A stretch of DNA of 64,000 bases from Methanothrix sp. (GCA_963682135.1 OY821645.1:2304001-2368000); one strand, 5' to 3'; positions 1 through 64,000 are shown, counted from the stretch's first letter. Notes: generated by a model not told the origin, from the sequence alone. A program made the numbers and translations.

Positions 1-691
1 TCACGCTCCTGCTCTCCAGCCGCATCAATTCATCCGACTGTGCAAGGACCGCCGCCACTTCACAGCCGTAGGTCTTCTCCGCTTCTCCGGCAATTCTCTT
101 TGCATCATAGCCTGCCAGCAGCTTATTTATGACCAGCAATGGTCTCGGCACCTCCAGCCGCCTGCAGACCTCAAGGGTGACAGAAGTTCCCTGATAATCC
201 TGATAATCAGGCCGCATGATGATCAGCAGGACATCGGAGATGGCGAGCGATAGCAGGCTCTCCTCTCCAATTCCCGGATGGGTATCAATCAGCAGATAAT
301 CGAGATTAAGCGAGCGCATGATCCGGGAAAAGCCCTCGCTCAATGACGATACCTCGTACCCTTCCTTGAGAATCCTGGTGATGTCATTAACGCCGATGCT
401 GGACGGGACCAGGTAGACCTTCCCCCCGGCTTCTCTAATGCCCGAAAGCCTCTCCGAGACATCCCTTGCCGCCTCCTCAATGGTGCATCTGCCCCAAAGG
501 TAATCATTTAAAGATGGAGTCGTATCCTCTGCCTTCAGACCGAAGAATACATGCACTCCTGGAGACTGAACATCGGTATCTACGATGCATACCCGATGGC
601 CTCTACATGCAAGGCAGGCAGCCAGGTTGGCGATTATACTGGATTTTCCTGTTCCCCCCCGAAAGGAGTGAGCAACGATGATCTTACCCAT
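1..691 (-). CDS. MinD/ParA-family ATPase (3' end runs off the window)
   Basis: Not in ORF track. Manual translation from ATG at 691: MGKIIVAHSFRGGTGKSSIIANLAACLACRGHRVCIVDTDVQSPG..., with deviant Walker A, DxD and LIDTHPG. GAGGTG RBS lies in the end of the upstream radical SAM gene. Confidence 0.85.
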   Translation of the reverse strand, partial: MGKIIVAHSFRGGTGKSSIIANLAACLACRGHRVCIVDTDVQSPGVHVFFGLKAEDTTPSLNDYLWGRCTIEEAARDVSERLSGIREAGGKVYLVPSSIGVNDITRILKEGYEVSSLSEGFSRIMRSLNLDYLLIDTHPGIGEESLLSLAISDVLLIIMRPDYQDYQGTSVTLEVCRRLEVPRPLLVINKLLAGYDAKRIAGEAEKTYGCEVAAVLAQSDELMRLESRSV

Positions 692-695
692 GGGA

Positions 696-2231
696 TCACA
701 CCTCTATTTCAATTCGACCTAAATACCTCAGATATGCCTCATCATCTGCATAATTCATGAACATGATTCGCCCGAGGGGCGCGTTTCTGGGACTGGCAGA
801 ATTCCGAATAGGAGCTTTGCCTCCACCTGGCTTCCCACTGCCGCTCAATAGAACATGCATCATATTGCATTTATTTAGCTCGAATACAATGTCCTTGAAA
901 TCCTTTTCCTTCAAATGGGGTGACATCTTGAGGCGGTAATCACTGTGGAACATGCGCATGATATCAAATATCTCCAGACCGTCTTCAATCCCGAATGCTT
1001 TCCGCTCATCCCAGAGACGGGAGCCGGGAAACTGCTGAAACCAGTTCATAATTGCCCATCCATCGTACTCTGAGACCAGCTTATCGGCAAACGCCACCGT
1101 CTGGAAGCATTCATTCCGGCTCTCCCAGGGAAATCCCAGGATAAAGCTGTAGTAGACGGGAATATTCCTTTCCCGAGCCTTGCCGGCGCACTTTTCCACC
1201 ATCTCCAGATCAATTCCCTTCCGAATCCTTCGCAGGCCGGACGGGTAGCCGCACTCAATTCCGGCGAGAATAAAATCCAGCGGGAGACCTGTACACAGGT
1301 CCAGAATCTTAGATCTGACCAGATCGTCGACTCTCGCCTCAAAGTCAATGCAGAAATCACCCAGATCCATAGCCTTGAGTGCTTGCAGGATCTCCTCACA
1401 CCTTTTTCGATTGCCGGCAAAATTGCCGTCAACAATGGAGAGATTCTTTCTCCCCCGACGCAACTTTCCCTCATGCTCAATTGCATGCTCAATTCGCTGA
1501 AGTGAGGCCCGGGGACGGCAGCTTCTCCACCCACCCCTCGACGCCAGTGTGCAAAAGGTGCAATTGAAACGGCAGCCGCGTGAGGTCTCAACACAGATCT
1601 TGCTGTAAATGCCCGATGGCAGAAGGTCCAGAGCGGGAAGCGGATTGTCATCCAGCTCTTCCAAAGAGAGCTGCTTACGATCTCGATTTACAGCAATCTC
1701 CCCATTCTTCCGATAGGATATTCCATCCACGCTATCAAGCGCTCTTCCGTTCTCAAGAGAATTAAGAAGCTCCGGGAAGGTCCTCTCTCCCTCGCCTCGC
1801 ACAATGTAGTCTACATCAGTTGCCTCTAAGATGTGACGGTCGGCCAGAGTGGGATGAATTCCTCCCGCAATTATGGGAAGGTCTGGATCCAATTCTTTGA
1901 CCCTTTTTGCCATTAGCCTGGCCAGGAACCAGTTGAAGCTGGTGGCTGAAATGCAGACAGCATCCTTATTCTTGAGGCTTCTCTCCAGCGCTGGAAATTG
2001 CAGGCTCGCCTGATTGTCAATGAGAGTGATTTTAATCGTTCTCATTCCATTGATTTCAAAATAATTGTCCGCCGGATCCAGCAGACAGACCTGATGGTCA
2101 GAGCGAGCTATTGATGCCAGCAAATAGATGGAATTGCACGGTGCCAACCCCGGCTGGAAAGAGTCGATTTCACGCTCGAAATTGGCTGAGCCGACATCAA
2201 ACATTGGGGCTGATGTGAGCAGAAGATTCAT
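696..2231 (-). CDS. Cobalamin-dependent (class B) radical SAM enzyme, paralog 1
   Basis: N-terminal B12-binding Rossmann domain (GGIHPT, VRGEGE); ETSRGCRFNCTFC CX3CX2C motif; GIECG, FILGFPWE. Confidence 0.9.
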   Translation of the reverse strand: MNLLLTSAPMFDVGSANFEREIDSFQPGLAPCNSIYLLASIARSDHQVCLLDPADNYFEINGMRTIKITLIDNQASLQFPALERSLKNKDAVCISATSFNWFLARLMAKRVKELDPDLPIIAGGIHPTLADRHILEATDVDYIVRGEGERTFPELLNSLENGRALDSVDGISYRKNGEIAVNRDRKQLSLEELDDNPLPALDLLPSGIYSKICVETSRGCRFNCTFCTLASRGGWRSCRPRASLQRIEHAIEHEGKLRRGRKNLSIVDGNFAGNRKRCEEILQALKAMDLGDFCIDFEARVDDLVRSKILDLCTGLPLDFILAGIECGYPSGLRRIRKGIDLEMVEKCAGKARERNIPVYYSFILGFPWESRNECFQTVAFADKLVSEYDGWAIMNWFQQFPGSRLWDERKAFGIEDGLEIFDIMRMFHSDYRLKMSPHLKEKDFKDIVFELNKCNMMHVLLSGSGKPGGGKAPIRNSASPRNAPLGRIMFMNYADDEAYLRYLGRIEIEV

Positions 2232-2430
2232 CTCTGGCCTCCGTGTTTTTTTTGCCTATCTATTAGAAATATTATTCTCAGATATTCCCATTTGTCTTAA
2301 TATGCTCCAAGTATTTAATTATTGCTGAAATTGATTTTTTATTGTATGTTAGATTAAACCGTATAATCAAGTTTGAAAAGCGAAATAAATAAATAGCTGA
2401 ATTGCCTACAGGAAACAAGGAGGTTTTTTC
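2232..2430. promoter_or_regulatory. AT-rich divergent promoter region between radical SAM 1 and the precursor peptide
   Basis: Very AT-rich spacer between divergent genes; strong SD AAGGAGGT shortly before TTG at 2431. Confidence 0.5.
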
Positions 2431-2652
2431 TTGGCATCTAAGGAAGAAATGGAGCGATTGGTTGGAAAGGTTATATCAGACGGATCATTCAGACAGAGCT
2501 TTTTAAAAGAGCCAAAGGCGAGCGCCTCAAAGGTCGGCATAGTTCTTACGCCAGAACAGGAAGCATCCTTTAAAAAGGCTGATTTCGCCAAGATGGTTGG
2601 CGAATTAGAGAAAGTGGCCTCAAAGAGCGGCTGCATCTCTCCATGTATGTAG
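2431..2652 (+). CDS. Putative RiPP precursor, NHLP-clan leader (Franean1_4349/Os1348-like) with short Cys-containing core
   Basis: Leader pattern ERLVGKVISDGSFRQSFLKEP...GIVLTPEQ matches the nitrile-hydratase-like leader motif; ends ELEKVASKSGCISPCM; perfect SD; flanked by five radical SAM genes. Confidence 0.8.
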   Translation: MASKEEMERLVGKVISDGSFRQSFLKEPKASASKVGIVLTPEQEASFKKADFAKMVGELEKVASKSGCISPCM

Positions 2653-2694
2653 CTGTGCATAGAGACAACTAATCTTTTTTGGAAAATACCGACG

Positions 2695-4236
2695 ATGAAA
2701 GTCCTCTTGACCGCAACGCCCAGATTTGACTTTCAGATGGATTCATATAAAAATGATGTAGATTTTTATAAAAGAAACCTGCGCCCCTCTCTAGCACTAT
2801 ACCAGCTTGCTTCCCTCTTGCAGCCCAATCACCAGGTTGAGATTCTCGATCCCGCATGCAGCGACTTCTCGCTGCCGGGTGGCGGCCATGTGCACATGCT
2901 GGAGAGAGAGAGACTGAAAGCCCTGCATTTTCCGAGTCTGGAAAGAAAAATCTGCGGCATGAATGCTATCTGCATCTCTTCGACCAGCTTTGACTGGTTC
3001 CTGGCAAAATCCATGATAAGTCGCATAAAGGAATATGATAATGACTTGCCGGTAATTGTTGGCGGAATTCATTCCACAATTGCAGACCGCTACATCCTTG
3101 AGTCGTCCAATGTTGATTTTGCGGCAAGAGGAGAAGGGGAAAAGACCCTTCCAGAGCTTCTCACTGCTATGGAAGAAGGCGGCGATCTCCGGAAAATTGA
3201 GGGACTGTCGCTTAGAAGCGGCGGCGCTGTAAGGAGAAACAGGGATCGTCCACTGCTCTCCGCAAAGGAGCTGGAGGAGATGCCCCTTCCGGCAATGGAG
3301 CTCATGCCGTCTGGCATTTACGGAAAGCTCACTGCCGAGACATCCAGGGGCTGCCACTACAAGTGCGCCTTTTGTAGCATCTCATTTAGCAGAACCTGGA
3401 GAGGAATCAGCCCAGAAGCGGCGATAAAGAGAATTGAGCATGCGGCCTCATTTTCCGGAAAGCTCTACGGTCGGGAAAGATCGATCACATTGGTGGATGA
3501 CAACTTCACCGCAGATAGGAAGAGAGCTGAGAAGATCCTGGAAAGCCTTAAGGATGCAGATCTTGGAGAGATGAGCCTGGCCTTCGAAGGACGGGCAAAT
3601 GAGATATTGGATTCAAATATACTGCCCCTGTGCAGAGATCTTCCCCTGGATTATCTCTTCTTTGGGGTAGAATGCGGATACGAACGCGGCTTGAGGATGA
3701 TTCAAAAAGGAATTCATACCGATACCGTGATCAAATGCGCTGAGCAGGCAAAGAGATGCGGCATATTGCTGCACTACGGATTTATCGCCGGGCTGCCCTG
3801 GGAGACAAAAGAGGATTGCCTGAGCACCGTAGCCTTCGCCAATCGGCTGGTGTCTGAATTTGACGGTTTTGCATTCATCAGCTGGTTTCATATCTTTCCC
3901 GGCTCCAGGCTCTGGGATGAAAGAAAGAGGTACGGAATCGATGACGGTCTCGAGCTTTATGACGACATCTATCATCGAACCAAAGAATACCGTCCCAGAA
4001 TGTCTCCTAACCTCTCCATGGATGATCTCCTGGTGATTGAGCATGAGATCGATAAATGCAATCTGATGCGGGTTTTAAGCCATAATGATAAGGACAGCTC
4101 TGCAGACGAAATCGCCCATTCGGCATATTCGAAGGAGGGTGGCTACTCTCTGTCCAGGACCAAAGGATATCTTCAAAGATTTGAGCTGCCGGATAAGGAG
4201 ACATCGTTGATATACATCGATCCGATCGGATCTTGA
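2695..4236 (+). CDS. Cobalamin-dependent radical SAM enzyme, paralog 2
   Basis: GGIHST, RGEGE, ETSRGCHYKCAFC, GFIAGLPWET. Confidence 0.9.
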   Translation: MKVLLTATPRFDFQMDSYKNDVDFYKRNLRPSLALYQLASLLQPNHQVEILDPACSDFSLPGGGHVHMLERERLKALHFPSLERKICGMNAICISSTSFDWFLAKSMISRIKEYDNDLPVIVGGIHSTIADRYILESSNVDFAARGEGEKTLPELLTAMEEGGDLRKIEGLSLRSGGAVRRNRDRPLLSAKELEEMPLPAMELMPSGIYGKLTAETSRGCHYKCAFCSISFSRTWRGISPEAAIKRIEHAASFSGKLYGRERSITLVDDNFTADRKRAEKILESLKDADLGEMSLAFEGRANEILDSNILPLCRDLPLDYLFFGVECGYERGLRMIQKGIHTDTVIKCAEQAKRCGILLHYGFIAGLPWETKEDCLSTVAFANRLVSEFDGFAFISWFHIFPGSRLWDERKRYGIDDGLELYDDIYHRTKEYRPRMSPNLSMDDLLVIEHEIDKCNLMRVLSHNDKDSSADEIAHSAYSKEGGYSLSRTKGYLQRFELPDKETSLIYIDPIGS

Positions 4237-4281
4237 GAATCGCCTTAAAGGACGAATATCACAAAGGGATCACGCCGAAAT

Positions 4282-5826
4282 ATGAAAATATTGCTTACTG
4301 TCTCGCCCCGTTTTGAGCTGCACGATGATATTAAGTATATCGATATAAAGTCGTGCAAGAGAGGCTCCCGTCCATCTCTTGCTCTTTATCAGCTGGCATC
4401 AACTATTCGGGAGGAGCATGATGTTCAGGTGCTCGATCCGGCAATCAGCGACTTTCAGCCCAGGCAGCTGGAGCTGCATGGCCGGGGTGATGTTGATCTC
4501 CTGGATGCTCTGCACTTTCCTGCACTGGAGAAGAGCATCAATGGCGTCGATGTAATCGGCATCTCTGCCACGAGCTTTGAATGGTTCCTGGCAAAAATCA
4601 TGATTGAACGGATCAAGGAGAAGGATCCTAACCTGCCTGTCATCGCCGGTGGCATCCATCCCTCAATTGCCGACCGATACATCCTGCAGTCATCGAAAGC
4701 AGATTACGTTGTGCGAGGCGAGGGGGAAAAGGCCCTTCCCGAACTCTTGGCCGCCCTTCAAGATGGCTCAGATCTGGCTGGCATCGATGGCCTCTCCTAC
4801 CGCCAGGGCGAAGCTGTGCTGAGAAATAAAGATCGCAGGCCAATGACTGCTCAAGAGATGGAGGAGCTTGCACTTCCTGCCTTTGACCTCATGCCGTCCG
4901 GTCTTTATGGCAAACTGACACTGGAAACGTCAAGAGGCTGCCTCTTTGACTGCAGCTTCTGCAGCCTTCCTTTTCGCAGATCGTGGCGGGCTTTAAGCCC
5001 GGAATCGGTCCTGAAGAGGGTCGAGCATGCGGCGAACTTCACGAGCAAGCTTTACGGCGAATGCAAGGCGATCCACTTTGTTGATGCTACCTTCGTTGCC
5101 GATTCGAAAAGGGCTCTGGCAATCTTTGCCGGACTTCAGGAGATGGACCTGGAGGATACGAAAATCGCCTTTGAAGGGCGCATCAATGAGATGGCAAATC
5201 CGGAGATACTGAAACACTGCAGGAAGATTGCCATTGATTTCATAGTAATCGGCATTGAGAGCGGCTACAATGATGGATTGCGCAGAATTGGAAAAGGGAT
5301 CACCACCAGATCGGCAGAAAGATTTGGCTCAATGTCAAGGGACCTCAGCTCATACTTCCGCTATGGTTTCATCGTTGGCTTTCCCTGGGAGACAAAAGAG
5401 GACTGCCGGAAGACCATAGCCTTTGCCAATCGCATGGTTTCCGAATACGGCGGCCTTGCAGTAGTCGGCTGGTACCAGCTTTACCCCGGATCAAGTATCT
5501 GGAACGATCGAATGCAGTTCGGGATCCATGAAGGATGGGAGCTTTTCGACAGCCTGCAACTGCGGTCTCAGGCCTTCCGCTCCAGGCTAACCCCCAGGCT
5601 CTCTGAAGAAGATATCTGGGAGATTGACCATCAGATTGATACGCATAACATAATGAGAGTGCTGGATAGCGATGATAGCAGCAAAGACCGCGACGTGGAC
5701 GATCTCACCTCAGCTATTTACACTCCTACGGACGGCTATTTCCTCACGAAGACCGGCGGGTTCATAGACAAAACCCCACCCTATTTTGACCTCCGGGCAA
5801 AGCTCTTTAGCCTCGACTGGACATAG
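4282..5826 (+). CDS. Cobalamin-dependent radical SAM enzyme, paralog 3
   Basis: GGIHPS, VRGEGE, ETSRGCLFDCSFC, GIESG, GFIVGFPWET. Confidence 0.9.
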   Translation: MKILLTVSPRFELHDDIKYIDIKSCKRGSRPSLALYQLASTIREEHDVQVLDPAISDFQPRQLELHGRGDVDLLDALHFPALEKSINGVDVIGISATSFEWFLAKIMIERIKEKDPNLPVIAGGIHPSIADRYILQSSKADYVVRGEGEKALPELLAALQDGSDLAGIDGLSYRQGEAVLRNKDRRPMTAQEMEELALPAFDLMPSGLYGKLTLETSRGCLFDCSFCSLPFRRSWRALSPESVLKRVEHAANFTSKLYGECKAIHFVDATFVADSKRALAIFAGLQEMDLEDTKIAFEGRINEMANPEILKHCRKIAIDFIVIGIESGYNDGLRRIGKGITTRSAERFGSMSRDLSSYFRYGFIVGFPWETKEDCRKTIAFANRMVSEYGGLAVVGWYQLYPGSSIWNDRMQFGIHEGWELFDSLQLRSQAFRSRLTPRLSEEDIWEIDHQIDTHNIMRVLDSDDSSKDRDVDDLTSAIYTPTDGYFLTKTGGFIDKTPPYFDLRAKLFSLDWT

Positions 5827-5840
5827 ACCTCCAGCAGCCG

Positions 5841-7283
5841 TCAGGCGGCCATCAGTCTCTCCATGTCCTCTGAAATCGGCAGCAAACTGAGGAAGAAGTC
5901 CGGTCTTTGGCGCGATAGTTCCGCATAGATCCATATGGATAGCTCTGCAATATGCCTGTTGAGATCGCAGCTATGACTATCAGGCTCCCATACACTGCCA
6001 TTGATGGCTGCTGACTCGGCAATGCATCCGCCTGCGCATAGGTATCGAGCCCAGCAGGACCGGCAGGCACGAATATTATCGACATCGACGAGTCTCTCCT
6101 GCAAACGAGCCATTCTATCAGGATCAATTCCCTGCCGGATATCGCCCAGGGCATAATCCTCCTGCCCCACAAAACCGGGACAGGGATAGACTTTTCCTTC
6201 TTTGGAGACGCTCAAAAGGCTTGTTCCGGCTGCGCAATATCTCCTAGCTCGATTGCCGGATGCAATTGTGGAGATGAAACGCGAAAAAGCCGAATTGATA
6301 GTCGCTCCATTTATTACTGCATCCTCCAAAATGTAGCAAGCAAACTGCGAGTATGCGCTCTTCATGAGGCTCAGAGAGGCATCGTCAAGACGAAATTCCT
6401 CAACAAAACCCCGGGCATGATGAATATAGATGTGATCTGCCCCGAACTCTTGCAGGAACCTGGCAGTCTCAGCAAAATCGCTTGTCCTGCTATCCAGAGT
6501 GCTCTCAAACTGGACATTTTCATTGTATCCATCCAGAAGCTGAGGCAGCCAGCGGCAGATGCGATCAAAAGAGCCTCTTCCATCAGGAAATACCCTCATC
6601 CTATCGTGATTCTCTCGGCGGCCATCCAGACTTACGGTTACTTTGCATCTATTCTCCTTCAAAAATGATATTATATCTTCATCAAATAGAGTGCCGTTTG
6701 TGGTCAAATGATGAATGATTTTCTTTCCGGAGATTTCTTCCTTTTCCCGGGAGCATTCGATGATCGCTTTGATGACACCGAAATTTAGCAGCGGCTCGCC
6801 GCCAAAAAAGGAGATGGTGAGATTTCTGTCCGTTGATTCTCGAATCAAAAAGTCAATGCTGTCACGAGCTACCTTATCAGACATCCTGCCGCCATCTCTT
6901 CCGTATGAGCCGTGCGAAGCCAGGCAATATCTGCAGGAGAGGTTGCACTCCTCAGAAAGGTTCATCATCAGATTGCTCAAAGCCGGATCGGCTCTCTCAA
7001 ACCTAGGAATGGCCTTCTCTCTTCCTGATTTGAGCAAGCCTTTTTCTTGCAGATCGCCTATGGCTTTTGCTGTTTGCGGATCATCTTCGGAACGGGAGTT
7101 AATGGACGGGATGGCATCATCAGCCATTGACAGGATTTGAGATTCACGCGCCGATAGATCATGAACTCTCATCCCTGCCACATCAAGAGCGTAGACGCGA
7201 CCGTCCCGGCTGAAGAGATGTGCCTCAACTCTACTAAGCTGCAAGTTGCCATCCAATTTTCCACCCCAAAGACACGCAGACAC
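5841..7283 (-). CDS. Radical SAM/SPASM peptide maturase with N-terminal RRE/PqqD-like domain (TTG at 7256 is an alternative start)
   Basis: CNLSCRYC, FFGGEPLL, TTNGTL, SLDG; full SPASM C...GKVYPC...CRSCWARYLCAGGC...C; N-terminal beta-strands plus helices ending DLQEKGLL. Confidence 0.9.
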   Translation of the reverse strand: MSACLWGGKLDGNLQLSRVEAHLFSRDGRVYALDVAGMRVHDLSARESQILSMADDAIPSINSRSEDDPQTAKAIGDLQEKGLLKSGREKAIPRFERADPALSNLMMNLSEECNLSCRYCLASHGSYGRDGGRMSDKVARDSIDFLIRESTDRNLTISFFGGEPLLNFGVIKAIIECSREKEEISGKKIIHHLTTNGTLFDEDIISFLKENRCKVTVSLDGRRENHDRMRVFPDGRGSFDRICRWLPQLLDGYNENVQFESTLDSRTSDFAETARFLQEFGADHIYIHHARGFVEEFRLDDASLSLMKSAYSQFACYILEDAVINGATINSAFSRFISTIASGNRARRYCAAGTSLLSVSKEGKVYPCPGFVGQEDYALGDIRQGIDPDRMARLQERLVDVDNIRACRSCWARYLCAGGCIAESAAINGSVWEPDSHSCDLNRHIAELSIWIYAELSRQRPDFFLSLLPISEDMERLMAA

Positions 7284-7416
7284 TCGCTGACTGAATTCTC
7301 ACCATTTATTTAATTTCGCTAAAGTCTATTTATAAATGTCGGAAGCGATCATGAGCTCTGCGGCTCTCTTTTGTTCCCAATTCATATCATAGATCTGAGC
7401 CTGTCTGGATTCAATA

Positions 7417-7424
7417 TTTATATC
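7417..7424 (+). promoter_or_regulatory. Archaeal TATA box for radical SAM 4 (probably leaderless mRNA)
   Basis: TTTATATC starts 29 nt upstream of ATG 7446, with no SD; a second box TTTATAAA at 7329-7336 could serve the divergent SPASM gene. Confidence 0.5.
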
Positions 7425-7445
7425 TCGGATATGTACTGATAGATC

Positions 7446-9050
7446 ATGAGGGTCCTGTTAACTGCTGCACCAAGATTTGAGCTGCAAAAAGGTGCCCAAG
7501 ATATTGATATCCGGGCCGAGCTGACGAGCAGGCATCCTTCTCTGGCGATCTATCAACTGGCATCAATTCTGAGAGAGGGCCATCAATTGCACCTGCTTGA
7601 CCCATCGTTGAGCGATTTCAGATCGAAGGGAGGCGAGCAGATAACCGTCAAGGACCAGAGGAGCCTGGCGGGCTTGATATTTCCTGCCCTGGAAAGAGGT
7701 CTGTCAGGCATAGATATGGTTGCTATCTCGGGCACAAGCTTTGACTGGTTCCTGGTCAGGCTCATGGCCGGTAGGATCAAGGAAAAGGACCCGGAAATGC
7801 CCATCCTTGCCGGCGGAGTTCATCCAACTCATGCCGACAGGCATATCTTGAAGACGACTGCAATCGACTTCATAATCAGAGGTGATGGTGAAGAGAGCTT
7901 TCCCAGGCTTCTTCACGCTCTGGAAATTGACGGCGATCTTGAGAGCATTGACGGTCTGTCCTATCGCAAGAGCCTCAGATCGGCCAAGAAGGATGAGATC
8001 AGAATAAATAAAGACGCAACGCCTCTCTCCGCGGAAGAGATCGAGAAGATGCCCCTTCCTGCCTTCGATCTCATGCCCTCCAATATTTATGGCAAGATAG
8101 GCGTGGAATCATCCCGAGGCTGCAGGTTCGATTGCAGCTTTTGCAGCCTTCTCTACCGGAGACTCTGGAGAGGGCTCGCCCCTGAGGCGGTCTTGAAGAG
8201 AGTCGAGCATGCCGCAAGCTTCGCCGACAAGCTTTATGGAGAAGAGAAAGCGGTACAGTTCATCGACGGCACTTTTACTGCCCATGCCAGGAGATCTGAG
8301 AAGATTCTGGAGGGGCTGAAAGATATTGATCTTGGAGGTCTCAGCATTGCCTTTGAGGGTCGGGTCAATGAGATATCAGGACCGAACTCGAACATTCTCA
8401 AGATCTGCAAGAGATTTCCCATTGACTACATCTTTCTTGGAGTTGAGAGCGGATACGACAGCGGCTTGGCTAGGATCAGCAAGGGTTTCAACACAAGGGC
8501 CGTGGAAAGATGCGCATCTTTATCTAAAGAGCAGGGTGTTCCTCTGCGCTACGGCTTTATCGCCGGTTTTCCCTGGGAGGGCAGGGATGAGTGTTTGAAG
8601 ACCCTCTCTTTTGCCGACCACATTGTCTCTGATTATGGGGGACTGGCATTTATCAACTGGTTTTATCTTCTGCCGGGGTCGCGCATTTGGGACGAGAGAC
8701 AATCATATGATATCTCATGCGGAATGGAATGCTTTGACGACCTCACGATAAGAACTAGAGATTATCGCAGAGAGATCTCAGGAAAGCTGGATGACAAAGA
8801 CATCTCCGAGATTGATATGGCTATCAACAGATGCAATCTGATGCGAATGCTGAACGAAAGAGACGGATCGTCCCGCGAGAGCGTCTCATGCTCAGGCGTC
8901 TCAAGAGCCGGGCGTCTTGTGTTTAACAAGACCGGAGGATTCATCGATAGGACTCTTCCTTATTGCGAAGGTGAAACTGCTTTGCTGCGCATTGATTGTG
9001 GATACGAATATAAAGACAAACCAACAAGGAGAATAGCACAGGTTTCATGA
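7446..9050 (+). CDS. Cobalamin-dependent radical SAM enzyme, paralog 4
   Basis: GGVHPT, RGDGE, ESSRGCRFDCSFC, GVESG, GFIAGFPWE. Confidence 0.9.
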   Translation: MRVLLTAAPRFELQKGAQDIDIRAELTSRHPSLAIYQLASILREGHQLHLLDPSLSDFRSKGGEQITVKDQRSLAGLIFPALERGLSGIDMVAISGTSFDWFLVRLMAGRIKEKDPEMPILAGGVHPTHADRHILKTTAIDFIIRGDGEESFPRLLHALEIDGDLESIDGLSYRKSLRSAKKDEIRINKDATPLSAEEIEKMPLPAFDLMPSNIYGKIGVESSRGCRFDCSFCSLLYRRLWRGLAPEAVLKRVEHAASFADKLYGEEKAVQFIDGTFTAHARRSEKILEGLKDIDLGGLSIAFEGRVNEISGPNSNILKICKRFPIDYIFLGVESGYDSGLARISKGFNTRAVERCASLSKEQGVPLRYGFIAGFPWEGRDECLKTLSFADHIVSDYGGLAFINWFYLLPGSRIWDERQSYDISCGMECFDDLTIRTRDYRREISGKLDDKDISEIDMAINRCNLMRMLNERDGSSRESVSCSGVSRAGRLVFNKTGGFIDRTLPYCEGETALLRIDCGYEYKDKPTRRIAQVS

Positions 9051-10552
9051 TCACTCCTTCCTTTGACAGAAAAAAGCCACCCGGCGCACCCGATTATAAG
9101 ATCCTCCTGGTCACGGGCAGAATGGCCGAAGCCCAGGTCAGATCTTCTGCCGACGACGCGCAGGTGCTGGTGGCCGATGTTGATGTGGCCGCCTTTATCA
9201 CCCCCGAGCTGCTGCTTTCCGCTTCTCCCATGGGATACGATCTTATCCTGATTCCCGGCGCCATTACCGCTGATTTCCAGGAAGCAGAACGTGCTCTTTG
9301 CACAAAAATCCGCCTGGGGCCCAAGAACGCTGCCGACCTCAAGGAAGTGCTGCGCCATCTTGCTAAAGAGAAGATCGAGCTATCCCGCACCATTCCTGCT
9401 TGCCGGCTACTGGAAGGAAATATGCGAGAAGGCGCACTCGATCAGGTGCGGCAACTGGAAGAGAAAGCCTCTTCTCAGCTGCTGATCAGGGGCATCAAGA
9501 TCGGTGGCAGCTCTCGCATGAAGGTCCTGGCAGAGATCGTCGATGCCACGCGCCTGCGCCCTGCGGTCCTGACCGAAAGGGTCCGCTACTACGATGATCA
9601 GGGCGCAGATATGATCGACCTGGGGCTGCCTCTCGATGCCCATGCCCATCAGGTGAAAGCCGCGCTGCAAACCGCCCGCCAGGCCACAAACCTTCCCATA
9701 AGCCTTGATACCATCAAGAGCGACCTGATCCTGGCTGGCTTAGAGGCCGGAGCCGACCTGATTTTAAGCTTAAACGCCGGCAATCTGCCCCAGGTGGGCA
9801 AGGCGGTAGCCGGAGCAGGCACGCCGGCGGTGATCATTCCCGGTCCCGGCTGCATCAGTTTGGAAGAGAACCTGTTAGCGGCTTTGCAGATGGGAATTTT
9901 AACTATAGCTGACCCGATTCTCGAACCGCCTCTGCAAGGACTGGCTCCCTCGCTGCAAAGGTACAGGCTATTCCAGGAGGATCATCCCGATATCCCTCTA
10001 TTCTTCGGGGTGGGTAATGTTACGGAGCTATTGGATGCCGACACGGTAGGCGTCAATGCCCTCCTGGCCGCCCTGGCGGCAGAGAGCGGCGCATCTATCC
10101 TTTTCACGCCCGAGTTCAGCGCCAAAGCAGTAGGAAGCGTGCAGGAACTGGCCCAGGCTTCAAGAATGATGCTGCTGGCACGCCAGCGCCAGGCGCCTCC
10201 CAAAGACCTGGGCCTTGACCTTCTCATCTTGAAGGAGAAGAGACACTTGCCGGAAGAAGCCATGCCCGAAACGGTAATTGAAGCTAAAAGAGAACACAAT
10301 TACCAGCCGGACCGCAGTGGATGCTTCAGGATATCAATCTCATCGCAATCGATACTGGCTCAAAATGCCGGCACAACCGTCGCGGGACGAAATGCTCGCG
10401 ACATCCTCAATACTCTCATCGATATGGGTTTGGTCAGCCGCCTGGATCATGCCGGATACCTCGGTCGCGAACTGGAGAAGGCTGAGATCGCTCTTCGCCT
10501 GAAAAGAAGCTATGTTCAGGACGAACCGCTCTGGTCCTCTGAGAAACGTTAA
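9047..10552 (+). CDS. Archaeal dihydropteroate synthase-like protein (pterin-binding domain plus C-terminal DUF4346-like domain)
   Basis: KILLVTG, RLGPKNAADL, GADMIDLG, GVGNVTELLDAD, HAGYLGRELEKAEIAL..YVQD. Confidence 0.85.
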   Translation: MITPSFDRKKPPGAPDYKILLVTGRMAEAQVRSSADDAQVLVADVDVAAFITPELLLSASPMGYDLILIPGAITADFQEAERALCTKIRLGPKNAADLKEVLRHLAKEKIELSRTIPACRLLEGNMREGALDQVRQLEEKASSQLLIRGIKIGGSSRMKVLAEIVDATRLRPAVLTERVRYYDDQGADMIDLGLPLDAHAHQVKAALQTARQATNLPISLDTIKSDLILAGLEAGADLILSLNAGNLPQVGKAVAGAGTPAVIIPGPGCISLEENLLAALQMGILTIADPILEPPLQGLAPSLQRYRLFQEDHPDIPLFFGVGNVTELLDADTVGVNALLAALAAESGASILFTPEFSAKAVGSVQELAQASRMMLLARQRQAPPKDLGLDLLILKEKRHLPEEAMPETVIEAKREHNYQPDRSGCFRISISSQSILAQNAGTTVAGRNARDILNTLIDMGLVSRLDHAGYLGRELEKAEIALRLKRSYVQDEPLWSSEKR

Positions 10553-10573
10553 ATATTTGGTCTCGCGACATAA

Positions 10574-11449
10574 TTGCGGATGAAATCTACAGCTAAGGCT
10601 TTTGCTATCTTTGTAGGCATTGTCATGGTACTGTCTGCCTTTGCAAGTTTCGTGTTGTTGGGCGGCGACCAGACCGAGAACGTCGTTGTGCCGTCGGGCG
10701 ATGGCTCTTTGCAGACCTTTGGCGTCCAGGGCCGCTATGTGGAATGGGACTTTGCGGGACTACAGGATGTCCTGCAGATGTCTCCGGAGAGCACCGTCAT
10801 GGCTTACTGGATCAACCTGAGTGCATCGCAAAACCTGACGCAGGCTGTGACTGCAGCACTACCTCAGTCCATGGGCCTAAACTACGCAGGACAGATCCAC
10901 AACAACAACAAGATTGAAAAGCTGGCCGATATCAATTTTAATGGCACCTGGACAGAGTTTCACGCCGTCCAGCCATACCCGGTTGGCTACGATGGCCTGG
11001 TAATACCATATCAGGATTATATGATGATCCCCGCAGGAACCGATTACACCATCGTGTTTGGAATGCCGACCCTCTTCGGCCCACAGGATTCTGTACGACA
11101 GGTACTGGATGTGATCATGGGAGGACTGTCTGCACAAAGCTTCACTCTAATCGGCGATGATCACGCCGACCTGCAAGTGGCGGCTCTGGGCAGCGGCGGC
11201 AAGAGCATGCCCCTCTCCGGCGGATACAAGGAATTTTACATGGGTGTAAATGCAGCAACAAACGGGACCATGGGCTATGATCTAAGCGCCCGGTATCTGC
11301 AGCCCCAGGCCGCTACGAGCAGCAAGGTTGAGGAAATCGCTTCGAAAAACAATCTCAGCACTTCAACTATTGGCTCCGAGACGGAAATATCAGGACTTGT
11401 GGCTCCGGAAAATCTGCAAAGCGTGCTCATGGCCCTTCTCGGGCCGTAG
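10574..11449 (+). CDS. Hypothetical exported or membrane-anchored protein
   Basis: Basic N-terminus plus hydrophobic helix; 291-aa ORF. Confidence 0.65.
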   Translation: MRMKSTAKAFAIFVGIVMVLSAFASFVLLGGDQTENVVVPSGDGSLQTFGVQGRYVEWDFAGLQDVLQMSPESTVMAYWINLSASQNLTQAVTAALPQSMGLNYAGQIHNNNKIEKLADINFNGTWTEFHAVQPYPVGYDGLVIPYQDYMMIPAGTDYTIVFGMPTLFGPQDSVRQVLDVIMGGLSAQSFTLIGDDHADLQVAALGSGGKSMPLSGGYKEFYMGVNAATNGTMGYDLSARYLQPQAATSSKVEEIASKNNLSTSTIGSETEISGLVAPENLQSVLMALLGP

Positions 11450-11562
11450 CGCAACCTTTTTACATATGGAGCTAATGGCTGATCTAATCTGAATCGTCTA
11501 ATTCGTTTAGGCGTTTTTGCGATGAATGATGATGGGCAAGCTGCCCGGAAGGAGATTAAATT

Positions 11563-11931
11563 ATGGCAAGACCAATATTCGTAAGATTTGATGTTCCAGC
11601 AGAGCTGGCTACCATGTCTCTTGAAGCCCTTGAACTGGCTCGTGATACAGGCAGAATAAAGAAGGGAACCAACGAAGCCACTAAGGCCATCGAGCGCGGT
11701 GTAGCTCGCCTGGTTATTGTCGGCGAAGATGTCACCCCTCCTGAGATTGTGGCCCATATTCCAGCTCTTTGCGAAGAGAAGAAGACACCTTACATCTACG
11801 TCAAGAAGCAGAGCGAGCTTGGTGCCGCTGCTGGCCTTAGCGTAAAGAGCGCCGCCGCGGCAATAGTCGAGCCCGGAAAGGGAAAAGAGTTGCTTGATGA
11901 AATCGTCCAGAAAGTGGCAGCTTTGAAGTAG
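11563..11931 (+). CDS. rpl7ae: 50S ribosomal protein L7Ae
   Basis: [30 protein letters not shown]. Confidence 0.97.
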
Positions 11932-11941
11932 GTGATATCCG

Positions 11942-12154
11942 ATGGAGGATGAGAACGGAGTAGCGGCAGAGGTCATAGAGGTCATCGGCGTTACCGGCAT
12001 GCATGGTGAGGCGACGCAGATAAAATGCCGTATCCTGGAAGGCAACAACAAGGGCCGCATTATCACCAGGAACTGCATGGGACCGATCCGCATGGGCGAT
12101 GTCCTGATGCTGCTCGAGACTGCCAGAGAAGCCAAGAAGCTTACCAGCAGGTGA
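11942..12154 (+). CDS. rps28e: 30S ribosomal protein S28e
   Basis: [23 protein letters not shown]...[22 protein letters not shown]. Confidence 0.97.
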
Positions 12155-12160
12155 TGGAAT

Positions 12161-12331
12161 ATGGAAGCTAGAAAGTGTTCCTTCTGCAACAAGACCATCG
12201 AGCCGGGAACTGGCAAGCTTTATGCCAAAAAGGACGGCACGGTCTTTTACTTCTGCTCAGCCAAGTGTGAGAACAACGTAGCCCTTGGCCGTGTAACGAG
12301 AAGAATCAAATGGGCCAGAAAGGGGGCATAA
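12161..12331 (+). CDS. rpl24e: 50S ribosomal protein L24e
   Basis: Below the ORF cutoff. Manual translation [39 protein letters not shown]...IKWARKGA; canonical position after rps28e. Confidence 0.95.
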
Positions 12332-12334
12332 GCC

Positions 12335-12793
12335 CTGGCAGAGATAGAGCGAACCTTTGTCATGGTAAAGCCCGATGGCGTGCAGCGTGCGCTCATTGGC
12401 AAGATACTGCAGCGCATTGAGGAAAAAGGCTTCAAGATAGTGGCTATGAAGCTCACCCTCATGCCGGTGGAGAAGGCCAAGGAGCACTACGCAGAGCATG
12501 TGGGCAAGAAATTTTATCAGGACCTGGTAGATTTCATCACCTCCGGACCCTCCGTATCAATGGTGATTGAGGGGCGGGGCGCAATTGCCGCCATGAGGAA
12601 GATGAATGGCGCTACCAATCCGGTTGATGCTGTCTCTGGAACCATTCGAGGAGACCTGGCCATCGAAACCGGCCGAAATGTGGTGCACGGCTCGGATTCA
12701 GCAGTCTCCGCGGCTCGCGAGATAGCGCTGCATTTCAGCCCGAGCGAACTGGTGGCCTACAAGCGAATAGATGAAGCATGGCTTTACGAATGA
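12335..12793 (+). CDS. ndk: Nucleoside diphosphate kinase (probable CTG start; ORF track starts at 12362)
   Basis: ERTFVMVKPDGVQR, GATNP, GTIRGD, NVVHGSDS. Confidence 0.93.
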   Translation: MAEIERTFVMVKPDGVQRALIGKILQRIEEKGFKIVAMKLTLMPVEKAKEHYAEHVGKKFYQDLVDFITSGPSVSMVIEGRGAIAAMRKMNGATNPVDAVSGTIRGDLAIETGRNVVHGSDSAVSAAREIALHFSPSELVAYKRIDEAWLYE

Positions 12794-12893
12794 GATCAGG
12801 CAGGATGCATCTTCTGCCTCCTCTCATCGGAGCCTTTAAATTCTTAAAATGAAATGTAATTTTTAGACTTACTTCCTTCAGGGCGCGACCAGT

Positions 12894-14702
12894 ATGCAAC
12901 ATAAGTCCAAAAAGGCCGGCAAAGCAAATGGCGATGAGTCCAACCTCAGAACACCCATAGTAGTTGTGATGGGGCATGTGGACCACGGCAAGACATCTCT
13001 TTTAGATAAGATCAGAGGAACAGCCGTTGCCAAAGGGGAAGCCGGGCTCATTACCCAGCACATTGGAGCCACAGAGGTTCCGCTGAGCGTGGTGCAGGAT
13101 TTTTGTGGATCGCATTTCGGCAAAGAGATGCAGATTCCAGGACTGCTGTTCATCGACACGCCGGGACATCATGCATTTACCTCTATGCGAAGCAGAGGCG
13201 GCTCTCTGGCGGATTTGGCAGTGCTGATTGTGGACATTAACGAGGGCTTCCAGCCCCAGACCATCGAGTCGCTGGCCATTCTCAAACGTTTTAGGACACC
13301 ATTTGTGGTCGCCGCCAACAAGATGGATCGCATCAGCGGCTGGCACTGCGTTGCTAACGCTCCCTTTGGCAAGAGCATCAAGGCGCAAAATGAACGAGTG
13401 GCCGAGGTGCTGGATACAAGGATCTACGAACTGGTAGGAGAGCTCTACAAACATGGATTTGATGGGGACAGGTACGATCGGATCACCGACTTTACCAAGA
13501 CGATTGGAATTGTGCCCATCAGCGCCATCACCGGTGAAGGGGTACCCGATATTCTCATGATACTGGTAGGGCTGGCTCAGAGATTTTTGAAGGATAATCT
13601 AAAGCTAACGGCCACAGGTCCAGGTATGGGCACAATCTTAGAGGTAAAAGAGGAGAAAGGCCTGGGCACAACTCTGGATGTCATACTCTACAACGGCGAA
13701 TTCAACTCGGGCGATACGGTAATTGTGGGCACGGCCCATGAGCCGATCGTCACAAAGATAAGAGCCCTGCTAAAGCCCAAGCCGCTGATGGAGATTCGAA
13801 GCGAGGAGAGATTTCTGCCGGTAAAGCATGTGGCGGCAGCATCTGGTGTAAAGATTGCGGCACCCAAATTGGAGAATGCACTGGCAGGATCAACTATTCG
13901 CGTGGTTACCAATGCAGAAGAGATAGAGGCTCTTTCCACTGAGCTGAAATCGGAACTGGAGGCGGTGCGTATCGATGCAGAGAGCGAGGGCGTGATCCTG
14001 AAAGCTGATGCCATCGGCTCGCTGGAAGCACTGGTAGGGGAGCTGAAGGCCAAGAATATTGCCATTCATCATGCCGATGTAGGGCCCGTTTCCAGAAGAG
14101 ATGTGATCCGCGCTTCGGCCATCAAAGAACCCCTGCTTTCTGCGATTTTGGCATTTAATGTGGAAATCCTGCCCGATGCCATCAGCGAGATTCAGAAGAC
14201 CAATGTACCCGTATTTTGCAGCGATATTATTTACAGTATTTTAGAGAACTATGAGCAGTGGACGGAGGAGCAGAAGATGCGCATAGAGCAGGAGCGACTT
14301 GAGGCGGTTATCCGGCCCGGAGCCGTGCGTCTTTTGCCGGACTGCGTATTCCGCCAGTCCAGGCCGGCCATTGTAGGTGTTCAGGTCATAGGTGGTGTGG
14401 TCCGCACCCATGTTAATTTAATGAGGGAAGACGGTGCCAATGTGGGCGAGATTAGGGGGATCCAGGCACGCAATGAAAATGTCGGCTCAGCGACCGTCGG
14501 ACAGGAAGTGGCCATATCCATCGACGGACCCACAGTAGGCCGCCAGATTCATGAAGGCGATATTCTTTATGTCAACATTCCAGAGAAGCATGCTCGCATT
14601 GTCGAACTGGAGCTGAAGCCTAAGCTGGCAGAGGACGAGCGCGAGGTGCTGGAGAATTTCCTGGAGATCAAGCGCAAGAAGGAACCCTTCTGGGGGAGAT
14701 AG
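12894..14702 (+). CDS. infB: Translation initiation factor aIF5B (IF-2)
   Basis: LRTPIVVVMGHVDHGKT, ITQHIGA, DTPGH, NKMD. Confidence 0.97.
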   Translation: MQHKSKKAGKANGDESNLRTPIVVVMGHVDHGKTSLLDKIRGTAVAKGEAGLITQHIGATEVPLSVVQDFCGSHFGKEMQIPGLLFIDTPGHHAFTSMRSRGGSLADLAVLIVDINEGFQPQTIESLAILKRFRTPFVVAANKMDRISGWHCVANAPFGKSIKAQNERVAEVLDTRIYELVGELYKHGFDGDRYDRITDFTKTIGIVPISAITGEGVPDILMILVGLAQRFLKDNLKLTATGPGMGTILEVKEEKGLGTTLDVILYNGEFNSGDTVIVGTAHEPIVTKIRALLKPKPLMEIRSEERFLPVKHVAAASGVKIAAPKLENALAGSTIRVVTNAEEIEALSTELKSELEAVRIDAESEGVILKADAIGSLEALVGELKAKNIAIHHADVGPVSRRDVIRASAIKEPLLSAILAFNVEILPDAISEIQKTNVPVFCSDIIYSILENYEQWTEEQKMRIEQERLEAVIRPGAVRLLPDCVFRQSRPAIVGVQVIGGVVRTHVNLMREDGANVGEIRGIQARNENVGSATVGQEVAISIDGPTVGRQIHEGDILYVNIPEKHARIVELELKPKLAEDEREVLENFLEIKRKKEPFWGR

Positions 14703-14897
14703 TCGAACCGAATTTTCTTATCAAACTGCGTGCGGCCACTCCACCCTAAACGTCTATGTGCCTCAGGACAATGGCACATACGAGGCAAATGAAAAACAAG
14801 ATCTATCGACATCATAAGTATTGTTTTTCATGGGAAAGGATGGTGTATGCTTCGGGCTGCACATAGCTATAGACAAAAATGCCGTTACTGTTAATCT

Positions 14898-16145
14898 GTG
14901 ACCACTCCCGCCAATGAATTGGCGGGCATCTAGGCTGATGCCAAAGACTGTAGCCCCAGTCTTGCGATGTTAAGAGCAGCATTGAGATCTCTATCTATCG
15001 ATAATCCACAATAGGGACAATTATGGACTCTGATAGATAGATCCTTTTTGACTATTTGACCACAGCTTGAGCATATCTGAGATGTATTTGCAGGATTTAC
15101 CAATACTACTTTCCTACCAGCATCTTCCGCTTTGTATGAAGTATATTGTACCAGTTTATTCCAAGCAGCATCCAATATGCTCTTCGCTAGGTTGTGATTA
15201 TGAACCATTTTGGTTATATTCAGGTCTTCAAATGCAATTATTCCATATTTGTTGATCCATTCTCGGCTCAGTTGTTGGGCAAAGTTCTCTCTTTGATTGG
15301 TTACCCTTTCGTGCAGATGACTTACAATTTTGCTTGCTTTCCTTCTCTTAGCAGATCCTTTTAGCAGCTTGTCACGTTTGCTTTGAGCCTTCTTGAGTTT
15401 TTCTTCATCAGCTAGAAGGAATTTAGGATTCTCGATGAACTCACCATTGGAAAGCACAGCGAAGTTCTTGATACCCATGTCCACGCCGACCATCTCATCA
15501 GATGGTTGCAGAATGTGATTTTGTGCCTCTTCAACCAGGAAAGACACATACCATTTTTTGGTTGAAGATCTTCGGATGGTCAGTCTCTTAACGCATCCAT
15601 CAACGGGGCGATGCAACTTGAATTTGATATCACCAATCTTGGATAACCAAATCACGTTGCCGTCTATGTAGAAGCCACTCTGTGGATAACTGATGCTATC
15701 GTATCTGTTCTTTCCCTTGAAGCGAGGATAACCAACTTCTTCTTCGCCAGATTGAACCCGTTTGAAGAAGGCTCTGAATGCGAGGTTAACCCTCAGAACC
15801 ACGTCCTGCAATACCTGAGAATGAACGGATTTCAGTTCCTGCTTCATCTCTTTCCAGATCGGTAGCATCCTCTTGGATTCAAAGTAGCTTACAGACTTCC
15901 CATCTTGTTCAAAGGCATTCTTTCGCATAGCCAACGTTTCGTTATAGACCCATCGGCAAAGCTCTAGTTGCTCATTCAGCTTGGTTACTTGAGCTTTTGT
16001 TGGCTTGAGTCTATATCGAAACACTCTCAATGGTTTACTTCACCTTTCTGCTTTGCTATTTGTTCAATTAGTTTACATATCTTTCGATAGGTACGGGTTG
16101 TATCCCGCCTTTGAAAAGGCGGGGATTAGCCCTGATTCCGTCCTA
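14898..16145 (-). mobile_element. Non-autonomous IS200/IS605-family (IS1341-like) element carrying tnpB only; left boundary approximate
   Basis: Matching subterminal hairpins CCCGCCAA-TGAA-TTGGCGGG (14907-14926) and CCCGCCTT-TGAA-AAGGCGGG (16104-16123); right end ...GGTCAC on the minus strand; no tnpA. Confidence 0.85.
14930..16030 (-). CDS. tnpB: RNA-guided endonuclease TnpB
   Basis: N-terminal FRYRLKPT HTH; RuvC motifs GVDMG, FEDL, DRDLNAA; zinc finger CSSC/CPYC. Confidence 0.95.
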   Translation of the reverse strand: MRVFRYRLKPTKAQVTKLNEQLELCRWVYNETLAMRKNAFEQDGKSVSYFESKRMLPIWKEMKQELKSVHSQVLQDVVLRVNLAFRAFFKRVQSGEEEVGYPRFKGKNRYDSISYPQSGFYIDGNVIWLSKIGDIKFKLHRPVDGCVKRLTIRRSSTKKWYVSFLVEEAQNHILQPSDEMVGVDMGIKNFAVLSNGEFIENPKFLLADEEKLKKAQSKRDKLLKGSAKRRKASKIVSHLHERVTNQRENFAQQLSREWINKYGIIAFEDLNITKMVHNHNLAKSILDAAWNKLVQYTSYKAEDAGRKVVLVNPANTSQICSSCGQIVKKDLSIRVHNCPYCGLSIDRDLNAALNIARLGLQSLASA

Positions 16146-16185
16146 AAAAAAATTGAATATCGATGAGCTTCAAACCATCTGGCAT

Positions 16186-17652
16186 TCAATATTGCCTGGC
16201 CATGTAGGTCCGGCCAGGACTGTCCTTGCCGCAGACAGCACAGGGAGCAAATGAGAAGCTCTGGTATTGCGGCTCACCCAGCATGTTCGCCTCCACCAGG
16301 TTCTCTAATTCATGGCCGCATTCCACCGATCCACACCAGGGCACCAGAGCCACACCCACCTGCGTCTGCACCTTGGCGTCCTCAATGTTGGCGACCTCTC
16401 TTACCTTGGCCTCATGAAGACTGGTGGCTTTGGTGTAGAGGGCTTCCTGGAGCTCTTCCGCCTCTTTATTGATGGCTTGCACCAGTCCCACCATGGGCAC
16501 CGTTTTCTTGGCTTTGTCGCGACGAACTAATGTGACGACACCTTTCTCAATATCCCTGGGTCCAACCTCCAGTCGAATGGGCACGCCCTTCATCTCCCAC
16601 TTGTAGAACTTGGCGCCCGGTCGATCATCACTGGTATCCAGTTGCACTCGCACCCGGGCAAGAGATAGCTCGTCCTGCAACTGCCGGCTGACTGCCAGAA
16701 CTTTATCCTTGTCGCCCAGAAGAATGGGTACTATTACTACCTGGGTTGGGGCTACCCCCCAAGGCAGGACCAGGCCGTTCCCGTCCCCGTGCACGGAGAT
16801 GAGAGCGGCAATGCAGCGCTCCGAAATGCCGTAGCAGGTCTGAGAGACCAACTTCTGCTCGCCGTTTTCCGCCTCGTATGTGATCTCGTATGTCTTGGCG
16901 AAGGTAGAACCCAGATGGTGCGCCGTGCCAACCTGCAGAGTCTTGCCATCAGGCATGATGACATCTATGGCCGTGGTGTAATCCGCTCCGGGAAACTTAT
17001 CCCAGCTGGGGCGGCGGCTTACCAGGAATGGCAAGGCCAGACGGCGGTAGAACTCCGAGTACCTGGCAATGGCCACCTCGACCTGGTTTTCTGCATCTTC
17101 CCAGGTAGCATGAACGGTGTGCGCCTCCTTGAAAGATGTTATCTCGCGCAGGCGTATGAGCGGCCTGGTGTGCTTGGTCTCATAGCGGAATGTATTGACT
17201 ATCTGATAAATTCGCAGCGGCAGGTCGGCATGCGACCTGATCCAGAGCTTGAACATGGGATAGATAGCCGTCTCGCTCGTCGGTCGCAAGGCGAGCTTAA
17301 CATCCAGTGGAGATGTCCCGCCACTGGTCACCCAGTAGACCTCCTCCTCGAAGCCTTTGATGTGCTGAGCTTCTTTCATGAACTCGTTTTCCGGTATCAA
17401 AAGAGGAAACTGGGTCTCCTGATGATCGGGATCTAAAAGCTCCCGGATGACGGCATAGACATTTTTCTTGATGGCGTAGCCGAAGGGAAACCAGACGCAC
17501 ATACCCTTCACAGGATAGCGATTATCCACAACCTCCGCCATCATGAGCAGCTCGTGATACCATTCGCTGAAGTTATCCTTGGCCGGAAGCTTTGCTTGTT
17601 TGTTGTCCTTTGCCTTGGATTTTGAGTCGAATATCATCTTGGAATCGGTCAT
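16186..17652 (-). CDS. proS: Prolyl-tRNA synthetase (archaeal type)
   Basis: [25 protein letters not shown]-terminal ARQY. Confidence 0.97.
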
Positions 17653-18251
17653 GTAACCACCGAAATTGCAATAGGGGTGATAAAGGTTTCAATGGCCGCA
17701 GCCAGGAAGAGCAGCGGCGCGACATAGCGCCCGAGGAAATGGACCGCCACCCTGATCTCGCTGGACAGGTCGGCCTTCTCTTTGGCCAGGGTCAGGGCCA
17801 GCAGATAGCCCAGCCGAAAGCCGATAGCAATGCTCACCAGTACTACCGGCAGCTCAATAATGCCGTGGGGCAGGATTCCTGCAGCCAGAAAGAGAAAACC
17901 CGCCTTCTTTACGGAAGCATAGCCTACTATGCCCAGCAGAAAGCCGTTGCTGGTAACGACCATCAAAGGAATGAGACCCAGGCCCAGCCCCAGCAGCATG
18001 GCCATAGCCGAGGCGAGGAGATTCTTGAGGAATATTATTAGCATTATGAGGACAGGCGGCTGATCCAAAATCCACTTCAGCATCTCCAGCTCTTTCGTCC
18101 ATTCTAATGCCAGCTTTGGATCGACAGCTGCGGCATAATAACCCATCACAGTCGTCAGAGCGAAGATGAAGACGGATATGCCAATGAATATATGAATTGA
18201 CTTCAGATAGGCCAGATCATCCTTTATTGACAAGCAATATCTCCCCTTCAA
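17649..18251 (-). CDS. SpoIIM/DUF95-family membrane protein
   Basis: [24 protein letters not shown]. Confidence 0.85.
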
Positions 18252-18294
18252 CCTCGTCCGGCCTTTATTTAAGGATAGCGCGGTTTCGCGAGGG

Positions 18295-18900
18295 TCATGC
18301 GCTCAGGAAATAGACGCCAAAGCAGACCAAAAAGATGCCGCATATTCCCAGGATTAGTCGATAACTCCTCTCAGAGAGGATGTTGCGTCCCCGATCCAGG
18401 CTGATGGAGACCAGAGTATACCATCCGAAGTCCGCCAGCCAGTGACCTATCAAGAATACGGCTGCGATGATTACTCCCGAATGCAGGCCGGAGAGCACCA
18501 GGGCGCTGCCGATGGAAAGCCACCAGATCCAGAAGTAGGGATTAGAGGCGCTGGTGATAATTCCTGCCAGATAAGCATTGCCTAACATCTGCCCCTCAGG
18601 CCTGGCCAATGTGGCGCTGCGGCTCCCAGATAAAGTCATAAACCCAAAGATTACCAGAGCCAGGCCGCCCACCAGAGAGATAGCGCGGGAATAACCTTGC
18701 ATGGCATCGGCCAGCCCGCCGATGATGAGGAGAAATATCAGGGTCTCAACCAGAGCGTGGCCTGCGATCACTTTTGGGCCGGCCTTCCAGCCTTCTTTAA
18801 GCGAGGAATTGACCGTGGCCACAAGCGTCGGCCCGGGAGCCAGCGCTCCGGTGAGACCGATAGTAAAGGCCATTGCCAGCATCTGCAAGATCTCGTACAT
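18295..18900 (-). CDS. LysE-family translocator
   Basis: GALAPGP, GH, NPYFWIWW; about six TM helices. Confidence 0.88.
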   Translation of the reverse strand: MYEILQMLAMAFTIGLTGALAPGPTLVATVNSSLKEGWKAGPKVIAGHALVETLIFLLIIGGLADAMQGYSRAISLVGGLALVIFGFMTLSGSRSATLARPEGQMLGNAYLAGIITSASNPYFWIWWLSIGSALVLSGLHSGVIIAAVFLIGHWLADFGWYTLVSISLDRGRNILSERSYRLILGICGIFLVCFGVYFLSA

Positions 18901-18995
18901 TTCTCACTCCATAGCCCGGATTTCCAGGCAAAATAAGCCTTTGCCCAAGAGCAATGATGCTTGAAAGAATTAAGCCACGGAAAAGCAGACGAAAA

Positions 18996-19068
18996 TGGAC
19001 AGGTCGGGATTTGAACCCGAGGCCTCTACCATGCCAAGGTAGCGATCTTCCAGCTGATCTACCTGCCC
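18996..19068 (-). tRNA. tRNA-Ala(GGC)
   Basis: GGGCAGG/CCTGTCC-A acceptor stem with G3:U70; anticodon arm CTACC-TTGGCAT-GGTAG; T-loop TTCAAAT. Confidence 0.95.
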
Positions 19069-19407
19069 AACAGCACTGAAGGTAAGTCGTACCCCATTTA
19101 AACATGTCGGTAGGAAGACGGTGGATGGGCTATGCGCTACTTCACATATCCCTATTCTTTCTCCAGGAAAAACTACATGGTACATTTAATGGCCGTTGAG
19201 CCCGAGGAGAAGAGCCCAATCAACCGGAAGATTCCATCCTGCATGCTGATAGGAAAAATTCCTGGTTTCGATCCTAATTTTCCTTGTCAATGGCAGAATA
19301 GGCCTTTTCCATTCTTCTATCATCGTGCGCGGATTGCAGCCGCAGCTGTACAGCTCGACACAGATCCTAAGCATTATATCCATCTTATCAGAATAGTGGC
19401 GACTATC

Positions 19408-19941
19408 ATGAAACACTGGACGCAGATATCACTCCTGTTCATGCTCCTGGCGAGCAGCGGCGAAGGGACCATGTATCTCTACGGCGGCAGCGACGCCTAC
19501 GGTCAGACAATGAGCTATCCCGGCTACGGCACTCCGCTAGCCTTCACCTCATTTGTTCCCGGCAACAATACCACAGTTGTGTCCCCAGCCTTGCTGAGAG
19601 CTACCATCTTCCGGCCCGAGTTCCGATTCCAAAAATACCAGAACGCCACCGGTGATTATCATCCCATCCTGCCCCTCTGGAACCAGTTCACCTTCTACCT
19701 GCCGTTTCTCAGCAGGGAAGACTGGTCTTTCGGCAGCTACAATAGCTATGTTCCTTCCGTTAAAAATTTCTTGAAAGATGACTGGAGCCCAGCTGGCAGG
19801 GACTATGATACAGCTGCCGTGAGGCAGTTTATGCAAGCAGACAGCTATCACGAAGGAGTCGAGCCGCATAACGATCCAGATCGCCTGGGCATCAATCAAT
19901 TCCTGGATGATGATGAGCCGCCGGGAAGACCGCTACTATGA
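19408..19941 (+). CDS. Hypothetical secreted protein (start moved from ORF-track 19132)
   Basis: Signal peptide MKHWTQISLLFMLLASSGEG; the upstream in-frame extension looks non-coding. Confidence 0.6.
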   Translation: MKHWTQISLLFMLLASSGEGTMYLYGGSDAYGQTMSYPGYGTPLAFTSFVPGNNTTVVSPALLRATIFRPEFRFQKYQNATGDYHPILPLWNQFTFYLPFLSREDWSFGSYNSYVPSVKNFLKDDWSPAGRDYDTAAVRQFMQADSYHEGVEPHNDPDRLGINQFLDDDEPPGRPLL

Positions 19942-21345
19942 GATCACGAAACGGTCTCCTCTTGCTGGAATCACGACATTGCCAATTCCCAGCTTGCTCA
20001 GCCCTGCTGCCATAGCCGCTGCCGCATCCGGCTCGCCGTGCACCACGAACACACGCTGTGGCTTGTCGGCAATCGCAGAGACAAAATCAAGCAGCCCGCC
20101 TTCGTCCGCATGGGCGCTGTAGCCATCAATAACTTCCATCCTGGCCCTTACCTCGTACTCTTCGCCATATATGTGCGCGGTCTTGTCTCCTTGCAAGAGC
20201 TTTCGTCCCAGAGTATTCTCCGCCTGATATCCTACGAAAAGAATAGTGGTCTTGGGATCGCCGATATTGCGGCGCAGATGATGCAGCACTCTTCCGCCCT
20301 CGCACATACCCGAAGCGCTGATGATAATTGCCGGCTTTGCAAGGTTGTTGAGCTTCTTCGAATCCTCAGTGCTATGGGTGTACTTGAGCATATCAAAGCC
20401 AAAGGGATCCATCCCTCCGTCCTGCAACAAGAGCTTCTCCGTCTCCTCATCATAGCACTCGGGATGCTGCCGGAAGATCTCGGTGATATTGGTTGCCAGA
20501 GGGCTGTCCACATAGACGGGTATGGAGGGAATCTGTTTTGATTCCATCAATTCGTGCAGATGATAGACCACATCCTGAGTTCTCCCTACGGCAAATGCGG
20601 GAATTATAAGCAGGCCGCCTTTATGCGCCGTCTCACTTACGATCCTGGCCAATTTCTCTTTGGCTTTATTCATAGGACCGTGATGGCGTCCCCCGTAGGT
20701 CGATTCTGTGATGAGGACATCGGCGCGCTCAAGGACCTGTGGATCTCGAACCACTGCTGCACCTTTTCTTCCCAGATCGCCGGTGAAGGCAAGCGTTGTC
20801 ACCTTCTTCTCCCCCTGACCCTCTGTAATCTCCAGCGTCACCGTAGCCGAGCCAAGAATGTGTCCCGCATCTCTAAAGGTGAGTTTTATGCCGGGAAGAA
20901 TCTCAACCGTTCGACCGTATTCAAGGGTTTGAAAGAGACGCAGTGTGCCTGCAACATCACGTGTTGCGTATAGCGGCTTAATAAAAGGCTGTCCAATTTT
21001 CGCATTCAGTTTGTTTACATATTTTGCGTCCATCTCCTGAAGGGAAGCGGAGTCGCGCAACATGGCACTACAAATGTCGCGCGTCGCCGATGTCGATAAA
21101 ATGCTGCCATCAAAGCCATTTTTTACCAGCATGGGCAATTTGCCGCTATGGTCAAGATGGGCATGAGACAGCACTACCGCATCGATGCTCATAACATCAA
21201 AAGGAAACTCTGAATTCAGCTTCCTGGATTCCTGCCGTCTGCCCTGCACCATTCCGCAGTCCAGCAGCACACGCTGCCCATTTGCCTCTACCAGATGCAT
21301 AGATCCGGTAACGGACTGTGCTGCCCCCAAGAATTGCAGTATCAA
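19936..21345 (-). CDS. Metallo-beta-lactamase/beta-CASP ribonuclease
   Basis: SHAHLDHSG, AGHILGS, ESTYG, PAFAVGRTQ, SAHAD, VHGE. Confidence 0.92.
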   Translation of the reverse strand: MILQFLGAAQSVTGSMHLVEANGQRVLLDCGMVQGRRQESRKLNSEFPFDVMSIDAVVLSHAHLDHSGKLPMLVKNGFDGSILSTSATRDICSAMLRDSASLQEMDAKYVNKLNAKIGQPFIKPLYATRDVAGTLRLFQTLEYGRTVEILPGIKLTFRDAGHILGSATVTLEITEGQGEKKVTTLAFTGDLGRKGAAVVRDPQVLERADVLITESTYGGRHHGPMNKAKEKLARIVSETAHKGGLLIIPAFAVGRTQDVVYHLHELMESKQIPSIPVYVDSPLATNITEIFRQHPECYDEETEKLLLQDGGMDPFGFDMLKYTHSTEDSKKLNNLAKPAIIISASGMCEGGRVLHHLRRNIGDPKTTILFVGYQAENTLGRKLLQGDKTAHIYGEEYEVRARMEVIDGYSAHADEGGLLDFVSAIADKPQRVFVVHGEPDAAAAMAAGLSKLGIGNVVIPARGDRFVIS

Positions 21346-21515
21346 TGTAAAACCACCCTTTTAAAAATTCCTCGTTTTCTGTTTCCCACATGAGGTGCTT
21401 TATGTGGATTGATATTAGCGGATCATGATAAATATTCTTTGCCAGGATAATCGAGAAACTATTTAATGAAGGAAGTGAAATCAGCAACATTTAGACTGCA
21501 ATACCATTTAGACTG

Positions 21516-21896
21516 GTGAAGATTATGATTCATCCCGAGCGTGTATTCTCCTTCAAGGAGCTGGAAAGCGAAGATGATCTGGTGGAAGCCATGATCAACC
21601 ATAAATGGCCGATATGCTATGGTTTTTACTACGGAAATCTGCTCTACCTGGGTGACGGGGATAACGAGGATAAGCCTGAGTATGCCGTCATGACCATCGA
21701 TAAAACAGAAGGCCACCATGGAGTTCATGGCCGCGAGGTGGGAAGGATTAAACCCGCCGGAATGTCCGCAGAGCAGGTCCATGAATTCATTCAGAAGATG
21801 ATGGCAGGCCGCTATGAAAACGAAAATCCAGTAAAAATCGAGGCAGAACCCATATGGCATCATAGCTGCCGGTTCTGCCGGCTGGAAGAAGAATGA
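21516..21896 (+). CDS. Hypothetical protein with C-terminal HHxCxxC
   Basis: 126-aa ORF followed closely by the next gene. Confidence 0.65.
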   Translation: MKIMIHPERVFSFKELESEDDLVEAMINHKWPICYGFYYGNLLYLGDGDNEDKPEYAVMTIDKTEGHHGVHGREVGRIKPAGMSAEQVHEFIQKMMAGRYENENPVKIEAEPIWHHSCRFCRLEEE

Positions 21897-21900
21897 ATAG

Positions 21901-22905
21901 GTGATTATCATACCCATATCTAACTACGGCGTGCTGAAGGGAAAGGCGAAAAATAAACTAGAGGGACAGGGCAAAAGCCCGCATTTCCATGTGTTGGTAA
22001 GCGATCATGAGAAGTTTCGCATCGCTTTCAACGTCAAATCCCAGGTTGAGCCATCGACTCTGCTCTATTTTATTGATGAGAACTTCGATCACCCCATCCT
22101 GAAATATCTGCCGCAACTACCCAGCGGCTTTACGAAATTGGACTGCAAAGCCGGTGGCATGGCCCTGGACTTCATCCGCAGCAACATGTTCGACACTGCT
22201 CAAATGAAGCCTTTGCCATATAACGTTCCTGGCCCGGATAACGACCTGAACGAACTGCTACAAAAATACATAAAGAGAAGTATGGCTATGCAGTCGAGCG
22301 TTATCTATGCCTTTGGTCAGAGATGGGGACCCGAGAAGGATAAGCCTGACGACTACTTCGATTTCCTGCCTGGAAACGGTATCCATGACATCCATATGAA
22401 TCAGGGAAATGCTCCACAATGGAAAGAGGATGATGGGCCCTGGCAGGACGGGGGGCTAATATTCCATCTTCCTGATGAAAAACGCTGGGTAGCCCTGTTC
22501 ACAGCTTTCCAGTCCCAATGTTTCCATACCGATGATGTTACCGGTCACAGAATCTCCCAAGCCTGCGATGTACCAGCCGCAGATGGGCGTGTGTGCATAG
22601 TAGCCGCTTTAGTCAACCCCTCGGGTTCTGACAAGGGATTGGAGAGCGTCATCATCCTCAACATCACACCCAATCCCATAGATCTCAAAGGTTGGAATCT
22701 GGTAGACAGCGAAAAGAAGAAAATGCCGCTTTCCGGAATTCTGAAAGCAGGGCAGACCATGACGTTTTCACTTTCTGGGACGGGCATACAGCTGCAAAAC
22801 GAAGGAGGAATTATAACCCTACTGGACAACAAAGGCCTGAAGGTGCATGGAGTTAGCTACACAGCAAAGGATGCTGCAAATGAGGGATGGACTATTGTTT
22901 TCTAG
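21901..22905 (+). CDS. YukJ/DUF2278-family protein with C-terminal lamin-tail-like domain
   Basis: YGVLKG, GIHDIHMNQGN, WQDGG, FQSQ; C-terminal IVAALVNP.G.D...N.GGIITLLD. Confidence 0.85.
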   Translation: MIIIPISNYGVLKGKAKNKLEGQGKSPHFHVLVSDHEKFRIAFNVKSQVEPSTLLYFIDENFDHPILKYLPQLPSGFTKLDCKAGGMALDFIRSNMFDTAQMKPLPYNVPGPDNDLNELLQKYIKRSMAMQSSVIYAFGQRWGPEKDKPDDYFDFLPGNGIHDIHMNQGNAPQWKEDDGPWQDGGLIFHLPDEKRWVALFTAFQSQCFHTDDVTGHRISQACDVPAADGRVCIVAALVNPSGSDKGLESVIILNITPNPIDLKGWNLVDSEKKKMPLSGILKAGQTMTFSLSGTGIQLQNEGGIITLLDNKGLKVHGVSYTAKDAANEGWTIVF

Positions 22906-23095
22906 AAACTGAGACAAATTCTGCGCATACCAGGGGTACTGTCGCAAATTAATGCTCTATCCCAGGCTAATTCATCTTTTTAGAGGCAAAAATCAGGGCA
23001 AATCGCATGCCATCTAGATAAATTAATATAATAGTATTCTGTATAACAATAATTCGAATATCATTTGTTTGACTGGGAAGCACGGAGGGAATTTG

Positions 23096-23368
23096 ATGGT
23101 TGAGACAAGGAATTTTGCCCTCAGGGATGAAAAGGGCAATGAGATTGGGGTCTTTACAGGAAAGCAACCAAGACAAGCAGCCTTGAAAGCGGCCAACAGA
23201 GGCATAACGGATATACGGCTCAGGGAGCGTGGCACAAAAAAGGTGCACATATTCGCAGGGGAAAGGGTTCAGGTAACAAAGCCCAAAGGGGCGCCCACCT
23301 GGATGCCGGATAAGATCTGGAAGCCAAAGGTCAAAAAAATGGGTGTCGAGAAGCTGGAAGAGCTCTAG
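23096..23368 (+). CDS. Non-histone chromosomal protein MC1
   Basis: RNFALRD..GNEIGVFTGKQPRQAALKAANRG...LRERGTKKVHIF; SD GGAGG before ATG 23096. Confidence 0.95.
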   Translation: MVETRNFALRDEKGNEIGVFTGKQPRQAALKAANRGITDIRLRERGTKKVHIFAGERVQVTKPKGAPTWMPDKIWKPKVKKMGVEKLEEL

Positions 23369-23605
23369 AAGCCTAATTTTTAAACAATGAGTCTTGTTCG
23401 TTCTGATCTGTGAGCGAACATATCTCATCATCTTATTTATTATCATATTTTGTCTTATTATACCAGACACCTTCGCGAATGCTGGCGGCCAAATGCATCC
23501 CCAATAGATCATCATCTGGAAATGAAGCGGATACAGGCCAAAGAGCCGGCACCTTGAAGGCGCAATCTATATCAATTTTGACATTGACTGGGGTGGATGG
23601 TAACT

Positions 23606-23839
23606 ATGGCAAAAAACAATAAGAAGAGCAAGGGTCCCCAAGATCGCAACAGCAATTATCAGATGAAAAACGGCAATCCAGTCTCCAAGAAGAAGGAAAA
23701 GAAATCCAATGCATCCAAGCCCGGTGAGACGAAATCTGCTGCCCAGACAAAGCCCGCGGAGCAGAAGAGCATCATCTCAGGCATTTCCAGCAGCATCACC
23801 AATGCCACAAACAGCATAAGCAAGATGTTCAAACATTAA
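23606..23839 (+). CDS. Small Lys-rich basic protein
   Basis: GGGGTGG SD upstream; MAKNNKKSKGPQ...SISKMFKH. Confidence 0.55.
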   Translation: MAKNNKKSKGPQDRNSNYQMKNGNPVSKKKEKKSNASKPGETKSAAQTKPAEQKSIISGISSSITNATNSISKMFKH

Positions 23840-23915
23840 GCGGTATTTTAAAATCGATAGGTCCGGTGTGGCAGGACGATGCGCACCGGAGATCATACCT
23901 TTATGAGGAATTGCC

Positions 23916-25247
23916 ATGAAGTTGATTGCATTCATCGTATATTTTGCCTTATCTGCCTGCCTGTTTCCATCGATGGTTGCAGCCCAGGATTTGGCATCAA
24001 ATCAAAGCGCTTATGCACCGCCGATTGCCAATGACAGCGCCCGGGTGGAATTGGTATCCTTTCTGGAAAATGCCCGAAATTTCACATTGAATAATGGAAA
24101 AGATGAGGCGCTCAAAGCCTTTAGCGACCCGAATGGTGAGTTTGTAAAGGGTGAGAAGTACATCTTTGCCTACGACTTCAATGGGACACTTCTGGCCCAT
24201 CCTTATCTGCACAACTTGATTGGCAGAAATAACCAGGATCTGGTAGACCCCAACGGGGTGCATTTCATAAAGAATCTGATAGAAGTCGCAAAGAGTGGCC
24301 AGGGCTTTGCCTACAATATCTATCCCAATCCAAATAGGTCGAACCAGACAGAGCTCAAGCTTCTCTATGTGGTCAAGGTTGATGATGACCTGTGGATAGG
24401 GTCCGGCATATACCTGCCCGGTGAGGTTCAACTCTTCAGCTTTGAGGACCAGCGAACTTTGATAGCGTTTGTAGATAAAGCAAGAGACTATGCACAAAAG
24501 AACGGCAAGGATAAGGCCATCCAGGTCTTCAATGATCCAGAAGGCGAATTTGTCACGAGAGATCTGTATGTATTTGCCTATGACGATTCGGGTAATGCTC
24601 TGAGCCTGCCTTTCCAGCCCTCGTTGGTGGGCACAAACCGGCTGGATGCCAGGGATGCCAATGGAATCGCTTTTACGAAAGATAATCTCGAGCTGGCTAG
24701 AGCCGGATCGGGACAGACCTACTACCTCTATCCCAATCCGGGAGAAAATATGAGCGAGGAGCTAAAACTAAGCTACACCACCAGGGTGGACGATAGCTGG
24801 TGGCTTGGATCAGGAATATTCGGTAGCTCATCCTCGGCCCAAAACAAATCCGCCATGAAGCCGACCAGCAGAGAAGAGCTGAAGACCTTTGTAGATGAGG
24901 CCTACAGCCATGCTCTGGTGACTGGCAGAGAAAAAGCTCTCAGGGATTTCATGGACCTCAATAGCAGCTGGGTTAGGGGGGATGTCTACATCTTTGCTCA
25001 GGATTTCAATGGAACATCTCTGTGCCTGCCTTACCTGCCCGATGAGGTGGGGACTAATCGCATGGATATTCAGAATGACCAGGGCGTTTACATCAACCGG
25101 GAGATGCGTGCCATAGCCATGAACGGCAGCGGCTTTTACGGGTACAGGTGGATAAATCCGATCACCAATCAGAGTGAGCCAAAGGTGAGCTACGTGTCCA
25201 AGGTGGATGATAGCTGGTGGCTGGGCGCAGGAATCTACGAGGCATGA
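23916..25247 (+). CDS. Secreted protein with three tandem single-Cache (Cache_2-like) domains
   Basis: Signal peptide; three repeats of A...G.E.A...F.D..GEFV....Y[IV]FA.D..G..L..P...G.N..D..G...Y...NP....K..Y...VDD..W.G.GI. Confidence 0.9.
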   Translation: MKLIAFIVYFALSACLFPSMVAAQDLASNQSAYAPPIANDSARVELVSFLENARNFTLNNGKDEALKAFSDPNGEFVKGEKYIFAYDFNGTLLAHPYLHNLIGRNNQDLVDPNGVHFIKNLIEVAKSGQGFAYNIYPNPNRSNQTELKLLYVVKVDDDLWIGSGIYLPGEVQLFSFEDQRTLIAFVDKARDYAQKNGKDKAIQVFNDPEGEFVTRDLYVFAYDDSGNALSLPFQPSLVGTNRLDARDANGIAFTKDNLELARAGSGQTYYLYPNPGENMSEELKLSYTTRVDDSWWLGSGIFGSSSSAQNKSAMKPTSREELKTFVDEAYSHALVTGREKALRDFMDLNSSWVRGDVYIFAQDFNGTSLCLPYLPDEVGTNRMDIQNDQGVYINREMRAIAMNGSGFYGYRWINPITNQSEPKVSYVSKVDDSWWLGAGIYEA

Positions 25248-25326
25248 GAATCTGAGAATTGATCCGTTGGCATCATCGTTTCCAAGCTGCCAAGGATCAC
25301 ATCATTTTTTCCATTTTTTTAGCTTC

Positions 25327-27189
25327 CTATTGCACACTGTCCCAGGCGCGCAGTACCTCTGCCACCGACCAGGCCTGAGAGATACATCCCCCTGGACGCT
25401 GGGGGCTGTCGCCGTCAAAGACCTCAGGGATTGTGTTGATCCCGCCGGCATGCATGGCTAACAGAGGACTGAGAAGCTCTCTGGCCTGGGCCAGCGTCGC
25501 CTCGGATCTGCCTTGCACTAACAGGAGAGCATCAATGAAGGGCCCCATGAGCCAGGGCCAGACGGTTCCCTGGTGATAGCTCCCATCCCTGCGGCGAGGG
25601 TCGCCCTCATATCTGCCAATATAGCGGGGATCGCGAGGCGAGAGAGTGCGTAGGCCGTAGGGCGTGAGCAATTCCTTTGTAACAACGTCAAGAATGCTCT
25701 TTTTCATGACATCCGGCAGCAGATCGGGAATTCCTGCTGCGATGATCTGGTTGGGACGAACGGTTGCGTCCTCATGATCAATCACATCAAAGAGGCAGCC
25801 GGCCTCACTATTCCAAAATTTCGGATAGCTTTCTCGAACCTTCTCTGCGAGTATTGCAAACCCAGCATCTTCGGACCTGCCCACGGCCTTGCCCAGCTTC
25901 TGCATATCTATCAAGGCAGAATACCAGAGGGCATTTATCTCGCAGCATTTTCCCGCCCGAGGCGATACCGGCCGGCCATCCAGGCGCGCGTCCATCCAGG
26001 TGAGTGCCGGACCCGATACAATAAGGCCATCCTCGTCCGATCCAAAGTCCTCCCCCGGTCGAGAATAGCGACTAACTACCTCCAGCAGCCTGGGCCAGAT
26101 CTCCCTGACAAACTCCCGATCTTTAGAATGGGCAAAATAACTGCCCACAGCTCGAACAAACCACAGGGATGCATCCACGGTATTGAAAGATCCGGCACCC
26201 AGGTCATTGGGCAAAACGCCGTCTTTCATGGCGGCTGCAAAGGATTTCAGGACCAGCCCGGCATCCTCAAAGCGCCCTGTGCAAAGCAAGAGGCCGGGCA
26301 GGGAGATCATGGCGTCCCTGCCCCAGTCATCAAACCAGTGGTATCCGGCGATAAGGCTCCTCCATTCTCCCCTTTTCACCAGGAAGGAGTCTGCGGCCCT
26401 TGCCAGATCTGCAACGGGGGCCAAGAGCATTTCCGTGCGTTCCTTTTCTTTTTTCTGCTCTGCCCTCCAGTCCGGCATGCCGGTCCTCCAGGTGGAAGCA
26501 GCTATTGCAAAGGAGGCATCTCCTGATAGCTCTATCTCGAAATGGCCCGGAGAGAAAAGGTCCTCCTTCCAGGCCAGGCCCCGCAATCGCTCCTCTTGGT
26601 ATTCGAAGTTATTGTAAATCATCTCCTGCGGAGCGTAGGCAGGCCCGTCCGAGAGGAGGGTGAGGCGGATGTCCGGGCGGAGATTTGATCGGAGAATCGT
26701 TCCCGTATCAAGAGGTTCCTGGCTCATGCCCGGCAAGGGGGATGCGCCGTGAAAGCTCCTGCTGTGTACCAGAGGAACCAGGCGCATCGTTCCCTGCCCA
26801 TTCTCGATTTTGTAGCTGATGATAGTGGTATTCTCACCCTGGATCATGAAGACTGTCTTCTCGATGCGGCAGCTGCCGATCTTATAGCAAAATCGCGGGA
26901 AGGGATCGCAGCGAAACTCCTGCAGGTATTTGAATCCCTGAGGATGGATCACACCAGGATATTGGTGATTGGCCAAGTGGATGCCCCCTAACTCCTCATC
27001 CAGGGAGCTGAGCAGAAGCCAGCGGTCGGTTGGAGGCTTTTGCGCCGCCACAAGAAGGCCGTGATAGGCCCGCGTGTTGCTGCCCACTGCGCTAGCGGAT
27101 GCATAGCCGCCCAGACCATTGGCCAGCAGCCACTCCCGGCCCGCGCCCTCTTCATAGCTCTGGGGGCGAAGGGCAAAACCAGCCATCAT
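25327..27189 (-). CDS. Glycogen debranching enzyme (amylo-alpha-1,6-glucosidase)
   Basis: EWLLANGLGGYAS, IAGYHWFDDWGRDAMI, TWMDA, YHQGTVWPW, QAWSVAE. Confidence 0.93.
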   Translation of the reverse strand: MMAGFALRPQSYEEGAGREWLLANGLGGYASASAVGSNTRAYHGLLVAAQKPPTDRWLLLSSLDEELGGIHLANHQYPGVIHPQGFKYLQEFRCDPFPRFCYKIGSCRIEKTVFMIQGENTTIISYKIENGQGTMRLVPLVHSRSFHGASPLPGMSQEPLDTGTILRSNLRPDIRLTLLSDGPAYAPQEMIYNNFEYQEERLRGLAWKEDLFSPGHFEIELSGDASFAIAASTWRTGMPDWRAEQKKEKERTEMLLAPVADLARAADSFLVKRGEWRSLIAGYHWFDDWGRDAMISLPGLLLCTGRFEDAGLVLKSFAAAMKDGVLPNDLGAGSFNTVDASLWFVRAVGSYFAHSKDREFVREIWPRLLEVVSRYSRPGEDFGSDEDGLIVSGPALTWMDARLDGRPVSPRAGKCCEINALWYSALIDMQKLGKAVGRSEDAGFAILAEKVRESYPKFWNSEAGCLFDVIDHEDATVRPNQIIAAGIPDLLPDVMKKSILDVVTKELLTPYGLRTLSPRDPRYIGRYEGDPRRRDGSYHQGTVWPWLMGPFIDALLLVQGRSEATLAQARELLSPLLAMHAGGINTIPEVFDGDSPQRPGGCISQAWSVAEVLRAWDSVQ

Positions 27190-28679
27190 TTATCCTCCGA
27201 GAGAGCGGTATTTACAGCCGCTATCAGGCTTTTTCGCAGTCGTTCTCCCTTGAAGTTCTCTGATTTCGCGAGCTGCTGCGCGAGAGAAGCATCTGCAAGG
27301 CTGGTCTTTGCCCAGAGGGCCAGATCCCCCTGGCTGCCATGATATTGCAATGATTCAAGCGATACCGTTTTTAGAATATTTTGCAGACCGGCCAGGCTCC
27401 AGGCGACTTCTCCTGTAAACTGATCGACGCCAGTGGCAAAGCGGAAGGGCGAATCTGCCAGATGGATCTTCTTCTTGAGGCGGTAGTGCAGATCACATAG
27501 AACGCTGAAGTAGGTGACTGAGGCATCAAAGGGAAGGCCGTAGGGGCTGAAGTAGCTGTGCACCTCTCCCGGGCCCCCTCCATGGGTGAAAATGTAATAG
27601 AGATGATCGGATAACAGAAGTGTCCTCCAAATCCGGAGAAGCCCCTGGTCTCGGCTCTCTTTGACAGGGGCCTCCAGCCTCTTTTGGTAGATGAATCCCG
27701 CCTGCTGCAGAGCGTTTCCCAGCCAGCAGCTCGTATCCCTCTCCAAATCAGCCCAGGAGACATAATTGGGCACCGACAGCTCCCTTTCCGGGGGAATGGC
27801 TGCAATCTCGGCAGGGCTCGCAAAGCGGAGATTTTCATGTCTTGCAATCTCATCAGGCAGGTGGCGCAGGAACTCAAATATGCCCGTTTCCACCCAATGA
27901 TGCTCGCCAAAGGTCTCATAGTCGCAGAATATGTTTATGCACTTGCCGGGGGTCGCAGCGAGCCAGCCTGCATACTTGTCGGCTGTGAGGGGGTACTCCG
28001 CCCAGCTACGTAAGGAGAAGCGAAAACCGATGTCATCGGTGAGCTTGTAGTTTCTAAGCAGCAAAGAGATGCCGGTATTGGGCGGTCGGTAGACGTAGTT
28101 GGGATCGGCCATCACCCCTTCGGTGAACACGGCCCTGTATCCCATTTGCGCGACCATTGCAGCAATCTCGTCATTGTAAATTAGCTCCGTATTCTCGAAG
28201 GTGGTAGGACGCAGCCCAAAAATATCCCAGATAAGCTCCCGATGCATCTTGACCTGCTCAAAAAACTCGCTCTTGTCCTCGTAAAGGCTTGCCAGAGAGT
28301 GATAGTAGGTCTGCTCCATCACCTCAACACACCCTGTCTCCACCAGCTTGACGAAGGAGTTCAGAACCTCGGGACGATAGGCCAGGCATTGCTCCAGGAA
28401 TACCCCGGAGAAGCTGTAAGCGACCTTGAAAGGGCGGACCGAACCCTCATGCTTTCTAATGCTCTCTAAAATCACCTCGTTGGCAGGCAGATAGCATTTG
28501 TCGGATACCCGCTCAAAGATCCTCCTGTTCTCAGAATCATCGAAATAGAAATCATGCAAATTGGGCACAGCTTCCTTTAGAGGAGAGCCGTCCCAGAAGA
28601 AATTTTTCTTGAGACGGAGGGGCTGGTGGACCTCAAAGCACAGAGAGACAAGAGTCATGTTTTCTATATCCGGCTGCAA
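27186..28679 (-). CDS. GH57-family alpha-amylase
   Basis: FEVHQP, QTYYHSLA, ENTELIY, DYETFGEHHW, SWADLERD. Confidence 0.92.
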   Translation of the reverse strand: MQPDIENMTLVSLCFEVHQPLRLKKNFFWDGSPLKEAVPNLHDFYFDDSENRRIFERVSDKCYLPANEVILESIRKHEGSVRPFKVAYSFSGVFLEQCLAYRPEVLNSFVKLVETGCVEVMEQTYYHSLASLYEDKSEFFEQVKMHRELIWDIFGLRPTTFENTELIYNDEIAAMVAQMGYRAVFTEGVMADPNYVYRPPNTGISLLLRNYKLTDDIGFRFSLRSWAEYPLTADKYAGWLAATPGKCINIFCDYETFGEHHWVETGIFEFLRHLPDEIARHENLRFASPAEIAAIPPERELSVPNYVSWADLERDTSCWLGNALQQAGFIYQKRLEAPVKESRDQGLLRIWRTLLLSDHLYYIFTHGGGPGEVHSYFSPYGLPFDASVTYFSVLCDLHYRLKKKIHLADSPFRFATGVDQFTGEVAWSLAGLQNILKTVSLESLQYHGSQGDLALWAKTSLADASLAQQLAKSENFKGERLRKSLIAAVNTALSEDK

Positions 28680-28794
28680 AATATTTACATCCTTCGCGCG
28701 ATCCTCTCGATATCCTCTCTTATTTCATTCAGTTTGGCAAAAGCTTAAATACTATAATCGAATTCTTTATTGCTCCTGTGGGGGAATCAGATAC

Positions 28795-29073
28795 ATGTTA
28801 TTTGGAATGACAATGATAAAAGTTAGCGGCGGCCAGGAAAGATCGGTTTATGATCACCTTCAGAAAAGGCCGGAAGTAAGAGACGTCTATCGTCTCTTTG
28901 GTGAGTACAGCTTCTTCTTAGTTATGCAGGCGGAAGAGAGAAATGTGATCTCCCGAATGCTCAGCGAGCTGAAAGCAAAAGAAAATGTCATCAAGACCGG
29001 GCCCGTCCTTCTCACCGCAGAAGATGGCGGCCTGGAGAACTGCAGAAAAGATTTTGCTATCGCATTGGCATAG
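28795..29073 (+). CDS. Stand-alone Lrp/AsnC ligand-binding (RAM) domain protein
   Basis: PEVRDVYRLFGEYSF; GGGGG SD before ATG 28795. Confidence 0.8.
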   Translation: MLFGMTMIKVSGGQERSVYDHLQKRPEVRDVYRLFGEYSFFLVMQAEERNVISRMLSELKAKENVIKTGPVLLTAEDGGLENCRKDFAIALA

Positions 29074-29134
29074 ATTTTCGGCTTTTCTCAGTTTATCTTA
29101 AATTGAATGGCCAACCGCGCAGGTGCGCCGCTTT

Positions 29135-29572
29135 TTATCTCCTGATCTTTTCGTCAGCGCAGCTTGGCTCGACCAGAGGCGCAAACTTGGTGCCATAGTA
29201 AATTATGCCCTTGTCACCTTCTTTTCCCAGGATGCGAAATACGGGACGAACACGCATGCCGATCTTCACACCAGCCGAGCTGGAGACGATCTGACCGGTA
29301 ATCTTAGGGCCCTCATCGAGTTGAATGATGGCCAGATTATAGGGCGTCAGCCTCTCGAAATCCTCGGTGGCATTGTAGATGGTAGTATAGGTGATGATAG
29401 TACCTGTCCCCTTGAAGGTGTAATCCTCTAAATGTGCCCCGCGACGGCAGTTGGGGCAGAGGTTTCTGGGGGGAAAGAAGTATTCATTGCAGCAAGTGCA
29501 GTGTGTCCCGGAAAGATTGTACCTTTGCGGTATGCTTCTCCAGAATCTGGGCGCTTGGTTTGTCATCATCAC
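29135..29572 (-). CDS. DUF35 Zn-ribbon/OB-fold scaffold of the thiolase-HMGS complex
   Basis: C..C...FFPPR..CP.C; OB-fold; operon position. Confidence 0.92.
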
Positions 29573-30732
29573 CTCGTAAATATGTGGACCAGGGCAGTTC
29601 CACCTGATCCGCCCACATTATGGGCCAGGCCTACCTCAGCCTCATCCACCTGACGCTTGCCGGCCTTTCCGCGAAGCTGCAGGACGATCTCGTAAGCCTG
29701 CTTTATTCCTGTGGCTCCTACTGGATGGCCGCAAGCCTTCAGCCCTCCGGAGGTGTTGATGGGTAGACTGCTGCCCAAAGCCGTCATCCCTTCCTCCGTG
29801 GCTTTGCCGCCCTGGCCCTTTTCCACGAATCCCAGGTCCTCTATGGCCAATATCTCCGCGATAGTGAAGCAGTCATGCACCTCGGCCACATCAACTGCTC
29901 GAGGCTGGATCCCGGCCTGGGCAAAAGCGGCCCGTCCGGCATGAACGGTGGCATCCAGAGTGGTCAGATCGCGACGATCGTGCAGGGCCAGAGTATCGCT
30001 GGCTTGGGCGCTGCCCACGATCTTAATGGGATCTTGTGAAAACCTTCTCGCATTCTCCGTGGGAGCAAGCACCAATGCCGCCGCACCATCGGAGATGGGA
30101 GAGCAGTCCAGGACATGAAGAGGGTCCGCAACCATGGGAGACTTGAACACATCGTCAGTCGTTATCTCCATATGATACTGCGCTATGGGATTCATGCAGG
30201 CATGATGGTGATTTTTTACAGCCACCTGGGCCATCTGGTCATTTGTTGTGCCGTAGCGACGCATATGCAGCTTGGCAATCATGGCATAAAGTGCAGGGAA
30301 GGTGGCCCCAAAGAAGCATTCCCATTCCCGGTCAGCGGCTGAAGCCAGCGCGTCGGCTGCCGTGCCCGTGGAGACATCGGTCATCTTCTCCACACCCGCT
30401 GCGATGACAATATCGCTATATCCGCTGGCAACCGCCAGCACCGCCTGGCGCAGCGCCAGGCCTCCGGAGGCACAGGCCGCTTCCACGCGCGTGGAGGGCA
30501 CATGCAGGCGTGAGAGGCCGGCACAGTCGGCGATGAGCGCCCCGATGTGCTCCTGCTCGATAAAACGCCCGCCGCTCATGTTGCCCACATAGAGAGCGTC
30601 AATCTGCTCGCCGGTGATCTCGGCATCCTCAATGGCCATCACACCGGCCTCAGCGATCATGTCGCGCAAAGAGACATCCCATCGCTCTCCGAACTTGGTG
30701 CAGCCTACACCAATTATGGATACGGATCTCAT
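29569..30732 (-). CDS. Acetoacetyl-CoA thiolase (archaeal)
   Basis: [32 protein letters not shown]. Confidence 0.95.
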
Positions 30733-31766
30733 ATTCTCAGCTTGCCCTTATGCTTGGCATACATGGCATAATCAAGATATTCAGCCTCGCCGATGTAGTC
30801 ACGAACGCTCAAAGCGCCGCAGCGGATATCATCGATCTTGTCGTTCACAATTATGCTGAAGGCATCGCTTCCCGCACCCGAGCCGAAGCTGGTCACAAAG
30901 ATGCGCTCACCGGGCTGGGCGATATCCAAAGTCGCAGCAAGGCCAATGAGGCAGGACGCCGAGTACGTGTTTCCAATGAGGGGCACAATCAAACCAGGCT
31001 CGATCTGCTTTTTGGAAAACCCGAGCATCTTGGCCACACGCACGGGAAACTTGCCATTGGGCTGGTGGAAGACGGCATAATCATAGTCCTCGGGCGCGAT
31101 ATTCATACGTTCCAGAAGGCCGCGCGCGGCGCCCGCCACATGCTTGAAGTAGGCCGGCTCACCCGTGAATCTTCCACCGTGTTCAGGATAAGGCATGCCC
31201 TCCCGCCTCCAGAAATCCGGTGTATCTGAGGTGAAAGAATAGGTGCCTTCGATCTCGGCGGCCACGTCCCGACTGCCGATTAGATACGCGGCTCCGCCGG
31301 CTGCTGCTGTGTATTCCAGCATATCTCCCGGAGCGCCCTGGCTCACATCTGCGCCGATGGCCAGGCCCAGATCGATTAGATTGGATCTGACAAGGCCCAA
31401 GGCAGCCTGCAAGGCAGCAGTGCCTGCTTTGCAGGCAAACTCGAAATCGGCAGCCGTAAAAGAGGATGAGGTGCATACCGCCTGGCCCACGATGGTAGCG
31501 GTGGGCTTCACGGCATAAGGATGGCTCTCCGAGCCGGCATAAATGGCACCAATCCTTTTCGGATCGATCTTCGCGCGCTGCAAGGCATTTCTTGCCGCCT
31601 CCACAGCGATTGTCACGGTATCCTCATCCAGATCGGGCACGGATTTCTCAAAGACGCGAAGGCCCTCCGTGATCTCTTCTCCGTCCCCCCAAACCCGGGC
31701 GATCTCGTCCAACCTTATGCGAAATCGCGGGATATAGACCCCATAACTTACAATACCTGAGACCAA
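30729..31766 (-). CDS. Hydroxymethylglutaryl-CoA synthase
   Basis: [40 protein letters not shown]. Confidence 0.95.
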
Positions 31767-31772
31767 CAGATT

Positions 31773-32492
31773 TCACCCTTTGCTCAATGCGATGGTGAGT
31801 TCGTCAACGGAAAAATGTGTCGTTAGAAGAGGAATGTTCTCGACCTGTGCTATTTTGATGGCAATAGGATCGACATCGGAAGGCATTATCCCCTGCAAGA
31901 CTACCGCGCCGGGCTTGAGGTTGCTGACCCGCACGGCCACCATAGGCGATTTGCCCGAGTGAGCGCCCGTGAATATCAGGGCGCGAGCAGTGCTGCGTCC
32001 GTAGATCTTCTGGAACTGGTCGGGAAGCATCTCAATAATGGCCTTCATGCTATCTATTACCGTGTAGCCCCATATGGTGATATCCGTGCGGCCGAAGATG
32101 ACCTGTGCATTCAGTCTTTCGACAATGGTCGCGAGGTGGATGGGGTCCTGGTATTCGCAGACGCTGCAGATGGAGTCCAGGCCTAAAATGTCGCCCCACA
32201 TGTTCTCGTAAGCACGCAGTACATTACAGCCGCGGCTTTCGTCTATGCGCAGTAGAGCATCGATGATCTTGCTCACGATCATTATGCCGGGGGACTTTCT
32301 CCTGCCACTCTCATAATCGGAGATGACAGAAGGAGACATGCCCATATGATTGGATAGGTCGGTCTGGGTTATGGCGAAGTTCCTGCGCCATTTCCTCAGG
32401 GTATCACCAGGGCTCTGGGAAAGGGTGATCTCTCCAGCGATCTTCTCAGCCAGTAATCCTCGTGCGTTGGAGATCTCCCCACCGGAATTCAT
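31773..32492 (-). CDS. XRE-type HTH transcriptional regulator (COG1709-like); start moved from 32660, which overlaps the tRNA
   Basis: IAGEITLS..PG.TLRKWR, SPSVISDYESGRRKSPG, GKSPMVAVRV. Confidence 0.88.
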   Translation of the reverse strand: MNSGGEISNARGLLAEKIAGEITLSQSPGDTLRKWRRNFAITQTDLSNHMGMSPSVISDYESGRRKSPGIMIVSKIIDALLRIDESRGCNVLRAYENMWGDILGLDSICSVCEYQDPIHLATIVERLNAQVIFGRTDITIWGYTVIDSMKAIIEMLPDQFQKIYGRSTARALIFTGAHSGKSPMVAVRVSNLKPGAVVLQGIMPSDVDPIAIKIAQVENIPLLTTHFSVDELTIALSKG

Positions 32493-32588
32493 AAAACAAC
32501 AACTGGTTAAACTAGGATATAAATCTAGCGAAAATAATTCGGCATTTAACGTATGAATTGCATCAATAAAATATATTCGAAAAAGAAG

Positions 32589-32685
32589 TGCGTCGACCGG
32601 GATTCGAACCCGGGTTGTAGGCTTGCTTCGCAGATATTGAGATCTGCCTGGAAGGCCCAAGTCATAACCACTAGACCATCGACGC
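32589..32685 (-). tRNA. tRNA-Gly(TCC) with a 25-nt intron (32624-32648) at position 37/38
   Basis: GCGTCGA/TCGACGC acceptor; anticodon arm TGGGC-CTTCCA^A-GCCTA; T arm CCGGG-TTCGAAT-CCCGG; canonical bulge-helix-bulge. Confidence 0.95.
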
Positions 32686-32795
32686 CCGCGTCCTTAGGTG
32701 GCAGAGGTTGAACTTAACTGTTTCGATCCGAAATCTAATCCATCAGATACTTTGATATATGGGTGTGAACGCGAAAACCGATTTAGGAAATAACA

Positions 32796-33332
32796 ATGAA
32801 TGCCCTGATTGTTGCCTTCTGGCTGATGCTGCCCGCCTATATACCTAATAATTGCGCCGCTCTCTTCGGCGGAGGCAGGCCGCTGGACGGAGGCCGGATC
32901 TTCTCGGACGGACGGCGCACACTGGGCGACGGCAAGACTTTTAGAGGGACCTTGGCAGGAACGATTTGCGGCATTCTGGTGGGACTGATGCAAAATGCGG
33001 TTGCGCCCTTCGTAGGATTGCCATCCTTTGGCAGCGGCCATGAAGTTCTGCCCGTTCTCCTGAGCCTCTCCCTGGGTGCCATGCTAGGTGATATAGTAGC
33101 CGCGTTCTTCAAGCGTCGCATGGGCCTTAATCGCGGTGCTCCTCTTTTTATCATAGACCAGCTGGATTTTGTCGTCGGTTCCTGGCTATTGACCCTGTTA
33201 GTAGCACCAGACTGGTTTACACAGCATTTCACATCCACAATAATATTAATCGTGCTCATAATAACACCCATACTGCACCGGGTAAGCAACATAATAGGCT
33301 ACAAAATGGGCGCGAAGCGGGAACCCTGGTGA
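32796..33332 (+). CDS. carS: CDP-archaeol synthase
   Basis: [15 protein letters not shown]...[10 protein letters not shown]...FFKRR, DQLDFV, KREPW. Confidence 0.93.
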
Positions 33333-33562
33333 TCTTTTAATTGCTTTTTTTGCAGGGAATTTCCTGCTTACTTTTCCAGCAGGACCCTGTCGTCCATTCG
33401 CTTCACCGTTGCAAAATAGCGAGGGGCAGCGAGATGCAGAAAAATTTCCCTGTCGGCTATCGCGAAAGGTTTATAAGTTTAGGTAATTGATACCGAGAGC
33501 GTCATAGCCAATTCTATCGTTAAACAGCATGAAATTGGTGAAATGAAAAGGAGGAGGAATAA

Positions 33563-34468
33563 ATGGACGCATTTGGCATGGGACTCGTAGCTGCTATGGG
33601 TGCCCTTGCGACAGTTGCGGGCGCTTCTGAGGATATTGACTCGGATATAGGTTCTCAAAGCAACCCCAACTCGCAAGTTCAACTGGCTGCCCAGGTCGGA
33701 AATCCCCACCGGATTTACAATAAGGCCATTGCAGGCGAGCCGCCATCGAACGCTCTGTGGTGCACAACCGCAGCCATCATGGCTTATGTGCTCATCGAAG
33801 GCTATCATATGCCCTTGCTCTTTGCAGCAGCCGCTGGCGCATCATTGGCCGCTCTATTCGACGGTGTTATGTCCGTGAGCGCCTACCTAGGTAGGAACGC
33901 CAGCCAGGCAAGATTCAATCAGTGGATCTACCTGGATATCATAAGGTATACTACGCCTTCCATCATGGCACATGTATGGATTACATCTTTCTGTATAGTA
34001 TTGATTTCTATAATACAAGTATATGTTTTAACGCCTCATCATCCCTTCCCGATTCCCGTCATCGCCCTGGTTTGGGGACTGACCGTCGGTGCTATTGGAT
34101 CTTCCGTGGGTGATATTCACTACGGTGGTGAGCGTGAGTTCCAGTGGAGGCTGTTCGGACAGGGCCTGAACACCATGCTTTCCGGACAGATCGTGAGGAA
34201 GGCTGAAGCTGGTCTAAGAAACTCAATAGACAACGCCTGGTTCTGCGCCAAGTTCGGCGGACCGTGCACTGGAATGGGCTTCGGCCTGACTGTTTTCCTG
34301 GACAACTGGAGAACAACTGTCTTCGATCCCCTCACCCAGGCCACCGCAGCCATTGCCATGGGCGTTTTCTTTGTGATTGTAATGAACCTGTACAACTTCT
34401 ACTGTGAGCTTTCCGCTCGGAGAAAGTACGGGCCTTATCCAGGATACAAGGGGGACATAGCTGCATGA
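33563..34468 (+). CDS. mtrE: H4MPT S-methyltransferase subunit E
   Basis: EDIDSDIGSQSNPNSQVQLA, GDIHYGGERE, WFCAKFGGP. Confidence 0.97.
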   Translation: MDAFGMGLVAAMGALATVAGASEDIDSDIGSQSNPNSQVQLAAQVGNPHRIYNKAIAGEPPSNALWCTTAAIMAYVLIEGYHMPLLFAAAAGASLAALFDGVMSVSAYLGRNASQARFNQWIYLDIIRYTTPSIMAHVWITSFCIVLISIIQVYVLTPHHPFPIPVIALVWGLTVGAIGSSVGDIHYGGEREFQWRLFGQGLNTMLSGQIVRKAEAGLRNSIDNAWFCAKFGGPCTGMGFGLTVFLDNWRTTVFDPLTQATAAIAMGVFFVIVMNLYNFYCELSARRKYGPYPGYKGDIAA

Positions 34469-35193
34469 ACTTCGATGCTAATACTATCATATATCTTCTG
34501 GAGATCATCGTCGGAGGGCTTCTGGTGGGCATTGGAGTTCACTTTGTGCCCGTGGGCGGAGCGCCCGCAGCCATGGCCCAGGCTACTGGTATCGGAACAG
34601 GTACCGTGCAACTGGCAGCAGGTTCCGGCCTTACCGGTCTCTTGTCTGCCGGCCTGATGATGTACGCCATGAGCCTGAGCCCGACCTTTGCCCAAGACGG
34701 CTACAGCATCTGGCCGATTCTTCTCACCGGAGCCGTGGGCGCCATGATCATGATGGATGCCACAATGCTAACTGGTAGCTGGATCTACGCTTACGCCGTA
34801 GGTGCGCCTTTCGCATCAGCCAAGGTCAACTACGATCCCATCACCAAGTTCTCCCAGCCGCCTTATGTCGCTCCCGGCACAGTCGGGCAGGGCATTCCCA
34901 CGGTTTGTTTCGTCTCAGGGACCATTGGTGCGGCCATGGGTGGCATAGGCGGTGCTATGATCTACTTCCCGCTCGTGCTCATCAACGGCAATCCTGCCAT
35001 GAGCGCCATCTTCGCTATCGGCATATTCATGGTGGATGCAGTTCTGGCTTCCTGGAACATCCAGGGAACCATCGAGGGCTTCCATGACCCCAAGTTCAAG
35101 AAGTGGCCCAAGGCATTCAAAGCCTGTCTTGTTTCCACAGCTATCCTGGCATTAGTGGCGGTTCTGATTACTCCCCTGGTTGGAGGTGTCTAA
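34465..35193 (+). CDS. mtrD: H4MPT S-methyltransferase subunit D
   Basis: HFVPVGGAPAAMAQATG, GTIEGFHDPKFK. Confidence 0.97.
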   Translation: MNFDANTIIYLLEIIVGGLLVGIGVHFVPVGGAPAAMAQATGIGTGTVQLAAGSGLTGLLSAGLMMYAMSLSPTFAQDGYSIWPILLTGAVGAMIMMDATMLTGSWIYAYAVGAPFASAKVNYDPITKFSQPPYVAPGTVGQGIPTVCFVSGTIGAAMGGIGGAMIYFPLVLINGNPAMSAIFAIGIFMVDAVLASWNIQGTIEGFHDPKFKKWPKAFKACLVSTAILALVAVLITPLVGGV

Positions 35194-35194
35194 G

Positions 35195-36010
35195 ATGGCA
35201 GCAACCGTTAAGGGGTTTAAATTCGAGCCAAAACAGCTCAGGATTTACGGCTTGGTCGGATCCGTTGTAGGGATTTACCTGGCTTACATACTAAACAGCA
35301 TCACCGGAACCAACATATTCTCCTTCGTGGGAGCCTTGGCCGCACTCTTCGGTGTGGTTATGGGAGCCAATGCAGTTCGAAGGGTATGCGCTTATGGTAT
35401 CGGTACAGGAGTTCCATCCATTGGAATGCTCTCTTTGGGAATGGGAGTAGTCGCCGTTTTGTTCGGCCTGAGCATTGCCGAGCAGTTGGGGATAGGAATG
35501 CTGGGCGTTATCATTGCCCTCGTCTACTCGCTGATATTCGGATATGTAGTAGGGCTTATCGCCAATAGGGTTATGGGCTTCAACATCCCCGTCATGGAGG
35601 AAGGCTTGACTGACCTCTCCGGCGCAGGAACCCTGGCTATATTGGGCTGGTCCTTTGCCATATCCGGATCTCTGGGCTATGCCGATATTGTCCACAGCGT
35701 CATCAACACCGGCTTCCTGGCGATTATCTTCATCTGCGGCGGTCTGGCCATATTGCATCCCTTCAACGCCAATCTGGGCCCGGATGAAAAACAGGATAGA
35801 ACCCTGGTTAACGGCGTAATGGTCGGTGGCATGTCAACCATAGCCACAGGCATATGCGCTCTGATGACACTCGGCCTTGCCGCCGGCATGGTGCAGATCG
35901 TAGTGGGCTTTGCTGTCTGGTATTACTTCTTTGTATGGTACTTCAGGCTGGCAAAGAGAGATGCCTCAGCAGTGGTCGGAACTGGACTTCTGCCGCCAAC
36001 GGTGCAGTAA
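35195..36010 (+). CDS. mtrC: H4MPT S-methyltransferase subunit C
   Basis: YGIGTGVPSIG, LHPFNANLGPDEKQDRTL; SD GGAGGTG before ATG 35195. Confidence 0.96.
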   Translation: MAATVKGFKFEPKQLRIYGLVGSVVGIYLAYILNSITGTNIFSFVGALAALFGVVMGANAVRRVCAYGIGTGVPSIGMLSLGMGVVAVLFGLSIAEQLGIGMLGVIIALVYSLIFGYVVGLIANRVMGFNIPVMEEGLTDLSGAGTLAILGWSFAISGSLGYADIVHSVINTGFLAIIFICGGLAILHPFNANLGPDEKQDRTLVNGVMVGGMSTIATGICALMTLGLAAGMVQIVVGFAVWYYFFVWYFRLAKRDASAVVGTGLLPPTVQ

Positions 36011-36023
36011 GGAGGTCTAGGAA

Positions 36024-36383
36024 ATGGGAATTGTTAGAATATCATCGGAACTGGGCCTGTCATTCGATCCACTTAAGGGAATGGTCGCAGAGGAGAGAGA
36101 CGACGTTATTCAGTACGCGCTCGATCCCATCATCCCCATGGTGGAGAGACTGGACCATATTGCAGATGACCTTGTGAACCAGTTGGGGCCGGACAGTGAA
36201 CTTATGGAGTCCTATGCCAACAGAGGCAAGGCGTCCTACATTGGCGGCCTGTACACCAATATCTGGATGGGCTTTATCATCGGCCTGGTAGTGGCCTTTG
36301 TCATCCTCATCAGCACGCTCTTCGCCAGCGAGGATGGACTGAATATTATAAAGGCAGCACTCATGCCGGCAGGAGGTGCCTGA
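36024..36383 (+). CDS. mtrB: H4MPT S-methyltransferase subunit B
   Basis: Operon position; DP..G..AEEREDV-like N-terminus; C-terminal TM helix. Confidence 0.93.
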   Translation: MGIVRISSELGLSFDPLKGMVAEERDDVIQYALDPIIPMVERLDHIADDLVNQLGPDSELMESYANRGKASYIGGLYTNIWMGFIIGLVVAFVILISTLFASEDGLNIIKAALMPAGGA

Positions 36384-36384
36384 A

Positions 36385-37116
36385 ATGGCCTCAAAAAAGA
36401 AGCCATCTGAGCCTTGGCCGCTCATCACCGGAGAGTATGAGGCAGGAAATCCGGAAAGCCCGGTGGCTGTCTGTACCTGCGGATCTCACCTTAAGGGATC
36501 AGAGCTGATGGCTGCCGGCGCCGGTCTGGTTGGACCGTGCAAGACAGAGAACATCGGCATTGAGAAGATGGTGGCAAACCTGGTCTCCAATCCCAACATC
36601 AGATACTTAATTGTCACGGGAATGGAGGTCAAGGGGCACATCACAGGTCAGGCCGTGGAAGCCTTCCTAAAAGACGGTATAGATAAGGAAGGAAGGATTG
36701 TCGGTGCCAAGGGAGCCATTCCCTTCATCCAGAACCTGAACGACGAGTCCATCGAGAGGGTAAAGCAGCAGGTTCAGCCCATCATGATGATGGACACTGA
36801 AGACATGGGCACCATCAAGGCCAAGATTGCGGAGCTGGTCTCCAAGGATCCGGGTGCCTTAGATGTCGAGCCCATGAGAATCGAGATCAAAGAGGGCGGG
36901 GAAGAAGAGGTAGAGACCGGCCCCAGACCCATGGCCGCAGAGGCTGTGGATATTCTGGGGAGAATGAGGTTGATGGATGCCGCTGTCACCAATAATGGTC
37001 TCCTCAACAAGTTCCAGGCAGGCATCTATGCAGGCAAGATCGAAGGCGTAGCCCTGGGCATGACGGTAGTCCTGATCTTCTTCGGCATAATCCTCAAGAT
37101 GGTAGGAGGGCAGTAA
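36385..37116 (+). CDS. mtrA: H4MPT S-methyltransferase subunit A (corrinoid)
   Basis: GPCKTENIGIEK, NPNIR, EVKGHITGQ, GAKGAIPF. Confidence 0.97.
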   Translation: MASKKKPSEPWPLITGEYEAGNPESPVAVCTCGSHLKGSELMAAGAGLVGPCKTENIGIEKMVANLVSNPNIRYLIVTGMEVKGHITGQAVEAFLKDGIDKEGRIVGAKGAIPFIQNLNDESIERVKQQVQPIMMMDTEDMGTIKAKIAELVSKDPGALDVEPMRIEIKEGGEEEVETGPRPMAAEAVDILGRMRLMDAAVTNNGLLNKFQAGIYAGKIEGVALGMTVVLIFFGIILKMVGGQ

Positions 37117-37117
37117 G

Positions 37118-37354
37118 ATGGCTGAAGAACAAGAGGTAATCTACGGCCAGGGCATCCCCAAGGTCGTTGATCCTAGAGCACAGCATTTCCAGGACATTGT
37201 GGATGACATCAAGTACAAGGCCCAGCTCTTGGCCAGGGAGACGAAGCTCTCCTCAGGAGTATTGGCCACCGTTTCCATGGGATTCGGCATTGGTTTCATC
37301 CTGGCTGTATTACTGATGCTCGGGCCGTTCTTTGTATTCCAAGGGGGGCTATGA
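37118..37354 (+). CDS. mtrF: H4MPT S-methyltransferase subunit F
   Basis: VDDIKYKAQLLARETKLSSG plus TM helix. Confidence 0.93.
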   Translation: MAEEQEVIYGQGIPKVVDPRAQHFQDIVDDIKYKAQLLARETKLSSGVLATVSMGFGIGFILAVLLMLGPFFVFQGGL

Positions 37355-37357
37355 GCC

Positions 37358-37603
37358 ATGGCAAATGATGGAAGAGAAGCGGTTCCAGTAGCCGTGGTTG
37401 ATCGAGATCAGTTCAATGAGATCATGGCAAGGCTGGATAGGATCGATGAGAAGATTGAGTTCTACTCAGGCGAGAAGTTCCTGCGTGCCGGCAAGTCTGT
37501 CGGTAGGGATCTTGGTACAGCCTATGGAGTTTGCGCTGGATTGATCATAATATTGGCGTATATACTGTTTGTATATGCCGGCCACTGGACGAGGGTGATT
37601 TAA
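37358..37603 (+). CDS. mtrG: H4MPT S-methyltransferase subunit G
   Basis: RLDRIDEKIEF, GK.VGRDLG..YG. Confidence 0.94.
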   Translation: MANDGREAVPVAVVDRDQFNEIMARLDRIDEKIEFYSGEKFLRAGKSVGRDLGTAYGVCAGLIIILAYILFVYAGHWTRVI

Positions 37604-38539
37604 GTGTTCAAGTTTGATAGGAAGCAAGAGGTCTTCGAGTTCGGCAAGTTCAAGGTTGGGGGCCAGCCTGGAGAGTACCCCACATGTTGCATCGGCACCA
37701 TGTTCTACGCCAGGCACAAGATTGTCTCCGATCCGGAGCACGGAGTCTTTGATGCGGCTGCCGCAGAGAGGCTCTGGAACGCACAGGTTGAGATGAGCGA
37801 CGTCACTGGCAACTCCTGTATGAACCAGATCGTTGCTGAGAGTGATGAGGCCATGAAGAAAGAGATCGACTGGTTTGTGGGCATATCCGATTACCCGTTC
37901 CTCATCGACTCCTCTGCACCATCGGTGCGCGCCTTCGGCGTCAAGTACGCCACTGAGATCGGCGTAGCCGACAAGGCCATTCATAACTCCATCAACGCCT
38001 CAATAACTCCTGAGGAGCTGCAGGCAGTCAAGGAAAGCGACCTAAATGCCGCTATCGTACTGGCCTTTAACGCCATGGAGAAGGGAACCCTTGGAAAGAT
38101 GAACATACTGACCAAGGCTGCCGGTGGCGCCAAGAAGGGCATGCTGGAGTACGCCAAGGAATGCGGTATCACCAGGCCGCTCATCGACGTGGCCGCGATG
38201 CCGCTGGGTGCCGGCTCTGGGGCTACTTATCGTGCAGTTATTGCCGTCAAGGCTCAGCTCGGCCTGCCGGTAGGCGCAGGATTCCATAACGGTGCTTCGG
38301 CATGGGACTGGATGAAAAAGTGGAAGAAACAGCACAAGGAGGCTTTTGCACCTGTTGATATCGGCTCCAACCTGGTAGCCGGAATCATAGGCGCGGACTA
38401 CTACCTCTACGGGCCAATAGAGAACGCTCCCATGGTCTTCCCAGCCGCCGCGATGGTGGATATCATGAAAGCTGAATCCGCCGAGGAGTTGGGACTGAAA
38501 GTTCTGGCTGAAAAGCATCCTAAGAATACGACTCTGTAA
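37604..38539 (+). CDS. mtrH: H4MPT S-methyltransferase subunit H
   Basis: MFKFDRKQEV..GGQPGEYPT, PFLIDSS, LYGPIENA. Confidence 0.97.
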   Translation: MFKFDRKQEVFEFGKFKVGGQPGEYPTCCIGTMFYARHKIVSDPEHGVFDAAAAERLWNAQVEMSDVTGNSCMNQIVAESDEAMKKEIDWFVGISDYPFLIDSSAPSVRAFGVKYATEIGVADKAIHNSINASITPEELQAVKESDLNAAIVLAFNAMEKGTLGKMNILTKAAGGAKKGMLEYAKECGITRPLIDVAAMPLGAGSGATYRAVIAVKAQLGLPVGAGFHNGASAWDWMKKWKKQHKEAFAPVDIGSNLVAGIIGADYYLYGPIENAPMVFPAAAMVDIMKAESAEELGLKVLAEKHPKNTTL

Positions 38540-38575
38540 GTCGTCTTCTTTTTTTCTATTTTTCGAGGATTTTCA

Positions 38576-39214
38576 TTGCCGCGCGTTACCATTAGGACGG
38601 CTTTTCATAATATCAGATTCAAATGCCAGAGATGCGGCACCTGCTGCCATCATAAGAGGCCCGGGGAGTTCGGAGATTTAGTTCCTCTGGAAAGGCTAAA
38701 GGAGTTCTGGGAGAAGTCGAATCTGATCTATTTGACAGGCGAGGATATCGAAAATATCAATCGCGAAACAGGCCTTGATCCGTCTGATTTTGTTGATACG
38801 CTTTACAATTATGACGGAAAATTCGTTCGCGTTGACGACTCGGGAAAGAAAATAATCCTCGATTTTCCGGTCATGAAGAGCAAGGATGATACAACCTGCG
38901 TATTTTATGACAATGGCTGCACAATTTACTCCATTCGTCCCGCAGCCTGCCGCCTCTTTCCCTTTAGAGTAGAAGAGGAAACCACAACACAAGGCGACAT
39001 AGTATTAAACATATCGTGCAATGAGAGCTGCTCAGGAGTGGGAAAAGGCAAAATAGTCGACAAAAAACCGCTGGAAAAGCTGGTATCTGATCAGTTTCGA
39101 GAGAGAAGCGAATCCATCGCGACTGAGGTACGGGTTCTGGCGCAGGAAGGCAAGATTTCGAAGGATGCCGTGATATATCGTAGCCACCCAGGCAGAAAAT
39201 TGCCGCCCGAATAA
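38576..39214 (+). CDS. YkgJ/UPF0153 cysteine-cluster protein
   Basis: CQRCGTCC, CVFYDNGCTIYSIRPAACRLFPF. Confidence 0.88.
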   Translation: MPRVTIRTAFHNIRFKCQRCGTCCHHKRPGEFGDLVPLERLKEFWEKSNLIYLTGEDIENINRETGLDPSDFVDTLYNYDGKFVRVDDSGKKIILDFPVMKSKDDTTCVFYDNGCTIYSIRPAACRLFPFRVEEETTTQGDIVLNISCNESCSGVGKGKIVDKKPLEKLVSDQFRERSESIATEVRVLAQEGKISKDAVIYRSHPGRKLPPE

Positions 39215-39331
39215 ATCGGATTAAAAAGAGCCATCTTGCGCCATTGGCTTTAGGAAAGTTTTTCTCCTAAAGAGATCTATAGGGAACGCGGCGTTGGTTA
39301 TCCCAGCGCCATGATTTGGGAGGTAAGATTC

Positions 39332-39502
39332 ATGACAGTTGTAAAGAGCGATGCTATGTTGCAGCACGAAAAGACGATCGACGCGGTAGTTGCTCACAGG
39401 CCGAAGCGCAGCAACGATCAAGTGATGCATATCGAGTGGAGAAATTTCTTGCTGGTAGCGGCTGCAATTATGGTAGTGGTCATAGCTGCCACTTCCATGT
39501 AA
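39332..39502 (+). CDS. Small tail-anchored membrane protein (paralog A)
   Basis: SD GGGAGGT; MTVVKSDAMLQHEK...RPK...C-terminal TM helix. Confidence 0.6.
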   Translation: MTVVKSDAMLQHEKTIDAVVAHRPKRSNDQVMHIEWRNFLLVAAAIMVVVIAATSM

Positions 39503-39519
39503 AGAGGCTTATTGGCCGG

Positions 39520-40353
39520 TCATCCGGCTTTATTTATTTTTTTTAGATATTCGCAAAGAGACTCATTGAGAAAACCGGCAACACCTTCCGGATAATTGGC
39601 CTCCAAACAATCCAATTCCGCCATCTTTCTCGGATCAATGGGGTAGGGCTTGAGATATCTCTTGAAGCGTTTTTGGTCTTCCTTCAAATTCGAATTTGCA
39701 TTGACCAATGGTAGCTTCAGATGGAGAACCTGTTCCGGTTTAAGACCGATGCATTCCAATCTAATGTCCGGGCTGCCCGTCGATGGCTTGGCCTGAACTA
39801 TCTTCGTACCCAAGTCTCTGCAAAAGAATGCGCCGAAGGGGCTCAGGTCAGACAGACTGAGGATGATAGTCGGTTGGCGGCAGCGCTCGTAAAGGGCAGA
39901 AATGGCATCCTCTGATGCTTTACCATTGACTGAGACCAAAGTCACGCCGAATTTTTGGCAGATAGGATAAAGCAGCGGATTCAAGGCGGATTTTGCGACC
40001 CAAACCTCCAGTGAATAGGGACGACCCAAATCGCTCTCCGGCAGGAATACTTGCTCACCAATCGTTTCCTCCAATATTGCGTCGGCAGGAATGAATCCCA
40101 GACTTCTCGCTTTGCTCATCCACTTGGGAAGCTTCTCACCATCATTCTCATGGTAAGGTCTCGTGATCCTGATTTCACCTACGAACCCTCCGCAGATAGG
40201 ATAATCGGAGTCCTTCATCTGTAAAGCGTAGTAGAATAATCCTCGCAGTGTGGTTCTTGATCGGCCTGTGTTTTTTACAAAATCCTTATATGTTCTTGCA
40301 ATCCATCTGGATTTTGTTCTATCCGTTTCTGTGAATACAAATGCTTCGGTCAT
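39520..40353 (-). CDS. Winged-helix plus degenerate Toprim-like protein
   Basis: TTLRGLFYY; LEVWVAKSAL; ILSLSDLSPFG; IGLKPEQV..LKLP; AELDCL. Confidence 0.6.
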   Translation of the reverse strand: MTEAFVFTETDRTKSRWIARTYKDFVKNTGRSRTTLRGLFYYALQMKDSDYPICGGFVGEIRITRPYHENDGEKLPKWMSKARSLGFIPADAILEETIGEQVFLPESDLGRPYSLEVWVAKSALNPLLYPICQKFGVTLVSVNGKASEDAISALYERCRQPTIILSLSDLSPFGAFFCRDLGTKIVQAKPSTGSPDIRLECIGLKPEQVLHLKLPLVNANSNLKEDQKRFKRYLKPYPIDPRKMAELDCLEANYPEGVAGFLNESLCEYLKKINKAG

Positions 40354-40682
40354 ATCTTGATTTCCCGGACCCTTGAATTGATACAGCAGATAGACTGGGA
40401 ATAAATCGGTACGCTTTCCCACGCATGCTGGCGATTAACTGCTTAATTGAGAGTTGGACGCCAAAGTATATAGAACAGGATGTTTCTGCAAGGATACCAG
40501 GCAAAAAAAGAGAGATGCAAATGCCGAACACATGAGATTTGCAGGGTCAAAACAATGGGGTAGGATGCACCGATTCAATCAATTGCAGCTGCTGTTCTAG
40601 CCGGAGAAGGGCCACAAAGTTTATTTGGGATGCAGTAGACTGACTTTTGCCTAATGATTAATTGCACAAAGGAGGTGGGAAC

Positions 40683-40784
40683 ATATCGGATCAATTGATC
40701 GCCGTAGTAGTATTTGGGGTCTTAACATTCGTACTGCCATATGTATTGAATAAATGGTCGGACGGCAGGGCCGGGGTCAGGTAA
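40683..40784 (+). CDS. Putative 33-aa hydrophobic peptide with non-canonical ATA start
   Basis: AAAGGAGGTG SD 5 nt upstream; (M)SDQLIAVVVFGVLTFVLPYVLNKWSDGRAGVR. Confidence 0.45.
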   Translation: MSDQLIAVVVFGVLTFVLPYVLNKWSDGRAGVR

Positions 40785-40798
40785 ATTCTGCTAATTCT

Positions 40799-40826
40799 AC
40801 GATCCTGGCTTTCGAGCTAGGGTCGT
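40799..40826 (+). terminator. 12-bp stem-loop with UUCG tetraloop
   Basis: ACGATCCTGGCT-TTCG-AGCTAGGGTCGT; two G:U pairs imply a plus-strand RNA. Confidence 0.6.
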
Positions 40827-40948
40827 TGTTATCATCATTTATTATTCAATGGATGCTGCAATAACAAAAGCCTAATCGTTTTTGTCTAAGCGAAGATAAT
40901 TATAAAAAAATTGCATGAGATTATCTTATCGTCGATTCTCCATCCGAG

Positions 40949-41128
40949 CTACATGAATTGAGCAATAACTACCAAGACCAAAAAGAGCCCGGTCAACACA
41001 GCAACAATATTCGTGGTATCCGGCGTTTTGATGCCGCATTTCTTGGGATTTTTTGGCTTATTGTTATAGATTAATTCTGTTCCTCGCCCATATTGTATCA
41101 TTTGATCTGTTATTCCTGTCACGGACAT
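40949..41128 (-). CDS. Small tail-anchored membrane protein (paralog B)
   Basis: SD GAGGTGA before ATG 41128; MSVTGITDQMIQY...KPK...C-terminal TM helix. Confidence 0.6.
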   Translation of the reverse strand: MSVTGITDQMIQYGRGTELIYNNKPKNPKKCGIKTPDTTNIVAVLTGLFLVLVVIAQFM

Positions 41129-41373
41129 CTGCTTCACCTCAATCCTATTCTATTCCAAAATAGCTTTTCACCTATTTTACCTTTATGGCTGTATAACGAA
41201 TGTGTGATATATCTTAAGAAGGGAAAAAACCAAAACATAGCGGTTGGAATCGCTAAGGGATACCGCGGATGTCAGTATAATCACTTCGGAGGCATCGTTT
41301 TAAATTCGAATCTTCCATAGTCTTTAATACTGATGAAGGCAACCTAAAAGATAAAAAAAGGCCCGGCGAGCAA

Positions 41374-41823
41374 ATGCCCAGCGTCAAATATACCCGAATT
41401 GAGATAACCCAAGAAGCATATATGGCTTTAGAGGCGGAAGCCATTCTTCAAGGGAAGACCTTGAAGAAACTCGCGTCCGAAATGATACTGAAAGCGGCTT
41501 CCAAGAAAGCACTTAATTTTGTCCAGGAATCTACTGTCTCAATCGAAGCCAACTTAAATTTTAGCAGAGATAAACTATCTAAAGTGATAACCGATATTGG
41601 CTCAACAAAGATGAATATTGATGAAGGGGTCATGGAGAACGTCCAGAAGAGTCTGGTTGATGAAGGATATCAAGGAGCAATGTTATATGTGGCTCAGCAC
41701 ACAGCATCGATACAGCGAGACGAGCTATTTAGGATATTGACAACCTGCCAGCTCAATAGAGTACCTTCGACGATGGCTGTGGATATCATAAAGAGTTTGA
41801 AGAGAATGCAGGATGGCAAATAG
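41374..41823 (+). CDS. Hypothetical protein with N-terminal ribbon-helix-helix-like DNA-binding segment
   Basis: YTRIEITQEAYMALEAEAILQGKTLKKLASEMI. Confidence 0.6.
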   Translation: MPSVKYTRIEITQEAYMALEAEAILQGKTLKKLASEMILKAASKKALNFVQESTVSIEANLNFSRDKLSKVITDIGSTKMNIDEGVMENVQKSLVDEGYQGAMLYVAQHTASIQRDELFRILTTCQLNRVPSTMAVDIIKSLKRMQDGK

Positions 41824-41853
41824 ACATCATCAAGTGAATCTTCGAGACGCTTC

Positions 41854-42108
41854 TCATCTCATCTTGCATTTCTTATTGTAATGCGGGCATTTGGTATTGG
41901 TGCAGACGTTCTCCTTCGCGGCCTCTGTTAGCACAATTTGCATCATGTCAAGACGGTCTATCAACGAAGCGTCTGCAGATGCTGCCTCCGCCTCCGAAAG
42001 GGCTAATGCAACTTTTTCTAGCATATTATGGGCCAGCATTTTTTCTTTTCGAGAAAGCGCAAACTCAGCCTCAAGCTTTGCAAGATCCACTTCACTCAAA
42101 GACTCCAT
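41854..42108 (-). CDS. Hypothetical protein with C-terminal Cys cluster
   Basis: SD AGGAG before ATG 42108; CTNTKCPHYNKKC. Confidence 0.6.
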   Translation of the reverse strand: MESLSEVDLAKLEAEFALSRKEKMLAHNMLEKVALALSEAEAASADASLIDRLDMMQIVLTEAAKENVCTNTKCPHYNKKCKMR

Positions 42109-42134
42109 AGGCACTCCTTCTTCGAAAAACCATT

Positions 42135-43070
42135 TTACATGTCCACTTCCAGTCCCAGAATGCTCCTTGAGCCGCTAAATATGTCTTTCGCGATCCAGGC
42201 GCACCCCTGTGCTGCGGCACATCTTTCCAGGGGCCGAACATCCCGTTCCAGGAGATCGGATACGCGCGGGGTTATCCTTGCGGCTGGGCTTCCTGCCAGA
42301 AATACATCAGGTTCTGATTCGCCCAGGTCGCGACAGAGCACGAGGAGGGCATTAATCTCCATGGCTGCGAACAAAGAGAGCGATTCGAGAGCCAGGCTCT
42401 CCTCCTCCGGCAGACATTCTGCCAGACTTGCTCTCCCCATCTTGGAGAGAATGCCGCCGCAATTGAAGGCCTGATTGGCGGTCATCTTTCCGGAATCGAC
42501 ATCTCTTATGGCATGGACATCCAAGGGACCTTGCATCAGTCCGGGGGCAAAGATAGGCGCATCAATTGCCCCGACGATCTTTCCCTGCAGTACGGCAAAT
42601 GTCACGGTGTTGGAGCTGGCATCGCATACGATGAAGTTCTCACTCATCTCCCTAAAAACGCCATAAGCCAGGCCCACCTTTTCCGGGCTCATGCCGTGGG
42701 AGAAGACTTTCAGACGGGGATCGATATTGCTGGCGCGATGAATGCCGGGCAGAAGAATGGCAGGCCAGCCTGAGACCTTGACTGCCTCAAAGACCCTGGT
42801 GCCGCCGCCCACATGTTGCCCGGCTCCATCCAGCTGAACCAGGCCACGATTGGGTGCGTCCTGCAGCCGCACAATCCTGGTCAAGGCGTCACCCATGGAG
42901 TAGCTGAGGGCCACCAGTTCGACGATGCCTTTGCCCAAATTCTGAGCAATCAGCTCTACAATCTCTTCTGCAGAAAGACGGCCGGCCTCGTGCCTGGCAA
43001 TCTCCCAGCAGCGCCCCTCCGTGGTGGCAAATCTTATAGCGGTGGTTCCATGATCTACTCCTATGAACAT
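42135..43070 (-). CDS. Methanogenesis marker protein 12 (UPF0285)
   Basis: MFIGVDHGTTAIRFA, YSMGD, GGGTRVF, SH..SPEKVG, SSNTV, QGPLD. Confidence 0.88.
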   Translation of the reverse strand: MFIGVDHGTTAIRFATTEGRCWEIARHEAGRLSAEEIVELIAQNLGKGIVELVALSYSMGDALTRIVRLQDAPNRGLVQLDGAGQHVGGGTRVFEAVKVSGWPAILLPGIHRASNIDPRLKVFSHGMSPEKVGLAYGVFREMSENFIVCDASSNTVTFAVLQGKIVGAIDAPIFAPGLMQGPLDVHAIRDVDSGKMTANQAFNCGGILSKMGRASLAECLPEEESLALESLSLFAAMEINALLVLCRDLGESEPDVFLAGSPAARITPRVSDLLERDVRPLERCAAAQGCAWIAKDIFSGSRSILGLEVDM

Positions 43071-43153
43071 CAGATCAGCCCAATGCCAGGATTCCTGGCA
43101 GAGGGAGTATTTTTGCTAGGCCTTGATAAGTGTATCCGGCCCGCGGAGATCAT

Positions 43154-43486
43154 TTATCCGCAAAGATGTAGAATTGCCTTATTCAACAGCACAGTGGTAT
43201 GTATTACCGCATATGATTCCAGAAGCATGACCGCCCCTGTGTACTCTTCGGTCTCGATGCTATCTACCTCTGCAAACTGGGGCTTGCTTGACCTTACATG
43301 TCCTTCAAAGAAAGAAAGGCTCTCATCATCTCCCTCTGCCAGGACTATGACCACAGAATTATTTTCTTGGATGCGGTTGCCGGCATAAAATCCATGCAGG
43401 CCGGCATTTACGGCAACATCAGTAAGCCACGACCGATAGCCCACTCCATGCACTTTGCCGCCCGTAATTTTGATCTTTATCTTCAT
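43154..43486 (-). CDS. Acylphosphatase-like protein
   Basis: KIKITGGKVHGVGYR, V.VLAEGD, P.FAEVDSI; start moved to ATG 43486. Confidence 0.75.
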   Translation of the reverse strand: MKIKIKITGGKVHGVGYRSWLTDVAVNAGLHGFYAGNRIQENNSVVIVLAEGDDESLSFFEGHVRSSKPQFAEVDSIETEEYTGAVMLLESYAVIHTTVLLNKAILHLCG

Positions 43487-43521
43487 ACTGTCAACGCGGT
43501 CTGATTCCGATCTTGCTCGAT

Positions 43522-44415
43522 TCAGGCGGTAGAGATGAGTTCCAGCAATTCTTTCGCCACCTTGCCGCTCTCTCTTCTCGTCCTCATGAGGGTGCTCATT
43601 CGGTGACAATCTCCCTTGTAGCTGCTTTTCTTGTCTACGATGAATAGGTCCACCTTGCCAAGCATTGATCGCACGCCTTCATCATTGGCGGGAACACCCC
43701 TGGCTGTCATAAATTTGGCAGCAGGACCGCTCACCGGCTTATTTCCAATGAACGGACTCATGGCCACTACTTTTTTGTCTCGCAAGCGCTCGCGCACACC
43801 CTGCAAGGCTAAGATAGGGCCGATGCTGGTCACGGGATTGCTGGGACCGATGATAATTGTGTCTTCTTTCTCCAGAAGATCCAGGAAAGCCTGGCAGGGA
43901 AGGGCGGCATCCAGACCCGCAAAAAAGAGATCGCGAACCTCGGGCAATCCCTGGCGGCCCACCCAGAATTCCTGAAAGTGCATCACTCCTTCCGGAGTAG
44001 AAACGACCGTAGAGACAATGTCATCCGTCATAGGAACGACCCGCTGCTCGACTCCTAACGATTCGGCTAACGCCTGAGTGGCATGACTGAGTTTGACCCC
44101 CCGACGAAGCAACTCGGAGCGAAAGATATGGACGGCTCGATCTTTGTCTCCTACCTGCAGCTTCTCTTTGATGCCCATCGCGATGAGAAAGTCATGAGTC
44201 AGAGTCTTATCGCCCTTTATGCCCCACATTTTCTTCAGATCGATTATATCGGCCAGAGTGTAAATTACTGAATCGATATCGGGAGAGATGTAGTTCCCGG
44301 ATATCCAGAGATCCTCCGCCGTGTTTACCACTACAGAGAGCTCCTCCGGACGCAACAGCTCCTTCAGTCCAAGGAGAAGCTTGGGCGTGCCTGTGCCACC
44401 GCTTAAGACCAGCAT
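43522..44415 (-). CDS. cofD: 2-phospho-L-lactate transferase (F420 biosynthesis)
   Basis: LSGGTGTPKLL, SPDIDSV.YTL, GDKDRA, HFQEFWV, GPSNPVTSIGPI. Confidence 0.95.
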   Translation of the reverse strand: MLVLSGGTGTPKLLLGLKELLRPEELSVVVNTAEDLWISGNYISPDIDSVIYTLADIIDLKKMWGIKGDKTLTHDFLIAMGIKEKLQVGDKDRAVHIFRSELLRRGVKLSHATQALAESLGVEQRVVPMTDDIVSTVVSTPEGVMHFQEFWVGRQGLPEVRDLFFAGLDAALPCQAFLDLLEKEDTIIIGPSNPVTSIGPILALQGVRERLRDKKVVAMSPFIGNKPVSGPAAKFMTARGVPANDEGVRSMLGKVDLFIVDKKSSYKGDCHRMSTLMRTRRESGKVAKELLELISTA

Positions 44416-44430
44416 CTTAAGACCAGCATT

Positions 44431-45000
44431 TCAGACGTCCACGATAATCATTCCCGTCTTGAGATGGGCCACATCTTCATCCGGGATGGTTGATTTCACG
44501 GCTTTTTCACAGTCAATTGCGCTGTTTCCCAGGGGGTCTTCGAGAATGAGGGTCAGAGGAAAACTGCCATTTCTGGCGAGATTTATCTTATCCAAGATCT
44601 CTTCGCCTCTTCTGACGCTTTCCTGGCTTTCTGCTTCTCGCGCCGAGCGAGTGGCAAAGCCCACCACGCCCTCAATCCGTTCAAGGACACCTTCCACATT
44701 TGATATGTAAGAATCTGAAGCAAATCCCGGCTCGATGTCCACGCCAAGCTCTGGAATGCGTAGTGTTCCGCTGGATGAACGAATCACTCTTGCATCCAGA
44801 TCCTCAATGCTCGTCACCTGCAAGGTGAAGCGCACCGGCTCCTTCTGCGTTAAGAGAATGGTATCATTGTGTCTGTAGCCGCAGTCACAGACTCCGGCAA
44901 TGACCATGGCCTCTCCGAAATGGGGTATGTCCACCGTCTCCCAGCTAAACTGCATCTCGACTGAGCAAATGGGACAGCTCGCGTTTGTAGTTAGATTCAA
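44431..45000 (-). CDS. ZPR1 zinc-finger protein
   Basis: CPIC, IPHFGE, CGYR, SNVEGVL, EDPLGNS. Confidence 0.92.
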   Translation of the reverse strand: MNLTTNASCPICSVEMQFSWETVDIPHFGEAMVIAGVCDCGYRHNDTILLTQKEPVRFTLQVTSIEDLDARVIRSSSGTLRIPELGVDIEPGFASDSYISNVEGVLERIEGVVGFATRSAREAESQESVRRGEEILDKINLARNGSFPLTLILEDPLGNSAIDCEKAVKSTIPDEDVAHLKTGMIIVDV

Positions 45001-45362
45001 TCTTTGCTCCCGACCACCTTCTCGCGGTCGATCTTTATGCCGCTCGGCACTAAAACTATAAGGTCGTCGCCAATTCCGGCTATGTCTCCAGAGACATCTT
45101 CTATTGCCTTTTTCAGTTCACCAATAGCCCGGTCCAGAGCAGCTTTATCCCGCTTCAGGCCAGCGATATCCACCAAGACAATATTTCCGGCATAAATCTC
45201 CTGTTTGATCTCGGGAAGAACCTCGACCCGTCCCAGCTCAGCTACCCTTAAGATTATCTGCGGAGAGCCGCTACCTTCCTCGAACTGACCCAGATCGACC
45301 TCAGAGTAATCCTGCTCCTTAGACTTCCCTATGAGCTTGAGCTTTTCTAGGAATCCTGCCAT
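44997..45362 (-). CDS. sepF: Cell division protein SepF
   Basis: IYAGNIVLVDI, GDIAGIG...VPSGIKIDR. Confidence 0.88.
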   Translation of the reverse strand: MAGFLEKLKLIGKSKEQDYSEVDLGQFEEGSGSPQIILRVAELGRVEVLPEIKQEIYAGNIVLVDIAGLKRDKAALDRAIGELKKAIEDVSGDIAGIGDDLIVLVPSGIKIDREKVVGSKD

Positions 45363-45413
45363 TTAAAAACCCCGCTAAGGAACTGTGTATTATTATATTT
45401 ATATTTAACGCAG

Positions 45414-45593
45414 TTACATGTCCATAAGTTTCAATCCCACGAAGCCCATGGCCACCATGAAGAGCAGGACTATCAAAGCAAAGCTCGAAGATCTCAGCTC
45501 GGCGGGAAGGACTATTTGTGCCCCTAAAATGAGGGCAATCATCAGAAATACCAGACCTGTACTTAATCCAATCTCAAGCCACTTCTTCTTCAC
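45414..45593 (-). CDS. Small two-TM membrane protein (59 aa, missed by ORF track)
   Basis: GGGGGG SD then GTG; MKKKWLEIGLSTGLVFLMIALILGAQIVLPAELRSSSFALIVLLFMVAMGFVGLKLMDM. Confidence 0.7.
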   Translation of the reverse strand: MKKKWLEIGLSTGLVFLMIALILGAQIVLPAELRSSSFALIVLLFMVAMGFVGLKLMDM

Positions 45594-45613
45594 AAGAGTA
45601 TTGTCCCCCCGCC

Positions 45614-46615
45614 TTAGGAGATATACTTTTTCGCCCGAAGGCCGTCCTCTCCTGCCAGGAAATCTACCTGCGATCGGGTCTTATGGCCATGCCAGCCCAT
45701 GGCAATAAAGCGAGGATAAACTGGCAACCTTTCTCTCAGTCTATAGTCCGATAGACGGTGATGCAGCTCTTCTTCATCCGGCCAGGGACAGTCAGGATTG
45801 ATGCCGTCAACGGTAACCGCGCTAATTCCTCCCAGATCATCGCCTCCCGCTGTGATCAGAGGAAGCGGGTCCACCAGGTTGGGCGGAACTTGAATCGCCA
45901 CCTCTGCCGGAAGTATCTTGCGCGCCATTTCTACTGTTTTGCACAGGTCAATTATCTCTGGCCTGGGCATATTCTGCAGAGCAGTTCCCGGCTTGGGATC
46001 CAGCGGCTGGATGATTACCTCCTGAATATGACCAAAGGCTCTATGCAGATGGGCAATTTTGCTGATTGCTTCTACCCGGTCCTGCATGCTCTCCCCAATG
46101 CCCACCAGTATGCCTGTAGTGAAGGGAATACGAAGTCTTCCCGCCCTGGCTATGTACTGTATCCTTAAATCAGGTCTCTTTCCCGGCGATTTTGCATGCG
46201 CCCCCAGCCGGGCCGTCGTCTCCAGCATCAGTCCCATAGAGGCGTTATACGGCTGCAAGCGCTGCAGATCTTCCGGCTCCAGCAGGCCGGCATTGCTATG
46301 CGGCAGGAGGCCAAATTCAAGGGCCATCTCGCATAGCTCGATTAAGTAGTCCAGCAAATCCGCGATGCCAGACCTTGCCAGAAGGCTCTCAAAGCCCGAG
46401 ACGGTCCAGGGCGCCTCACCCATAGTAAAAAGCGCCTCGCTGCACCCATGAAGAACACCCTGCTCCAGCAGACGCGTCGCCTCGGTTCTGGAGATCAAAT
46501 GGGCGTCTTGGAGATCCTTTCGAAAAGAGCAGTAGCCACAGCGATTCCTGCAGAGGTCCGTTACCGGAAGAAAAATATTTTTGGAGTAGGTAAGCGTCTT
46601 CATCTTTAGAGTCAT
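45614..46615 (-). CDS. cofG: FO synthase subunit CofG
   Basis: [51 protein letters not shown]. Confidence 0.95.
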
Positions 46616-46618
46616 TAT

Positions 46619-47068
46619 TTAGCGACGAAACTCCACCAGCTTCAAGACATTTCCCAGCGGACAGTCCTCGGGAGCCTCGCCCACTATATCCACAATGGTG
46701 CATCTTTCGCCATCTTTCAGTCCAGATGGATGGCACATATCATACATGCTGCATTCGGAGTCCTCGCATTTCATGGCTTCAAAGACTATCTTAGAACCTG
46801 GAAATGCTTTTCTGGCGTCAAAGGCGGCGATTATCGGACTCTCTGCCACCTCAACTGCCCGCACTCCCGCCTCATGGATAGGGCAATCATGAATCAGCTC
46901 TCCACGGGTCCCCAATATCCTGTAGCGCCTGCTCGGCTCCAGATTGATGCACGTGTTTCTAAGCTTGCAGGTCTCGCATTCCGGTGTGGGGCCCACGAAG
47001 GTGAACTCCAGGCCAATGCTGGCCAGTCTCGTTCCAATCAGTGTAATTTGTGTGGATGCCTCGGACAT
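46619..47068 (-). CDS. UPF0179 family protein
   Basis: ITLIG..LA..G.EF, C..C.L...C.NLE, CPIHE.GV. Confidence 0.88.
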
Positions 47069-47101
47069 AGTTCATTCTCCTTTTTCATGATTATTATTAA
47101 A

Positions 47102-48151
47102 TCAAATTATCCCGGTCGCTTCAGCTGCTTTAATTGCAGCCATTTTGTTCAGACCCGAATCCAGTATGGTATAGCGTTCCGGTCGAATCTCGCGGGCACT
47201 TACCAGAGCCAAGATCACGCTATCTGCATCCAAACCAGCTTCTGCGGCAGAGGTGGGGGCGCCGACCAAGGCCAGTGCCCTTTTTATCATCTTCCAGTCC
47301 CCACCATGCAAATACATCATTATAATAGTGCCTAGACCGCAAAGCTCGCCATGTAGAGCTCTTCCCGGTGCAATTTTGTTCATAGCATGAGCGAACTTGT
47401 GCTCCGAGCCGCTTGCTGGGCGCGACGATCCGGCTATACTCATAGCCACTCCACTGGAGATCAGGGCTTTGATTACGATACGGGCCGATTCCTCCAGGCC
47501 CGGCCGAATATCTGCCGCAAGCTCAACGATCATGCGCGCGGTCATACCTGAAAGAGCGGAGGCATATTCGCTGTACTCCTCATTTCTCAGGCGATGAGCC
47601 AATTGCCAGTCTAAGATGGCAGTGTAATTAGAGATAATATCGCCACATCCGGCCGCGAGAAGCCTCGCCGGAGCCAGGGATATTATCTTGCTGTCGGCTA
47701 CAATTGCCAGCGGAGATTGTGCTTTGATGGAAGTGGTCTCTCCATTGATAGTCAAAGATGCCTGGGATGAGCAGATGCCGTCATGCGAAGCGGCCGTGGG
47801 CACAGACAGAAAAGGCACGCAAACCCCCAGCGAAGCGAGCTTGGCAATGTCTATCGATCTACCGCCACCCGCACCGATCAGAAAACCGGCTTTGCTCTCA
47901 CGCGCCAAAAGCTTTGCGCGATCTACCTCTTCCAACTTGGAGGCGCTGCAAACAAGGGTCTCGGACTCATAGCCGCGTTTCTCCAAGAGCTCGGATATGG
48001 CCTTTCCTATCACATCCTGGGTACGCGGGCCCGTGATGATAAGAGCGCGCCCTTGCAGCTGCAACTGGCGACATATGTCGGGCAACTCCTGTATCGCGCC
48101 ACTGCCTACCGCTACGATGCGCGGGAGTTCCATCCACCTAGATCCGACCAT
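47102..48151 (-). CDS. egsA: sn-glycerol-1-phosphate dehydrogenase
   Basis: GGGRSIDIAK, PTAASHDGI, SSRPASGSEHKF.H, HGELCG. Confidence 0.95.
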   Translation of the reverse strand: MVGSRWMELPRIVAVGSGAIQELPDICRQLQLQGRALIITGPRTQDVIGKAISELLEKRGYESETLVCSASKLEEVDRAKLLARESKAGFLIGAGGGRSIDIAKLASLGVCVPFLSVPTAASHDGICSSQASLTINGETTSIKAQSPLAIVADSKIISLAPARLLAAGCGDIISNYTAILDWQLAHRLRNEEYSEYASALSGMTARMIVELAADIRPGLEESARIVIKALISSGVAMSIAGSSRPASGSEHKFAHAMNKIAPGRALHGELCGLGTIIMMYLHGGDWKMIKRALALVGAPTSAAEAGLDADSVILALVSAREIRPERYTILDSGLNKMAAIKAAEATGII

Positions 48152-48214
48152 TGCCTTCTCACCAGCGAAAAACAGGATGAGATGTATGTGGTCTATGGCG
48201 ATATAAAATCATAT

Positions 48215-48973
48215 CTAACAAGTCACAATCTCAGAGCGCAGATCGCACAGTATCCGATCCCTTATGACATTGACGGCAGAGCTGGTTCTGTTGCGGGGGC
48301 GGGTGAGTGGGATCTCGATGATGTCCTTAATTCTTCCCGGCCGGGCGGACATGATCACTATTCGGTCCGCGAGGTAAATTGCCTCGTCAACGCTGTGGGT
48401 GACAAAGACCACTGTCTTTCTCTCCTCTTGCCAGATGCGCAGAAGTTCAGACTGCATGATGTTACGTGTCTGGGCGTCCAGGGCCCCGAAGGGCTCATCC
48501 ATGAGCAGAGCCTTCGGGCGGTTGACCAGAGCGCGAGCGATGGCCACCCTTTGCTTCATGCCCCCGGACAGCTCGTGAGGATAGCGCGTTTCAAACCGTT
48601 CCAAGCCCACCATTTTAAGATACTGCCTGCCCTGAATAAGTCGCTCCGCGACAGGTATGCCTTTCAATTCCAGGCCGAAGACGATGTTATCGATGACCGT
48701 TCTCCAGGGAAATAGTGAGTACTCCTGGAAGACCATGCCCCTCTCCGGACCTGGGCCTTTTATGGGATCGCCATCAAGAGTAACCGTGCCCTCAGTTGCC
48801 TCCTCAAGACCGGCCACTATGCGCAGCAGTGTGGTCTTGCCGCAGCCTGATGGGCCGATGAAGCAGATGAACTCATTGTCCTCTATCTCCAGGTTGATAT
48901 CCTGGAGGGCTACCATCTCTTTTCCGTCCGCAAGAAACTGCTTGGATACTCCCTTGATCTCCAACAGAGCCAT
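48215..48973 (-). CDS. NitT/TauT-family ABC transporter ATP-binding protein
   Basis: [39 protein letters not shown]. Confidence 0.93.
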
Positions 48974-49287
48974 TCAAAGCAGGATATCACGACGGTTAGG
49001 TATAGATCTTTCCATTCGAGAGGATCTTACGACGCGTGTTGTCAATTGTCATATAGTTCATGAAATTTAATAATTCTATTTATAATTGTTTAAGTAGCTA
49101 TAAAAATATATTATGATATGGATAATTAACATCGATCACACCATGCTTACATCCACTCGCGATATTAATATGCTTGGATGAAACTTTCACGCATTTCAAC
49201 CAGATTTTTGACGAGATTATAACCAATCATTAAAAAAATATAAATAGTTGTAACTAATGATAACCTATGATGTGGGGAGCCTTTTGT

Positions 49288-52200
49288 ATGCGAGTGTGTA
49301 TATGCCCAATTACAGTCCTATTGATAATGATTTTCTGTATCAATACAGGTCTTGCTAATATGCCAAATGATAATAATCAGAGCACGCAAAATGATTCTCC
49401 AATTATCAATCCGCATCCAATGATCTTCTCCTTGAAGGAACATCGTTGGGATGATATGTCCGGCACAATAACCTCCAATGCCTCTACCTTCAAGGACAGT
49501 CTGGGCCGGAGCCACATCTTCGTAATAGGTGCAGATAATGGGCTTTGGGACAACGTTGATGGTGTCTGGCAAGGATTGGGAGGGACTATAACCTCAGTCC
49601 CTTGCGCAGTTGAAGATCGCCAGGGAGTAACCCACATCTTCGTCATTGGAACTGATGGTGCTCTCTTTGATCGAGTATTGGGCACGGGCTGGACTAATCT
49701 TGGTGGTTACGTCACATCTAATCCCAGCGCAGCTCTGTCTCCGGATGGACATATTAAGATCGCAGTTAAGGGCGGTGACAATAGCTTATGGGTAAAAGAC
49801 CTGACCACAGGAGAATGGTCCGGTCTGGGCGGCAAAATAACCTCGAACCCCCAGCTGATATTCGATCTTCACGGTAAGATGCACGTTCTGGCCCAAGGTG
49901 GTGACGGAGCCTTGTGGGACAACGTAGATGGTAACTGGCAATATCGAGGAGGTTTGATGACTTCTGACGCCAGACCGATAATTAACCCGTTTAATCCAAG
50001 ATTCATTTATACCTCTGTTCGAGGTATAGATGGTGCCCTGTGGTGCAATGCTCTGGATACTGCATCGGGCACCTCCACATGGACGGGGCTTGGTGGCCTC
50101 ATAGCGGGCACACCGTCTCCTTCCGTAGATACTGATGGTATGCTGCACAACTTTGTTCGGGGCGGTGATGGTGGGCTGTGGGATAATGTGGACGGCGGCT
50201 GGTATGGTCTGGGCGGGTTAATTGTCTCAGATCCTTGTGCCTTTCGGGATAAAGACGGAAAGCTGCGTGTTGCAGTTGTAGGTGGAGCTAATGGATTGTG
50301 GGTCAACACAATAGGAATAGGCATGACTCCCACAACACTGGTAGGTTCATTTGCCTGTGACTACAATAAAATCCAGTCGGCTATAAATGCAATAAGTTCG
50401 GGCGGAATAATAAAGGTGCTTAGTGGTAGCTACCCAGAGGATGTTAACATCGACAAAGAACTAACCCTTATCGGGATTGGTAATCCCACTGCCAGCAGCT
50501 TTGCTTTAAATACAATATTGGGAACAGATTCCGGAGGAATAACTGCACCTCTAATAACTGTGAACACCGGATTCAAGATCCAGCAAGGAATCGATCTGGC
50601 AAATACAGGCGCATCAGTCAATGTAAACGGGGCAGCAGGATACACTTATCGTGATGATCTGACCCAGAGCTTCTATGCAAGAGGCATCACTCTTACTGGC
50701 ATCAATAATCCGGTCATCAACAGTTTCACGCTGAATCAGGACATAGCTGGAAGGATCCGCGGAATAACGGCCAATACCGTAAATGTGAATGCAAATGCTA
50801 AGATCCAGCAAGGAATTGATCTGGCAAATACAGGCGCATCAGTCAATGTAAACGGGGCAGCAGGATACACTTATAGCGATGATCTGACCCAGAGCTTCTA
50901 TGCAAGAGGCATTACCCTAAATGGCATCAATAATCCGGTCATCAACAGCTTCACGCTGAATCAGGACATAGCTGGAAGGATCAGCGGCATAACTGCCAAT
51001 AACGTAAACGTGAATGCAAATGCCAAGATCCAGCAAGGAGTTGATCTGGCAAATACAGGCGCATCAGTCAATGTAAACGGGGCAGCAGGATACACTTATT
51101 GCGATGATCTGACCCAGAGCTTCTATGCAAAAGGTGTCACTTTAACGGGAATTAATAATGCTGTAACAAAGAGCATTTCCCTGGATCAACTGCTAGCCGG
51201 AAAGATCAGCGGAATAACGGCCAAGACAGTAAACGTTCTGAATCCTAATGCTAAGATACAGGAAGGAGTAACCATTGTCAATTCAGGCGGGACAATTAAT
51301 GTGGGGGCTGGAAATTACCTTGAAGATGTAGATATCAACAAAGACTTAGTCCTCATAGGAACCGGCAACCCTATTGTCGCCAGCATCTCATTGAACGCAG
51401 CACTCGGAACATGTCCCTACGGTATCTATGCATCGAAAGTTACCGTTAATCCCCCATCCAAGATTCTTGATAGTATCTTGATATCGTCGAAGGATGTATT
51501 TGTTAATGGAGTTGCAGGATATACTTATGGGGATGATCTGACCCAGAGCTTTTATGCAAGAGGCATCACCCTAACTGGCATCAATAATCCGGTCATCAAC
51601 ACCTTCACGCTGGATCAGGACGTGGCTGGAAGGATCAACGGAATAACGGCCAATAACGTAAACGTGAATGCAAATGCCAAGATCCAGCAAGGAATTTATC
51701 TGGCAAATACAGGCGCATCAGTCAATGTAAACGGAGCTGCCGGATACACTTATAGCGATGATCTGACCCAGAGCTTCTATGCAAAAGGTGTCACTTTAAC
51801 GGGAATTAATAATGCTGTAACAAAGAGCATTTCCCTGGATCAACTGCTAGCCGGAAAGATCAGCGGAATAACGGCCAAGACAGTAAACGTTCTGAATCCT
51901 AATGCTAAGATACAGGAAGGAGTAACCATTGTCAATTCAGGCGGGACAATTAATGTGGGGGCTGGAAATTACCTTGAAGATGTAGATATCAACAAAGACT
52001 TAGTCCTCATAGGAACCGGCAACCCTATTGTCACCAGCATTTCATTGAACGCAGCACTCGGAACATGTCCCTACGGTATCTATGCATCGAAAGTTACCGT
52101 TAATCCCCCATCTAAGATTCTTGATAGTATCTTGATATCGTCGAAGGATGTATTTGTTAATGGAGTTGCAGGATACACTTATAGCGATGATCTGACCCAG

Positions 52201-54942
52201 AGCTTCTATGCAAGAGGCATCACCCTAACTGGCATCAATAATCCGGTTATCAACAGCTTCACGCTGGACCAGGACATAGCTGGAAAGATCAGCGGCATAG
52301 CGGCCAATACCGTAAATCTAAATGCAAATGCAAATGCCAAGATTCAGCAAGGAATTGATCTGGCAAATACAGGCGCATCAGTCAATGTAAATGGGGCAAC
52401 CGGATATACTTATGGGGATGATCTGACCCAGAGCTTCTATGCAAGAGGCATCACCCTAACTGGCATCAATAATCCGGTCATCAAGAGCTTCACGCTGAAT
52501 CAGGACATAGCTGGAAGGATCAGCGGAATAACGGCCAATACCGTAAATGTGAATGCAAATGCTAAGATCCAGCAAGGAATTGATCTGGCAAATACAGGCG
52601 CATCAGTCAATTTAAACGGGGCTGCCGGATACACTTATAGCGATGATCTGACCCAGAGCTTTTATGCAAGAGGCATCACCCTAACTGGCATCAATAATCC
52701 GGTCATCAAGAGCTTCACGCTGAATCAGGACATAGCTGGAAGGATCAGCAGAATAACGGCCAATACCGTAAATGTAAATGCAAATGCCAAGATCCAGCAA
52801 GGAATTGATCTGGCAAATACAGGTGCATCAGTCAATGTAAATGGGGCAGCAGGATACACTTATAGCGATGATCTGACCCAGAGCTTCTATGCAAGAGGCA
52901 TCACCCTAACTGGCATCAATAATCCGGTTATCAACAGCTTCACGCTGGACCAGGACATAGCTGGAAAGATCAGCGGCATAACTGCCAATCATGTAAATGT
53001 GAATGCAAATGCCAAGATCCAGCAAGGAATTGATCTGGCAAATACAGGTGCATCAGTCAATGTAAACGGGGCAGCCGGCTACACTTACAGCGATGATCTG
53101 ACCCAGAGCTTCTATGCAAGAGGTGTGACTTTAACGGGAATTAATAATGCTGTAACAAAGAGCATTTCCCTGGATCAACTGCTAGCCGGAAAGATCAGCG
53201 GAATAACGGCCAAGACAGTAAACGTTCTGAATCCTAATGCTAAGATACAGGAAGGAGTAACCATTGTCAATTCAGGCGGGACAATTAATGTGGGGGCTGG
53301 AAATTACCTTGAAGATGTAGATATCAACAAAGACTTAGTCCTCATAGGAACCGGCAACCCTATTGTCACCAGCATTTCATTGAACGCAGCACTCGGAACA
53401 TGTCCCTATGGTATCTCTGCATCGAAAGTTACCGTCAATCCTCCATCCAAGATTCTTGATAGTATCTTGATATCGTCGAAGGATGTATTTGTTAATGGAG
53501 TTGCAGGATATACATATGGGGATGATCTGACCCAGAGCTTCTATGCAAGAGGCATCACCCTAACTGGCATCAATAATCCGGTTATCAACAGCTTCACGCT
53601 TAATCAGGACATAGCTGGAAGGATCCGCGGAATAAGGGCCAATACAGTAAATGTGAATGCAAATGCCAAGATCCAGCAAGGAATCGACCTGGCAAATACA
53701 GGTGCATCAGTCAATGTAAACGGGGCAGCAGGATACACGTATCGTGATGATTTGACCCAGAGCTTTTATGCAAGAGGCATCACCCTAACTGGCATCAATA
53801 ATCCGGTCATCAACAGCTTCACGCTGGACCAGGACATAGCTGGAAGGATCAGCGGCATAACTGCCAATACCGTAAATGTAAATGCAAATGCCAAGATACA
53901 AGATGGTGTCATCCTTGCATCTTCTGTAGGAACAGTCAATGTGGCGGCTGGGAATTATAGAGAGAACGTTATGGTTGACAAGTCACTGACCGTAAACGGG
54001 GCGGGAGCTGGTAGCAGTATAGTTGATGGCAACAAAGCAGGCTCAGTGTTCATTTTGGGTAAGAATGATACCAACGTGGATGTATCTCTGTCTGGCATGA
54101 CATTAACCGGTGGTACTGGTTCTCAGGATACCGGTGGAACATTTGGTGGCGGTATCATCAACTATGGCAGCTTGTTAGTGACGGACTGCGCAATATCAGG
54201 AAATACCGCAGGTTGGGGTGGTGGCATTCAAAATTCCGGTATAGCGACTATATCTGATACCACAATATCCGGCAACATGGCAAACATCGAGGGTGGCGGG
54301 ATTAGCAGCAGTGGAACCTTGACCGTGAATAACGATAGCATATCCGGGAATACTGCAAACGATGGCGGTGGTGGGATTGGCAACAGCGGTACCTTGACCA
54401 TGAATAGCGGTAGCATAACAGAGAACACAGCAACCGACGGTGGCGGGATTTGCAGCCTGGGTGGCACAGTGAACATAGATGGTGGCAGCATAAACAAGAA
54501 CATGGCAAAAGTGAGTGGCGGCGGGATTTACAGCCAGGGTACTGTGCATCTGCATGGAGGCAACATAACCGGGAACGTAGCTTCGGACGGGGGAGGAATT
54601 TACAGCAGCGGAACCATAACCATGAACAAAGGTAGCATAAACAGGAACACCGCAAACAACGGTACAAGCGGCGGTATTTTCAATACTGGCACCTTGAACC
54701 TGGGCGGAGGTAACATAACCGAGAATACAGCAACCAATGAAGAAGGAGTATATTCCCCCATCTATTCGCATATTGCATTTTATGGCGAACAAGTTGTTAT
54801 AAAATCTAACAAGGCGCATCTACCATCGCCTTCTGAATTGAATTGGTATCAGGGATGGGGAGTCTATTTAGAAAATGGCACACCTGCTACAACAGGTAAC
54901 TTTAATCAGGCAACACAAGTGACGGGCAACATCCATATTTAG
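49288..54942 (+). CDS. Giant secreted/surface protein: lectin-like beta-propeller, tandem repeats, C-terminal Pmp-like beta-helix
   Basis: Signal peptide; about six to seven H.FV.G.DG.LW...W.GLGG blades; repeat region; GGGI.N.GTLT repeats. ORF track start is 49267; GGGAG SD favours 49288. Confidence 0.85.
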   Translation: MRVCICPITVLLIMIFCINTGLANMPNDNNQSTQNDSPIINPHPMIFSLKEHRWDDMSGTITSNASTFKDSLGRSHIFVIGADNGLWDNVDGVWQGLGGTITSVPCAVEDRQGVTHIFVIGTDGALFDRVLGTGWTNLGGYVTSNPSAALSPDGHIKIAVKGGDNSLWVKDLTTGEWSGLGGKITSNPQLIFDLHGKMHVLAQGGDGALWDNVDGNWQYRGGLMTSDARPIINPFNPRFIYTSVRGIDGALWCNALDTASGTSTWTGLGGLIAGTPSPSVDTDGMLHNFVRGGDGGLWDNVDGGWYGLGGLIVSDPCAFRDKDGKLRVAVVGGANGLWVNTIGIGMTPTTLVGSFACDYNKIQSAINAISSGGIIKVLSGSYPEDVNIDKELTLIGIGNPTASSFALNTILGTDSGGITAPLITVNTGFKIQQGIDLANTGASVNVNGAAGYTYRDDLTQSFYARGITLTGINNPVINSFTLNQDIAGRIRGITANTVNVNANAKIQQGIDLANTGASVNVNGAAGYTYSDDLTQSFYARGITLNGINNPVINSFTLNQDIAGRISGITANNVNVNANAKIQQGVDLANTGASVNVNGAAGYTYCDDLTQSFYAKGVTLTGINNAVTKSISLDQLLAGKISGITAKTVNVLNPNAKIQEGVTIVNSGGTINVGAGNYLEDVDINKDLVLIGTGNPIVASISLNAALGTCPYGIYASKVTVNPPSKILDSILISSKDVFVNGVAGYTYGDDLTQSFYARGITLTGINNPVINTFTLDQDVAGRINGITANNVNVNANAKIQQGIYLANTGASVNVNGAAGYTYSDDLTQSFYAKGVTLTGINNAVTKSISLDQLLAGKISGITAKTVNVLNPNAKIQEGVTIVNSGGTINVGAGNYLEDVDINKDLVLIGTGNPIVTSISLNAALGTCPYGIYASKVTVNPPSKILDSILISSKDVFVNGVAGYTYSDDLTQSFYARGITLTGINNPVINSFTLDQDIAGKISGIAANTVNLNANANAKIQQGIDLANTGASVNVNGATGYTYGDDLTQSFYARGITLTGINNPVIKSFTLNQDIAGRISGITANTVNVNANAKIQQGIDLANTGASVNLNGAAGYTYSDDLTQSFYARGITLTGINNPVIKSFTLNQDIAGRISRITANTVNVNANAKIQQGIDLANTGASVNVNGAAGYTYSDDLTQSFYARGITLTGINNPVINSFTLDQDIAGKISGITANHVNVNANAKIQQGIDLANTGASVNVNGAAGYTYSDDLTQSFYARGVTLTGINNAVTKSISLDQLLAGKISGITAKTVNVLNPNAKIQEGVTIVNSGGTINVGAGNYLEDVDINKDLVLIGTGNPIVTSISLNAALGTCPYGISASKVTVNPPSKILDSILISSKDVFVNGVAGYTYGDDLTQSFYARGITLTGINNPVINSFTLNQDIAGRIRGIRANTVNVNANAKIQQGIDLANTGASVNVNGAAGYTYRDDLTQSFYARGITLTGINNPVINSFTLDQDIAGRISGITANTVNVNANAKIQDGVILASSVGTVNVAAGNYRENVMVDKSLTVNGAGAGSSIVDGNKAGSVFILGKNDTNVDVSLSGMTLTGGTGSQDTGGTFGGGIINYGSLLVTDCAISGNTAGWGGGIQNSGIATISDTTISGNMANIEGGGISSSGTLTVNNDSISGNTANDGGGGIGNSGTLTMNSGSITENTATDGGGICSLGGTVNIDGGSINKNMAKVSGGGIYSQGTVHLHGGNITGNVASDGGGIYSSGTITMNKGSINRNTANNGTSGGIFNTGTLNLGGGNITENTATNEEGVYSPIYSHIAFYGEQVVIKSNKAHLPSPSELNWYQGWGVYLENGTPATTGNFNQATQVTGNIHI
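50575..53900 (+). repeat. Intragenic tandem repeat array: 225-nt units interspersed with three 429-nt units
   Basis: GATGAT(C/T)TGACCCAGAGC anchor at 50653, 50878, 51103, 51532, 51757, 52186, 52417, 52642, 52867, 53092, 53521, 53746. Confidence 0.95.
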
Positions 54943-55101
54943 TATCCTATGGCCAGAAATGGGGTGAATGGGAAGACTGCCCATCTTTACCCAGAAGCGT
55001 GTAGGGCCGGTGCAGTCTTCCTTGCCACAGATACTATATGCACCGGCCTTCTATAAAGCCGCAAGCCGCGCGGGGTGAAAGTGTTTTTTCCAGTATCTTC
55101 T

Positions 55102-55926
55102 TTAAATCTTCTCCGGCTTTTCCAGCAGATGGGTCTTGGTCATTATCTCGCCAGTGCGGGCATGGGGCCGGCGGGAGACGCTGTCGTTGGCCTTTTCCAG
55201 CTCTCGGGATTCGTCCGCCAGGCGGCCAGCGGCTCGCATGACCTCATGGCCTGCAGCGGCGGCGAGAGCTATCGCCTCCAGCTCCTTAAGGCGGAAGCAG
55301 GCTGCAGCATCGATGCCGGCCACGGTCTGCGCCATGTAAAGAGCCCCCACGGCCTTGGCGCGGGCGTACGGGTTGCCAAAGCGCATGCGCTCGGCGCACT
55401 TCTCTGGCGTGGCCAGGATAGCCGGAAGCTTTGCCTCTCCGGCGGCAATGTCGGCCATGGCGCCGTCCAGCTCCTCCTGCACCAGTCGGATGGCTCCGCA
55501 GGCCGCTAAAACCTTCAGTGCGTCGGAGTTAAAGAGGGCCATCTCCGCCGGATCAAGGAACTCGCGTTTGGCACCGATGAGCGGGTCCATGGGCAGGATG
55601 ATGTAGCCAAAGCCTTCTGCCGCCAGAGCATCGCGCGACTCCTTCTTGGAGGGGCCATCGGAAATGACAATGGTGGGCAGGCCTTTGAACAACTCGCGCG
55701 CCGCCGTGGGGCCGGCGGTCGCGGCGTTGGGGCTGCTGATGACTACCAATTGTGGTTTCCAGGCCAGCAATTCGGCTGCGGCTTCGCCTTCCTTCTTGGT
55801 CATCTTGGGGCCGAAGCTGACGATTTTAAATTCTATGTCGGATCTTTCCGCGATCTCATCCAGGGAAAGGTCAATAGCCGTAGATGTGGCTATATTTCCC
55901 AGCTTCACAAAACCTATCTTAAACAT
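55102..55926 (-). CDS. mtd: F420-dependent methylene-H4MPT dehydrogenase
   Basis: KIGFVKLGNIA, SPNAATAGP, DPLIGAKREFLDPAEMALFNSD, NPYARAKA. Confidence 0.96.
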   Translation of the reverse strand: MFKIGFVKLGNIATSTAIDLSLDEIAERSDIEFKIVSFGPKMTKKEGEAAAELLAWKPQLVVISSPNAATAGPTAARELFKGLPTIVISDGPSKKESRDALAAEGFGYIILPMDPLIGAKREFLDPAEMALFNSDALKVLAACGAIRLVQEELDGAMADIAAGEAKLPAILATPEKCAERMRFGNPYARAKAVGALYMAQTVAGIDAAACFRLKELEAIALAAAAGHEVMRAAGRLADESRELEKANDSVSRRPHARTGEIMTKTHLLEKPEKI

Positions 55927-56194
55927 GCCGTTACGAAAGGCACAGCGAAGATAAAAGGGTTTTGTGGCTCTTTCATTTGGTCATAATTGACAAAAGTTGA
56001 TAGAATTCCACTTGAAGCTACAATGGCTCTGATAATTATTGCATTTTTTGGCAACCGCGCGCTATCTTACGGATTGTAACTTCCTATTTATTAATTTTTC
56101 TAAAAATAGTAGTAATAAGTAACTATGTTTGGTGATGATTTAGATTATTGTATTATAAATTTAACCATGCCACAAATTCTTTATACGAAATCAA

Positions 56195-57808
56195 ATGAAT
56201 CGTAGCCAAAAATGTAGGAGCTTTATGAGACGCAGTTTGTATAAGCTTACCTTCGTGCTGCTTCTTTCCATACTGATTTTGGGCACCGCATGCCAGGGTG
56301 GGGAGAATTCCAGCGGGACGGTTCTAAAGATCGGCACGCCCAATGTAGTTAAATCTGCCAGCATTCTGGGAGACAGCAACATGGGCGTCTTGGCCCACCT
56401 TTCCAATCCCACTCTGATGAAGATGGACGAAAAAGGAAAGATAGTAGGCTTGACGGCAAAAAGCTATGAGGTCTCGGAAGATGGAAAGGTCTGGACGTTT
56501 CCCATCAACGACGACCTGTACTGGAGCGACGGCCAAAAGCTGACGCCTGACGACGTACAGTTCACCTTCAGCTATCTGAGAGAAAACTATCCTGCCGCGG
56601 GCTGGATGAAGAATACGGTGGACAACATATCAGTGGAAGGCGACAGCGTGGTCTTCAAGCTGAATAAGCCCTACTCCCGGCTGAACCTGGAGTTTGCCAC
56701 CTATCCCATTCTGGCCAAACACATCTGGGAAAAGGTGGATAAGCCCGTGGAATACACCAACGAAGGGGAGAACGTAGGCTGTGGTCCCTTCTACATCGCC
56801 AAGACAGACCTTGGTGCAGGAGTTATTTACTTCCAGAAGAATCCCTATTGGAAGGGAGCATCCCCCAAATTCGATTCCCTGGAGATTCACACCTATAGCA
56901 ATATGGACGTTCTTTCCCTGGCCCTGGAGAAGGGTGACGAGGATGCCTACTACAAGTATGCAGGAACCTATCCCTACGCCAGCATGCAAAAGCTCAAAGA
57001 TACCGGCAACTTCGATTTTGTAGAGAAGGACAATATTGGACTTATATTCCTGGGCATGAACCTGCAAAAGCAGCCTATGTCGGATATCAGCTTCAGAAAA
57101 GCCCTCTCTTACGCCATTAATTACAGCGAGATTTTAAAGCTTGATGCATTGGGATACGGCCAGGTTCCAAACACCGGTTTCGTACCTCCCAGCATGATGG
57201 ACTTTAAGGAGACGGCTAAGCTCGATCACAACCTCACCCAGGCAAAGAGCATTCTTGAAGATGCCGGATACAAAGACACCAATGGAAATGGCATCGTGGA
57301 GGGCAAGGACGGCAAAGACATAAAACTTACATTCCTCACAAGAACCGACTACCAGCGAACGGCAGAACTCATGGTAGAATACCTGAAGCTTCTCGGAATC
57401 GACAGCGAATTGAAGAATGTAGATTCGAGCACCTGGATCAAGCAGAAGGATGCTGGCGAGTACGATCTGACCATTACAAGGTCCACCCCCTGGGGAATGC
57501 TCATGCATGCCAACTGGGGTACGGGCTACTTCGACTCCAGAAGAACTGGCGAAGGAGTCTTGCATGTGCTTGATGATCCTGTTTTCCTCAAGCTGTGCGA
57601 TGATATTCTCGCCTCCACGAGCGAAGATCAATTGCAGGACTATGCCTATGAACTGCAGGACTACTATGCAGAAAATCTGCCGGCCATAGCTCTATACTGG
57701 AGCAAGGTAGAGACTCCCTACAATCGAGCCTGGCAGGGCTGGTACTCCGACCCGCTCTACGGCATATTCAATGTGGACAATTTCCTCTCCGTGGAGAAGA
57801 GCCAATGA
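56195..57808 (+). CDS. Family-5 (Ni/peptide) ABC substrate-binding protein
   Basis: Signal or lipobox-like ILGTAC; WSDGQKLTPDDV.FT, GCGPF, NPYW, RKALSYAIN. Confidence 0.9.
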   Translation: MNRSQKCRSFMRRSLYKLTFVLLLSILILGTACQGGENSSGTVLKIGTPNVVKSASILGDSNMGVLAHLSNPTLMKMDEKGKIVGLTAKSYEVSEDGKVWTFPINDDLYWSDGQKLTPDDVQFTFSYLRENYPAAGWMKNTVDNISVEGDSVVFKLNKPYSRLNLEFATYPILAKHIWEKVDKPVEYTNEGENVGCGPFYIAKTDLGAGVIYFQKNPYWKGASPKFDSLEIHTYSNMDVLSLALEKGDEDAYYKYAGTYPYASMQKLKDTGNFDFVEKDNIGLIFLGMNLQKQPMSDISFRKALSYAINYSEILKLDALGYGQVPNTGFVPPSMMDFKETAKLDHNLTQAKSILEDAGYKDTNGNGIVEGKDGKDIKLTFLTRTDYQRTAELMVEYLKLLGIDSELKNVDSSTWIKQKDAGEYDLTITRSTPWGMLMHANWGTGYFDSRRTGEGVLHVLDDPVFLKLCDDILASTSEDQLQDYAYELQDYYAENLPAIALYWSKVETPYNRAWQGWYSDPLYGIFNVDNFLSVEKSQ

Positions 57809-58665
57809 GCTGTTGGACGGATCAATGGAAGGATTTCGTCACAAGATCCAGCTATCTGCAAACCCTTGCTGAGGAGAAGATCTCCAACGACCAATTTTGG
57901 AGAAGCTACGGGATATATGACCAGACACTCATGTATTCGGGATACCCGGGAGAGATCCTTGCCAAGATCTCCTCTTTTATTTCTCCGGGGGCGACATTGC
58001 TGGACATTGGTGCTGGAACGGGGGCCTTTGCCATCCCTCTTTCCAGGAAGACTTCCCGGACCATTGCCGTTGATCCGTCTGAATATCAATTGCAGATCTT
58101 ATCGGAGAAAGCCCGGCGAGAGGGCTTGAAAAATATAGTCACTATTAAAAAAGAGTGGAAATATGTGCAGCCCTCTGAGATTTCGGCAGCGAGCGTTTCA
58201 GGAGTGGAGATTTCAGGAGGAGATATTTCCGGAGAGCGTATACCGAGATCGGATATTGATATTCCCGCCGTCGATTATTCCCTGGCGGCCTACAGTCTCT
58301 TCGATGAGGATATCGAACAATTCCTTACCAAGATGATTGATGTTACCAGAAGGGGAGTATTTATCGTCTTTCGAGCAGAAGGCATCGATCCATTGAATAA
58401 ATTTGCTTACGGGCCAAGGCCTTTTGCAGATTACACCTGCCTTCATCACATCCTGAATGATCTGGGTTATCAGTTGGATGTAATGCTATTTCCGAGGAAA
58501 TATTCTCTTCCCATGAACCTGGTGTTCCAACAGCACCGGTTCTGCAAGAAGGGCGGCGAGGAGCTGCTCGGTTACTTGAGCAGAGAAGGTAGGCTGGAGG
58601 AGAGAGCAGACGGAAAATGGGCATCATTCCAGACCGCTGATGCTCTTCTCTACCTGATTCGCTAA
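57805..58665 (+). CDS. Class I SAM-dependent methyltransferase
   Basis: LLDIGAGTGAF, AVDPS. Confidence 0.85.
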   Translation: MSCWTDQWKDFVTRSSYLQTLAEEKISNDQFWRSYGIYDQTLMYSGYPGEILAKISSFISPGATLLDIGAGTGAFAIPLSRKTSRTIAVDPSEYQLQILSEKARREGLKNIVTIKKEWKYVQPSEISAASVSGVEISGGDISGERIPRSDIDIPAVDYSLAAYSLFDEDIEQFLTKMIDVTRRGVFIVFRAEGIDPLNKFAYGPRPFADYTCLHHILNDLGYQLDVMLFPRKYSLPMNLVFQQHRFCKKGGEELLGYLSREGRLEERADGKWASFQTADALLYLIR

Positions 58666-59628
58666 ATGGGAGTCAAAAGACCAATGTCTCTGGCGGCAAA
58701 GAAGGCGAGCCGATACGTTATCGCAATTTTCATCATATTCTCGTTGAACTTTGTCATTCCCAGAGCGATGCCCGGCGATCCTCTCACCAATCTACTGGGA
58801 GAAGATGTCATATTGACGGACAGCACGGTGACGCAACTACGCAGCGAGATGGGCCTGGACAGATCCATGCCATCGCAATATCTCGATTACTGGCAGAGCA
58901 TCCTGCAGCTGGACCTGGGATATTCCTTTCACCTGCATTCACCTGTTTCAGAGATCATATTCACCCGCATGAAGTGGACGCTGCTGCTGGCCTTGCCTTC
59001 TCTTCTCTTGGGCAGCGTGCTGGGAACAGTCCTGGGAGCGCTCGCCGGCTGGAGGTGCGGTGATAGGAGCCAGAAGATGAAGACCGCATTTTTCCTGGGC
59101 GTTTATTGTACCCCACCCTACTTCCTCTGCTTGCTGGCACTCTATCTGTTCTCCTTCAAGTTTGCCCTCTTTCCCTTGAAGGGATTCTATGACACGGGAT
59201 CGGCAACCGACATTGCTCACCATCTTTTTCTGCCCATCCTGGTGATGACCCTATTTTCATTATCGCGAAACTACATGATCATGCGGGGTAGCGTACTTCA
59301 GGAAAAGAGCAGCCTCTACGCGACCTATGCCAGGGCGAAGGGACTCTATGATGATGAAATTTTATTCAGACATGTCTTCAAGAACGCCCTTCTTCCCATC
59401 ATCACACTCTTGGCCATGGATTTCGGTTTTATCCTGAGCGGGGCACTATTCGTCGAGATCGTCTTCTCCATGAACGGCATGGGCAACCTCATCTATGATG
59501 CACTCCTTTCCCGAGACTATCCGATGTTGCAGGGATCTTTTCTTATCATCACCCTCATGGTGGTTTCTGCCAACCTGATAGCCGATATTCTCTACAGCCG
59601 CCTCGACCCGCGAGTGAGGTGGCACTGA
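58666..59628 (+). CDS. ABC permease (DppB/NikB-like)
   Basis: PRAMPGDP, ARAKGL, RHVFKNALLP, RDYP, DPRV. Confidence 0.92.
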   Translation: MGVKRPMSLAAKKASRYVIAIFIIFSLNFVIPRAMPGDPLTNLLGEDVILTDSTVTQLRSEMGLDRSMPSQYLDYWQSILQLDLGYSFHLHSPVSEIIFTRMKWTLLLALPSLLLGSVLGTVLGALAGWRCGDRSQKMKTAFFLGVYCTPPYFLCLLALYLFSFKFALFPLKGFYDTGSATDIAHHLFLPILVMTLFSLSRNYMIMRGSVLQEKSSLYATYARAKGLYDDEILFRHVFKNALLPIITLLAMDFGFILSGALFVEIVFSMNGMGNLIYDALLSRDYPMLQGSFLIITLMVVSANLIADILYSRLDPRVRWH

Positions 59629-60446
59629 TGCCGGATGTGATGCAAAAGTTCAGTCGCGTGGGCTTATTTTTATTTTTATCTTTTTTGCTTATGGCCGTCT
59701 TCTCCGCCCAACTGGCACCCTATGATCCCTGGATGAGGTTCGAGCCCTACCTCTTTCCCGGCCAGGAGCATATTCTCGGCACAAACGATATGGGACACGA
59801 CATACTCTCCGAACTTATCTATGGATCAAGGGTCTCACTCATCGTGGGCTTTGGAGCGGCCCTCATGGCCACCTTCATCGGCACAATCGTGGGGCTTCTG
59901 GCCGGATACTACAGGGGCACGACTGATGAGATTCTCATGGGGATAACGGATATTTTTCTTATGATTCCCCAGATTCCTCTTATAATCGTGATCGCCTCGT
60001 TCCTGAGGCCCAGCTTCTGGCTCGTCGCCCTTCTCATGGGCACTTTGTGGTGGACCTCCACGGCCAGAGTAGTTCGCAGCAAAGCCTTACAGGTTAGGGA
60101 GAATGGCTTTGTGCAGGCCTCAAGAGCCTTAGGCTTCTCAGATCGGCATATCATCATCACAGACGTGCTGCCCAATATTTTCCATGTGATTATGCCCAAA
60201 TTTCTGCTATCCATTGCCTCGGCCATGATCGCTGAAGCCTCCATATCGTTCTTAGGTTTGGGCGATCCTACCATGAAGAGCTGGGGGATGATGATCAACT
60301 TTGCCTTCACTCGCGGGGGCTTCATAAACGGTTATTGGTGGTGGTACCTGACACCAGGGCTATGCATTACACTTTTTGTTCTTTGTGTAGTTCTCATGGG
60401 CTTTGCCTGGGAAGAACAGGAACAAGCAACCCAGAGGTTAGAATGA
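59619..60446 (+). CDS. ABC permease (DppC/NikC-like)
   Basis: HILGTNDMGHDI, YGSRVSL, SFLGLG. Confidence 0.92.
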   Translation: MALMPDVMQKFSRVGLFLFLSFLLMAVFSAQLAPYDPWMRFEPYLFPGQEHILGTNDMGHDILSELIYGSRVSLIVGFGAALMATFIGTIVGLLAGYYRGTTDEILMGITDIFLMIPQIPLIIVIASFLRPSFWLVALLMGTLWWTSTARVVRSKALQVRENGFVQASRALGFSDRHIIITDVLPNIFHVIMPKFLLSIASAMIAEASISFLGLGDPTMKSWGMMINFAFTRGGFINGYWWWYLTPGLCITLFVLCVVLMGFAWEEQEQATQRLE

Positions 60447-61432
60447 ATTCACTCATAATAGATACAGCACCTCTTTTGCAGATTGAGGGGCTGTCCGTAA
60501 GTTTCGAGACGAGTGTTGGCCGGGTCAAGGCAGCCGAGAACGTATGCTTTGAGCTGCATAAAGGAGAGACACTGGCGCTTGTGGGCGAAACGGGTTGCGG
60601 CAAGTCGGTAGTTGCAAGCAGCATAATGCAGCTTTTGCCGCATAATGCCTTTGTAAGGGGCCGGGCTGTCTATGCGGGAAGGGATCTTCTGAGCCTGAGT
60701 GAGGAGGAGATGGCAGGCATACGAGGCAGCGAGATTGCCATTGTATTTCAAAACCCCTCTTTATCCTTAAATCCCATCATGCGAGTGGGTGAGCAGATTG
60801 CCGAAATGCTGCGGGTTCGTAAAGGCTTTCGGCGCATCCTGTCCTTGCAAATGGCCAGAGATATGCTCCGCCGCCTGGGTCTGGAAGGTGGGGAGATGAC
60901 GAGGATGTACCCCTTTCAGTTCTCAGGCGGCATGAATCAGAGGGTGATGATCGCCACATCCATGATTCTCTCGCCCAGGATCATAATAGCAGACGAGCCC
61001 AGCAAAGGATTGGATGGAGCACTGGTTGGGGAGGTAATGGCGGAAATGGTGATGATCAAGCATCAAATGGGAGCCTCTCTTCTGCTCATCACTCATGATC
61101 TCATGCTTGCCAGAGAATTATCGGATAGGATAGCGGTGATGTACTGCGGCGAGATTGTGGAGATCGGCAAGAGCCATGATGTCTTCTCTAAGCCGCTGCA
61201 CCCCTATACTATTGCACTTTTGAGCAGTCTTCCCGAAAGAGGCTTTCAACCCATACCGGGAAGCTCGCCCTCCATGATAAATCCGCCGGCTGGCTGCAAG
61301 TTCCATCCCCGCTGTCCGAATAGCCAGGAGAGGTGCAGGAGGAAGCCGAAGATGACTCAGGTCATTGGCGCAAAAGTGGCCATTGGCTGCAATGAGAGCA
61401 CTGGCAGGGAGGTGAGGTGTTGGCTGTACTGA
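60443..61432 (+). CDS. ABC ATPase (DppD-like)
   Basis: GETGCGKS, FSGGMNQR, HPYT, GCKFHPRC; ATGA overlap at 60443. Confidence 0.92.
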   Translation: MNSLIIDTAPLLQIEGLSVSFETSVGRVKAAENVCFELHKGETLALVGETGCGKSVVASSIMQLLPHNAFVRGRAVYAGRDLLSLSEEEMAGIRGSEIAIVFQNPSLSLNPIMRVGEQIAEMLRVRKGFRRILSLQMARDMLRRLGLEGGEMTRMYPFQFSGGMNQRVMIATSMILSPRIIIADEPSKGLDGALVGEVMAEMVMIKHQMGASLLLITHDLMLARELSDRIAVMYCGEIVEIGKSHDVFSKPLHPYTIALLSSLPERGFQPIPGSSPSMINPPAGCKFHPRCPNSQERCRRKPKMTQVIGAKVAIGCNESTGREVRCWLY

Positions 61433-62106
61433 AGGCGGAAGAACTGGGCAGGATCTACGAATCGGGCCTGATCTTCAAGACGCGGCATGTTGCTTTAGAT
61501 GGTGTATCGCTGGAAATGAACGCTGGCAAGACTCTGGGAGTGATGGGCATCTCAGGCTCAGGCAAGACCACATTGGGTAAGATCCTGGCAGGTCTGGAGA
61601 GGCCATCCACGGGGAGGGTTCTCTTTGCGGGAAAGGATCTCCGGTCCATGAGCGGCAGGGAGTTTGCTGTTTTCAGGAGAGCGGTGCAGATGGTCTTTCA
61701 GGACCCGGAGGGCTCTTTGAATCCCAAAAAGAGCATAGAGCGATCTATTCATGAGGTCCTGGGCCTCATCAAAATTCCCCGCAGAGAATGGCAGGATAGG
61801 ACCGAGGAGATGCTGGATATGGTAGGCCTGTCCGAGGAGTTGCTCTGCCGCTATCCTTTTCAGATCTCGGGCGGACAATGTCAGAGAGTGGCTCTGGGTC
61901 GAGTATTGCTCCTCCGCCCTCAGGTAATAATCCTGGACGAGCCAACCTCAGCTCTCGATATCTCGGTACAGGCTCAGATTCTAAATCTCCTTAAGGATCT
62001 GCAGAGAGATCTAGGTCTTGCCTATCTGCTTATCTCTCATCAGAGCGAGGTGATCAGGTTCATGGCTCATGAAACGATCATCCTTGAGAGCAAAAGAACC
62101 TCTTGA
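61417..62106 (+). CDS. ABC ATPase (DppF/NikE-like)
   Basis: GISGSGKTT, QMVFQDP, ISGGQCQR, DEPTSALD. Confidence 0.92.
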   Translation: MLAVLKAEELGRIYESGLIFKTRHVALDGVSLEMNAGKTLGVMGISGSGKTTLGKILAGLERPSTGRVLFAGKDLRSMSGREFAVFRRAVQMVFQDPEGSLNPKKSIERSIHEVLGLIKIPRREWQDRTEEMLDMVGLSEELLCRYPFQISGGQCQRVALGRVLLLRPQVIILDEPTSALDISVQAQILNLLKDLQRDLGLAYLLISHQSEVIRFMAHETIILESKRTS

Positions 62107-62307
62107 GGAAAGATCGACGATATAGTTTGGCAATTGCTAAGTAATAAGCCCACAGGTATAATATGATGCAAAATTTTGATCTTAATAAAATATCATATAC
62201 ATTATTTACCAACATAGGTTTAGCATAAGAATTATCTAGAATTGTTACTTGGTGCGATTAAAGATAGCTATTTATAATTGAATGGCATTTTGATTAGCGG
62301 TGAAACT

Positions 62308-63027
62308 ATGCACATTCCTGATGGCTATCTAGGGCCATACACCTATATCGCATTGTGGATCATAATGATCCCCATCTGGTACTATGCGGGAAGAAAGCTC
62401 AGCTCTGAGCTGAAGTCCAGGCAGGTTCCCCTGCTGGCGCTGGCAGCAGCGTTCTCTTTTGTTATTATGATGTTCAATGTCCCAATTCCGGGAGGCAGCA
62501 CCGGTCATGCCGTAGGCGCTGCAATAATCGGCATCGTTCTGGGACCATGGGCCGCAGTGATTGCCATATCCGTTGCCCTAGTGCTACAGGCGCTGATGTT
62601 CGGCGATGGTGGTATCACCGCCATCGCAGCCAATTGCTTTAATATGGCTGTAGTTATGCCCTTTGTGGCTTATTATGCTTACAAGCTCATCAGCACAGGC
62701 ACAGAGATTACTTCATCGAGAAGATTCATTGCCGCAGCCATCGCCGGCTATATCTCACTCGTGATAGCATCTGCCTTTACAGGCTTTGAATTCGGCATAC
62801 AGCCAATATTGCATCACACAGCCGAAGGAGTACCACTCTACATGCCCTACCCGCTATCCGTGACGGTTCCTGCCATGGTACTGGAGCATGTTTTCGGATT
62901 CGGCATCCTCGAGGCGCTCATTACGGCTTTGATCTTTGCTTACATCCAGAGAACGGATACCACCCTGCTCTATGGAGAGAAATCTGCAACCCAGAAGAAG
63001 AAAAAGAAGAACGCAAGCACAGCGTGA
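62308..63027 (+). CDS. cbiM: ECF Co/Ni transporter S component CbiM/NikM
   Basis: Metal-binding N-terminus MHIPDGYL fixes the start at 62308; GSTGHAVG, QALMFGDGG. Confidence 0.93.
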   Translation: MHIPDGYLGPYTYIALWIIMIPIWYYAGRKLSSELKSRQVPLLALAAAFSFVIMMFNVPIPGGSTGHAVGAAIIGIVLGPWAAVIAISVALVLQALMFGDGGITAIAANCFNMAVVMPFVAYYAYKLISTGTEITSSRRFIAAAIAGYISLVIASAFTGFEFGIQPILHHTAEGVPLYMPYPLSVTVPAMVLEHVFGFGILEALITALIFAYIQRTDTTLLYGEKSATQKKKKKNASTA

Positions 63028-63036
63028 GGTAAGACC

Positions 63037-63351
63037 ATGGATAAGATAATAAAAAACTTTGCTATCGGCCTGGCTTTGCTGATTATTCTGGCGCCGCTCG
63101 GGCTTTTAGCTGTTGGAGAGACCTTTGGCGAGTGGGGACCGGAAGAGGTTAAGGAGAAGCTCGGCTTTGTGCCTCCTGGTTTAGAGCAGCTTTCATCGCT
63201 TTGGAGCGCACCCATGTCAGATTATTCCCTGCCCGGCATTGGCGATTCGATGACGGCAGCATCGGCAGCGTATATCCTGTCTGCAGTGCTCGGCGTTGTT
63301 ATCTGCGGTGGTCTGCTCTACTTCGTGGGCAAGAGAATTGCCAAAGACTGA
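63037..63351 (+). CDS. PDGLE-domain NikN-like ECF component
   Basis: APLGL, FGEWG, PPGLE, APMSDYS; two TM helices. Confidence 0.85.
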   Translation: MDKIIKNFAIGLALLIILAPLGLLAVGETFGEWGPEEVKEKLGFVPPGLEQLSSLWSAPMSDYSLPGIGDSMTAASAAYILSAVLGVVICGGLLYFVGKRIAKD

Positions 63352-63394
63352 CGCCTTTTTTTAAAAATTTTTTTAGATTTGGAGCAGAAAAGAT

Positions 63395-64000
63395 ATGATC
63401 CCGGAATGGATGAAAGAAGTGGATGTTGGCCCGTGCTCGTGTTCTGCGGTATATCACGGCAAGAAAGGCTTTGTAGGGAAGACAATAGATGGAATATTCG
63501 GCTTTTTGCAGGAAGCCTTTGTCTCGGAGACTTATGCCAAGCGAGACGGCTTGCTACAGGCCCTGGACCCCAGGGCCAAACTGATCTCCATTCTTGCCGT
63601 CATATTTGCCACCAGCATGGTAGGTGACCTTCATCTATTGATCGTTGTCTACCTGGCGACATTGCTTTTCGCGTATCTCAGCAAGGTCGATGTTATATTC
63701 TTCATCAAGCGTGTCTGGCTCTTTATTCCCATTTTTGCGGGCATAATCGCCCTGCCCATGGTCTTCAACATCTTCTTCCCCGGCGATCCTCTTATTCAGC
63801 TGGCATACCTTGGTCCAGGAGCTTCCCTCGGGCTTTTTTCTCTGCCGGAGAGCATTTTCATCACCAAACAGGGAGTTGACATGGCGATCATATTCACCAT
63901 GCGTGTGGCGACCTGCGTCTCGTCCGTGGTACTGCTTTTTATCACTACGCCACAGCAAGTGCTCTTCAAGTCCCTGCGCTCAGTTGGAGTTCCCAAGATC
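63395..64000 (+). CDS. cbiQ: ECF transmembrane component CbiQ/NikQ (partial)
   Basis: Manual translation MIPEWMKEV...GLLQALDPRAKLI...RVATCVS...TTP...KSLRSVGVPK; runs off the window. Confidence 0.88.
   Translation, partial: MIPEWMKEVDVGPCSCSAVYHGKKGFVGKTIDGIFGFLQEAFVSETYAKRDGLLQALDPRAKLISILAVIFATSMVGDLHLLIVVYLATLLFAYLSKVDVIFFIKRVWLFIPIFAGIIALPMVFNIFFPGDPLIQLAYLGPGASLGLFSLPESIFITKQGVDMAIIFTMRVATCVSSVVLLFITTPQQVLFKSLRSVGVPKI

Follow-up and report, generated by a model that had tools for sequence, protein, structure and literature searches.

Several described systems share individual elements with the locus considered here. Polytheonamide, a proteusin, is made from PoyA with the B12-radical SAM C-methylases PoyB and PoyC, and bottromycin, with a core of eight residues, employs three B12-radical SAM methylases. 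The known ranthipeptides use Asp, Asn or Thr acceptors. CteB of Clostridium thermocellum (structures 5wgg and 5why) combines an RRE-like N-terminal domain, a radical SAM core and a seven-Cys SPASM domain, and its substrate, CteA, has a Cys-bearing tail. In Methanococcus voltae, the RRE-radical SAM-SPASM enzyme CrpC is described as forming thioether (ranthionine) bridges on a substrate with a leader, the large repeat protein CrpA, in a three-gene cluster that, according to this account, is devoid of B12 enzymes (PMC13692751). ApyD, from the aminopyruvatide pathway, is presented as a B12-radical SAM enzyme that C-methylates the C-beta of a Tyr close to the C-terminal end of its RiPP precursor, and the same source attributes reactions besides methylation to B12-radical SAM enzymes (PMC11117315). 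Finally, PosA/PflA, the prototype of the NF038399 family, is reported to be an experimentally modified RiPP precursor (PMC12636437, PMC7726476); the Pseudomonas clusters encoding it, as described, contain alpha-KG HExxH hydroxylase/cleavage enzymes and an MNIO-nitroreductase fusion, with neither a radical SAM enzyme nor a protease gene (PMC12636437).

Here we analyze a window of 64,000 nucleotides from Methanothrix sp. (GCA_963682135.1, OY821645.1:2304001-2368000), near the left edge of which a small gene is surrounded by five radical SAM genes. We consider it probable that this locus is a RiPP biosynthetic gene cluster, in which thioether cross-linking would be combined with several C-methylations.

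Organization and extent of the locus

The initial annotation had read the stretch from 696 to 9,050 as a RiPP system, with five radical SAM genes and a 73-aa ORF preceded by a perfect Shine-Dalgarno sequence, arranged around two divergent regions. All six ORFs were recovered at exactly these positions, the CX3CX2C motif is intact in each of the five large proteins (CRFNCTFC, CHYKCAFC, CLFDCSFC, CRFDCSFC and CNLSCRYC), and both AT-rich divergent regions are present. At the left lies the gene for B12-binding radical SAM paralog 1 (696-2231, minus strand, 511 aa), and 4 nt downstream of it begins that for a MinD/ParA-like P-loop ATPase (1-691, minus strand), the first 230 of whose 255 aa fall inside the window and the rest beyond its left edge. 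The first divergent intergenic region (2232-2430), overlapped by a segment with a GC fraction of 0.40 (2001-2500), carries the Shine-Dalgarno sequence AAGGAGGT at 2417-2424, separated by 6 nt from the TTG start at 2431 of the small ORF (2431-2652, plus strand). The genes for paralog 2 (2695-4236, plus strand, 513 aa) and paralog 3 (4282-5826, plus strand, 514 aa) come next, spaced by 42 and 45 nt. These are followed by the gene for the RRE-like, radical SAM and SPASM maturase (5841-7283, minus strand, 480 aa), annotated from a GTG, with the true start possibly a few codons downstream. The second divergent region (7284-7445), containing the TATA-like elements tttataaat and atatttatat, separates it from the gene for paralog 4 (7446-9050, plus strand, 534 aa), the stop of which overlaps the start of a DHPS-like gene by 4 nt.

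The gene set proposed at first holds, yet the cluster is larger: the window edge cuts it, and it continues leftward for about 5 kb more. The components originally named are all present; overlooked were the MinD-like ATPase and the genes for a PqqD-like/HExxH intramembrane protease, a zinc-ribbon protein, a wHTH regulator and a membrane protein. The ATPase matches Pfam AAA_31, ParA and CbiA above cut-off, and has orthologs of 69-94% identity at the same place in loci L009, L012 and L013. The ATPase, the zinc-ribbon protein and the membrane protein might serve in cofactor or electron supply, in immunity or in export. No dedicated transporter gene was found in the block, and neither an epimerase nor a YcaO among the genes examined. 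The block is flanked by a decayed DHPS-like gene fragment on one side and an intact DHPS-like copy on the other; CRISPR-Cas genes adjoin it and a TnpB-like gene lies nearby.

The precursor and its short tail

That the small ORF is a genuine plus-strand coding gene is established by its score above the cut-off of NF038399 (Os1348-family, NHLP-clan) and by third-position substitution bias. It scores 52.3 bits against this model (E 4.5e-14, residues 5-60), and 51.5 bits in the genomic search, the curated cut-off being a whole-protein score of 40 bits; substitutions at codon positions 1, 2 and 3 of the plus-strand frame stand at 107:52:326, as counted over 10 non-independent pairs from five homologous loci. 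An antisense ORF at 2406-2660 was rejected, as the third-position bias follows the plus-strand frame. The TTG start is replaced by ATG in two homologs. Moreover, a profile built from 10 homologs matches the crystal structure of Os1348 (6lk7) over residues 4-69 (E 1.7e-5), in agreement with the earlier assignment of an NHLP-type precursor; against TIGR03793, the model for the canonical NHLP leader/proteusin, the protein scores 22.6 bits, under the cut-off of 50.9. Hence, the leader belongs to the same family as that of PosA/PflA, even as the Pseudomonas enzymes are wholly unlike those of the Methanothrix cluster.

The leader part (2431-2631, residues 1-67, ending in ELEKVASKSG) is near-invariant across nine homologs up to SKSG, past which merely 4-7 variable residues remain. 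Because conservation falls there, we place the probable leader/core boundary after SKSG, which would leave CISPCM as the putative core (residues 68-73; 2632-2652 with the stop codon). The precursor of a small peptide claimed at the outset is retained, with a putative core of about six residues that had escaped notice. The tails read CISPCM, CLSPCM, CLAPCM and, free of Cys in five of nine precursor relatives, FAAPIIK, FAPLL, MTPLGF, IGPF and LMSGL; two Cys are found in the six-residue tail of the window's precursor and of three close homologs. Thioether formation is therefore not universal for this leader subfamily.

We posit that the leader docks on the modifying enzymes and might then be removed by the M50-type intramembrane protease. 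This enzyme, itself equipped with a PqqD-like domain, would cleave after SKSG, such that a tiny hydrophobic product is freed at or across the membrane. Its HExxH motif, at residue 239, lies next to some 5-6 hydrophobic segments. The version from the window's genome scores 20.8 bits with Pfam M50 (PF02163), under the cut-off of 27.2, while its orthologs in L030 and L029 exceed the Pfam cut-offs, with PqqD at 28.6 bits (cut-off 23.4) and Peptidase_M50 at 33.2 (27.2). Its nearest curated families are both RiPP leader proteases, namely the daptide intramembrane protease NF041824 (149.3 bits, under 300) and YydH/LiaK NF058609 (58.4 bits, under 225). This affinity bears on the alternative that the 73-aa protein is itself the functional product, with a modified tail and a retained, folded NHLP-like domain, for example as a small carrier protein whose tail is metal- or redox-active. 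Such a view could draw on the helical dimer reported as the fold of the Os1348 family (PMC7726476), on the modification of a whole protein by CrpC as described in Methanococcus voltae (PMC13692751), and on the PflA/PosA cluster, described as having no protease gene, for which the authors allow a full-length mature product (PMC12636437). Nevertheless, the protease with its PqqD-like domain is co-inherited in the Methanothrix-type loci and in two of the six other archaeal loci retrieved. Hence, even given a tail much less conserved than the leader among the nine homologs, we deem a full-length product unlikely and favor release of a modified peptide.

The radical SAM enzymes and their predicted chemistry

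None of the curated equivalog cut-offs is reached by any of the cluster's six enzymes; the functions proposed here are therefore transferred from distant relatives, and it is in this manner that we infer both the thioether and the methylation chemistry. For the SPASM enzyme the nearest such relative is CteB: a profile search recovers 5wgg with E 1.1e-58, and the AF2 model aligns to CteB in Foldseek with TM 0.75/0.82 over 460 columns, for a target of 440 residues. The model displays an N-terminal beta3-alpha3 domain (strands 21-26, 29-34 and 39-43; helices 45-52, 55-67 and 69-80), and seven SPASM cysteines are invariant (C350, C368, C407, C410, C416, C420 and C439). Together these features bear out the designation as an RRE-SPASM maturase, with the same architecture and Cys-bearing substrate tail as in the CteB/CteA system. 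Pfam PqqD gave no match on the N-terminal 110 aa, and Pfam SPASM scored 19 bits, under 21.5. The enzyme also falls short of the curated families SCIFF, PapB and TIGR04064, with 256-283 bits against cut-offs of 340-519: it scores 282.8 bits with the nif11-like TIGR04064 (under 518.7), 256.6 with PapB NF047865 (under 340) and 256.5 with SCIFF TIGR03974 (under 425). Likewise, while CrpC is also a methanogen RRE-radical SAM-SPASM enzyme, its family TIGR04463 gives 71 bits here against a cut-off of 525. Unlike the CteA/SCIFF precursors, the leader is of the Os1348/NHLP type and the host is archaeal; the putative core comprises about six residues, with two Cys but without the Asp, Asn or Thr that serves as acceptor in known ranthipeptides. 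We propose that this CteB-like enzyme would link one or both core Cys (C-[I/L]-[S/A]-P-C-M) via thioether(s).

The four further radical SAM proteins, 45-51% identical in pairwise comparisons, are all class B enzymes as claimed earlier: each has the CX3CX2C motif and exceeds the cut-offs of PF02310 (B12-binding, 35.2-52.2 bits against 32.1) and PF04055 (Radical_SAM, 41.9-51.3 against 29.5), with paralog 1 at 47.6 and 51.3 bits and its CRFNCTFC at residue 220. The AF2 model of paralog 2 (pLDDT 89.5) displays the class-B radical SAM fold, with MgmA, OxsB, TsrM, AprD4, CysS and TokK as neighbors. The closest of these is MgmA (9ccb; E 2.1e-21, TM 0.57/0.69), a class-B radical SAM enzyme that acts on a polypeptide, albeit with 19% identity to paralog 2. 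The corresponding model for the Mcr glutamine C-methyltransferase, TIGR04014, gives 66.5-95.5 bits for the paralogs, under 360, and no protein of genome G000 passes its cut-off. Cut-offs were similarly unreached for the MJ_1487 family (87-98 bits, under 251) and for TIGR04072, the sole lipid B12 model in NCBIfam (45-67 bits, under 360). Placement in an Mcr- or lipid-modifying family, on which the original proposal might have foundered, is not indicated by these models; being present in just three of 59 genomes of the genus, the cluster is no housekeeping Mcr modifier, and the strict linkage with the precursor argues against membership of the lipid (Grs/Gmm) clade.

ApyD (NF050148) is the best or among the top two NCBIfam models for all four paralogs, which score 85.6-120.2 bits, under 750. 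However, ApyD, at 645 aa, is described as RRE-containing, whereas the paralogs span about 510-535 aa, with no RRE detectable in any of the four. With the model for RiPP radical SAM C-methyltransferases, TIGR03975, they score 54.8-83.6 bits, under 281.85. In pairing a large, structured leader of the NHLP type with multiple cobalamin-dependent radical SAM enzymes, the locus is reminiscent of proteusins and bottromycin, and with the latter it also shares a very high ratio of methylases to core residues; it differs in falling short of TIGR03793 and TIGR03975, in having neither epimerase nor YcaO among the genes examined, and in the added SPASM thioether-type enzyme and intramembrane protease. Our proposal is that each of these long-diverged, separately kept paralogs would alkylate a different unactivated core carbon, most likely by C-methylation.

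Alternatively, within a RiPP cluster, the SPASM enzyme alone might act on the peptide, with the B12 paralogs serving another substrate or catalyzing non-methylating reactions such as C-C or C-S cyclization, ring contraction or epimerization-like steps. The unmet methyltransferase cut-offs (TIGR03975, ApyD), the presence of the non-methylating OxsB and AprD4 among the structural neighbors, and simpler archaeal modules that work without a B12 enzyme would accommodate this. We regard it as rather unlikely, since the paralogs are confined to loci with the Os1348-type precursor subfamily and two of them closely trail the precursor gene, while ApyD, the nearest curated model, and MgmA, the nearest solved structure, each C-methylate a peptide or a protein. 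The B12 family is also as rare as the precursor, given that a library of 1.84 billion representatives yielded a single close protein (823 bits, the runner-up at 350). Complex prediction weakly suggests that paralog 2 may bind the precursor: it gave 0.45 against 0.00 for the best of three controls, for a mark passed by 58 of 80 solved complexes and two of 110 mismatched pairs, where passes at or below 0.60 include just seven of the 80 solved complexes, yet both passing mismatches. The runs share at least 55% of contacts, with partner pLDDT of at least 71. We continue to favor C-methylation of the precursor.

Distribution and evolutionary history

Within the genus, the precursor profile is present in three of 59 genomes. 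The precursor has B12 paralogs and the SPASM gene alongside in G000, G042 (L009), G008 (L010) and a locus from a metagenome, L012; the protease, the ATPase and the genes further left occur in G000, L009, L012 and L013, the contig of G008 stopping short of them. Synteny of the left block holds in all three Methanothrix-type loci that extend far enough to include it. The conserved order runs from the membrane protein, wHTH, zinc-ribbon, RRE-HExxH protease, MinD-like ATPase and B12 paralog 1 in the left half, to the precursor, B12 paralogs 2 and 3, the SPASM enzyme and B12 paralog 4 in the right. Departures from it are found in G042, where paralog 4 (83% identity) lies apart on a separate contig, adjoining a DHPS-like gene, and in the partly seen L013, which has a Cys-free tail, lacks paralog 1 at the syntenic place and ends before the downstream genes. 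Wherever a locus extends far enough to reveal them, the enzymes accompany the precursor, and none of the checks that were run contradicted the overall reading as a RiPP system.

Orthologs of the paralogs are 69-85% identical across loci: 81% (L009) and 69% (L012) for paralog 1, 74-85% for paralog 2, 73-85% for paralog 3, and 76% for paralog 4 in L012, where it adjoins the SPASM gene. A quick tree places all 14 Methanothrix-type sequences in a single clade (SH-aLRT 99) comprising four orthogroups (SH-aLRT 100 each), which predate the split of the Methanothrix-type lineages. Beyond these, we retrieved six loci around NF038399 matches in other Halobacteriota. In four of them a SPASM homolog adjoins the precursor, in two the protease as well, and each of the five precursors from the SPASM-bearing loci carries one Cys or more in its short tail; the sixth locus has a weak NF038399 match and is without a radical SAM gene. 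As other Halobacteriota keep this simpler precursor/SPASM/protease module, lacking any B12 enzyme in L029, L033 and L034, the set of four B12 enzymes is an addition specific to Methanothrix.

The patchy distribution of the block, its position between DHPS-like remnant and intact copy by CRISPR-Cas and TnpB-like genes, and a metagenome relative (L011) with an altered tail followed by a transposase might evoke a silent or decaying accessory island of no present function. This is highly improbable, as all eleven cluster genes have open reading frames in G000, orthologs from different loci share 69-94% identity and keep their motifs intact, the precursor displays strong third-position substitution bias, and four paralogs have been kept since before the lineage split. 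Hence, we interpret the locus as a rare but intact cluster, which most likely converts the six C-terminal residues of its precursor to a heavily modified peptide; natural products of this kind have yet to be characterized in methanogens.

Gene content and genomic setting of the cluster

We find that the locus holds a genuine RiPP cluster that is intact, rare and as yet uncharacterised. All six ORFs delineated in the initial annotation lie where it placed them, and its family assignments for the enzymes hold. The four B12-binding radical SAM paralogs, namely paralog 1 (696-2231, minus strand), paralog 2 (2695-4236, plus), paralog 3 (4282-5826, plus) and paralog 4 (7446-9050, plus), each match the Pfam B12-binding and Radical_SAM models above cut-off and contain the CX3CX2C motif. 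The fifth enzyme (5841-7283, minus), proposed as a radical SAM protein with a SPASM domain, displays a CNLSCRYC radical SAM core, seven conserved C-terminal cysteines and a match to CteB (5wgg; E 1.1e-58). The 73-codon precursor gene (2431-2652, plus) has a TTG start with AAGGAGGT 6 nt upstream.

The cluster is, however, larger than that annotation claimed, and the window starts inside it. In the genome, a single 3.04-Mb contig, the minus-strand operon headed by paralog 1 runs on beyond the left edge of the window, with minus-strand genes for a MinD/ParA-like ATPase (255 aa), a protease (466 aa), a Cys-rich zinc-ribbon protein (78 aa; 10284-10520 of L014, the DNA left of the window), a winged-helix protein (146 aa) and a membrane protein (204 aa). 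The protease has a PqqD-like segment, about 5-6 hydrophobic segments and, at residue 239, an HExxH motif. Among NCBIfam models it scores best against the 'daptide biosynthesis intramembrane metalloprotease' (149 bits against a cut-off of 300) and the YydH/LiaK epipeptide protease; a literature search on daptide, metalloprotease and leader peptide returned nothing. A Methanosaeta MAG contig (L009) and a metagenome contig (L012) preserve the gene order between the membrane protein and the SPASM enzyme, with orthologs sharing 43-94% identity, and the left half of the cluster is also present in a second metagenome contig (L013). In both the window and L012 the SPASM gene is followed by paralog 4, which in G042, the genome of L009, lies on another contig, upstream of a DHPS-like gene. 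A zinc-ribbon ORF of 73-87 aa overlapping the protease stop is conserved in all four Methanothrix-type loci (L014, L009, L012 and L013), and its matches, to DUF2180 and zf models, are weak only. No cysteines were seen by eye near the Walker B (DTHPG) or DTD motifs of the ATPase, and a reading of it as a NifH-like or Mrp-like Fe-S protein is not supported.

An intact DHPS-like gene (window 9047-10552; TIGR00284, 336 bits) lies to the right of the cluster, and a decayed 5' fragment of the same gene lies to its left (L014 9006-9314, corresponding to G000:C1:2301006-2301314); at the amino acid level this fragment is 38% identical across some 110 residues, with one in-frame TGA, and at the nucleotide level 74% identical across 144 nt. 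A roughly 12-kb block is flanked by this remnant and its whole copy, and in a cluster-free congener (G005) the DHPS-like gene has the same downstream neighbours and no B12 gene upstream. Together, these arrangements suggest an insertion or rearrangement at this site; searches for direct and inverted repeats around the cluster recovered only short chance-like matches and paralog-derived repeats, with no att-like flanks. A functional tie between paralog 4 and the DHPS-like gene overlapping its stop is weakened by the occurrence of paralog 4 without that gene in L012 and another genome (G008), and of the gene without paralog 4 in G005.

CRISPR-Cas genes (coding for Cas1, a Csa3-type regulator and a PIN-domain protein) directly adjoin the cluster (L014 5673-9002); in G042 and G008 the Csa3 ortholog sits on a different contig from the cluster, and the same query recovered none in the genomes G005 and G052. 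Elsewhere in the window are a 366-aa ORF that by eye resembles an IS200/IS605-type TnpB/OrfB transposase-associated protein (14930-16030, minus), an ordinary tRNA (18996-19068, minus) and a possibly intron-containing tRNA match of 97 nt against a 71-position model (32589-32685, minus).

The precursor and a conserved core module

The small ORF had been claimed as an NHLP-type gene, and it scores 52.3 bits against NF038399, the NCBIfam 'Os1348 family NHLP clan protein' model (cut-off 40 bits). A profile of the precursor and its nine relatives matches the Os1348 crystal structure (PDB 6lk7) with E 1.7e-5, two homologs have ATG at the position of its start codon, and substitutions fall 107:52:326 on codon positions 1:2:3 of the plus frame (five loci; 10 related, non-independent pairs). 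Hence, the precursor is a real plus-strand gene. An 84-aa antisense ORF (2406-2660, minus) was rejected, as the HMM match, the Shine-Dalgarno sequence and the codon-position bias are all in the plus frame.

Only nine relatives of the precursor were recovered among 5.8 billion proteins. Across this set the leader is nearly invariant through ELEKVASKSG and is followed by 4-7 variable residues: CISPCM in the window and G042, and elsewhere CLSPCM, CLAPCM, FAAPIIK, FAPLL, MTPLGF, IGPF and LMSGL. Given that conservation ends after SKSG and leaves a short variable tail, the core is probably about six residues long, with the pattern C-[I/L]-[S/A]-P-C-M in loci with the full enzyme set; this leader/core boundary is drawn from conservation only. 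Tails free of cysteine occur in five of the nine relatives, and the sole such locus that could partly be seen is without paralog 1 at its place. On metagenome contig L011, the relative with the altered tail LMSGL (177-425) is followed by an integrase-core transposase (763-1335) and not by B12 genes, and has the look of a cluster copy that has decayed.

The distribution is sporadic. Of 59 genomes in the genus, 3 carry a match to the precursor profile, and a B12 paralog query matched 2 of 41 relatives with the present genome counted. Sampling 401 genomes across the phylum gave NF038399 matches in 10 (5 above cut-off), and 14 control genomes gave none. Pattern scans for the precursor gave 136 matches resolving to 2 loci on genome contigs and at least 590 matches resolving to at least 3 loci on metagenome contigs; further loci may exist beyond these narrow scans. 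We compared six loci around the NF038399 matches in the phylum: a homologous SPASM enzyme adjoins the precursor in four (25-44% identity), two of which also have a protease homolog (30-50% identity), and every precursor in these four has at least one cysteine in its short tail. One codes for a distant 614-aa radical SAM protein, one is an orphan extra precursor next to an integrase, and one, around a weak NF038399 match, has no radical SAM gene. From the gene content of these loci, the conserved core module is the precursor, the SPASM enzyme and the RRE-bearing protease, to which only the Methanothrix-type loci are seen to add the ATPase and the B12 quartet.

The B12 paralogs and the SPASM enzyme

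Curated membership thresholds were missed in every enzyme family considered. None of the B12 paralogs reached a curated NCBIfam cut-off, the best models (ApyD, HpnJ, MJ_1487, the Mcr glutamine methylase and PhpK) scoring 66-120 bits against cut-offs of 251-750; ApyD is a RiPP Tyr C-beta methylase (PMC11117315). The genome has no TIGR04014 member above cut-off, and a separate B12 enzyme encoded elsewhere in it is a true TIGR04013 member. The window's proteins belong to 90%-identity clusters of 1-6 members with generic names only, and a B12 profile search of 1.84 billion representatives returned one protein at 823 bits and the next at 350. The predicted structure of paralog 2 (pLDDT 89.5) adopts the class-B radical SAM fold. 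Among solved structures MgmA comes closest to it (9ccb; E 2.1e-21, 19% identity), ahead of OxsB, TsrM, AprD4, CysS and TokK; the C-terminal 96 residues of paralog 2 matched no Pfam domain.

In a four-way alignment, paralogs 2-4 are 40-46% identical to paralog 1, and identities to paralog 2 are 47-51%. A quick maximum-likelihood tree of 31 rows, comprising 14 Methanothrix-type sequences and 17 of the 150 listed representatives, and built without the G008 paralog-4 ortholog, unites the 14 as one clade (SH-aLRT 99) with four orthogroups (100 each). Thus, the duplications predate the split of the Methanothrix-type lineages, and the retention of each copy since then suggests that the four have non-redundant tasks. 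Among the closest relatives outside the clade are three B12 paralogs on one 115,872-bp contig of an unclassified Anaeromyxobacter, with the neighbouring accession numbers WP_242352665, WP_242352667 and WP_242352670. Among more distant relatives, 3-4 B12-radical SAM modules stand in tandem within giant proteins (1,500-2,300 aa; P0030, P0058, P0090, P0094 and P0104), which are fused arrays of the same enzyme type.

The predicted complex of paralog 2 with the precursor scored 0.45 against 0.00 for the best of three controls, with at least 55% of contacts agreeing between runs and a partner pLDDT of at least 71. Of 80 solved complexes, 58 reach the mark used, as do 2 of 110 mismatched pairs; at scores of 0.60 or less it is reached by only seven of those 80 complexes and by both passing mismatches. 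The prediction gives weak support for binding, which we count as no more than a small increment.

The AF2 model of the SPASM enzyme (pLDDT 77.8; 7-sequence alignment) superposes on CteB with TM-scores of 0.75/0.82 over 460 columns. Its N-terminus forms a three-strand, three-helix domain typical of RiPP recognition elements; Pfam PqqD did not match the N-terminal 110 residues, and we assign a putative RRE from the model and CteB. The enzyme reaches no thioether-maturase equivalog cut-off, that of the CrpC family (TIGR04463) included.

A proposed pathway and its biological meaning

The gene content, co-inheritance and family relationships of the cluster are directly shown, and from them we propose the following pathway. 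The Os1348-type leader would act as a docking handle for the enzymes; it is an experimentally established RiPP leader in the Pseudomonas PosA/PflA systems, whose modifying enzymes are quite different (PMC12636437; PMC7726476). The CteB-like enzyme would make one or more thioether links from Cys68 and/or Cys72, although the cysteine-free tails in five of the nine relatives disfavour a uniform thioether model. The four B12 enzymes would alkylate different sp3 carbons of the core, as do the three bottromycin methylases and PoyB/PoyC, and the RRE-bearing intramembrane protease would cut the leader near SKSG to release a very small hydrophobic product. It is possible, but on balance unlikely, that each ancient B12 paralog modifies a different carbon of a thioether-bridged six-residue core, which is clipped at the membrane to yield a per-alkylated, cross-linked hexapeptide, with the MinD-like ATPase and the zinc-ribbon protein as a new support system for cofactor or electron supply. 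If true, methanogens would have their first radical-SAM natural product, made with about one dedicated radical enzyme per core residue.

The locus resembles a cross between ranthipeptide/sactipeptide pathways and those of the proteusin/bottromycin type, set on an Os1348-type leader; its distinctive part is the B12 paralog quartet with the SPASM enzyme and the intramembrane protease on a core of probably six residues. To our knowledge, almost all archaeal RiPPs characterised so far are lanthipeptides of haloarchaea. Radical-SAM RiPPs are described in a survey of RiPP clusters in archaea as predicted but unexplored and uncharacterised (PMC12144867). A SPASM thioether enzyme was first reported from a methanogen as late as 2026; this enzyme, CrpC, is the only one characterised in the literature searched, modifies a protein and belongs to a different family from the SPASM enzyme here (PMC13692751). 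Our literature searches returned no paper combining cobalamin radical SAM, RiPP, archaea and precursor peptide, and none tying Methanothrix or Methanosaeta to RiPPs, though the supplementary tables of PMC12144867 and PMC13692751 might list the cluster.

Enzymologists would find here four related B12-radical SAM enzymes, presumably differing in site selectivity on a tiny substrate, an RRE-SPASM enzyme of compact size and an intramembrane protease with an RRE, all of which can be addressed with one 73-aa substrate. In sediments and digesters, much acetoclastic methane production is due to Methanothrix, and if the organism secreted a heavily modified peptide, this would be a candidate for a signal or an antagonistic agent in the consortia of these habitats.
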